This document shows, one piece after another, positions 1-30,640 of a stretch of 30,640 nt of DNA (position 1 is the stretch's first letter; every line of letters begins with the position of its first letter). Below the pieces are notes generated by a model. The model was not told the origin of the DNA and did no database searches. It saw only the letters and a program-made list of their open reading frames with translations. Position numbers and translations under genes: made by a program. The stretch is from an uncultured Chitinophagaceae bacterium (lineage in GTDB: Bacteria; Bacteroidota; Bacteroidia; Chitinophagales; Chitinophagaceae), in the NCBI GenBank assembly GCA_903841915.1, contig CAIMKO010000182.1, positions 1-30,640 on the forward strand, given 5' to 3'.

Positions 1-906
1 AATATGTATTTAAACAAACTTCCAAGTACCGGCTCATTTTTAGCTGTTTCTGTTTCAGAAGAACTAGCATCTGCATTATTAGGAAGAACATCTAAATTAT
101 CTTCTGCTCAATTAAAAGAAACTGCAAAAGGATCTTATGTTTCTGAAATTAAAGTGAATGCAACTAAAACAACGACCGATCTGCAAAGCAGCAATGTATT
201 GGGCATGTTGCCGGGAACTGACAAAGCTGATGAGTATGTTTTCTTAACGGGCCATTACGATCATTTAGGCAAACGCGGTGATGTGATCTATTATGGTGCT
301 GATGATGATGGCTCAGGTACTACATCGGTGCTGCAAATGGCAGAAGCTTTCAGTGCTGCAGCCAAAAAGGGTTACAAGCCAAGGAGAACAATCATTTTCA
401 TGACAGTAAGCGGCGAAGAAAAAGGTTTATGGGGTTCTCAGTATTATTCAGAACATCCGATCTATCCTTTGGACAAAACAAGTGTTGATCTGAATACAGA
501 TATGGACGGTAGAGTAGACACAGAAAGAAAGACACCGGATACTTTAAATTATATCTATGTGATCGGTCATGATAAATTAAGCAGCGAATTGCCTGTTATC
601 AATGAAGGCGCAAATAATAAATACACCAAGCTAACATTGGATTACAGATTTGATGATCCCAAAGATCCAAACATGATCTATTACCGCAGTGATCATTATA
701 ATTTTGCCCGCAAAGGTGTTCCTGTTTTATTTTTCTATGATGGAATGCTGAAAGCAGATTATCATCAACCTTCAGATACCGTTGATAAGATCAATTTCGA
801 TCTGATGGCAAAAAGAGCACAGTTAGTATTTTACACCGGATGGGAAATGGCGAACAGAGACAATATGTTGAAACGCGATACACCATTAAATATGCCGTCA
901 AGATAA
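1..906 (+). CDS. M28 family metallopeptidase/aminopeptidase, C-terminal part (5' end lies outside the window)
   Basis: M28 zinc-site motifs in order: GHYDHLG, GADDDGSG, SGEEKGLWGS, LNTDM, RSDHYNF, DYHQPSD. The frame is open to the window edge and there is no signal peptide, so the ATG at 4 is probably internal. Confidence 0.9.
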   Translation, partial: NMYLNKLPSTGSFLAVSVSEELASALLGRTSKLSSAQLKETAKGSYVSEIKVNATKTTTDLQSSNVLGMLPGTDKADEYVFLTGHYDHLGKRGDVIYYGADDDGSGTTSVLQMAEAFSAAAKKGYKPRRTIIFMTVSGEEKGLWGSQYYSEHPIYPLDKTSVDLNTDMDGRVDTERKTPDTLNYIYVIGHDKLSSELPVINEGANNKYTKLTLDYRFDDPKDPNMIYYRSDHYNFARKGVPVLFFYDGMLKADYHQPSDTVDKINFDLMAKRAQLVFYTGWEMANRDNMLKRDTPLNMPSR

Positions 907-926
907 CCCTCTAAATAGTTTTCTTT

Positions 927-960
927 AAAAGAACCATCGTTTTATGATGGTTCTTTTTTT
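927..960 (+). terminator. Intrinsic terminator after the M28 gene
   Basis: AAAAGAACCATC (927-938) pairs with GATGGTTCTTTT (946-957) and runs into a T tract. Confidence 0.85.
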
Positions 961-1040
961 ATGCCCCAAACTTATCAAAGGGTTTTTCATTTATTGTTTA
1001 ATCAACTGCTATAAATAACTTCGCTGCTTAAATTGCTCAT

Positions 1041-3116
1041 ATGAAATTCATGCCAAGCTTTGCTGTTGCATTTTTGATGCTGATCATTTTTCAGGCAAAT
1101 GCAAGTTCTACTATTACTGTAAATTCTCCCAATCAGATCGTACAGTTGAAACTGGCAACAGAACCCGATGGTTCTGTCTGGTACAGTGTTTCACGAAAAG
1201 ATAAAGCTGTGATACTTCCCTCTACTTTCAGCTTTAAACTAAGTAAACCACAGACTGTATTAAATCAATTCAACATCATAGCAATTGATTCATCAGTTGT
1301 AAATGATACATGGCAACCTGTTTGGGGTGAATTGAAAAACATTCATAACAATTACAAACAACTGTCTTTGACCTTGACCGATAAAAACAATTCAGGTATT
1401 ATCATTAAGCTGGTATTCCGTGTTTTTGACGATGGCGCTGCATTCCGTTATGAATTTCCCGAACAAAAACATTTGAAGCATTTTATCATTGAAGAGGAAG
1501 CAACACAATTCAAATTAACAGGCGATCATAAAACTTTTTGGATCCCCGGCGACTATGATAGCAATGAGTTTCTGTACAATACCACAAAACTGAGCGAAGT
1601 AGATGCATACAAAGCAGAAAAAGAAGAAACAGCAATCGGTGTTACCTCTCCATTTAGCGCCAATGGGGTACAAACGCCATTGATGATGAAAACAACGGAT
1701 GGTTTGTATATCAATATCCATGAAGCTGCATTGCTGAATTATTCCGGAATGCAAATATTGATCGATAAGAAAAATCTCACCTTAACTTCTCAACTCGTTC
1801 CGGATGCTTATAACAATAAAGCTTATTTGATCACTCCTGCGGTTACTCCATGGAGAACGATCATCGTGAGTGACAAAGCAACGGATATCCTTGCTTCAAA
1901 AATGATCCTGAATTTAAATGAGCCTTCAAAAATTAAAGATGTTTCTTTCATCAAACCACAAAAATTTGTAGGTGTTTGGTGGGAGATGTTTAACGGTAAA
2001 TCCGCATGGGACAGTGCTACGCATCATCATGGTGCAACAACTGCTAACGTAAAAAAATATATTGACTTCGCCTCCAAACACGGCATTGATGGGGTACTCG
2101 TGGAAGGATGGAACAGAGGTTGGGAAGACTGGTACGGTCAATGGAAAGAAAATGTTTTTGATTTCATCACACCTTACAGCGATTTTAATATTGATGAATT
2201 GACTGCCTATGCAAAAGCAAAAAATGTTCGCATTGTTGCGCACCATGAAACATCGGGATCTGCAACAAACTATGAACGTTATATGGATACCGCCTATCGT
2301 TTCATGATCAATCATAATCAGAATACGGTTAAGACAGGTTATGTTGGAAAGATCATTCCGCGTGGCGAACATCATGATGGTCAGTGGATGGTGAACCATT
2401 ATGTGCGAGTGGCCGAAAAAACAGCTTCATATAAAATAATGCTGGATGCACATGAACCTGTAAGACCAACAGGATTATACAGAACCTATCCCAACTGGAT
2501 GGCTTGCGAAGCAGGACGTGGTACGGAATTCAACGGATTCAGCCATGGTAATGCACCCGAACATGAGACCATCATGCCTTTTACAAGATGGATGGGCGGA
2601 CCGATGGATTATACACCGGGCATATTTAAAATGCACCTGACACAATTTGACCCGAATAAAAAAGAAGGCGTGCATACAACACTCACCAAACAATTAGCAT
2701 TCTATGTGGTTATTTTCAGTCCGATCCAAATGGCTGCCGATATGCCCGAAAATTATGAAGCACATCTGGATGCTTTTAAATTTATTGAAGATGTGGCTGT
2801 TGATTGGGATGATACAAAAATACTGGAAGCAGAGCCGGGCGATTATGTAACGATTGCACGTAAAGCAAAAAATACTGACAATTGGTTTATAGGTGGCATA
2901 ACAGATGAAAATGCAAGAACATCAACGGTTGATCTTAGTTTCCTGGATGCCAATAAAAAGTATGAAGCCACTATTTATCGGGATGCGGAAGATGGACATT
3001 ACGACAGCAATCCGGAAGTGTATGTAATTGAAAAGAAAACGGTTGACAGCAAAACGATCTTAAAATTAAAAGAAGCAGCAGGCGGTGGCTATGCCATTAG
3101 TTTGAAGAAGTTGTAA
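1041..3116 (+). CDS. Glycoside hydrolase family 97 alpha-glucosidase (SusB-like, inverting subgroup), secreted
   Basis: Signal peptide. GH97 motifs LVEGWN, AHHET, DAHEP, CEAGRGTEF, GGPMDYTPG and SPIQMAADMPENY. The glutamate pattern matches SusB-type inverting enzymes. Confidence 0.93.
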   Translation: MKFMPSFAVAFLMLIIFQANASSTITVNSPNQIVQLKLATEPDGSVWYSVSRKDKAVILPSTFSFKLSKPQTVLNQFNIIAIDSSVVNDTWQPVWGELKNIHNNYKQLSLTLTDKNNSGIIIKLVFRVFDDGAAFRYEFPEQKHLKHFIIEEEATQFKLTGDHKTFWIPGDYDSNEFLYNTTKLSEVDAYKAEKEETAIGVTSPFSANGVQTPLMMKTTDGLYINIHEAALLNYSGMQILIDKKNLTLTSQLVPDAYNNKAYLITPAVTPWRTIIVSDKATDILASKMILNLNEPSKIKDVSFIKPQKFVGVWWEMFNGKSAWDSATHHHGATTANVKKYIDFASKHGIDGVLVEGWNRGWEDWYGQWKENVFDFITPYSDFNIDELTAYAKAKNVRIVAHHETSGSATNYERYMDTAYRFMINHNQNTVKTGYVGKIIPRGEHHDGQWMVNHYVRVAEKTASYKIMLDAHEPVRPTGLYRTYPNWMACEAGRGTEFNGFSHGNAPEHETIMPFTRWMGGPMDYTPGIFKMHLTQFDPNKKEGVHTTLTKQLAFYVVIFSPIQMAADMPENYEAHLDAFKFIEDVAVDWDDTKILEAEPGDYVTIARKAKNTDNWFIGGITDENARTSTVDLSFLDANKKYEATIYRDAEDGHYDSNPEVYVIEKKTVDSKTILKLKEAAGGGYAISLKKL

Positions 3117-3124
3117 TGAATAGA

Positions 3125-3160
3125 ACACAGATGACACAGATATAACTGATCATCGCAGAT
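3125..3160 (+). repeat. Short 9-bp-period ACACAGAT-type degenerate repeat
   Basis: ACACAGAT at 3125-3132 and 3134-3141, then degenerate AACTGAT (3144-3150) and GCAGAT (3155-3160). Confidence 0.55.
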
Positions 3161-3165
3161 TTTTT

Positions 3166-3195
3166 CTAAGCCCCGTCATTAATGGCGGGGCTTAG
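3166..3195 (+). terminator. Intrinsic terminator after GH97, between convergent genes
   Basis: CTAAGCCCCGTCATT/AATGGCGGGGCTTAG inverted repeat with one G-U pair, followed by TTATTT. Confidence 0.8.
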
Positions 3196-3237
3196 TTATT
3201 TATAATGCAACAGACTATAAAAAATCAGGGTCTTTTG

Positions 3238-3735
3238 TTACTGAACCTTTTTTAAGGTTGACCAAATTTCCATGCCCCCATTTTGCGGTGTTTGTATAGT
3301 GATAAGAAGTAGTTTGTCTTTGAGTTTGTATATTTTTTGTGCTTCATTTTTTTTATGACGATCTGTGGTTGTAATAGTAGAGCTCTCTTCATCAACTATG
3401 TAAGAGATTTTATAATCTGAAGCAGGCCCCTGCCCATAATAAATCTCTCCTGTTCCATCCTCATTGAACTGATAAAACATCTGTCTCATTATTTCAAAAG
3501 CTGGCCTCATGCTTTTCGTTGCAGAATCTATTGATATGTTTGCTTTCGAAAGATTCGCTTTTCCGGAATCGCCCATTATGATAGAATCTTTATCAAGATC
3601 GTAAGTAACAATATTTTTAAATTCTTCTACCGCTAAAACCCATTTACCAATAATATCAGATTTTTTGATTTTGGTTTGAGCATTGATCTGAAAGGATAAC
3701 AAAATCAACGAAAGAAAGAAAGCGATTTTTTTCAT
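3238..3735 (-). CDS. Hypothetical secreted protein, possibly lipocalin-like beta-barrel
   Basis: Start moved to ATG 3735 (MKKIAFFLSLILLSFQINAQ is a clean signal peptide). The IIGKW and YQFNEDGTG patterns recall lipocalin-like domains, which is inference only. Confidence 0.7.
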   Translation of the reverse strand: MKKIAFFLSLILLSFQINAQTKIKKSDIIGKWVLAVEEFKNIVTYDLDKDSIIMGDSGKANLSKANISIDSATKSMRPAFEIMRQMFYQFNEDGTGEIYYGQGPASDYKISYIVDEESSTITTTDRHKKNEAQKIYKLKDKLLLITIQTPQNGGMEIWSTLKKVQ

Positions 3736-3867
3736 GATTGTCATTTGAAAGAACAATTTCAAAATATTTTATTCAACAGCTTGCAACAAAAAAGACCCTG
3801 AAAAAAATCAGAGTCTTTTATTTATCTCATTTGCAAATTTGCACATCAAATAATTTGCACATTCGCA

Positions 3868-4842
3868 TTACCATCCCAAGATCCACGCAAACATTAACGG
3901 CGCAACGATCGTTGCATCACTTTCTACAATGAATTTTGGTGTATGGATATCTAATTTACCCCAGGTAATTTTTTCGTTTGGAACAGCCCCACTATAAGAA
4001 CCGTAAGAGGTTGTGCTGTCACTAATTTGGCAGAAATAACTCCAGAAAGGAACGTCATGCCATTCCAGATCCTGATACATCATCGGCACCACACAAATTG
4101 GGAAATCGCCTGCAATACCGCCACCGATCTGGAAGAATCCAACACCTTTGCCGCCACTGTTGGCACGATACCATTCGGTTAAATAGATCATGTATTCAAT
4201 ACCGCTTTTTACGGTACTTGCTTTTAATTCGCCCTTGATCACATAACTCGCAAAAATATTTCCGGTAGTACTGTCTTCCCATCCCGGAACGATGATCGGA
4301 ATATTTTTTTCGGCAGCCGCTAATATCCAGCTGTCTTTCGGATCAATTTCATAATACTGTTCCAGTTCTTTGCTCAGCACCACTTTGTATAAAAACTCAT
4401 GTGGCAAATATCTTTCACCTTTTGCTTCGGCATCTTTCCACTGTTTCACCAAATGTTTTTGCAGGCGGCGGAACGCTTCTTCCTCGGGAATACAGGTATC
4501 GGTAACACGATTGTAATGATGCTCTAAGAGGTCCCATTCGTCCTGTGGGGTCAGATCACGATAATGAGGGACCCTTTTATAATGAGAATGAGCAACAAGG
4601 TTCATCACATCTTCTTCCAGGTTGGCACCGGTACAGCTGATAATATCCACTTTCCCCTGACGGATCATTTCAGCAAAAGAGATCCCTAATTCGGCGGTGC
4701 TCATGGCACCGGCCAGTGTGACCATCATTTTGCCGCCTTCCAGCAAATGTGTTTCATAGCCTTTTGCCGCATCCATCAGGGCTGCAGCGTTGAAATGGCG
4801 GTAATGGTGTTCGATAAACTGAGAAACGGGTCCTTTACTCAT
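3868..4842 (-). CDS. Deoxyhypusine synthase-like protein (probable homospermidine synthase)
   Basis: DHS motifs TLAGAMST, ISCTGANLEED, PGWEDSTTG, IGGGIAGDF, SYGSYSGAVPNEKITWGK (catalytic Lys of the WGK motif retained) and SDATIVAPL. Confidence 0.92.
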   Translation of the reverse strand: MSKGPVSQFIEHHYRHFNAAALMDAAKGYETHLLEGGKMMVTLAGAMSTAELGISFAEMIRQGKVDIISCTGANLEEDVMNLVAHSHYKRVPHYRDLTPQDEWDLLEHHYNRVTDTCIPEEEAFRRLQKHLVKQWKDAEAKGERYLPHEFLYKVVLSKELEQYYEIDPKDSWILAAAEKNIPIIVPGWEDSTTGNIFASYVIKGELKASTVKSGIEYMIYLTEWYRANSGGKGVGFFQIGGGIAGDFPICVVPMMYQDLEWHDVPFWSYFCQISDSTTSYGSYSGAVPNEKITWGKLDIHTPKFIVESDATIVAPLMFAWILGW

Positions 4843-4860
4843 AACTTGCTTTTAGTGGCG

Positions 4861-4868
4861 CAAAAGTA
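4861..4868 (-). promoter_or_regulatory. Bacteroidota -7 promoter box for the DHS-like gene
   Basis: TACTTTTG on the minus strand fits TAnnTTTG, followed by CGCC, 18 nt before the ATG. Confidence 0.6.
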
Positions 4869-4950
4869 ATTTTTTTGCGTCGGTTTTACGAGAAATAAAG
4901 AGTTAAGCTTTTATCAGTTGGAAATTATAGTTTTAATTTGCAAACCCGCA

Positions 4951-5880
4951 ATGAAGAAACTCATCAGCATATTGATCCCCGTTTTTAATGAAGAGGGGAA
5001 TGTACCTGCCATTACGGAAGCGATTCGTACAGTTTTTGAAAATATCCATTTCGATTATGAGATCGTTTTTGTGAATGACGGCAGCGCCGATAATAGTTTG
5101 GCCATTATTAAAGAGATTGCAATTACACAAAACAATATCTTCTATATTTCATTTTCAAGAAATTTTGGTAAGGACAATGCATTATTGGCCGGATTTAAAT
5201 ACTGTAAGGGCGATGCGATCATAACGATCGATGCCGACATGCAGCATCCACCCGAAATGATCCCCGGTATGCTGCAATTATGGGAAGAAGGAAATGATGT
5301 GGTGTATACCTATCGTTCCGACAGAAATCAACACGCCAGTAATTTTAATCAGTTCACCTCAAGAATGTTTTATAAAGTGATCAATAATCTTTCTGATGTT
5401 GATCTGGAAGATGGTATTGCCGATTATCGCCTATTGGATAAATCTGTGGTGGGTGTATTTAATAATTTACATGAAGACAGGCCTTTTTTTCGCGGTTTGA
5501 TAAAATGGGTTGGATTTCAGCAAAAAGGCATTCCTTACATGCCCAAACCAAGAGTTACCGGCGAAACTAAATACAGCGCTAAAGCATTGGTCAGATTGGC
5601 ATTGCAGGGGATTACATCTTTCAGTGTAAAACCACTGACCATTGCGATCTATCTGGGACTGACCTTTTCGTTATTATCTACTTTATATATTCCTTATGTA
5701 TTGATCAGTTTGTATAAAGGATATGCTATATCGGGATGGACGTCGATCATCGTTACCATTGCTTTTTTTGGCGGTTTGCAATTAATGATATTGGGAATAC
5801 TGGGAATTTATCTGGGAAAATTATTCATGCAAAGCAAACAGCGGCCACACTTCATCATTAAAGAAACCAATCTTTACTAA
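4951..5880 (+). CDS. GT2 polyprenol-phosphate glycosyltransferase (GtrB/ArnC/CsbB type)
   Basis: SILIPVFNEEGNV, VNDGSADNS, FSRNFGKDNAL, ITIDADMQHPP, DYRLLD, RPFFRGLIKWVGF and two C-terminal TM helices. Start moved to ATG 4951. Confidence 0.92.
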   Translation: MKKLISILIPVFNEEGNVPAITEAIRTVFENIHFDYEIVFVNDGSADNSLAIIKEIAITQNNIFYISFSRNFGKDNALLAGFKYCKGDAIITIDADMQHPPEMIPGMLQLWEEGNDVVYTYRSDRNQHASNFNQFTSRMFYKVINNLSDVDLEDGIADYRLLDKSVVGVFNNLHEDRPFFRGLIKWVGFQQKGIPYMPKPRVTGETKYSAKALVRLALQGITSFSVKPLTIAIYLGLTFSLLSTLYIPYVLISLYKGYAISGWTSIIVTIAFFGGLQLMILGILGIYLGKLFMQSKQRPHFIIKETNLY

Positions 5881-5901
5881 ACTTAGGTGCGTACCATTAA
5901 T

Positions 5902-7110
5902 ATGAGCGAAAACAAAACAAAGAAATGGTTTAGTTCAGGTGCTTTCTTGCACGATAAAACCTTAGCGCTTGTTTTATGGTTTGGTTTAGCTTTCATTGCT
6001 GTGCTGCTTGATTTTCTTCATGGGATGACCAATAACTACATCATCTTTAAATATGTGTACATACATACCCTGCAACACACAAATCTTTATTTGGAATATC
6101 CGCAGCAGTATGTTGATGTAAATTTATATGGTCCAGTTTTCAGTATGGTGATCGCACCATTTACATTATTGCCCGATTGGTTGGGAATTATTTTCTGGGG
6201 AATGTTTAATACGGCTATTTTATATGTAGCGATCCGAAAATTACCCATTGAAGCAAAATGGCAATACGCGATCCTTATTTTAAGTGCACACGAAATGATG
6301 AATGCCGCATCCTGGCTGCAAAGTAACCCCCTGATCGTTGCCTGTATCATTCTTGGATTTGTATTCATTCATGAAGGGAAAAATATCTGGGCATTATTTT
6401 TTATTATGCTGGCCACATTTGTTAAGCTCTATGGCATTGTTGGATTTGCTTTCTTCTTTTTTAGCAAGGATAAATTGAATTTTATTAAATGGGCCTTTAT
6501 TTGGGGTGCCGTATTTTTTGTCTTGCCCATGCTGCTGGCACCACCATCCTTTGTGATGCAATCATATCATGACTGGTATGCTGCACTTACTTTTAAAGCC
6601 GCAAAAAATGTCAGGCTGGATATTCACAATGATTATCAGGATATTTCTGTGATGGGAATGATCAGAAGAATATTCAATTACCCCGAGTTTAAAAATATCT
6701 ATATCACCATTCCTGCAATGCTCATATTCGGATTGCAATATTTGCGTTATAACTATTTTTCTGATCTACGATTCCGACTCTATCTTTTGTGCTCTGTGCT
6801 GATCACAACAGTGATCTTTACTACCAGTGCAGAATCCCCAACTTATATCATTGCATTTCCTGCGGTGTGTATCTGGTATGTATTGCAGCAGCACACTAAA
6901 ATGATCAATGCTGTATTTATTTTTGCGCTTTTACTAACGAGTTTTTCTTATTCAGATATTTTTACGCCGTATGTCCGTGACCATATTATCAGGCCTTATT
7001 CCTTAAAAGCATTGCCTTGTTTTGTGTTGTGGATATTGATCGCCTGGCAGATCTTTTCAAAACAATTTTTGTCTGTTGACCGTACATTAATCTTAGAGAA
7101 AGCAGCATAA
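5902..7110 (+). CDS. GT87/DUF2029 family polytopic membrane glycosyltransferase (GT-C, lipid-linked donor)
   Basis: About 10 hydrophobic segments. NNYIIFK, NLY...YGPVFSMVIAPF, QSNPLI, FVKLYG and AESPTYIIA patterns are typical of Bacteroidota DUF2029/GT87 proteins. Start moved to ATG 5902. Confidence 0.82.
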   Translation: MSENKTKKWFSSGAFLHDKTLALVLWFGLAFIAVLLDFLHGMTNNYIIFKYVYIHTLQHTNLYLEYPQQYVDVNLYGPVFSMVIAPFTLLPDWLGIIFWGMFNTAILYVAIRKLPIEAKWQYAILILSAHEMMNAASWLQSNPLIVACIILGFVFIHEGKNIWALFFIMLATFVKLYGIVGFAFFFFSKDKLNFIKWAFIWGAVFFVLPMLLAPPSFVMQSYHDWYAALTFKAAKNVRLDIHNDYQDISVMGMIRRIFNYPEFKNIYITIPAMLIFGLQYLRYNYFSDLRFRLYLLCSVLITTVIFTTSAESPTYIIAFPAVCIWYVLQQHTKMINAVFIFALLLTSFSYSDIFTPYVRDHIIRPYSLKALPCFVLWILIAWQIFSKQFLSVDRTLILEKAA

Positions 7111-7119
7111 ATTCATTGC

Positions 7120-7911
7120 ATGAAGCAAGCCGAGCGATTTATCATATTGAGTTTTGATGTGGAGGAATTTGACCTTCCTCTGGAATATGGAGAAAATATT
7201 TCTGCAGAGGAACAATTCATGATTGGTAATGCCGGAACTGAAAGCATTGCTACAATACTGGACCAACACGAAATAAACTGCAGCCTTTTTACCACCGCTA
7301 ATTATGCGATGCATTTTCCGCAACAGATAAAAGCATTGGCAAAGCAGCATGAAATCGCTTCGCATACATTTTATCATTCATCGTTTCAAAACGAAGATCT
7401 CTTAGCATCAAAATTAAAGCTCGAAGAAATTTCAGGAACAACGGTATCCGGTTTGCGAATGCCAAGGATGCGGAAAATTGAAATGGAAGAAGTGAAAAAG
7501 GCAGGATATATATACGATTCGTCCATTAACCCAACTTTTTTGCCAGGGAGATATAACAATCTTCATCTGCCCCGAACATTATATAAAGAAGAGGATATTT
7601 TTCGCTTGCCCACGTCGGTCACTCCCCATTTACGCATTCCTTTATTCTGGCTGGCATTTAAGAACCTTCCATACTTTGTTTTTAAACAAATGGCTATTCA
7701 AACTTTGCGGAATGATGGCTGCCTCAGTCTGTATTTCCATCCATGGGAATTTATTGACATTAATCAATATAAAATACCCGGCTACACCAAAAGACTATGC
7801 GGCATCGCTCTTCAGCAAAGAATGCATCAGTTAATTAAAGATCTGAAAAAAGAAGGCCAATTCATTACAGCCCAAACCTATATCAATGAGAAAAGCCCTC
7901 TTATACAATAA
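7120..7911 (+). CDS. Polysaccharide deacetylase family protein (CE4/NodB-like, DUF3473-like), cytoplasmic
   Basis: LSFDVEEFD, SLFTT, HEIASHTFYH, GLRMPR, YDSS and YFHPWEF motifs. No signal peptide. Confidence 0.88.
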   Translation: MKQAERFIILSFDVEEFDLPLEYGENISAEEQFMIGNAGTESIATILDQHEINCSLFTTANYAMHFPQQIKALAKQHEIASHTFYHSSFQNEDLLASKLKLEEISGTTVSGLRMPRMRKIEMEEVKKAGYIYDSSINPTFLPGRYNNLHLPRTLYKEEDIFRLPTSVTPHLRIPLFWLAFKNLPYFVFKQMAIQTLRNDGCLSLYFHPWEFIDINQYKIPGYTKRLCGIALQQRMHQLIKDLKKEGQFITAQTYINEKSPLIQ

Positions 7912-7919
7912 AAGGGCTT
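7891..7919 (-). terminator. Probable terminator for the minus-strand gene 7942..8394
   Basis: AAGCCCT (7893-7899) / AGGGCTT (7913-7919) stem with inner TTAT/ATAA pairing, followed by a T run on the minus strand. Confidence 0.5.
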
Positions 7920-7941
7920 CATGATCGGAATGGTTTATTCT

Positions 7942-8394
7942 CTATTTCAGTTTTTGTTGAAATTCACTCACTTCCCCGGATAATGAGACCTGAAGTACCA
8001 CTAGTTGTGAAGATTTTTCAAAAGAAACAAAATAATTCTTTTCCCCTTCTGCATTTATGTATTCAATACATTCTTTCAGTTTGTAGGGAGGATAAGGATA
8101 TTTTTCTGCAATATTTGCGATTGCCTTTTTAGGCAATTTGGCAAAATTAAATTCGCGTGAAGTACCGATCAGATCCCCATCACCGCTGTAAAATGCATCA
8201 GTTACTTTTTCGTCATACACAAAGGATGCTTTTATAAAATTGGAACTGATCTTCCAGTTTACATTTTCCGCTCCTTTAAACTCGTTGCTGAAATTGTTCA
8301 ATACTTTGCTGTTAACTGCAGATGTATTTGGATCTGCGAAGGCACTTGTTCCGATTGCTACCGCGATAAGCGCTGTGATAAATAACTTTTTCAT
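7942..8394 (-). CDS. Hypothetical small secreted protein, possibly PepSY-like/beta-lactamase-inhibitor-like fold
   Basis: Signal peptide MKKLFITALIAVAIGTSAFA. The 'F..EF.GA.NV.W' and 'AFY...G.LIGTS' patterns recall a Bacteroidota secreted family. The fold call is inference. Confidence 0.7.
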   Translation of the reverse strand: MKKLFITALIAVAIGTSAFADPNTSAVNSKVLNNFSNEFKGAENVNWKISSNFIKASFVYDEKVTDAFYSGDGDLIGTSREFNFAKLPKKAIANIAEKYPYPPYKLKECIEYINAEGEKNYFVSFEKSSQLVVLQVSLSGEVSEFQQKLK

Positions 8395-8446
8395 GGTTTT
8401 AAATTTTAAAGTTTGTTATAAAAGTTTTTTTGTTTGTCTGTTTTGA

Positions 8447-8487
8447 TTTGACATGTCAAAAGTAGAGGCACATGAAAATGAAACGAA
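8447..8487 (-). promoter_or_regulatory. Promoter of 7942..8394 with an overlapping 14-bp palindrome
   Basis: Minus strand TTCG(8487-8484)-N19-TACTTTTG(8464-8457). The perfect palindrome TTTGACATGTCAAA (8447-8460) overlaps the -7 box. Confidence 0.55.
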
Positions 8488-8690
8488 GTTGATGTTGATT
8501 AGTTACAGCCTATTTCTGCGGAATTGGATGAACGGTGTTAATGCCCATGTTAATGCAGGTTAATAGAATCCTGAAATGCTTTACAGCAAAGGGGTTTAAA
8601 AAATTTGAATGAATTGTTTCGAAATCCTGTTCTGTGTGATTAAAGTGTAAAAGCAATGTTAACAAGAGGGATGAATGGCAGAGAGGAAAA

Positions 8691-8698
8691 TAAATTTG
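8691..8698 (+). promoter_or_regulatory. Candidate -7 box of the sdpR operon
   Basis: TAAATTTG matches TAnnTTTG. I found no clear -33 TTG. Confidence 0.45.
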
Positions 8699-8712
8699 GA
8701 CAATTAAAATAG

Positions 8713-8734
8713 TATTTAGACATTTGTCTAAATA
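8713..8734. promoter_or_regulatory. Putative ArsR/SdpR operator
   Basis: Perfect 10-2-10 inverted repeat TATTTAGACA-TT-TGTCTAAATA, 17 nt upstream of the ArsR-family start and just downstream of the -7 box. This layout is typical of ArsR/SmtB autorepression. Confidence 0.75.
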
Positions 8735-8751
8735 TATAAATACCCGATTCT

Positions 8752-9021
8752 GTGAATATTCTCTTTAAAGCACTGAATGATACAACCAGAAGAAGCATTT
8801 TGGAAATGCTGAAGGAAAAAGATATGACAGCCGGCGATATTGCTGATCAATTCAATATCAGCAAACCCAGTATCTCACATCATTTGGACCTGTTGAAACA
8901 GGCGGGGTTGGTGGTTGCTGTGAAAGAGGGGCAATTCATTTTATATTCGATCAATACAACCGTCATGGATGAAATGTTGAAATGGATGATGCAATTTTCA
9001 CCCAAAACAAAAAAGAAATAA
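8752..9021 (+). CDS. sdpR: ArsR-family autorepressor, SdpR type
   Basis: FKALND.TRR.IL.ML, MTAGDIADQF.ISKPSISHHLD.LKQAGLV and GQFI.YSINTT. It lies directly upstream of an sdpI homologue. GTG start. Confidence 0.88.
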   Translation: MNILFKALNDTTRRSILEMLKEKDMTAGDIADQFNISKPSISHHLDLLKQAGLVVAVKEGQFILYSINTTVMDEMLKWMMQFSPKTKKK

Positions 9022-9023
9022 AC

Positions 9024-9680
9024 ATGAAAAAACCAAACCTAACAGATTTTGCAGCCATTATAATTTGGCTTATTCCTATTTTATATTTGATATATATATT
9101 TCCCTCTCTACCCAAATTAGTTCCACTGAAATTTGATGCAGAAGGCAATCCTATAAGATTTGGTACACAGAATGAATTTTTGTGGACGCAAGTGTTAATT
9201 CAAGGAATAGCAGTATTTGCATATTTACTGTTAAAATTTTTGCCAAGTATTGATCCGAAAAAAAATGCAAAATATTCTTCAGCTAGTTTTAAGAAAATTG
9301 CATTAGCTGTTATCTTTTTTGTATCAGCAATTAACATAGTAGTTATTTATGCAGTTACTAATCATACTGTAAAAATTAATTTTATTTTATTCCCCTTAAT
9401 CGGAATTCTATTTGCATTTTTGGGTAACCTGATGCACAGTATTAAACCAAACTATTTTGTTGGCATTAGAACCCCATGGACCTTAGAGGATCCAGATACA
9501 TGGAGAGCAACGCATCAATTAGGCGGGAAACTTTGGTTCTTTGGAGGAATAGCAATAACCATTGCAACATTGTTTCTTCCGGCTAAAATTGGCTTCTTCT
9601 TTTTTATAACTATTATAATTATCATTTCATTAGTTCCGGTTATTTACTCGTTCATCTATTTTAAAAATCATAAAAAGTAA
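9024..9680 (+). CDS. sdpI: SdpI-family immunity/signal-transduction membrane protein (DUF1648 + SdpI domains)
   Basis: LP..VP..FDAEGNP (DUF1648-like) and IKPNYFVGIRTPWTLEDPDTWRATHQLGGKLW (SdpI signature), with about 6 TM segments. Start moved to ATG 9024, 2 nt after the sdpR stop. Confidence 0.9.
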   Translation: MKKPNLTDFAAIIIWLIPILYLIYIFPSLPKLVPLKFDAEGNPIRFGTQNEFLWTQVLIQGIAVFAYLLLKFLPSIDPKKNAKYSSASFKKIALAVIFFVSAINIVVIYAVTNHTVKINFILFPLIGILFAFLGNLMHSIKPNYFVGIRTPWTLEDPDTWRATHQLGGKLWFFGGIAITIATLFLPAKIGFFFFITIIIIISLVPVIYSFIYFKNHKK

Positions 9681-9681
9681 T

Positions 9682-10626
9682 ATGAAAAAATCATTTGCAT
9701 TTATTATAGCCACATTCATCTTTTCTTCTCTTACAGCGCAAAACGTTTCAACAGAAAAAACTGTTTCTATCAATATCCGAGGCGTTGCGATTGAAGGAAC
9801 TTTATTAGCAAGTTCCAACAGTCAAAAATTGGTCATCATCATTGCCGGTTCCGGACCAACCGATCGAAATGGCAATAGCACCGCAGGAATTAATTGCAAT
9901 ACCTACAAAATGCTGGCTGATGAGTTGGCGAAAAATAATATCGCCAGTTTTCGGTACGATAAAAGAGCCATTGCTAAAAGTGCGATCAAAAATTTTAAGG
10001 AAAGCGATCTGACTTTTGACGATTATGTTAATGACGCCATTGCCATTTACCAATACATGAAAGATTCGTCAGGGTTCATGAATATATATTTTGCCGGACA
10101 CAGCGAAGGTTCTTTATTAGGAATGCTTGCATCAGCGCAAACAAAAACGAAAGGCTATATTTCTATTGCAGGTGCGGGAAGACCTATTGATGTAATTCTG
10201 ACAGAGCAAATCAGCAAACAGTCCCCTATCATTGGAAAGCAAATAGATTCGATGCTGCAAGTATTAAAAACAAAAAACAAATTAGATACAGTTCCGCCAT
10301 ATTTATTGTCTCTTTTAAGACCAAGCATTCAGCCGTACATGGTTTCCTGGATGAAATATGATCCGACCCTTGAAATTAAAAAATTAAAATGCCCCATACT
10401 GATCGTTCAAGGGACTTGTGATATTCAGGTTAAAGTTAATGACGCAGAATATTTATCTAAGGCCAATACAAAAGCAAAACTAGATATCATTGAAGGAATG
10501 ACACATGTATTGAAAGATGCAGAAGCCAATTGCAACGACAAAAACCTTAAGACTTATCACGATCCTTCTTTACCGTTAAATGCACAGTTTGTAAAAGATA
10601 TCATTAGTTTTATACAAACGAATTAG
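9682..10626 (+). CDS. Secreted alpha/beta hydrolase (serine aminopeptidase S33-like)
   Basis: Signal peptide. IIAGSGPTDRNGN, RYDKRA, nucleophile GHSEG, acid QGTCDIQV and His in GMTHVLK. Starts 1 nt after the sdpI stop. Confidence 0.88.
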   Translation: MKKSFAFIIATFIFSSLTAQNVSTEKTVSINIRGVAIEGTLLASSNSQKLVIIIAGSGPTDRNGNSTAGINCNTYKMLADELAKNNIASFRYDKRAIAKSAIKNFKESDLTFDDYVNDAIAIYQYMKDSSGFMNIYFAGHSEGSLLGMLASAQTKTKGYISIAGAGRPIDVILTEQISKQSPIIGKQIDSMLQVLKTKNKLDTVPPYLLSLLRPSIQPYMVSWMKYDPTLEIKKLKCPILIVQGTCDIQVKVNDAEYLSKANTKAKLDIIEGMTHVLKDAEANCNDKNLKTYHDPSLPLNAQFVKDIISFIQTN

Positions 10627-10629
10627 TGA

Positions 10630-11226
10630 ATGAATTATCTCGCCCATGCTTATCTATCATTTGGACAAGAGGAAATTTTGCTGGGCAATATGATCAGTGA
10701 TTTTGTAAAAGGGAAAAAGAAATTCGATTATTCATCCGGGATACAAAAAGGAATTGCATTGCATCGGTCCATTGATGCATTTACTGATACGCATCAAGCA
10801 ACACATGACGCCAAACAATATTTCAGGCCTGCCGTGGGTTTATATGCCGGTGCATTCATGGATGTTGTTTACGACCATTTTCTGGCGAATGACAGAAATG
10901 AATTTACTGATGACAATGCCTTGCTATTATTTACGCAAAATACCTATGCTTCACTGGAAAAGAATTTTGCTGTTTTTCCGGAACGATTCCAAGCCATGTT
11001 TCCGCACATGAAACAACATAATTGGTTATATAATTATCAGTTTAATTTTGGAATGGAAAAAAGTTTTGGCGGCTTGGCAAGAAGAGCAAAGTATTTAAAC
11101 GATAGTATGCAAGTATTTGAAATTTTCGAAAAGGAATACGACTATTTTAAAAATTATTACAAAGCCTTTTTCCCTGAATTAAAAAAATATACGCAAGAAC
11201 AGTTGCAGCAAATACTTGCTGCGTAA
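10630..11226 (+). CDS. acpH: Acyl carrier protein phosphodiesterase (AcpH/DUF479)
   Basis: MNYLAHAYLS, LGNMISDFVKG, GI.LHR.ID.FTD.H and DVVYDHFLA are AcpH signatures. Confidence 0.9.
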   Translation: MNYLAHAYLSFGQEEILLGNMISDFVKGKKKFDYSSGIQKGIALHRSIDAFTDTHQATHDAKQYFRPAVGLYAGAFMDVVYDHFLANDRNEFTDDNALLLFTQNTYASLEKNFAVFPERFQAMFPHMKQHNWLYNYQFNFGMEKSFGGLARRAKYLNDSMQVFEIFEKEYDYFKNYYKAFFPELKKYTQEQLQQILAA

Positions 11227-11347
11227 ATGTTTGCACTACAAGCTTAACATGCAACGAAATTGAATTGCCGCTAATTACAAAATCATTATTCACAATTTCA
11301 AGGGATTAATTTTAAAAACGCATCTTTGCGCTATTAAAAATAACAAC

Positions 11348-12487
11348 ATGAAGCTTGCTACTAAATTCATACACGCAGGAGTGGAGCCTGATCCAACAAC
11401 AGGTGCCATCATGACACCTATATTTCAAACATCTACGTATGTGCAATCTGCCCCCGGTGTTCATAAAGGATATGATTATTCTCGTGCAGGCAATCCAACT
11501 CGAACAGCTTTGGATAATGCAGTGGCTGCCATTGAAAACGGAAAGCATTGTTTAACATTCAGCAGCGGCGTGGCGGCAACTGATGCCGTGATCAAATTAT
11601 TAGCACCCGGCGATGAAGTGATCGCTGCCAACGATATGTATGGCGGTACATTCAGAATATTCACTAAAATATTTTCAAAGTTTGGAATTGTATTTCATTT
11701 TATAAATATGCAGGATGCGGATAATATCAGATCTGTGATCAATGCAAAAACAAAACTGATCTGGACCGAAACGCCAACCAATCCATTGATCAATATCACT
11801 GATATTGCGGCTGTATCTGCCATTGCAAAGGCGAATAAGATCCTGCTTTGTGTTGACAACACATTTGCATCTCCTTATTTGCAAAATCCTTTGGATCTCG
11901 GTGCAGATATCGTGATGCATTCTTCTACAAAATACTTGGGCGGGCATAGTGATGTGATACAGGGTTGTTTAATTATGAACGATGCTGATTTGCATGAGCA
12001 ATTATTCTTTATTCAAAAAAGCTGCGGCGCAGTTCCCGGTCCGCAGGATTGTTTTTTAGTGTTACGAGGCATCAAAACTTTACATGTTCGTATGCAACGA
12101 CATTGTGAGAACGGAGAGAAGATCGCTCATTTCTTGCGAAACCATCCTAAGGTTAAAACGGTCTACTGGTGTGGATTTGAAGACCATCCCGGTTATTCGA
12201 TCGCTAAAAAACAAATGCGTGGCTTTGGAGGGATGATCAGTTTTGTACTGAAAGATGAAAGCGAAGAAAACACGAAACGTGTATTAAGTTCCACACATCT
12301 TTTTTCATTGGCAGAAAGTTTGGGTGGTGTGGAAAGTTTGATCAATCATCCGGCAACGATGACGCATGCTTCTATTCCGCGGGAAGAAAGAATTAAAAAC
12401 GGGTTGAGTGATTCATTGATTCGCTTGAGTGTTGGAATTGAAGATGCAGATGATCTGATCAATGATTTAAATAAAGCAATAGGATAA
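11348..12487 (+). CDS. Cystathionine gamma-synthase/gamma-lyase (Cys/Met metabolism PLP-dependent enzyme)
   Basis: PIFQTSTY, YSRAGNPTR, MYGGT, ETPTNP, VDNTFASP, HSSTKYLGGHSD (PLP Lys), AESLGGVESL and IRLSVGIED. The exact reaction cannot be assigned from motifs. Confidence 0.93.
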   Translation: MKLATKFIHAGVEPDPTTGAIMTPIFQTSTYVQSAPGVHKGYDYSRAGNPTRTALDNAVAAIENGKHCLTFSSGVAATDAVIKLLAPGDEVIAANDMYGGTFRIFTKIFSKFGIVFHFINMQDADNIRSVINAKTKLIWTETPTNPLINITDIAAVSAIAKANKILLCVDNTFASPYLQNPLDLGADIVMHSSTKYLGGHSDVIQGCLIMNDADLHEQLFFIQKSCGAVPGPQDCFLVLRGIKTLHVRMQRHCENGEKIAHFLRNHPKVKTVYWCGFEDHPGYSIAKKQMRGFGGMISFVLKDESEENTKRVLSSTHLFSLAESLGGVESLINHPATMTHASIPREERIKNGLSDSLIRLSVGIEDADDLINDLNKAIG

Positions 12488-12488
12488 C

Positions 12489-12740
12489 ATGACTGAACTA
12501 ATAATTGAGATCATCGGTTGGACGGGTTCAATCTTAATATTGACCGCCTACATTTTAAACATGCAACATAAAATATTGGCATCATCGCCATTTTATATTT
12601 GGGCAAATTTGATGGGGGGGCTCTGTTTTGTCATCAATACGTATTATCATCATGCTTTTCCTTCCATGGCCTTGAATATTGTTTGGGTATTGATCGCCGT
12701 ATTTTCTTTACTGAAAGCAAAAAAGACAATAAAAGAATAA
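12489..12740 (+). CDS. CBU_0592-family 3-TM membrane protein
   Basis: IIGWTGSILILTAY.L, Y.WANL.GG and FPS.ALNIVW patterns. Three hydrophobic helices. Starts 1 nt after the upstream stop. Confidence 0.75.
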   Translation: MTELIIEIIGWTGSILILTAYILNMQHKILASSPFYIWANLMGGLCFVINTYYHHAFPSMALNIVWVLIAVFSLLKAKKTIKE

Positions 12741-12760
12741 ATGCTAAAGCTGATATAAAT

Positions 12761-12791
12761 AAAAAGAGCTTGCAATTTGCAAGCTCTTTTT
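12761..12791. terminator. Bidirectional intrinsic terminator between convergent transcripts
   Basis: Perfect inverted repeat AAAAAGAGCTTGCAA-T-TTGCAAGCTCTTTTT with A/T tracts on both sides. Confidence 0.9.
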
Positions 12792-12811
12792 ATTTATGAT
12801 GATGTCAGTAA

Positions 12812-14140
12812 TTAAACCAAACCCTGTGCCAGCATGGCTTCTGCTACTTTTACAAATCCACCAATATTCGCACCACGTACATAATTGATGTATCCGTCTT
12901 TATCTTTTCCGTGCTTGATACAGGTTTCATGAATATTCTTCATGATATGCTTCAGTTCTTCATCAACATGCTCTCTTGTCCAATTCAAACGCATGCTGTT
13001 TTGCGCCATTTCCAAACCGGATGTGGCAACACCTCCCGCATTGGATGCTTTGCCAGGTGCATATAAGATCTTTTCTTCTAAAAAGTATTCTACAGCTGCC
13101 GGTGTGCTTGGCATATTAGCACCTTCAGAAATGCAGATGCAACCATTTTTAACCAATGCTACTGCATCATTATAATCTAATTCATTTTGTGTAGCACAAG
13201 GCATGGCGATATCGCATTTTACATGCCATGGAGTTTTACCTGCCACATATTCGCACTTGTATTTTTCGGCATATTCACTGATGCGACCCCTCTTCACATT
13301 TTTCAGTTCCATGATAAAGGCAAGCTTTTCTGCATCAATTCCATCCTTATCATAAATATATCCGTTCGAATCGCTTAGGGTAAGCACTTTACCGCCGAGT
13401 TGTGTCACTTTTTCACAGGCGTATTGTGCTACATTACCTGAGCCTGAAATAACAACTGTTTTTCCTTTAATAGAATCCTGCCTTGTCTGTAACATATTTT
13501 CTGCAAAATAGCTGCAGCCATATCCTGTTGCTTCCGGACGAATCAAACTTCCACCCCATTCTAAACTCTTTCCTGTTAACACTCCGGTAAATTCATTACG
13601 GATTCGTTTGTATTGCCCGAATAAGAAACCGATCTCTCTGCCACCCACACCTATATCGCCTGCAGGCACATCTGTTGATGCTCCGATATGACGCTGTAAT
13701 TCGTTCATAAAGGATTGACAGAATTTCATTATTTCCAGATCTGATTTTCCCTTAGGATCAAAATCAGATCCACCCTTGGCACCACCTAATGGTAAAGTGG
13801 TTAAACTATTTTTTAATACTTGTTCGAAGGCTAAAAATTTAAGAATACTTAAATTAACGGATGGATGAAATCTTAATCCGCCCTTGTATGGTCCGATAGA
13901 AGAATTCATTTCAATTCTAAATCCGCGATTGATTACAAATTCACCTTTATCGCTGATCCATGGAACTCTGAAAATGATGGTACGTTCCGGTTCTACCATT
14001 CTTTCAAGTACGCCAACATATTTGGGATTGTTGTCGATAAAATCATCTAAAGATTCTACTACTTCCTGAACTGCTTGAATAAATTCCGGTTCATTTGGAT
14101 TCTTTCGATTGACCAGATCCATGAATTGCTGGATGGTCAT
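12812..14140 (-). CDS. gdhA: NADP-specific glutamate dehydrogenase
   Basis: GPYKGGLRFHP, FEQVLKNSLT, GGAKGGSDFDPK, DVPAGDIGVG, RPEATGYG, ISGSGNVA, EGANMP and PGKASNAGGVATS. Start most likely ATG 14140 (MTIQQF); the upstream Lys run looks like an A-rich leader. Confidence 0.96.
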   Translation of the reverse strand: MTIQQFMDLVNRKNPNEPEFIQAVQEVVESLDDFIDNNPKYVGVLERMVEPERTIIFRVPWISDKGEFVINRGFRIEMNSSIGPYKGGLRFHPSVNLSILKFLAFEQVLKNSLTTLPLGGAKGGSDFDPKGKSDLEIMKFCQSFMNELQRHIGASTDVPAGDIGVGGREIGFLFGQYKRIRNEFTGVLTGKSLEWGGSLIRPEATGYGCSYFAENMLQTRQDSIKGKTVVISGSGNVAQYACEKVTQLGGKVLTLSDSNGYIYDKDGIDAEKLAFIMELKNVKRGRISEYAEKYKCEYVAGKTPWHVKCDIAMPCATQNELDYNDAVALVKNGCICISEGANMPSTPAAVEYFLEEKILYAPGKASNAGGVATSGLEMAQNSMRLNWTREHVDEELKHIMKNIHETCIKHGKDKDGYINYVRGANIGGFVKVAEAMLAQGLV

Positions 14141-14212
14141 TCCTGCTTTTTTTTTCTTTTTCATATGCAAAAATTTTCGTTAGGAGAACATCCGATATTA
14201 AAATCGGGTGTA

Positions 14213-14220
14213 CAAATTTA
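14213..14220 (-). promoter_or_regulatory. Candidate -7 box of gdhA
   Basis: TAAATTTG on the minus strand. A small CCGAT/ATCGG hairpin (14192-14207) lies in the leader. Confidence 0.5.
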
Positions 14221-14306
14221 TTATCTAAAAGCTAACAGTTGTTCGTTTTAGCGTTCTTTATTAGATGATTCTTGTCATGAAAATCAGGCATTTTACAAAC
14301 CACAGT

Positions 14307-15533
14307 TTATTCATACCGTAGCGCTTCAATTGGATCAAGCCTTGAAGCCTTTTGTGCAGGATAATATCCAAAAAATACACCGGTAACGGCACACACAACG
14401 AAAGATAAAATAACGGATGATTGTGTAACAAGTGTTGGCCAGGCTAGAAAGGTCGTTACAAGCTTTGCAGCGCTTATGCCCAGTATCACACCAATGATCC
14501 CTCCGGTGATACTGATCAGAGTTGCTTCTGTTAAGAACTGTAAAAGTATATCAACACCTCTGGCACCGATGGCCATTCGCAAACCAATTTCTTTGGTGCG
14601 TTCTGTTACAGAAACATACATGATGTTCATGATGCCGATACCACCCACCAATAATGAGATCGCTGCAATGGCTGTTAATAACACGGTCAATAATTGACTG
14701 GTAGAGCTCATGGTGCTGATCAGCTCTGCTTGTGTACGCACAGTAAAATCATCCTCCTCTGTATATTTTAATTTATGATTGGCACGAAGAATAACTTTTA
14801 CTTCTTTGGTAGCAGTATCAGAACTTTTTTCATCAGTGGCAGCTGCATAAATATTTTGTAACCAGGTTATGGCCATGATTCTTTTCTGTACGGTTGTATA
14901 AGGGGCCAGTATCATATCATCCTGATCCTGACCAAAAGTATTCTCACCTTTTTTGTCTAATACTCCAATTACTTTAAATGGGATCTTATTGAACCGGATG
15001 GTCTTTCCGATCGGGTCTTCTCCATTCGTAAAAATATTATTGATCACTGTTTGACCCAATAAACAAACTTTTGCAGCACTGGCAACATCATCATCCGTGA
15101 ATGGAATTCCGGAAGCTATTTTCCAATCGCGGATACTGAGATAAGAAGGACTAACACCCTGCAAAGAGGTTGGCCAGTTCAATGCTGCATTGATGGCTTG
15201 CCCATTCGTAGAAACGGCAGGAGACACATCAGTAATAAACTCAGCTTGATTTTGTATGGCGAATGCATCTTTTATGGTCAGCGTTTTTAATCCACTCGAA
15301 CCAATTCTTGCACCACCGCCAACAGTAACATTACTGAATGGTCTGATGGTGATCATATTTGAACCCATGCTTGATAACTGGCTGCGGATACTTTGTTTTG
15401 AACCTTCTCCAATCGACACCATTGTTATTACTGCAGCAACCCCAATAATGATACCTAGCATCGTAAGGGATGTTCTGATCTTATTGCGTAACAAAGCTTT
15501 CCAGGCAAGATGTAAAAGATTAAAAACATTCAT
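14307..15533 (-). CDS. macB: MacB-type ABC transporter permease (MacB periplasmic core + FtsX domain)
   Basis: R.SLTMLGIIIGVAAVI, SLLVGGIGIMNIMYVSVTERTKEIGLRMAIGA and GYYPAQKASRLDPIEALRYE. Confidence 0.95.
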   Translation of the reverse strand: MNVFNLLHLAWKALLRNKIRTSLTMLGIIIGVAAVITMVSIGEGSKQSIRSQLSSMGSNMITIRPFSNVTVGGGARIGSSGLKTLTIKDAFAIQNQAEFITDVSPAVSTNGQAINAALNWPTSLQGVSPSYLSIRDWKIASGIPFTDDDVASAAKVCLLGQTVINNIFTNGEDPIGKTIRFNKIPFKVIGVLDKKGENTFGQDQDDMILAPYTTVQKRIMAITWLQNIYAAATDEKSSDTATKEVKVILRANHKLKYTEEDDFTVRTQAELISTMSSTSQLLTVLLTAIAAISLLVGGIGIMNIMYVSVTERTKEIGLRMAIGARGVDILLQFLTEATLISITGGIIGVILGISAAKLVTTFLAWPTLVTQSSVILSFVVCAVTGVFFGYYPAQKASRLDPIEALRYE

Positions 15534-16300
15534 ACTGTAGCTTTTATAGGTTCATCATCTTTTTCTATTGGAAGAGCTGCTAATGCTTCTTTCGCTGATT
15601 TTACATTTTCATTTTTAAGGTCTTTGATAACTCTTCCGTCTTTTAATGTAACAGTGCGACTGCTGAAAACTGCAATATCAGGTTCATGTGTTACAAATAC
15701 AATTGTTTTGCCTTGCTTACTGTTCAATTCTTGCAAGAGCGACATGATCTCATAAGATGTTCGGGTGTCTAGATTTCCTGTTGCTTCATCAGCCAATATC
15801 ATCACAGGTTCATTTACCAAAGCCCTTGCAATGGCTACACGTTGTTGCTGTCCGCCGGATAATTGATTGGGCATATGATTCATTCGTTCTGCCAAACCCA
15901 CTGCTTCCAATGCATGGATCGCTTTTTCCTTTCTTTCTTTAGTGGGTACATCAGCATTATATAAAAGAGGTAATTCAACATTTTCCAATGCGGAAGTTCT
16001 TGCCAATAAATTATAGGATTGAAATACAAAACCAATTTTTCTATTTCTCAGTTTAGCCAATTCATTTCGGGAAAGACTCTTTACGTCAGCACCATCCAAT
16101 AGATATTTTCCTTCAGTGGGTTGATCTAAACATCCTAAAATATTCAATAAGGTTGTTTTGCCTGAGCCGCTGCTTCCCATAATGGTCACAAATTCTCCTG
16201 CATCAACAGAAAATGAAACCCCCTTTAAAGCTCTTACAGTTTCGCTTCCCATTTTAAATTCCCGTTTCAATTCATTGATATCAAGTATCTTATTTGCCAT
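15530..16300 (-). CDS. ABC transporter ATP-binding protein (MacB/LolD type)
   Basis: Walker [10 protein letters not shown], signature [20 protein letters not shown] and VTHE. The stop overlaps the permease ATG (ATGA). Confidence 0.96.
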
Positions 16301-16339
16301 ACATTTCTTTAATCCGATTTTGATCCGAATTTTATTTTA

Positions 16340-17611
16340 CTAATGCGGCCCACCTCCGCCTTGATTTGGTCTTCTGTTATTTCCACCTCTTGTTGGCATG
16401 AACGGACTTTTCGTTACGGCTGCTGCATCCTTCTTCAAGACTTTTTTGTATCCGGTTATTACAGCATCACCTTCCTGTAAACCCGACACGAGTTGCACTA
16501 CTGTTTTATCATCTAATCCTGTTGTTACTTTTCTGCTGATAATTGTTAGACTGTCTTTCTTGATCCAAACCATCCCCTTATTTATTTTAATACCAATGCT
16601 GTCAATACTCCCTGGTTGTTTGGTTTTGTTTTGCCTCTTCCCGATTTTTTTTAGGGGTGCCTCAATATTAGTGAGATGATATTTCGCGATCAATAAAGAA
16701 TCAGGCGTAAAATTCAATGCTGCTGCAGGAATCAATAATGTATTATTTACTTCGATGGTGTAGATGGTAATGTTGGCGGTCATGCCCGGTTTTAATTTCA
16801 TATCCGCATTCGGCGCATCGATGATCGTGATATAAGTAACTACATTGGATGATACAGAAGCACGCAACCGGATCTCCTTTACTGTCCCTGAAAAAGTATC
16901 AGTAGGGAAAGCATCTACCGAAAAGATCACACGCTGTTGCTTTTTTACATTGCCGATATCAGCTTCATCAACTGAAGCCTGTACCTGCATTTTCGTAAGA
17001 TCTTTTGCAATGCTGAAAAGTGTTGGTGTACTGAGGCTGGCCGCTACTGTCTGCCCTTCACTCACGCTTCGTGAAAGAACTGTCCCATCAATAGGCGAAT
17101 AGATATCAGTAAAACTTAGGTTCTTTTTGGCTGTATTTAACTGTGCAGTGATACTGTTTACATTATCCTTTCCTGCATTATACTGATAAACGGCTGTTTC
17201 AAGATCGGCTTTGCTGATAGCACCAACTGTAAATAGTTTATTCTGTCGTTCATAATTACTTTTTTGATACACCACATTCGCTTTTGCCTGCTGTAGTATA
17301 GCCGTATATTGCTGTACCTGTGCATCCATTAGTGATTTATCAAGTTGCGCAAGTAATTGCCCTTTCTTTACAGGCGAATTAAAATCAACATACACATTTT
17401 TTATCGTCCCGGATATTTGCGTTCCTACCGCTACAGTATCAACCGGTTGCAATGTACCTGTTGCGGTAATTGAATTGCTGACCGTGCCATATTGTACTTT
17501 CTCTGTTTCCAATATGATCACTTCTTCTGCTTTTCTGAACACAAAAAACCATAGGGCAATAGCGGCTATTACCGCTGCAATGATGATGATGATCCATGTT
17601 GACTTTTTCAT
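16340..17611 (-). CDS. macA: MacA-type periplasmic adaptor (membrane fusion protein)
   Basis: N-terminal TM, ATGTLQP...VGTQISG, YSPIDGTV, DEADIG and LKPGMTAN, plus a Gly/Arg-rich tail. Confidence 0.93.
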   Translation of the reverse strand: MKKSTWIIIIIAAVIAAIALWFFVFRKAEEVIILETEKVQYGTVSNSITATGTLQPVDTVAVGTQISGTIKNVYVDFNSPVKKGQLLAQLDKSLMDAQVQQYTAILQQAKANVVYQKSNYERQNKLFTVGAISKADLETAVYQYNAGKDNVNSITAQLNTAKKNLSFTDIYSPIDGTVLSRSVSEGQTVAASLSTPTLFSIAKDLTKMQVQASVDEADIGNVKKQQRVIFSVDAFPTDTFSGTVKEIRLRASVSSNVVTYITIIDAPNADMKLKPGMTANITIYTIEVNNTLLIPAAALNFTPDSLLIAKYHLTNIEAPLKKIGKRQNKTKQPGSIDSIGIKINKGMVWIKKDSLTIISRKVTTGLDDKTVVQLVSGLQEGDAVITGYKKVLKKDAAAVTKSPFMPTRGGNNRRPNQGGGGPH

Positions 17612-17641
17612 TAACCCTAAAATTTAGTACTGATAAATAGT

Positions 17642-18979
17642 TTAAAAACTAACAGGAATACCCATATAGAATTGATAGATCTTATTGTACAAGGCAGCAG
17701 TGTATTTAGCCTGCGTAAAAGCCTGTAAAGCCTGCACATAGGCATTCTTCTGTTGAAGCAACTCCACGGCATTCACAGCACCGAGTTTTAATTGTTCATT
17801 CGTTATACGGTATATTTCTTCACTTGTTTTAAACTGGATCTCTGCAGCAGTATATTGAGCCTGCGCGTTAATTAAGTTGATATAAGTTTGCTCAACTTCC
17901 TGATTAAGGATCGTCTTAGTATCATACAATGAAAGTTTAGATTGTTGAAGAAAGATCCTTGATCTATTGATACTGGTCCTGTTTACTCTCCTGCTGTAAA
18001 TGGGAATACCCATTGTAACTGAAAGTGATTGATAAAAATTAGTATTCATCTGCGGCAGATATACGCCGGCTTCATTATCCGAATAGCCTGTTGATAGCCC
18101 GCCGTTCAGGCTTATGATGGGTTTTACACTTGATTGTGTTTTTTCTAGTTCTACCTCTGATATTTTTATTTGTACTTCTTTATTTTTTATTTCAGGTCTT
18201 GTTTGCTGCGCTTCATTTTGTGCATTCGATAAAGATGCTAATGCATAATGCACAGGGATACTATCCGGTGCGCTTGTTTGAAAATCGAATGAAGTGGGCA
18301 ACAAAAGATATTGTTTTAAAATAACCGTATTCAATTTAAAATTATTGGTCGCATTGATAATATTGTATTGATCAACGGCTACCTGTGATTGCAGTTGTAA
18401 GAAATCTTTCCTTGCAATACTGCCGGCATCAAAACGTTGTTGTCCCTGTTGCATCTGGCCTTGTGAAGTAGCCAATACTGCTTCAAAAGAGATCATGATC
18501 TCTTTGGCAAGAAGGATATTGAAAAAAGCTTGTGTGATACTTAATGTAAGACTGTTCTCGGTTTCTTTAACATTGAGGTTAGCAGATTGAACGGATAGAT
18601 CTTTTGATCGGATATCATTTTTTAAATAACCGGCATTATAAAGCGTCATGGAAGAAGTCAACCCGTAACTGCTGGAGAAATGCGCTTCGTCTTGCATTCC
18701 ACCTGTAGAACTGTTTATTTTATTACTGTTGATCACCGATTGAGAAACCGATCCGGTTAAATTAGGCAAAACACCTGCTTTTGATTGCAAGAGATCTTCT
18801 TCCGTTGAACGAATACTTAGTCGCAGTGTTGCCAACGAAATATTTTTCAGCTTTGCATAAGCGATACAATCCTGTAAACGCCATTGTTTAGGCAGGCTGC
18901 TCAACAATGTATCCTGTGCATTCAATGATGAAAACATTGTAAATAAAACAACAGCCGTTGACACAAAAGTTCTATACAT
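17642..18979 (-). CDS. tolC: TolC-family outer-membrane efflux protein
   Basis: Signal peptide, W.LQDCI.YA, LPNLTGS, two OEP-like repeats (TQAFFNILLA; RPEIK; QF..SE...RI..EQ.KLGA). First gene of the tripartite pump operon. Confidence 0.92.
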   Translation of the reverse strand: MYRTFVSTAVVLFTMFSSLNAQDTLLSSLPKQWRLQDCIAYAKLKNISLATLRLSIRSTEEDLLQSKAGVLPNLTGSVSQSVINSNKINSSTGGMQDEAHFSSSYGLTSSMTLYNAGYLKNDIRSKDLSVQSANLNVKETENSLTLSITQAFFNILLAKEIMISFEAVLATSQGQMQQGQQRFDAGSIARKDFLQLQSQVAVDQYNIINATNNFKLNTVILKQYLLLPTSFDFQTSAPDSIPVHYALASLSNAQNEAQQTRPEIKNKEVQIKISEVELEKTQSSVKPIISLNGGLSTGYSDNEAGVYLPQMNTNFYQSLSVTMGIPIYSRRVNRTSINRSRIFLQQSKLSLYDTKTILNQEVEQTYINLINAQAQYTAAEIQFKTSEEIYRITNEQLKLGAVNAVELLQQKNAYVQALQAFTQAKYTAALYNKIYQFYMGIPVSF

Positions 18980-19188
18980 AAATAAACTTGACTTACGAGA
19001 AGAATAGAATACCCATTATTCCGGAAGATTATTGCTGCAAAGTTCATTACACACAACAGGATGCTTGTTACATAAGTTTTTAAAAAACTTACAGGATTCA
19101 CATATCATCAAAAAAGGAAAGCAAAAAAATGTTCAGAAAGAAAAGGGGGTCAGACAATTGGCGATGCTATAAAATACAAAAGCCTTAA

Positions 19189-19226
19189 AAATAAAAAACC
19201 CCGAAAGCAAGAGCGATCAGGGTTTT
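19189..19226 (-). terminator. Intrinsic terminator of the GH3 gene
   Basis: Minus strand AAAACCCTGA...TCGGGGTTTT stem followed by TTATTTTT. Confidence 0.7.
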
Positions 19227-19243
19227 AAAAGAATATGTTTATA

Positions 19244-21499
19244 TTATTTTAGTGTAAGATCTTTTTCCAAAACATCTTTAGAGCTACTGCCCACAAAGAT
19301 CTTGAAAGCGCCGGCTTCTAATTTTGCATTGCCATCGGCATCATAAAATGAAAGATCTTTTCCTGTTAATGTGAAACTGAGTTCTTTGGTTTCACCGGCT
19401 TTTAAAGATACTTTCCGGAATGCCTTTAATTCTTTCACCGGACGAATGATCGATGCGGTAATATCTCTGATATACAATTGCACTACTTCTTCACCATCCA
19501 TTTTTCCGGTATTGCTCACAGTGATCTTGACAGTGAGCTTATCTGTTTTTGAGATAGTGTTGCTGCTTAACGTAAGATCACTGTATTTGTAAGTGGTATA
19601 GCTTAAACCAAATCCAAACGGATATAAAGGATCGTTTGGAATATCGCGATAACGAGAGAACCAATTGCCTGCATCATCAGTTGGATTAGGTCTGCTTGTG
19701 TTGAAATGATTGTAGTAAACAGGGATTTGTCCAATAGCATAAGGAAAACTTACAACTGTCTTCGCAGAAGGATTATAGGCACCTGTCACAACATCAGCAA
19801 TAGCATTTCCTGTTTCTGTTCCCAATATCCAGCAATAGGCGATAGAAGAAACAAGATCATTTATATTTGTTAGGATCAAAGGTCGTCCTGCTGTAACCAA
19901 TGCAACGATCGGCTTTCCTGTTTTTTGCAATGCTTTTAATAATTGTACTTGTCCTTCAGGAATAACAGGATTTGCCAAAGCTCTGTCTTCCCCTGCCATT
20001 TTTCCGGAAATGCCCACATTCACCAGAACAACATCCGAATTATTGGCTGATTGAACAGCAGCATTAATTAAATTATCGTTGGTGCTTGCATCTGCATTAT
20101 AGCCTTCTGCATAATTGATAGCAGACTCTCCTAATTTGTTTTTCAATCCGTCATAGATCGTTACGGCATTATTGGCTGTTCCGTTACCGATCCAGAAATC
20201 AAACATATCTTCTTTGCTCTTTGCATAATAACCGATCAACGCAACTTTTTTTGTTGCAGCAGTTAGTGGTAAAAGATTATTATTATTTTTTAATAAAACA
20301 ATGGAAGCTTTTGCGGCATTTCTTGCTTCGGCTCTGTTGGCTTCAGTAAATAATGTTTTGCTTTCTCTTTCTTCATCAGAGAATTTGTAAGGATTATCAA
20401 ATAGGCCAAGTTTGAATTTGTAATATAAAATTCTGGCAACGGCATTATCCACTTCTGCAACAGTGATCTTTCCTTCTTTCACAAGTTGTGGTAAATAATC
20501 AATGATCACTTTTGATTCCATGTCCATCATACTTCCTGCCTGAATGGCTTTCAGTGCAGCATCTTTTCTGTCGGCTGCATAACCATGCGGTATTTGTTCG
20601 CCAAATGAAGCCCAATCACTTACTAAGAAACCTTTGAAGCCCCATTTCTTCAATAAAATATCGTGTACCAAGTATTTATTACCGCTTGCAGGAACACCTT
20701 CAAATACATTGAATGAATTCATCACAGTTGCGGCACCGGCTTCAACGGCGGCTTTGTACGGCGGTAAATATTTATTCCATAATTGAACACGGGAAACATC
20801 TACCTGATTGTACTCACGACCTGCTTCCACTGCGCCATACACGGCGAAATGTTTTACGCATGCCATGATATGTTCAACATCATTCAAATTGCCTTGTAAA
20901 CCTTTTACTCTTGCAGCAGACAATAATGAACCGTAATAAGGATCTTCGCCAATGCCTTCCATGATCCTGCCCCAACGAGGGTCGTTGGTGATATCACACA
21001 TGGGTGCAAATGTCCAGTTGATCCCTGCAGAAGCTGCTTCTTTTGCAGCAACAGCTGAATTTTTTTCTGCCTGCTTCAAATCCCAACTGCAGGCCTCTGC
21101 TAATGGGATGGGGAATATCGTTCTGTAACCGTGTATCACATCAAAACCAAAAAGAACGGGAATGCCCAAGCGGGTTTCTTCCACGGCAACTTTTTGAACA
21201 GCTTTGGTTTCTTTTGCGCCCAAGACGTTTAAAAATGAGCCAACTTTACCATCACGCAGTTCTTGCATTTTGGTTTTTTGTCCGGCATCATTTGCAGCAG
21301 GCCCTGTAAATAATCCACCGTTCAATTGGTTTAATTGTCCGGCTTTTTCTTCAATGGTCATACGTTTTAGAAGGTCGCTGACACGCTGCTCTATCGGCGC
21401 TTTTGCATCTTTATAAACGGCTTTTTCTGAGGCTTTTGTTTGTGCGAAACTGCAGGAAATAATAGCCATGCAGCAAAGGAGTGAGATCATTTTTTTCAT
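19244..21499 (-). CDS. bglX: GH3 beta-glucosidase (BglX-like) with C-terminal Fn3-like domain, secreted
   Basis: Signal peptide. RLGIP..FG.DVIHG, DPRWGRI.EG.GEDP, CVKHFA, nucleophile SDW, GED, PLYPFGFGLSYT and Fn3-like EVVQLYIRD. Confidence 0.95.
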   Translation of the reverse strand: MKKMISLLCCMAIISCSFAQTKASEKAVYKDAKAPIEQRVSDLLKRMTIEEKAGQLNQLNGGLFTGPAANDAGQKTKMQELRDGKVGSFLNVLGAKETKAVQKVAVEETRLGIPVLFGFDVIHGYRTIFPIPLAEACSWDLKQAEKNSAVAAKEAASAGINWTFAPMCDITNDPRWGRIMEGIGEDPYYGSLLSAARVKGLQGNLNDVEHIMACVKHFAVYGAVEAGREYNQVDVSRVQLWNKYLPPYKAAVEAGAATVMNSFNVFEGVPASGNKYLVHDILLKKWGFKGFLVSDWASFGEQIPHGYAADRKDAALKAIQAGSMMDMESKVIIDYLPQLVKEGKITVAEVDNAVARILYYKFKLGLFDNPYKFSDEERESKTLFTEANRAEARNAAKASIVLLKNNNNLLPLTAATKKVALIGYYAKSKEDMFDFWIGNGTANNAVTIYDGLKNKLGESAINYAEGYNADASTNDNLINAAVQSANNSDVVLVNVGISGKMAGEDRALANPVIPEGQVQLLKALQKTGKPIVALVTAGRPLILTNINDLVSSIAYCWILGTETGNAIADVVTGAYNPSAKTVVSFPYAIGQIPVYYNHFNTSRPNPTDDAGNWFSRYRDIPNDPLYPFGFGLSYTTYKYSDLTLSSNTISKTDKLTVKITVSNTGKMDGEEVVQLYIRDITASIIRPVKELKAFRKVSLKAGETKELSFTLTGKDLSFYDADGNAKLEAGAFKIFVGSSSKDVLEKDLTLK

Positions 21500-21593
21500 A
21501 TAGCAATAAATAAGTGATAATTGAGCTATGAAGTTATTTCAGTTTTTTTAAATAAAATCGCTTTCTTCATTTTTGTAAAAAGAAAATAACCAA

Positions 21594-22373
21594 ATGACTC
21601 CCCAAGATCAGAACCTGAAAAAATTTCTGGATGCAAAAGCAGATGAATACAATCGGCGGGAGTTTATAAAAAGCGATCCGGTCTGTATTCCCCATCTTTT
21701 CTCCAAAAAGCAGGATATTGAGATCGCAGCTTTGTTTGCTGCTGTTTTTGCATGGGGCAACCGTACCACCATCATCAACAAATCAATGGAATTGATGCAA
21801 TTGATGGAGAATTCTCCTCATGATTTTTGTATGAACTGTGCAGACAATGATCTGAAAAAACTCATGAAGTTTAAACACAGAACCTTCAATACAACTGATC
21901 TGCTCTATTTTATTGAGTTCTTGAAATATCATTATACCATACACAAAAGTCTGGAAACGGCTTTCACAAAAGGAATGAACAAGAATGATGCAACCATTGA
22001 AAATGCATTGATCGGTTTTCATGATTATTTTTTCTCGCTGGAGGATGTTCCGGCTAGAACTAAAAAACATATTGCCACGCCATATAAAAGATCAAATTGC
22101 AAGCGGTTGAATATGTTCTTGCGTTGGATGGTGCGGAAAGATGATAGGGGTGTTGATTTCGGGATCTGGCAAAAGATACTGCCGGCACAATTAATTTGTC
22201 CGATAGATGTCCATGTTGCCAGGGTGGCCAATCGGTTTAACTTATTATCAAGAAAGCAGATCGACTGGCAAACCGCATTGGAACTCACTGATTATCTGCG
22301 GACTTTAGATGCCAACGATCCTGTTAAATATGATTTCGCTTTATTTGGTTTGGGTGTGATGGAAAAATACTAA
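21594..22373 (+). CDS. TIGR02757/DUF2400 family protein
   Basis: FIKSDPVCIPH, DIEIAA..AA.FAWGNR, KRLNMFLRWMVRKD, DFGIW, PIDVHV.RVA and DPVKYDFALFGLG signatures. Confidence 0.9.
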   Translation: MTPQDQNLKKFLDAKADEYNRREFIKSDPVCIPHLFSKKQDIEIAALFAAVFAWGNRTTIINKSMELMQLMENSPHDFCMNCADNDLKKLMKFKHRTFNTTDLLYFIEFLKYHYTIHKSLETAFTKGMNKNDATIENALIGFHDYFFSLEDVPARTKKHIATPYKRSNCKRLNMFLRWMVRKDDRGVDFGIWQKILPAQLICPIDVHVARVANRFNLLSRKQIDWQTALELTDYLRTLDANDPVKYDFALFGLGVMEKY

Positions 22374-22502
22374 TTGATCATGTGAATGGCTGATCGAATG
22401 CAGCAAGCTTAGGTATTTTCCCCGCTGATTTTTCAATAACCATGTAGTACTAACAATCACTTGGACATCTTATCTATATAACAGCCCTGAACTGTATACG
22501 GC

Positions 22503-22560
22503 TTATCCATGAGTTATCCATGGGTTATCTATGGGTTATCTATGGATTATCTATGGGTTG
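22503..22560. repeat. Tandem repeat, 5 copies of an 11-bp unit TTATC(C/T)ATG(G/A)(G/A)
   Basis: TTATCCATGAG, TTATCCATGGG, TTATCTATGGG, TTATCTATGGA, TTATCTATGGG, then TTG. Located between convergent genes. Confidence 0.92.
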
Positions 22561-22661
22561 TGCGCCAGATTGTCAGCTCATCATTTGCAATTAACAGCAG
22601 GAAGGGTTACCTGATAGAGACAAAAAATAAAGGATCAACAATGCCATCATTCAATACTTGA

Positions 22662-22862
22662 TTAATCATGTTTTTCCAGCTGGAATAATTCTTCTACCGT
22701 GATCTTCAATTCTTTCGCCAATTTTAATGCCAGCACAGTTGATGGAACATATTTGCCCGATTCCATCGTGTTGATCGTTTGTCTGCTCACACCAATTTTT
22801 TTGGCAAGATCATCCTGTGTTAGATCATAAATAGCACGCTGTATTTTTATTTTATTTTTCAT
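22662..22862 (-). CDS. XRE/Cro-family helix-turn-helix transcriptional regulator
   Basis: MKNKIKIQRA...LTQDDLAKKIGVSRQTINTMESGKYVPS..LALKLA; 66 aa. Overlaps the upstream gene by 11 nt. Confidence 0.93.
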   Translation of the reverse strand: MKNKIKIQRAIYDLTQDDLAKKIGVSRQTINTMESGKYVPSTVLALKLAKELKITVEELFQLEKHD

Positions 22863-23298
22863 TGTTACTTTTGTTATATCGGGACATTAAGTATTTAAAA
22901 CGAATGATAAAAATGATCAGTACGGTAAACATATTCCAGATCATTACATGAAAGAACAATCCCCCGTAAACAAACAAGATACAAATTATCAATACCAGAT
23001 AATTCGCATAGACTGCCCAATGCAAAGATTCGAGGCGAATGAATTGAATCATCTCGTCTTCTGTCTTCTCTTTGGAAAATGAGATCAGTAACAAACTGAG
23101 GATCATCCCAATTGCTGCAAGTTCATCTGTAAAATTATTTTCAGTAAAATCAATAATGCCCTGCGGGTTATGTTTATACTGCAACCATGGAATATTATAA
23201 TCGAAGAATAAATACGCTATTCCAATTGCGAGAAAAAAAGGTAAAATGATGTAACCGATCTTCTGCCAGGAGTGAGGAAATAAGGGTAACTGTTTCAT
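22852..23298 (-). CDS. Hypothetical membrane protein (about 4 TM) translationally coupled to the XRE regulator
   Basis: Hydrophobic helices with an FSKEK.EDE.I..IRLESL linker, a pattern I associate with membrane partners of small XRE genes in Bacteroidota. Confidence 0.8.
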   Translation of the reverse strand: MKQLPLFPHSWQKIGYIILPFFLAIGIAYLFFDYNIPWLQYKHNPQGIIDFTENNFTDELAAIGMILSLLLISFSKEKTEDEMIQFIRLESLHWAVYANYLVLIICILFVYGGLFFHVMIWNMFTVLIIFIIRFKYLMSRYNKSNNEK

Positions 23299-23318
23299 AA
23301 AATGATTTTTAGTGCAGC

Positions 23319-23371
23319 ATAAATGTAAAAATAATTACTCGAAATGACAAATAAACTTTACAAAATGTCAT
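23319..23371 (-). promoter_or_regulatory. Candidate promoter and operator of the membrane protein-XRE bicistron
   Basis: Minus strand TTG-N20-TACATTTA (near-consensus). The inverted repeat ATGACA(23344-23349)-N16-TGTCAT(23366-23371) abuts the -33 element. Confidence 0.4.
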
Positions 23372-23455
23372 AAATAGCAGACATTTATATTTTCATTTAC
23401 AAATAATACAAACGGGAATGCTTTGACAGGTAATAAGTTGAACTTTACACCTGTA

Positions 23456-23740
23456 ATGAAAGGAATAATGTTAGACTTAGAAAACATAGATAAACTCAGC
23501 AAGCAAGACCTAGCAAATGCGATCAATTATCTGATCGAAGAAGATTTTCATGCTTTGATACAGGTTTTATATCGGTTAGATATTAATGAGAAATTACTCA
23601 AGCAAACTTTGCATGATAATAAAGAGGAAGACGCAGGGGTAATGATCGCTGATATGATCATTAAAAGGCAAACCCAAAAAGAGGAGTTTAAAAAACAATT
23701 CAAACAACAGAATGATATTGCTGAGGAAGATAAATGGTAA
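23456..23740 (+). CDS. Conserved-looking hypothetical protein (helical, acidic C-terminus)
   Basis: L..AINYLIEEDFHAL.Q.LYRLDINE..LK and C-terminal EEDKW look like a real protein. Start is uncertain (ATG 23456 or 23468 preferred over TTG 23423). Confidence 0.7.
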   Translation: MKGIMLDLENIDKLSKQDLANAINYLIEEDFHALIQVLYRLDINEKLLKQTLHDNKEEDAGVMIADMIIKRQTQKEEFKKQFKQQNDIAEEDKW

Positions 23741-23741
23741 T

Positions 23742-26261
23742 TTAATTCAGCAGATCATCAATCCGTTTAAATCCATATCCGTCTTTCTTTAAATAATCGA
23801 TCATTTCATTCAGTCGGTTGTATAATTTATCTGTTCTTCTCGGATCTGTTCCAGCATGGATCAATAAAATATACCCATTGAGACCGCTTGGTTTTTTTGA
23901 CAATTGTTTAATATGATCCAACAGCTCCTCACTGCTTTTATATGCCTTACCCATTTCAGGATAGGTATAATCCGCATTGGTTGCAGAGCCGGGGGTAAGA
24001 TTGAATAGTGAAAGACCGATCTCATTGCACCATTTGGCAATATCATCATTCCACCATTCATAAGGCGGTATGAACAATCTCCTTTCAGGATCATATACAT
24101 CCAGTTGTTCCATGGCGAGTTCATTCATATTAAAATCGTGAACAAAAGTTCCCCTGCTGATCAATGTGCTGTCTCTTTTGTTCCAGTCGCAATACAATAG
24201 ATGGTCATTGGAATGAGCGCCTAAATAATAAAAGTTTTCATCTAATACTTTTATGTTGGCAATATTCTTGGGATCGCTATAAAATCTTCCGGTAAAAAAG
24301 AAGGAACCGGAAATATCCTGTTGCTTCAATGTTTTGGCAATAAGAGGTAGTCCTTCACCAAATTCATCCGCAGTAAATACCAATGCGATTTCTTTTTTGC
24401 TGCTGTCGCCTCTGATCATAGCACCATGACTCCAGCTAATATTTTGTTTTGTAGCAACTGACTCCGGCTGAATGATAGGGTTTTTACTTTCTGCTTCTTT
24501 TGCCGCTAATAAATAAATCAAGTTCGCTGTACCATCCATGGTCGGTTCGTTGGTACTGTAATCGCCATAATCATCATGATACACGGCCATATCACTTTGA
24601 AAATCCTTGTATACATCTTCGTGTGTGAGTTTAAGGCCGATCAAACTGTTATAAATAGAACTATACACCGGACCATCTACCAATCCGCCATTGATCGGAT
24701 AATTTTTTAAATGCGTGAAGGCAGAATGCGGATCAACGGGCGTATCTCCCCATTCCGGTAAACCGTATACCATGCATATGCCCCAAGGATTACAGCCAAA
24801 GAGCCAATCGATGTTGGCTTGCTCTAATTCAGCATAACTATCATCTTTTTGATAATGGCGGTACCAATAACATTCTGTTGCAAAAGCAGTAGTTAAATTA
24901 TTACTGCACCAGGTAAATGGAATGCCGCGATAAAATGCATTGTGTTTTGCTTTTTCCCAAACACTGCTTATGCCGTCTTTGTAACTTAAAATTAATTCCG
25001 CTCCGTCATCAGTATTTGCCGAAGCTTTTGCCAGTTCATTTACCCCGATATGGATGAATGGATAATACTGGTAATGCTTAAGCGTATCTCTTCCCAACCA
25101 AGTTTGATGATAAGCACTATCTAAAAAGCTGTAAGCCGCATCCTTATATTTCTTATCCCTTGTTAATTTGTATAATTCTGTAGCAGCTAAACCCATATCA
25201 TCTTCCCAATCTTCTTCTTCATAGATATAAGGTGATACAACAGAAACGGTTTGAGAAACACCTTGTTTTTTATTTGCAAATGCATAAGCAGTAAATGCTT
25301 TGGCCCTTAAAAGATCGGCAAATTCAATATCCAGTTTATTAAATATGGAATAGCCTAATGCAAATGCGCTTGTAAATTTCGCTGCTGTAGAACTGGTGCC
25401 GGTTGTATTATTCATGAACTTGCCACGTTGTTGTGGTTCACCGGTAATTAAATAAACAGGGCGTTCAAACCCTTTACCATAATAATTATCTTCCTTGGGG
25501 ATTCGCATGCCTCTGTGATCACGATCATCTCCCAGTTGATTGAATAACAGATTCTTTTTCGGATGCATTTTTAATAGCCAATCCAGTCCCCATTTTGCTT
25601 CATCCAAAATATCAGCCCTGCCATTCTTTCCATTCAGACCATTGCCTTGTTTTTCATCTTCAAATACTTTTGGAAAGTCTCTGTACGCCATCAGTAAATG
25701 ATAGGTAGCATTGGCAGATGTTGAACTGTACTGCAAGTAATCACTCGCATCATGCCATCCGCCGGTTACATCAATATGAGTGCTGTCTTTAATTCCTGCT
25801 GATGCGCCATACAAGACATAACCATCATGGGTGTGACAACTGTCTTTCAAAAACGGATTAAAGCCACTTCTTTGCTGCCGCATGTATTGTAAACAAAAAT
25901 CTGCTGTTCCGGTATATACATCATCATCAATTGTAATAATGGGTGAAATAGTATTGCCTGCTTTGATATAAAATTTACCTGGCTTAGTAAATGCAGAAAA
26001 ATTCAAACGATAGGTCTGCTTGAAGGGGCCATATGCGCCAAAAGCCTTACTTGCATTATTGGTATAAACAATTTGGTGAGTTGCTGAATCGATCAATTCG
26101 AAAGCAGCGATTGAAATATCTTCTTTGCTACAGTATATAGCTACTTTTATTCCTTTCGTTGTATAGCCTAATTGATTGATTCGGATCCATGACTGAACTG
26201 CTTCATCAGTAGTGAATGAACTTAGGAGCAAAATCATCAATGAAAAAGTGATGTTTTTCAT
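23742..26261 (-). CDS. GH9 glycoside hydrolase (N-terminal Ig-like domain) fused to a C-terminal CE4/NodB-like deacetylase domain
   Basis: Signal peptide from ATG 26261. WIRINQLGY (CelD-N-like), GGWHDASDYLQY, DEAKWGLDWLLKM and DYSTNEPTMDGTA (catalytic acid). Then LVFTAD, GSFFFTG, GAHSNDH, FIPPYEWWN and LLIHAG. Confidence 0.88.
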   Translation of the reverse strand: MKNITFSLMILLLSSFTTDEAVQSWIRINQLGYTTKGIKVAIYCSKEDISIAAFELIDSATHQIVYTNNASKAFGAYGPFKQTYRLNFSAFTKPGKFYIKAGNTISPIITIDDDVYTGTADFCLQYMRQQRSGFNPFLKDSCHTHDGYVLYGASAGIKDSTHIDVTGGWHDASDYLQYSSTSANATYHLLMAYRDFPKVFEDEKQGNGLNGKNGRADILDEAKWGLDWLLKMHPKKNLLFNQLGDDRDHRGMRIPKEDNYYGKGFERPVYLITGEPQQRGKFMNNTTGTSSTAAKFTSAFALGYSIFNKLDIEFADLLRAKAFTAYAFANKKQGVSQTVSVVSPYIYEEEDWEDDMGLAATELYKLTRDKKYKDAAYSFLDSAYHQTWLGRDTLKHYQYYPFIHIGVNELAKASANTDDGAELILSYKDGISSVWEKAKHNAFYRGIPFTWCSNNLTTAFATECYWYRHYQKDDSYAELEQANIDWLFGCNPWGICMVYGLPEWGDTPVDPHSAFTHLKNYPINGGLVDGPVYSSIYNSLIGLKLTHEDVYKDFQSDMAVYHDDYGDYSTNEPTMDGTANLIYLLAAKEAESKNPIIQPESVATKQNISWSHGAMIRGDSSKKEIALVFTADEFGEGLPLIAKTLKQQDISGSFFFTGRFYSDPKNIANIKVLDENFYYLGAHSNDHLLYCDWNKRDSTLISRGTFVHDFNMNELAMEQLDVYDPERRLFIPPYEWWNDDIAKWCNEIGLSLFNLTPGSATNADYTYPEMGKAYKSSEELLDHIKQLSKKPSGLNGYILLIHAGTDPRRTDKLYNRLNEMIDYLKKDGYGFKRIDDLLN

Positions 26262-26347
26262 AACAAACGATTCTCCTTTAAAGGTACTCAGCATTTTACT
26301 CTTGTCCTCCGATTTTTAGTATAATTTCGGCTTAGAAAATTAATATT

Positions 26348-27361
26348 ATGAAGCTTGTTTCTTATTTGCGTGAAGGCCATGACCAGTTGGCGTTTTTAGT
26401 GGAGGATGTTTTGTATGATTGCGATCTGCTGCATCCTGATCTACCTAATAGTATGAACATGTTTTTGCATTATTGGGAGGATATGTTTCCTATGGCCCAG
26501 CAGGTAGAGGCAGCCATTAAAAACGGGAAAATAAGCAGGGAAAAGGGTCTTGCTTTAGACGAAGTGGACTTATTAGCACCCGTTCCCTTTCCAACGAGTT
26601 TAAGAGATGCTTATGCATTCAGACAGCATGTAGAAGCAGTCAGGAGAAATCATGAAAAGCTCATGATCAGAGAGTTTGATCAATTCCCAATTTTCTATTT
26701 CAGCAATCACCATTGCATTCAGGGGCCGGGAGAAATAAGGTGCATGCCTGACCATTTTAATAAATTGGATTTTGAACTCGAAGCTGCAGTTGTGATCTGT
26801 AAACATGGCAGAAATATCCCAGCCGAAGAAGCTGATAGTTATATTGGAGGATTGATGATCATGAATGATATGAGCGCCAGGATATTGCAAGGTGAAGAGA
26901 TGCTTTTAAATCTGGGACCGGCAAAGGGAAAGGATTTCTCAACGGTGATCGGCCCTTGTTTGGTTACATTGGATGAGTTGGAAGCCTTTGAAGTTGCAGC
27001 AAAAGAAAATCATGTTGGTAAGAACTGGAATTTAAGAATGAATTGCAATGTCAATGGAGTGAAAGTAAGCGAAGGTAATTTGAGTGATATGAACTGGACA
27101 TTTGCTGAGATCATTGAAAGAAGTTCTTATGGCGTAACCTTACAACCGGGAGATTTGATCGGTAGTGGAACAGTTGGCACGGGATGTTTTTTGGAGTTAA
27201 ATGGTACCGGCAGGCTAAATGATCCTGATCATCAGCAACAGTGGTTACAGGAAGGAGATATTGTTGAAATGGAAATAGAAGGTGTTGGTAAATTAAAGAA
27301 CACAATCGTAAAAGACGAAAGCGAATTTTCTATTTTAGGAAAAAAGAAAAACTTTTCTTAA
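26348..27361 (+). CDS. Fumarylacetoacetate hydrolase family protein
   Basis: RDAYAFRQHVE, PIFYFSNH, LDFELEAA, MNDMSAR, AKGKDF, PGDLIGSGTVGTGC and WLQEGD.VE.EIEG.G.L.N. Confidence 0.92.
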   Translation: MKLVSYLREGHDQLAFLVEDVLYDCDLLHPDLPNSMNMFLHYWEDMFPMAQQVEAAIKNGKISREKGLALDEVDLLAPVPFPTSLRDAYAFRQHVEAVRRNHEKLMIREFDQFPIFYFSNHHCIQGPGEIRCMPDHFNKLDFELEAAVVICKHGRNIPAEEADSYIGGLMIMNDMSARILQGEEMLLNLGPAKGKDFSTVIGPCLVTLDELEAFEVAAKENHVGKNWNLRMNCNVNGVKVSEGNLSDMNWTFAEIIERSSYGVTLQPGDLIGSGTVGTGCFLELNGTGRLNDPDHQQQWLQEGDIVEMEIEGVGKLKNTIVKDESEFSILGKKKNFS

Positions 27362-27408
27362 AAGAAGATATAATTATACTTTATCAATCTACATGTAAAA
27401 TATTAACA

Positions 27409-28299
27409 ATGATCATAGATATCAAATCAGCAAAAATTCCGGAACGGCAGGCATGGTTGAAACATGCTGTAGCGCCTCGCCCTATAGCTTTTGCGAGCAC
27501 GATTGATAAGGAAGGAAATGTTAATCTAAGCCCTTTCAGTTTTTTCAATTTATTCTCTACGAACCCACCTATCGTGATCTTTTCTCCATCAATAAAGGCA
27601 AGAGACAAGAGTTTTAAACATACTTTATTAAATGTGATGGAAGTGCCTGAAGTAGTGATCAGTATTTGTGATTACGATATGGTACAGCAAATGAGTTTAA
27701 GTAGTTGTGAATTCCCAAAAGGTGTCGATGAATTTATAAAATCAGGGTTTACAAAAGAAAGTTCAACACTCATTAAGCCACCTATGGTTAAAGAAGCGAA
27801 GGTGAAATTGGAATGTAAAGTGAATGAAATAAAAAGTCTGGGTGAGGAAGGCGGTGCCGGGCAATTGATCATTGCTGAAATACTGTACATGCATGTAGAT
27901 GAAAGTATCCTGAATGATGAAAAGGCCATGATCGACCCATTGAAGTTTCATCAGGTAGCAAGAATGGGAGGCGATTGGTACGCTGTTGTCAATGAAAAAA
28001 ATCTATTTAAAGTAACAAAGCCAAGCACAGAAATAGCAATTGGCCTGGATGCTTTACCCGAAAGCATTCGTAGCAGCAGTATCTTGACAGGAAATAATCT
28101 GGGACAGTTGGCCAATGTTCATGACATACCGCTTGTAAATCCTTCTTTCGAGCATGAACGGCTGAAAAATATCGTGCAATATTTTTCAGTGAATCCCGCT
28201 GAAATGGAAAAAGAGTTACATATTTATGCAAAGGAATTATTAGATAAAGAAAATGTTAATGATGCCTGGCAGGTATTATTAGCAGGAGAGAATATATAA
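27409..28299 (+). CDS. Flavin reductase-like family protein (DIM6/NTAB type) with C-terminal extension
   Basis: VAPRPIAFAST, NLSPFSFFN, KHTLLN, LIKPPMVKEA..KLEC and VARMGGDWY. Confidence 0.88.
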   Translation: MIIDIKSAKIPERQAWLKHAVAPRPIAFASTIDKEGNVNLSPFSFFNLFSTNPPIVIFSPSIKARDKSFKHTLLNVMEVPEVVISICDYDMVQQMSLSSCEFPKGVDEFIKSGFTKESSTLIKPPMVKEAKVKLECKVNEIKSLGEEGGAGQLIIAEILYMHVDESILNDEKAMIDPLKFHQVARMGGDWYAVVNEKNLFKVTKPSTEIAIGLDALPESIRSSSILTGNNLGQLANVHDIPLVNPSFEHERLKNIVQYFSVNPAEMEKELHIYAKELLDKENVNDAWQVLLAGENI

Positions 28300-28356
28300 T
28301 TTATGATAATTAAAGGAACTGTATGAATTGGTACTGGGGAAATACAGTTATACAAA

Positions 28357-28390
28357 TAAAAAACAGTCCCGAAATAATTCAGGACTGTTT
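28357..28390 (-). terminator. Intrinsic terminator downstream of thx
   Basis: AAACAGTCC (28361-28369) / GGACTGTTT (28382-28390) stem with a T tract on the minus strand. Confidence 0.75.
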
Positions 28391-28414
28391 AAATATCTTA
28401 TGCTTCTTGAATGA

Positions 28415-28531
28415 TTAAGAAGCTTTTACAACCGGTTTCTTTGGTGCAGCAGCATTTGTATGCGGTCTACTTTTGCCAAATGAACCTTTAAAACGTTTTC
28501 CTTTTGCTGTTTTTTTGTCGCCTCTACCCAT
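28415..28531 (-). CDS. thx: 30S ribosomal protein THX (bTHX), 38 aa, absent from the ORF track
   Basis: Manual translation gives MGRGDKKTAKGKRFKGSFGKSRPHTNAAAPKKPVVKAS*, matching the MG(K/R)GDxKTxxGK...GS(F/Y)GxxRP Thx signature. It has an A-rich leader and its own terminator. Confidence 0.9.
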   Translation of the reverse strand: MGRGDKKTAKGKRFKGSFGKSRPHTNAAAPKKPVVKAS

Positions 28532-28566
28532 GATATTATTTTTTTAATTTTACTGTTGTGAGCGTC

Positions 28567-28610
28567 AAAAATAAAAAAGTCCTGCCAAATGGCAGGACTT
28601 TTTTATTTTT
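28567..28610. terminator. Strong intrinsic terminator after hup (symmetric, 21-bp arms)
   Basis: AAAAATAAAAAAGTCCTGCCA-AA-TGGCAGGACTTTTTTATTTTT is a perfect inverted repeat. Confidence 0.9.
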
Positions 28611-28619
28611 TGGCAAGAA

Positions 28620-28889
28620 TTAGAGTTTTCCGCTTAATTCTTTACCTGCTTTAAAACGAGCAACTTTCTTAGCTTTAATTTTAATAGCAGCACCTGTTTG
28701 TGGGTTACGACCAACGCGAGCGGCACGTTTAGATACTGAGAAAGTACCAAAACCAACTAAGGTAACTTTACCACCACCTTTTAAAGTTTTAGTAACTGCT
28801 TCTACAAAAGAATCTAATGCAGCATTTGCTTGTGTTTTTGTAACACCAGCATCTTCGGCGAGTTTCGCAATCAATTCGGCTTTGTTCAT
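28620..28889 (-). CDS. hup: DNA-binding protein HU
   Basis: MNKAELI..LAE.AG.TK, VTLVGFGTF, AARVGRNPQTG and FKAGKEL. Confidence 0.97.
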   Translation of the reverse strand: MNKAELIAKLAEDAGVTKTQANAALDSFVEAVTKTLKGGGKVTLVGFGTFSVSKRAARVGRNPQTGAAIKIKAKKVARFKAGKELSGKL

Positions 28890-28922
28890 AATTGTGTGTT
28901 TGATTAGTTATTTAACGAGGAA

Positions 28923-28952
28923 CAAATTTATCTGCTTTTGTCATTAAACAAA
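28923..28952 (-). promoter_or_regulatory. Bacteroidota sigma-A-type promoter of hup
   Basis: Minus strand TTTG(28952-28949)-N18-TAAATTTG(28930-28923). Confidence 0.65.
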
Positions 28953-29185
28953 ACTTTTTTTAATTTTTCACAAATTATTTTCCTAGGCCTAAAAGCCTTA
29001 TGAATAAAGGGTTTTAAGATTTTCAAAGGAAACAAAAATAGTAAAATTAAATTTCAATTACTCTGAAAGTTATTCTGGCAAAGGGTTTCATCGTTCTTCT
29101 TCTAGAATCCGCTTCGGGCAAGGGTTTGAAAGAAATATAGCGAAGATTTGTGATTGACAAAATTTAGTTTTAAATGTTTCCACAC

Positions 29186-29491
29186 TTAATGCACAACCTG
29201 CATTAATGAACGAAATCCGGCGAATTTATTCCCCCATGTATTCATAGCATCCTGCCTTAATGCAGGTGCAAATAGGTCAATGTATTTTTGATAATCTTCT
29301 TTTTTGTCGGCATAGTATTGTACGGCGTAAGTAAATCCATCACTTTCATCTGTTTCCAATACCTGTACAAACTGAAATTTAATAAAACAACCGGAGTTCA
29401 TTACTCGGGGAATATGCTTGCATTTCATCCATTCCACCCAAGGCTCATGGATACTTTGGTCCACTTTTGTAGTTACATTATAAATCAGCAT
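29186..29491 (-). CDS. DUF4286 family protein
   Basis: MLIYNVT, W.EWM..KHIP.V..SG.F, TYAVQY and WGNKF.GFRS.MQ.V. Start moved to ATG 29491, 2 nt after the xth stop. Confidence 0.85.
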   Translation of the reverse strand: MLIYNVTTKVDQSIHEPWVEWMKCKHIPRVMNSGCFIKFQFVQVLETDESDGFTYAVQYYADKKEDYQKYIDLFAPALRQDAMNTWGNKFAGFRSLMQVVH

Positions 29492-29493
29492 GT

Positions 29494-30264
29494 TTATAAT
29501 TTTAATTCTGCGTAAATAGGGCAATGATCGCTTTGTTTAACGTCGGGATAGATTTTTGCATCCTTCAGTTTGTCCTTTAGATTGTCTGAAATGCTGATAT
29601 AATCGATCCTCCAGCCCTTGTTTTGCAAACGAACCGTTGGAAAGCGCTGGCTCCACCAACTATAGGCACCTTTTGCTTCAGGATTGATAAAACGGAAAGT
29701 ATCAATGAAGCCATCTGCCAAAAATGCGGTCATCCATTCTCTTTCTTCCGGCAAAAAGCCGGATGAATTTTTATTGCCTTTTGGATCATGAATATCAATT
29801 TCGGTATGTGCAATATTATAATCGCCTGTAATGATGAGTTGCGGTCTTGTTTTTCTGAGAACTTTCAAATAATCATGAAATTCTTTCAGCCAAAAGTATT
29901 TGTAAGTCTGCCTTTCATCACCGCTTGTTCCTGATGGGAAATAGGCATTGATCAAAGTAATTTTTCCAAAGTCTAATCGTATCACTCTTCCTTCGAAATC
30001 GCTTTGTTCTTTTTTATGGCCGTATTCAACATTGTCGGGTTTCATTTTTGTAAATACAGCAACACCACTGTAACCTTTTTTTTGTGCAGAGAACCAATAA
30101 GTCTTAAAACCTAAATCCTCAATGCTTTTAACATCGACATCATCTTTTGAAGCCTTTGTTTCCTGAATGCAAATAATATCTGCAGGATTTGTTTGCAACC
30201 ATTCGAGCAAACCTTTTTTTATGGCAGCCCTGATGCCGTTGGTGTTGTATGAAATGATGCGCAT
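29494..30264 (-). CDS. xth: Exodeoxyribonuclease III (AP endonuclease, ExoA type)
   Basis: SYNTNGIRA, CIQETKA, GYSGVA, EGRV, NAYFPSG, GDYNIAH, SGFLPEER, YSWWS, GWRIDY and SDHCP. Confidence 0.96.
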   Translation of the reverse strand: MRIISYNTNGIRAAIKKGLLEWLQTNPADIICIQETKASKDDVDVKSIEDLGFKTYWFSAQKKGYSGVAVFTKMKPDNVEYGHKKEQSDFEGRVIRLDFGKITLINAYFPSGTSGDERQTYKYFWLKEFHDYLKVLRKTRPQLIITGDYNIAHTEIDIHDPKGNKNSSGFLPEEREWMTAFLADGFIDTFRFINPEAKGAYSWWSQRFPTVRLQNKGWRIDYISISDNLKDKLKDAKIYPDVKQSDHCPIYAELKL

Positions 30265-30400
30265 GGAATTTAGTTAAGATTTAGGATTTGAAATTATTGT
30301 TAGAATTGGCTGACTGCATAAATATATACAGTACAAGTGTGCGATGCAACATCAGCGAAATACCTGCACAAAAGGATGTAACAAAAAAACAATTAATTTT

Positions 30401-30640
30401 TTAAAAAGTGAAACCTAAATTTAAAATTAACTCATAAGTGCCGAAAGCTTGTTTGATAGTTCCCTGATTAATTCCAAGTCCGCTGTAACGTGCATAATCT
30501 ATTTTATTTGCAAACTCCAAATAAACTGTTTTATAAAAAGTGGCACGCAAAGCAGCTTCTGCGCCTATATTCCAGCCACCCACCTGAAAATGCGGGTCAT
30601 TCTTTACGCCAAACAACATATTTTCTACGTGCGGAATTAA
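30401..30640 (-). CDS. C-terminal fragment of a probable outer-membrane beta-barrel protein (5' end outside the window)
   Basis: The frame is open to the edge (LIPHVENMLFG...). Alternating hydrophobic strands and a terminal LILNLGFTF Bam-type signal ending in Phe. Confidence 0.7.
   Translation of the reverse strand, partial: LIPHVENMLFGVKNDPHFQVGGWNIGAEAALRATFYKTVYLEFANKIDYARYSGLGINQGTIKQAFGTYELILNLGFTF

Follow-up and report, generated by a model that had tools for sequence, protein, structure and literature searches.

A GT2, GT87 and NodB-type deacetylase operon in Bacteroidota, a candidate lipid-carrier module for glycosylation with a deacetylated sugar

The window analyzed here, a stretch of 30,640 nt, contains three co-oriented genes separated by gaps of only 21 nt (5881-5901) and 9 nt (7111-7119), a layout already given in a preliminary description of this DNA and reproduced by our ORF coordinates. 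The family calls made in that description also hold, as the products match PF00535, PF09594, and PF01522 plus DUF3473, respectively. The features of the locus are:

4843..4950, no strand: divergent intergenic region between a deoxyhypusine-synthase-like gene (-) and the GT2 gene (+); presumed operon promoter region
4951..5880, + strand: GT2, polyprenyl-phosphate glycosyltransferase of GtrB/ArnC architecture (PF00535, PDB alignments, TM segments)
5902..7110, + strand: GT87-family GT-C membrane glycosyltransferase (PF09594, AF2 fold, PimE profile alignment)
7120..7911, + strand: NodB-fold (CE4-like) deacetylase with a DUF3473-type C-terminal part (PF01522, DUF3473, AF2 fold, conserved residues)

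The GT2 frame opens with an ATG at 4951 and encodes 309 aa, with a longer TTG start at 4918 as a possible alternative. The GT87 frame starts with the ATG at 5902 (the longest ORF would begin at a GTG at 5887) and encodes 402 aa, exactly the length of its orthologue P0121, which it covers at 100%, and the deacetylase has 263 aa. The region from 4843 to 4950 presumably carries the promoter of the three-gene operon. It holds no match to the sigma-70 consensus, which is not descriptive of Bacteroidota promoters, and a scan with this ill-suited consensus found fewer promoter-like sites than in shuffled sequences, together with a number of terminator-like sites about equal to that of the shuffles. 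The preliminary description had pointed out that the window lacks a GtrA or ArnEF flippase; indeed, no GtrA or ArnE/F-type gene was found within the 30,640 nt, yet a single-copy GtrA gene lies on another contig of the same genome.

The GT2 protein scored 116.9 bits against PF00535 in a Pfam scan and carries two TM segments (229-247 and 266-284) C-terminal to its GT-A domain, the architecture of polyprenyl-phosphate glycosyltransferases, whose hallmarks also include juxtamembrane helices and basic residues that take the UndP phosphate. All its scores on the curated NCBIfam equivalogs fell under the respective cut-offs, including those on PgfS (300 bits) and ArnC (162 bits). Its best solved relative is GtrB sll0501 (E 3.8e-70, residues 5-305 aligned), the PDB alignment with ArnC having an E of 2.5e-42. 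GtrB, which uses UDP-Glc, is thus the nearer of the two, with 240 bits as compared with 149 bits for ArnC. UDP-Glc is the donor of GtrB, UDP-Ara4FN that of ArnC and UDP-HexNAc that of GacI, FlmF2 and LgmA. Residues D94-A-D96-M-Q98-H99 align with 94-DADLQD-99 of GtrB, the DxD metal/nucleotide motif of the GT-A domain (PMC12690121), and the protein retains D158 and, in common with GtrB/ArnC, the basic R122, R125 and R201, the roles of the aligned residues being those described in PMC12690121 and PMC12698845. At the positions of the GtrB UndP ligands K132 and R197 the alignment places N133 and P198. The papers on the structures of ArnC and GtrB offered no donor-specificity determinants that could be applied to the GT2; its predicted product is undecaprenyl-P-HexNAc. 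Since the genome encodes only one other GtrB-like GT2 (30% identity to that of the window) and its three ArnT-like PMT_2 GT-C genes are all on other contigs, the window GT2 is the natural partner of the adjoining GT87.

The GT87 protein scored 88.7 bits against PF09594, well above the cut-off of 25, and is all-membrane, with about 11-12 helices and without a large periplasmic domain. The top solved fold for its AF2 model (pLDDT 93.2, pTM 0.93) is that of PimE (9dm7/9dm5; TM 0.60-0.65, E 2.8e-6), a GT-C fold. To our knowledge, every GT87 enzyme characterised so far is a mannosyltransferase from an actinobacterium. In the profile alignment Y76, Q140 and K175, which are kept in 36/36, 35/36 and 36/36 homologues, fall on Y92, Q163 and K195 of PimE, the donor-phosphate residues that are essential for that enzyme (PMC12041525). 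Given this retention, the window GT87 is likely catalytic and not a scaffold. Both the whole-length and the N-terminal profile alignments reach PimE from residue 68 on, and the catalytic Asp58, at the JM1 tip with Y62, lies outside; candidates for its counterpart are D72 in the first outer loop and N44, each conserved in 35/36 homologues, and the invariant N45. PimE, a polyprenyl-P-mannose:Ac1PIM4 mannosyltransferase, shares its donor-phosphate residues and compact all-membrane body with the window protein and acts on a lipid-anchored acceptor, a type that we also predict for the latter. The two differ in sequence (17-18% identity), in host, here a Gram-negative Bacteroidota, and in the predicted donor, an amino sugar instead of mannose. 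The operon partners, a GtrB-type GT2 and a deacetylase, argue for a donor other than polyprenyl-P-mannose. The predicted role of the GT87 is to move the sugar from its carrier to an acceptor on the outer side of the inner membrane.

These features bear on the possibility that the operon directly synthesizes an amino-glycolipid, the GT2 adding the sugar to a membrane lipid that is already the end product, with the deacetylase exposing its amine and the GT87 acting as a translocase or scaffold. A comparable set of synthase, cytoplasmic deacetylase and membrane protein has been proven for P. aeruginosa and put forward for C. difficile (PMC12713373, PMC10128005), where the three-gene operons GpgSDF (GlcN-PG) and HexSDF (HNHDRG) give a lipid a cationic GlcN head group by deacetylating its GlcNAc. 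However, these systems have neither a polyprenyl carrier nor a GT-C enzyme, and rely on GT4- or MGDG-synthase-type enzymes, COG3233 proteins and MprF/UPF0104-type flippases, whereas our GT2 has the architecture of a polyprenyl-phosphate glycosyltransferase and our GT87 keeps the PimE donor-phosphate equivalents. We therefore regard direct synthesis as highly improbable.

The third protein matched PF01522 (32.1 bits) and DUF3473 (27.8 bits). It had been described as cytoplasmic and devoid of a signal, and hydropathy agrees. The Kyte-Doolittle mean over 19 residues peaks at 0.96, leaving no hydrophobic or TM segment, and beta-1, the strand that carries the catalytic Asp, begins already at residue 7-13; the protein therefore has no signal peptide. 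The CE4/NodB motif is complete, with D13/E15 at the position of the Asp base, H82-T-F-Y-H86 as the predicted metal site, R113, and H207 as the predicted distal acid; D13, E15, H82, H86, R113, H207 and W209 are present in 62-71 of 71 homologues, the range without W209 being 62-70. Thus, catalytic motifs are intact in the three proteins of the operon, those of the GT87 being its donor-phosphate residues. The AF2 model of the deacetylase (pLDDT 97.5) matches HP0310 PgdA (TM 0.70), 3rxz and ArnD 8t0j (TM 0.60).

We considered whether this enzyme belongs to a known type. As a single sequence it gave no match to 8t0j at E<=1, and with a profile ArnD appeared at rank 37 (E 2.8e-4, 23 bits), behind many other CE4 enzymes, so that the likeness to ArnD is one of fold only (TM about 0.6). 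NaxD and LgmC are YdjC-family deacetylases; a Pfam scan at E<=0.01 returned PF01522 and PF11959 alone, and no YdjC domain. The nearest curated family is TIGR03006, the VimE/XrtA-type deacetylases of the Wbp/Vim linking-sugar pathway, which likewise combine NodB and DUF3473 without a signal peptide and are proposed to take the C-2 N-acetyl off an activated sugar. On this model the window protein reached 68.4 bits where the cut-off is 276.2, and the clades are split with 100/100 support; an XrtA-type paralogue of the same genome (contig C497, 223 bits) lies beside an ATP-grasp gene and a GT4 gene. Judged by its sequence, the window deacetylase belongs to a NodB/DUF3473 clade of its own, apart from the XrtA/VimE-type enzymes, and its predicted substrate is a polyprenyl-P-HexNAc at the inner membrane face.

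Another acyl group, an N-formyl as with ArnD or an O-acetyl, might instead be removed from a rarer carrier-linked sugar, Ara4FN-like or diamino, in which case the donor would not be a simple HexN. Among reviewed proteins, ArnD entries make up 27 of the 30 structural matches, starting at rank 3 (TM 0.55-0.64), the proposed VimE-type substrate is a di-N-acetyl uronic sugar, and the outlying relatives of the deacetylase include methyltransferase fusions, which hint at more sugar editing. On the other hand, ArnA/ArnB-like or Wbp-like sugar-nucleotide genes are conserved at none of the trio loci, and the weak ArnD sequence match and the fully supported split from the XrtA/VimE-type group weigh in the same direction, making this alternative unlikely. 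Removal of an N-acetyl from a carrier-linked HexNAc is the reading that we retain.

Next, we searched 401 Bacteroidota genomes for the deacetylase and defined as close those matches with E<=2e-60. A close deacetylase was present in 13/401 genomes, and in 12 of the 13 it lies beside a GT87 plus a GT2, the DUF2029, GT2 and deacetylase synteny that the preliminary description had suggested looking for. The distribution is patchy, with this subfamily in about 3% of the sampled genomes; at E<=1e-10 it occurs only in families f1, f3, f6, f7 and f9, apart from weak unlinked matches. The three genes adjoin one another in four Bacteroidota families (f1, f6, f7, f9), with two gene orders and with surroundings that are otherwise unrelated, which indicates a linkage beyond chance. 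The order is GT87-GT2-deacetylase in 11 fetched loci of the sampled genomes and GT2-GT87-deacetylase in the clade of the window. No further neighbor is conserved beside the three genes across these loci, and the flanks vary by family (histidine biosynthesis, subtilase, TetR, transposase, PI-PLC, sensor kinase and others). Read for clues to the acceptor, they yielded only a GT4 gene directly downstream of the deacetylase in family f7 and a CptA-like gene at L034. All 12 trio genomes have a GtrA gene, but the genomes of f1, f6, f7 and f9 have one without exception, with or without the trio, so its co-occurrence is uninformative.

Some arrangements depart from the trio. In the genome of locus L002 the locus is broken and the deacetylase is retained on a different contig (75% identity), a survival through rearrangement that favors the module. 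By contrast, genome G283 has a trio-type deacetylase with methyltransferase and B12-radical-SAM genes in place of the usual partners, and G383 has a GT87 (45% identical) and no deacetylase; in view of these two genomes, parts of the trio can act in other settings.

Natural fusions also connect the deacetylase with carrier-lipid functions. Relatives of the deacetylase are fused to a TM-less GT2 (P0248, P0358), and the lack of a TM segment in these proteins places both domains in the cytoplasm. Others are fused to GtrA, with four TM helices (four in P0285, three above threshold in P0262). In the deacetylase tree the GtrA fusions are nested within the trio clade, and the GT2 fusions P0248/P0264 are sister to it, with a joint clade support of 98/91. 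In a variant operon (L034-L036) a GtrA-deacetylase fusion gene is followed in order by those for a CptA-like pEtN transferase (202 bits), a GT2 and a GT87, which connects the module with a flippase-type protein and with a kind of enzyme that modifies LPS. P0351 was inspected for a GT87-like N-terminal part and discarded, as its N-terminal 395 residues are not GT87-like and its polysaccharide context is different. Taken together, the four-family synteny and the GT2 and GtrA fusions bear out the functional linkage of the three genes that had been proposed from the window.

This linkage also bears on a simpler scenario of plain Gtr type, in which the GT2 would form Und-P-glucose or another neutral hexose for transfer by the GT87, and the deacetylase, connected by regulation only, would serve another purpose; its substrate could then be a different cytoplasmic one or the precursor of the acceptor. 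The UDP-Glc dependence of GtrB, the best solved relative of the GT2, is consistent with this scenario, as are the GT87 paralogues with neither GT2 nor deacetylase beside them (L020-L027, L005, L009) and the deacetylase-free genome G383. Nevertheless, those stand-alone GT87s are distant paralogues (31-36% identity) or belong to a genome that also has the full trio (G402), and neither the tight synteny across four families in two orders nor the fusions within or beside the trio clade would be expected from it. We consider a neutral-hexose module with an unrelated deacetylase improbable.

Instead, the trio is probably a self-contained lipid-carrier module for periplasmic-face glycosylation in which the carrier-linked sugar is edited by deacetylation. 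A sequence of making, deacylating, flipping and transferring the lipid-linked sugar is the best reading of the family calls, the cytoplasmic deacetylase, the gene linkage and the GT87 donor site. In the first step the GtrB-type GT2 would load an N-acetylated hexosamine onto undecaprenyl phosphate at the cytoplasmic face, UDP-GlcNAc being the simplest donor as the cassette carries no sugar-nucleotide genes. The soluble NodB/DUF3473 metallo-deacetylase would then strip the N-acetyl group from the cytoplasmic head group, the predicted change being from HexNAc to HexN, to give Und-P-HexN; ArnD (PMC12690121) and GpgD (PMC12713373) are established examples of enzymes that deacylate lipid-linked amino sugars in the cytoplasm. 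A GtrA-type protein encoded elsewhere may flip this lipid, a step proposed on account of the one GtrA gene in the genome and the GtrA-deacetylase fusions in relatives. Finally, the GT87 would hand the amino sugar over to a molecule anchored in the inner membrane's outer leaflet; LPS, at its lipid A or inner core, or a different glycolipid is the likeliest acceptor. LPS as the acceptor is only hinted at, by the CptA-like pEtN transferase of the variant operon. Through this transfer the envelope would gain a free amine and with it a positive charge, and a role in cationic-peptide resistance may follow. The more specific proposal, a GT87 that uses Und-P-glucosamine or -galactosamine to place a free-amine sugar on Bacteroidota lipid A or LPS inner core, is tentative and we would sooner doubt it than assume it.

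The proposed logic is that of the Arn pathway (ArnC/ArnD/ArnE-F/ArnT) of Enterobacteria, Pseudomonas and Burkholderia, which adds L-Ara4N to lipid A: a polyprenyl-phosphate GT2 makes an Und-P-linked N-acylated amino sugar, a NodB-fold enzyme deacylates it in the cytoplasm, and the lipid is flipped for transfer by a GT-C enzyme. The deacetylase model aligns over its full length with ArnD, and the GT2 aligns with ArnC as described above. In contrast, the trio transferase is a compact PimE-like GT87 rather than the GT83 ArnT, and the trio has no ArnA/ArnB sugar-nucleotide genes and no ArnE/F. The nearest systems in predicted chemistry (Und-P-HexNAc to Und-P-HexN to GT-C transfer) are Francisella FlmF2/NaxD/FlmK and Bordetella LgmA/LgmC/LgmB, which place GalN or GlcN on lipid A phosphates. 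These employ YdjC-family deacetylases and ArnT-like GT83 transferases, where the trio has a NodB PF01522 plus DUF3473 deacetylase and a GT87. With a GT87 in place of a GT83, no flippase in the window, and the PMT_2 and GtrA genes on other contigs, the locus is not an Arn, Flm or Lgm system. Thus, the analogy with these pathways drawn in the preliminary description is well supported as far as the logic goes, by synteny, fusions and motifs, but orthology of the deacetylase to ArnD, NaxD or LgmC is rejected, given the profile E of 2.8e-4 and the lack of YdjC. The arabinogalactan GalN pathway of mycobacteria and corynebacteria (PpgS, Rv3632, Rv3779) also resembles the trio: a synthase makes polyprenyl-P-GalNAc, a small GtrA-like protein assists, the carrier sugar must be deacetylated, by an enzyme still to be identified, and a GT-C enzyme performs the transfer (PMC9671496). 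It belongs to another phylum and serves another acceptor, and the window GT2 scored only 37 bits on the NCBIfam PpgS model.

The cassette had been called a candidate undescribed pathway, and our search of the searchable literature (DUF2029/GT87 in Bacteroidota, Und-P-GlcN/GalN and Lgm) returned no account of it. Cytoplasmic deacylation of amino sugars is known from Arn, Flm and Lgm; what appears to be new is the proposed assembly of a GT87 and a NodB/DUF3473 enzyme for it. All the characterised cationic amino-sugar routes on Gram-negative envelopes that we know of employ ArnT-type GT83 transferases and ArnD- or YdjC-type deacylases. If our reading is correct, a PimE-like transferase and a NodB/DUF3473 deacetylase would constitute a third independently assembled route for LPS cationic amino sugars beside Arn and Flm/Lgm, and GT87 would gain a phylum and a class of donor that are new to it. 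A new family of deacetylases for lipid-linked sugars would be added as well, the kind of enzyme missing in the mycobacterial GalN pathway (PMC9671496). Such a route might account for unassigned free amino sugars in the LPS cores of Bacteroidota, for instance allosamine in P. gingivalis, and would offer a handle on envelope charge and on the interactions with antimicrobial peptides and phages in abundant soil and freshwater Bacteroidota.

The preliminary description had reported three co-oriented genes with gaps of 21 nt (GT2/GT87) and 9 nt (GT87/deacetylase), a layout that the ORF coordinates confirmed, and its assignment of the products to the GT2, GT87 and deacetylase families was upheld by Pfam, NCBIfam and PDB searches.

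Genes of the cassette, from ORF coordinates and family searches
4951-5880, co-oriented with the GT87 and deacetylase genes: GT2
5902-7110, co-oriented with the GT2 and deacetylase genes: GT87
7120-7911, co-oriented with the GT2 and GT87 genes: deacetylase

Because a divergent deoxyhypusine-synthase-like gene lies on one side and a convergent 150-aa ORF, with a signal-peptide-like N-terminus, on the other, the trio forms a discrete unit. As had also been stated, no flippase gene accompanies them: neither a GtrA- nor an SMR-type gene turned up elsewhere in the window. The window belongs to a Chitinophagaceae genome that resembles a MAG; its closest public relative, locus L001, is 88% identical across the GT87; there (L001:5983-7209) the GT87 reading frame lies in two ORFs, 5983-6588 and 6628-7209, a split that may reflect a frameshift, a stop or a MAG assembly error.

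Several neighbours of the cassette were recorded in their own right. The adjoining deoxyhypusine-synthase/homospermidine-synthase-like gene (3868-4842, minus strand; PF01916, 142 bits) also stands beside the cassette in L001, L002, L008 and L012 with 92-99% identity, and is much better conserved than the cassette itself. An SdpI-family membrane protein followed by an alpha/beta hydrolase (8982-10626, plus strand) is kept beside the cassette in L001, L012 and L046. Farther away lies a four-gene MacB-type ABC efflux system (14307-18979, minus strand), composed of an FtsX/MacB permease, an ABC ATPase, an HlyD-family adaptor and an outer-membrane OEP protein.

The catalytic motifs that could be aligned are intact in all three enzymes. 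Judged by its sequence, the GT2 is a polyprenyl-phosphate glycosyltransferase, alignable over its full length with GtrB of Synechocystis (E 3.8e-70) and with ArnC (E 2.5e-42). Its DADxQ motif sits at the same numbering as in GtrB, R122, R125, D158 and R201 are kept, with roles drawn from the GtrB/ArnC structures (PMC12690121, PMC12698845), and two C-terminal transmembrane helices are present; K132 and R197 of GtrB are not conserved in the alignment of the two proteins. In Terrimonas sp. NS-102 (L004:5267-5980) the GT2 ahead of the GT87-deacetylase pair has 237 aa, matches PF00535 at 33 bits only and gave no tblastn match to the window GT2 at E<=1e-5, while other trio loci carry a GT2 of ~310 aa; the loading enzyme therefore seems to have been replaced there.

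The GT87 model (AlphaFold, pLDDT 93) is an all-membrane protein whose best solved match, and the only GT87 structure found, is PimE (TM 0.60-0.65). In a profile of 36 homologues, Y76, Q140 and K175 align with PimE Y92, Q163 and K195 and are conserved in 35-36 of the 36. These PimE residues are essential, and K195 binds the polyprenyl donor at its phosphate (PMC12041525). The window GT87 has a polyprenyl-phosphate donor site. The catalytic D58 of PimE falls upstream of the alignable region, and D72 and the conserved N44-N45 pair are candidates for the catalytic base.

The deacetylase model (pLDDT 97.5) opens straight into strand beta-1 and lacks any hydrophobic segment; D13/E15, H82-x3-H86, R113 and H207 are kept. 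By fold it lies with the cytoplasmic NodB subgroup, matching H. pylori PgdA (TM 0.70), M. smegmatis 3rxz, ArnD (TM ~0.6) and PuuE. In sequence ArnD is only remotely related (E 2.8e-4 for a profile of 71 sequences), and the nearest curated family is the XrtA/VimE-type deacetylase TIGR03006, on which the protein scores just 68 bits where the cut-off is 276.

The preliminary description had named synteny across Bacteroidota as a check on its reading, and we followed the genes through 401 evenly drawn genomes of the phylum. At E<=1e-10, GT87 matches were found in 21 genomes and deacetylase matches in 16; a close deacetylase (E<=2e-60) was present in 13. In 12 of these 13 the deacetylase lay within ~1 kb of a GT87, together with a GT2 46-59% identical to that of the window, and the genomes concerned span four families (f1, f6, f7 and f9). 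The order is GT87-GT2-deacetylase in 11 fetched loci of the sampled genomes, whereas the window and its closest relative have GT2-GT87-deacetylase. When all neighbouring ORFs were clustered, the trio were the only genes common to the loci of the different families, the flanks being unrelated housekeeping or mobile genes. The linkage of the three genes is under selection. The window's subfamily is patchy, occurring in ~3% of the sampled genomes, and remoter GT87 paralogues (31-36% identity) stand alone, without trio partners.

Apparent exceptions to the linkage mostly resolve. In the L002 genome a deacetylase of 75% identity lies on a separate contig beside the window's right-hand neighbours, which indicates rearrangement and not loss; the L005 genome carries a complete trio at another site plus an additional GT87. 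The true exceptions are genomes G383, with a GT87 only, and G283. In the latter (L040:5587-8927) a trio-type deacetylase stands with a SAM methyltransferase beside B12-binding radical-SAM enzymes, with neither a GT87 nor a GT2, and the outlying, methyltransferase-fused relative P0296 (L039:3219-6074) has the same kind of surroundings; here the deacetylase family serves another, as yet unexplained purpose. In one genus of family f7 (L018:10792-11886; also L017 and L019) the last part of the deacetylase gene is overlapped by a GT4 gene, which may be a fourth cassette gene particular to that lineage.

When 1.8 billion representative proteins were searched exhaustively, 1232 deacetylase relatives were returned, among them fusions to a GT2 domain (P0248, P0264, P0358), to a GtrA domain (P0262, P0285) and to a methyltransferase (P0296, P0309). 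Neither P0248 nor P0358 has a transmembrane segment, so the deacetylase shares the compartment of the nucleotide-sugar-using GT2; its location is the cytoplasm. In the GtrA fusions the deacetylase follows four transmembrane helices (four in P0285; three above threshold in P0262). A maximum-likelihood tree nests these fusions within the trio-linked deacetylase clade and places the P0248/P0264 GT2 fusions as its sister (enclosing clade support 98/91). XrtA/VimE-like enzymes fall outside (100/100), including a second NodB+DUF3473 deacetylase of the window's own genome (contig C497; L044:447-3717), which scores 223 bits on TIGR03006. It adjoins an ATP-grasp ligase and a GT4, and together these genes look like a sugar-editing cassette separate from the trio, one that first deacetylates and afterwards attaches an amino acid.

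The operon holding P0262 was seen on three independent metagenome contigs, their taxon being unknown (L034:2036-7054, L035 and L036), and reads GtrA-deacetylase, CptA-like phosphoethanolamine transferase (202 bits), GT2 and a GT87 of 25% identity. It provides the flippase-type component absent from the window, and its CptA-like gene is the one clue from gene context that LPS may be the target. The window's own genome has one GtrA gene, unlinked to the trio; since all genomes of the families that bear the trio have GtrA, its co-occurrence with the trio is uninformative.

The best supported reading, to which we give a moderately favourable probability, has four steps: load, deacetylate, flip and transfer. 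The GT2 would make Und-P-HexNAc, which the deacetylase would turn into Und-P-HexN on the cytoplasmic face; a GtrA-type protein would probably flip it, and the GT87 would hand the amino sugar on to an outer-leaflet acceptor of the inner membrane. Requirement for a deacetylase, together with the lack of sugar-nucleotide genes in the cassette, points to an N-acetyl-hexosamine, with UDP-GlcNAc as the simplest donor. Because the GT87 body is compact and PimE-like, without a periplasmic domain, a lipid-anchored acceptor is favoured, which may be lipid A, the inner core or another glycolipid.

The Arn/Flm/Lgm-like logic put forward previously, a carrier-linked amino sugar deacylated in the cytoplasm, is thus well supported by synteny, motifs and fusions, and is shared with ArnC/ArnD/ArnT, with Flm/NaxD of Francisella and Lgm of Bordetella, and with the PpgS/Rv3779 pathway for GalN in mycobacteria, for which a deacetylase is still to be identified (PMC9671496). 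Taken as a whole the earlier interpretation is supported in part, its amino sugar, acceptor and resistance phenotype standing as predictions. The parts differ, however: the transferase is a GT87 where Arn/Flm/Lgm-type systems use GT83, and the deacetylase belongs to neither the ArnD nor the YdjC family. GpgSDF and HexSDF likewise deacetylate lipid-linked GlcNAc in the cytoplasm, but without a carrier or a GT-C enzyme. Full-text literature searches turned up just two papers that name DUF2029, and no treatment of a Bacteroidota GT87 or of a GT2-GT87-deacetylase cassette. In P. gingivalis the LPS inner core carries allosamine, an unusual sugar for which most enzymes have yet to be assigned (PMC8003790, PMC7468200), and we consider this sugar a lead to a possible connection with the cassette.

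Follow-up and report, generated by a model that had tools for sequence, protein, structure and literature searches.

The window (the whole 30,640-nt stretch of DNA that was analysed) carries on its reverse strand, at 23742-26261, a single unbroken open reading frame whose translation of 839 aa plus stop runs from a signal peptide through a CelD_N Ig-like domain, a GH9 domain and a linker of ~27 aa to a CE4/NodB domain. The GH9 and CE4 domains are intact and score above their Pfam cut-offs, and both the uninterrupted frame and the architecture described in the first-pass annotation stand. The features are as follows.

23742..26261, (-) strand: whole CDS, 839 aa plus stop (850 aa from an alternative start at 26294)
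26196..26261, (-) strand: probable Sec signal peptide, residues 1-22, read from sequence
25953..26195, (-) strand: CelD_N Ig-like domain, residues 23-103 (PF02927, E 8e-21)
24507..25916, (-) strand: GH9 (alpha/alpha)6 catalytic domain, residues 116-585 (PF00759; best PDB match 3x17)
25740..25754, (-) strand: HDASD, residues 170-174, with D171 and D174 as the catalytic Asp pair of DAGD (alignment to 3x17, GGWHDAGDY)
24540..24551, (-) strand: NEPT, residues 571-574, with E572 as presumed catalytic acid (alignment to 3x17, TNEPAID)
24426..24506, (-) strand: linker, residues 586-612, in-frame (low pLDDT at 597-605 in the predicted model)
23745..24425, (-) strand: CE4/NodB-fold deacetylase-like domain, residues 613-839 (PF01522; predicted model pLDDT 83)
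24363..24377, (-) strand: FTADE, residues 629-633, displaced motif 1 (hhalign and HMM alignment, conservation)
24201..24215, (-) strand: HSNDH, residues 683-687, motif 2 with the putative His-His metal ligands (hhalign and conservation)
24057..24071, (-) strand: IPPYE, residues 731-735, motif 3 without Arg, E735 nearly invariant (hhalign and conservation)
23964..23978, (-) strand: NADYT, residues 762-766, with D764 as motif-4 Asp (hhalign; D in 145 of 145)
23856..23867, (-) strand: LLIH, residues 799-802, with H802 as the presumed motif-5 catalytic His (hhalign; H in 130 of 134)

An in-frame ATG at 26294, 5' of the annotated start, gives the longer alternative product (+11 residues). The protein begins MKNITFSLMILLLSSF..., which by inspection of the sequence, with no predictor, is Sec-signal-like and lacks a lipobox Cys; standalone CE4 orthologues and standalone GH9 orthologues have hydrophobic N-termini of their own. 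The fused protein is probably periplasmic. No T9SS tail was found on the 839-aa protein, in agreement with the earlier description. The accompanying remark that no SusC/D genes lie nearby is correct for the window but does not extend to the family, in which some relatives of the gene are located in SusC/D loci. An assembly artefact at the GH9-CE4 junction is very unlikely because independent genomes in the hundreds show the same in-frame junction, among them isolates of Pedobacter, Sphingobacterium, Chitinophaga and Terrimonas.

The GH9 domain covers 444 of 444 positions of the Pfam model Glyco_hydro_9 (PF00759; E 1.9e-74, 252 bits versus a cut-off of 27.7), and D171, D174 and E572 are invariant among 40 homologues. 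HDASD had been singled out as a departure from the DAGD of cellulases; because both catalytic Asp of DAGD are retained and the motif is invariant across the GH9-CE4 family, DASD is best read as a trivial variant that carries no mark of changed chemistry. A predicted GH9 model of moderate quality (mean pLDDT 75, poor loops) returned only GH9 structures among its top 20 Foldseek matches. Nearest by both sequence and fold were the Ig-GH9 endoglucanases 3x17, AaCel9A, BoGH9A (6dht), CelD and J30, with Vibrionaceae exo-glucosaminidases ranking below them at 17-22. When compared with the exo type, the relevant model loops had pLDDT <50, and the Asp pair lies directly before helix 2, as in the endo-type Cel9A.

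That endoglucanases are the closest solved structures speaks for a beta-glucan enzyme, with GH9 as an endo- or processive beta-1,4-glucanase (on cello-oligosaccharides, mixed-linkage glucan or xyloglucan) and CE4 either de-O-acetylating or binding plant or bacterial glucans. Known GH9 exo-glucosaminidases cleave glucosides too (PMC6096475), and CE4 has acetylxylan esterases among its members, with 7fbw and 2c71 appearing in the fold matches of the domain described here. This reading sits less well with a second GH9 clade in the same phylum (27-35% identity, ~555 aa) with no CE4 noted alongside it, and it is weighed further below with the gene neighbourhoods.

The C-terminal domain matches Polysacc_deac_1 (PF01522) over residues 619-751 (E 1.4e-7, 32 bits versus a cut-off of 23.1), and its model matched CE4 structures in Foldseek with probability 1.0 and a TM of 0.71, the closest solved structures being PdaA-type MurNAc deacetylases and BA3943. 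In profile-profile and HMM alignments, the Asp-Asp columns of the canonical motif 1 (TFDD) are occupied by T630 and A631, which confirms the earlier observation that this motif is atypical. We counted conservation over 150 CE4 representatives clustered at 50% identity: G or A occupies position 631 in 137 of 140, and at position 632 we counted H in 76 and D in 45, making D632 (D or H in the subfamily) a likely metal ligand. Motif 2, H(S/T)xxH, is present, with H683, S684 and H687 invariant in the family and the two His kept in 138 of 148 and 136 of 149 representatives, respectively; the motif-4 Asp (D764) and the L-x-H of motif 5 (H802) are also in place. Motif 3 retains PPY, but its Arg column (residue 731) holds I, L, V or M and never R. 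Three further residues, E735 (139 of 148), D709 (143 of 149) and R809 (132 of 134), are strongly conserved, as is R617 across the 150 distant representatives, and E735 is a candidate general base. These metal-site and base assignments rest on alignments and conservation.

By the same evidence, the CE4 domain is rewired, not decayed, and looks catalytically live, although its activity is not assured, since neither the canonical base Asp nor the Arg that pairs with it is present. The missing motif-1 Asp-Asp and motif-3 Arg, variation at position 633 and several other positions across the subfamily, and a best structural match (BA3943) that is a CE4 pseudoenzyme according to its PDB titles could together mean that CE4 is a pseudoenzyme acting as a carbohydrate-binding or regulatory module, beside a GH9 domain active on whatever substrate. 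We regard this as improbable, and the earlier suggestion of a mere binding module as unlikely: a complete rewired polar set (the His-His pair, D/H at 632, D764, H802, E735, D709 and R809) is kept across 150 clusters at 50% identity, such residues are usually lost in pseudoenzymes, and the D-to-H exchange at a single site suggests selection for metal binding. The conserved set is also kept in at least five domain architectures and in standalone secreted proteins. In one subfamily member (P0280), CE4 is joined to an N-terminal domain that looks like a class-A beta-lactamase-type serine hydrolase (Atlas score 0.98), which we record as a lead only; a PDB sequence search with this domain gave no match, and the fold assignment comes from the Atlas look-alike alone.

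The window gene is an ordinary member of a GH9-CE4 family, for which no biochemical study of the fusion was found in a literature search. Its architecture had been presented as if it were rare; at least 588 species genomes carry the fusion, and all 120 best protein matches have the three-domain architecture. Among 401 sampled Bacteroidota genomes, 43 contain a GH9 orthologue (at least 39% identity), 46 a CE4 orthologue and 37 both. In-frame fusions occur in half of the genomes with a CE4 orthologue (23/46), and the GH9 gene adjoins the CE4 gene in 8 of the 17 unfused loci examined. Adjacent separate genes, proposed earlier as something to look for, were found in both orders, with four ordinary pairs (GH9 then CE4 in L096 and L098; CE4 then GH9 in L087 and L095). 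In the other four, L083-L086, a dnaX-like -1 frameshift cassette links the two genes at the position of the linker, and a CC_AAA_AAA_G junction is present in relatives. Three proteins (P0298, P0264 and P0291) are fusions in the reverse order, CE4-Ig-GH9, and at least six genomes hold both genes unlinked. GH9 and CE4 are clearly coupled in evolution. The co-occurrence, the fusions in both orders, the adjacent pairs and the frameshift-linked pairs argue strongly for the proposal that the two domains would act on one substrate.

We infer the class of that substrate from gene neighbourhoods in relatives: of 121 related loci, roughly a dozen have amino-sugar or related informative neighbours. The window itself and most Chitinophagaceae loci carry genes for an FAA hydrolase, a flavin reductase, DUF2400 and a fatty-acid hydroxylase, which are uninformative on function. 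Elsewhere, a ROK-MFS-SIS triad lies beside the gene in six loci (L008, L033, L044, L086, L096 and L103) and NagA is nearby in L043 and L044. MurQ (TIGR00274, 331 bits versus a cut-off of 302) occurs with an SSF symporter in L060, L062, L073, L066 and L105, and ~8 kb away without an SSF match in L116; the MurQ/SSF neighbours belong to Sphingobacterium and Chitinophaga loci and L105. L066 adds AnmK (699 bits versus 616) and a DeoR regulator, L103 has a GH18 chitinase with a T9SS tail as immediate neighbour, and in L123 and L124 a GH9 gene without CE4 precedes genes for a DUF5009/NagX-like protein, for NagA and for the triad. The SIS orthologue was detected in 12 of the 401 genomes; the GH9 orthologue accompanies it in ten of these and the CE4 orthologue in nine, often on separate contigs. 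No SIS orthologue was found in the window's own MAG (84% complete), which encodes GH18, NagA, MurQ and a NagB-type deaminase.

Several candidate identities or markers were set aside. The SIS protein belongs to the UPF0309 family, as does NagS (9eol, E 1e-21), the family's one characterised member, whose substrate is GlcNAc-6P; it was not assigned as NagS, distant homologues being inactive on GlcNAc-6P (PMC12680351). The GH3 protein encoded 2.2 kb from the gene in the window was considered as NagZ and rejected, as it is a BglX-type beta-glucosidase. 'GH18' BLAST labels in L126 reflected shared T9SS tails, not chitinases, and a PIG-L-domain protein next to the L083 pair is confined to that locus; both were dropped as evidence.

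The same neighbourhoods bear on the beta-glucan reading. In its favour, the ROK kinases score best against the glucokinase family, and a BglX-type GH3 gene lies near the GH9-CE4 gene in the window, L019, L042, L102 and L096, in the last directly downstream of the pair. A GH3 gene is nearby in only 5 of the 121 loci, however, and among those neighbours of the 121 that recur or were annotated, neither a CBM nor any other gene for a cellulase or hemicellulase was recognised. Nor would activity on glucans explain why MurQ, AnmK, NagA, NagX-like and GH18 neighbours recur, or why this GH9 clade and a PdaA-like CE4 co-occur so tightly, and we consider this reading unlikely.

Hydrolase-deacetylase pairings are typical of exopolysaccharide systems, with PgaB and PelA as examples, and the protein is exported; it might thus tailor a glycan in the periplasm in a comparable way, deacetylating and trimming either the exopolysaccharide that the cell itself makes or some other glycan of the envelope. 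We judge this very improbable, as no genes for a glycosyltransferase synthase, for export or for a polymerase were recognised among recurring or annotated neighbours in the 121 loci, and the informative neighbours are catabolic (kinase, permease, etherase, SusC/D). The window does contain a GT2/GT87-like/CE4 trio, but this is 16 kb away and not syntenic with the gene elsewhere. Among the substrates first proposed, we do not favour acetylated cellulose, xyloglucan or an exopolysaccharide of the cell's own making, while the N-acetylhexosamine glycans gain from the MurQ, AnmK, NagA, ROK-MFS-SIS, GH18 and NagX-like neighbours in relatives. GH9-CE4 proteins form a widespread Bacteroidota family whose substrates are most likely amino-sugar chains, from bacterial cell wall or chitin fragments, and not cellulose.

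On balance, we lean towards an enzyme of the periplasm that deacetylates and cleaves glycans derived from peptidoglycan or chitin. The protein would be a Sec-exported, probably periplasmic bifunctional enzyme acting on beta-1,4-linked N-acetylhexosamine glycans, likely peptidoglycan glycan fragments (GlcNAc-MurNAc), chitin and chitosan oligosaccharides, or both; the order of its two steps and the role of each residue are as we infer them. The C-terminal NodB-fold domain would first act as a metal-dependent de-N-acetylase with a rewired site, its metal held by D632, H683 and H687, with H802 and D764 as the acid pair and E735 or D709 as the base in place of the lost motif-1 Asp. Once CE4 had laid bare a free 2-amino sugar, the GH9 domain, an inverting enzyme in which D171/D174 would form the base pair and E572 the acid, would hydrolyse the adjoining beta-1,4 bond, and the products would enter amino-sugar catabolism.

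A more specific version of the deacetylate-and-cleave reading, which we offer tentatively, is a so far unrecognised route by which Bacteroidota scavenge peptidoglycan glycan strands. PdaA-like deacetylation, by the rewired domain, of GlcNAc or MurNAc in peptide-free strands might be followed by a GH9 cut at the 2-amino sugar, with the products passing to MurQ, AnmK and NagA and to the ROK-MFS-SIS triad. In some lineages the dnaX-like -1 frameshift might set the ratio of GH9 alone to GH9-CE4. If true, a cell-wall glycan would for the first time be the target of a GH9.

When genomes and metagenomes of soil and freshwater Bacteroidota are surveyed, GH9 genes are routinely tallied as 'cellulases'. 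If this clade, carried by about one in ten sampled Bacteroidota genomes as well as by the species genomes counted above, acts on peptidoglycan or chitin fragments, then such surveys overcount cellulose degradation and overlook a route by which nitrogen and carbon from microbial necromass are recycled. A CE4 subfamily that appears to have kept the metal site and moved its acid-base machinery would also extend what is known of NodB catalysis.

Several known systems share parts of this design. The Ig-GH9 structures 3x17 (a metagenomic endoglucanase; sequence E 2e-28, Foldseek E 2e-24), Alicyclobacillus Cel9A (3ez8/3gzk), Bacteroides ovatus BoGH9A (6dht) and C. thermocellum CelD (1clc) have the same CelD_N and (alpha/alpha)6 domains, Asp pair and Glu. 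Identity to them is only about 20-24%, none has a CE4 domain, and they act on glucans and carry DAGD, whereas the family of the window gene has DASD and amino-sugar neighbours. For the CE4 domain, the best sequence and fold matches are the PdaA-type enzymes (B. subtilis PdaA, 1w17/1ny1; B. anthracis BA0424, 2j13) and the pseudoenzyme BA3943 (7bkf), which share its NodB fold, His-His motif 2, motif-4 Asp and motif-5 His at ~21-22% identity. The domain here differs in having T and A/G in the motif-1 columns with D or H one residue later, a hydrophobic residue for the motif-3 Arg, and E735, D709 and R809 as conserved additions specific to its subfamily. In Tannerella forsythia, MurNAc salvage is encoded by murT-murK-murQ (PMC5790795), and an SSF-type symporter and MurQ etherase are likewise found beside GH9-CE4; in the literature found, GH9-CE4 is not among the described genes of that operon, and MurNAc is released there by other families (NamZ).

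The activity proposed here for GH9 after deacetylation is that of the Vibrionaceae GH9 exo-beta-D-glucosaminidases PBPRA0520 (5dgq/5dgr), VC0615 (6gdt) and VP2484 (3h7l), which also have an N-terminal beta-sandwich and are encoded in amino-sugar (chitobiose) loci. They cleave GlcN-terminated oligosaccharides but not (GlcNAc)2, prefer (GlcN)n over (Glc)n, and have a cleft that is closed beyond subsite -1 by extended alpha1-2 and alpha9-10 loops (PMC6096475). Their proposed in vivo substrate is a PTS-imported phosphorylated disaccharide (PMC6096475), which implies a cytoplasmic site. By contrast, the protein described here has a signal peptide and a deacetylase fusion that they lack, and they are more distant from it than the endoglucanases are (6gdt, E 5e-9, residues 28-240 only). 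The chitin route of Thermococcus employs the deacetylase Dac (CE14) and then the exo-beta-glucosaminidase GlmA (GH35; PMC6566704). Its logic is the one proposed here, in that a terminal GlcNAc is deacetylated before cleavage by an enzyme that requires the free amine. The Thermococcus enzymes, however, are from unrelated families and are separate, cytoplasmic, archaeal proteins.

The GH9-CE4 gene in the window encodes a protein of 839 amino acids in one intact frame, as the first-pass annotation had proposed, and a check of the translation confirmed the motif positions wherever that annotation had given them. Three Pfam domains score above their curated cut-offs; NCBIfam returned only sub-threshold matches, with PdaB and PdaA at the top for CE4. 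A Sec signal peptide lacking a lipobox can be read at the N-terminus, an alternative in-frame ATG upstream at 26294 would add 11 residues, and no T9SS tail was seen in the protein.

23742-26261, minus strand: GH9-CE4 coding sequence, intact, 839 aa
Residues 23-103 of the GH9-CE4 protein: CelD_N
Residues 116-585 of the GH9-CE4 protein: GH9 (252 bits)
Residues 619-751 of the GH9-CE4 protein: Polysacc_deac_1 (32 bits)
23423-23740, plus strand: 105-aa ORF with TTG start, convergent, 1-nt gap to the GH9-CE4 stop
19244-21499, minus strand: periplasmic BglX-type beta-glucosidase of family GH3 (3u48, E 4e-207), 2.2 kb from GH9-CE4
4918-7911, plus strand: three co-oriented genes for a GT2 of the polyprenyl-phosphate glycosyltransferase type, a GT87-like membrane GT-C and a CE4/DUF3473 deacetylase
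3868-4842, minus strand: deoxyhypusine-synthase-family gene (PF01916, E 3e-41), adjoining the GT2 trio

The gene is flanked by a divergent FAA-hydrolase-family gene, a flavin reductase, the convergent 105-aa ORF and DUF2400, an order common to Chitinophagaceae relatives, whereas the neighbors in Pedobacter differ (TetR, an efflux pump and PEP carboxylase). Because neighbors differ by lineage and the window-type synteny is a Chitinophagaceae set, most loci are uninformative on function; the gene in the window is an ordinary in-frame family member whose own neighbors are likewise uninformative. The 105-aa ORF, which is rich in charged residues and had no Pfam match, is kept in 30 of 81 related loci, and the GH3 gene is syntenic with GH9-CE4 in only a few Chitinophagaceae genomes. 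The GT2 trio resembles, we presume, ArnC/ArnT/ArnD or Bordetella LgmABC, which place an amino sugar onto lipid A.

The GH9-CE4 architecture is not rare. The best 120 matches in a collection of 5.8 billion proteins were 60-94% identical across their full length and nearly all carried the three Pfam domains, with a few lacking a CE4 match. With each species represented by a single genome, a scan revealed a relative in at least 588 species, including named isolates of Pedobacter, Sphingobacterium, Chitinophaga, Terrimonas, Puia and Segetibacter. These full-length matches and this breadth of species indicate that the junction is real biology. The window's MAG (634 contigs, 84% completeness) holds a single copy. 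NCBI labels such proteins 'glycoside hydrolase family 9 protein', and a literature search for the fusion found no characterizing paper.

Across 401 evenly drawn Bacteroidota genomes, a CE4 orthologue occurred in 46, a GH9 orthologue (a clearly separated clade; E ≤1e-124, identity ≥39%) in 43 and both in 37. The CE4 domain lay within an open frame of ~820-940 aa, and was thus fused, in 23 of the 46 CE4-positive genomes, and 17 of the remainder were examined for GH9 linkage. The survey suggested by the first-pass annotation, for the two domains as adjacent separate genes, succeeded in four of these 17 loci, with GH9 preceding CE4 in L096 (where CE4 has its own signal peptide) and L098, and the reverse in L087 and L095. 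In another four (L083-L086), a CE4 frame at -1 stays open across the GH9 gene's end and lacks its own start codon. The two genes were far apart or on separate contigs in at least six genomes (G063, G041, G289, G013, G069 and G365), standalone CE4 orthologues, ~255 aa long and each equipped with a signal peptide, were frequent, and three proteins (P0298, P0264 and P0291) had the reversed order CE4-Ig-GH9. Independent fusions in either order, together with genome-wide co-occurrence, provide strong evidence that the GH9 and CE4 activities serve one process.

The CE4 domain model is a confident NodB fold (pLDDT 83, Foldseek probability 1.0), and its best matches are BA3943, PdaA and BA0150, along with peptidoglycan deacetylases. 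We aligned the CE4 family profile using hhalign to canonical CE4 proteins encoded in that genome, and using HMMER to PDB chains, revealing the following motifs.

Motif 1, canonical T-F-D-D: V-F-T-A in those columns, then D632-E633
Motif 2, canonical H-S/T-x-x-H: HSNDH, kept
Motif 3, canonical R-P-P-Y: I-P-P-Y, Arg lost
Motif 4, canonical Asp: D764, kept
Motif 5, canonical L-x-H: H802, kept

Among 150 representatives of the CE4 subfamily at 50% identity, R617, H683, H687, D709, E735, N738, D764, H802 and R809 were nearly invariant, position 632 was His in 76 and Asp in 45, position 731 was hydrophobic throughout and position 633 was variable; position 631 was Gly or Ala in 137 of 140. In the model, the strand ends at A631 and D632 is the first loop residue; in canonical CE4 enzymes, the metal-binding Asp sits on the loop after the strand (PMC10967932). 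The metal would be held by Asp or His 632 with H683 and H687; H802 and D764 may form the acid pair, and E735 or D709, with R809 or R617, could substitute for the lost Asp-Arg base pair. The proposal that the CE4 domain has become a binding module is not favored and seems to us quite improbable, since residue conservation across the 150 representatives argues against decay.

Neighborhoods were informative in ~12 of the 121 related loci surveyed. A ROK kinase, MFS and SIS_2 triad in fixed order adjoins the GH9-CE4 gene or genes in six (L008, L033, L044, L086, L096 and L103).

L086:10639-13557, also L096, L103 and L122-L129: ROK-MFS-SIS_2 triad

In L086, from the window's family, the triad occupies precisely the interval from the GH9 gene to the FAA hydrolase gene, which in the window is the immediate neighbor of GH9-CE4. 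In L103, a single strand carries, in turn, genes for a TonB-type receptor, a PorV-like protein, GH9-CE4, a T9SS-tailed GH18 chitinase (Pfam E 9e-75) and the ROK, MFS and SIS proteins, and L044 has the order SusC, SusD, NagA, GH9-CE4, followed by DeoR and the triad. In L123 and L124, a GH9 gene without CE4 precedes a DUF5009/HGSNAT-like (weakly NagX-like) protein, followed by NagA and the triad in L123 and directly by the triad in L124. Three Sphingobacterium loci, Chitinophaga sp. YR627 (L066) and L105 have GH9-CE4 flanked by a MurQ etherase, which scores above the equivalog cut-off, and an SSF symporter; AnmK and DeoR are additionally present in L066. In L116, MurQ is ~8 kb away and no SSF match was found in the locus. 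The MurNAc transporter MurT of T. forsythia is a sodium-symporter superfamily member whose gene accompanies murK and murQ (PMC5790795). The absence of SusC/D near the gene holds for the window, but L044, the Sphingobacterium loci and L105 (SusD-like genes) and L066 (a SusC-like gene) do have one or both.

Only 12 genomes out of the 401 had the SIS orthologue, and in these the triad is a fixed unit that nearly always accompanies the GH9 clade; ten of them also encoded the GH9 orthologue and nine that of CE4, mostly on a different contig. Its family (UPF0309) contains NagS (match 9eol), a GlcNAc-6P dehydratase (PMC12680351). Distant NagS homologues were inactive on GlcNAc-6P when tested (PMC12680351), so this chemistry is no more than a possibility for the triad protein. 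GH18 genes, NagA, MurQ and an NagB-type deaminase are present in the window's genome, and a search of this 84%-complete MAG did not recover the SIS orthologue.

On balance, we lean toward amino-sugar beta-1,4 glycans as the substrate, taking peptidoglycan and chitin/chitosan fragments as one explanation because both are such glycans. Peptidoglycan fragments, to which we give slightly more weight, would account for the GlcNAc-type neighbors, the MurNAc-type neighbors and the relatedness of the CE4 domain to PdaA; chitin/chitosan oligosaccharides would account for the GlcNAc-type neighbors and GH18. Exopolysaccharide tailoring, which lacks synteny support, is very unlikely.

The CE4 subfamily also has other partners: a BamB-like beta-propeller (P0247, P0248, P0259 and P0265; 741-763 aa) and, by eye, N-terminal HEAT-repeat-like domains (P0278 and others) and an esterase-like domain (P0251). 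The partner in P0280 had class-A beta-lactamase-type serine hydrolases as Atlas look-alikes (score 0.98), a lead only to a possible domain of that type. A secreted protein of ~620 aa, combining a calcineurin-like metallophosphoesterase with a PQQ/BamB-like propeller, adjoins CE4 or GH9-CE4 in six loci.

L060:8137-10008, L089:6005-7834 (GH9 absent), L095, L105, L062 and L073: phosphoesterase-propeller protein

In one genome of the window's family, a standalone CE4 orthologue is directly followed by a 602-aa six-hairpin glycosidase that takes the place of GH9 and has weak alpha-L-rhamnosidase-like matches (L082:7926-10579); the GH9 orthologue of that genome lies 1.7 Mb from the CE4 orthologue. 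Another contig of the window's genome (C149; L131/L135) carries, at ~1680-5970, a single open frame of ~1144 aa with GH18 followed by a canonical CE4 (HTFTH, RAPY), a second glycosidase-deacetylase fusion of this organism.

In the GH9 domain, D171, D174 and E572 fall opposite the catalytic residues of 3x17 and are invariant in the family alignment, and DASD is a trivial variant of DAGD. Both sequence and fold place the Ig-GH9 endoglucanases 3x17, AaCel9A, BoGH9A, CelD and J30 closest among solved structures. This endoglucanase-like character, the BglX-type GH3 in the window and a GH3 directly downstream of the GH9/CE4 pair in L096 favor a glucan enzyme, a reading that we consider unlikely beside that of an amino-sugar substrate. 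Vibrionaceae exo-glucosaminidases of GH9 ranked 17-22 among the matches, behind the Ig-GH9 endoglucanases. Exo-acting GH9s are defined by long cleft-closing loops, and no structural basis has been reported for the GlcN preference of the Vibrionaceae enzymes (PMC6096475); the full-length model (pLDDT 75 overall) falls below 50 in several loops and is too poor there to judge exo-type loops.

Finally, the GH9 frame in L083-L086 terminates as ...PKK* at CC_AAA_AAA_G (L083:7990-8010). AAGGAGG (GGGAGG in L083) is located ~9-14 nt upstream, and downstream, after ~0-7 nt (5-6 nt in L085 and L086), begins a hairpin that is ~1.1 to 2.8 SD more stable than shuffled sequences. Such a cassette would yield GH9 by itself as well as the GH9-CE4 fusion. 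The frameshift junction is a feature of relatives only, as the gene in the window is a plain in-frame fusion. In its slippery site, upstream AAGGAGG/GGGAGG and downstream hairpin, the L083-L086 junction corresponds in layout to the -1 frameshift site of dnaX.
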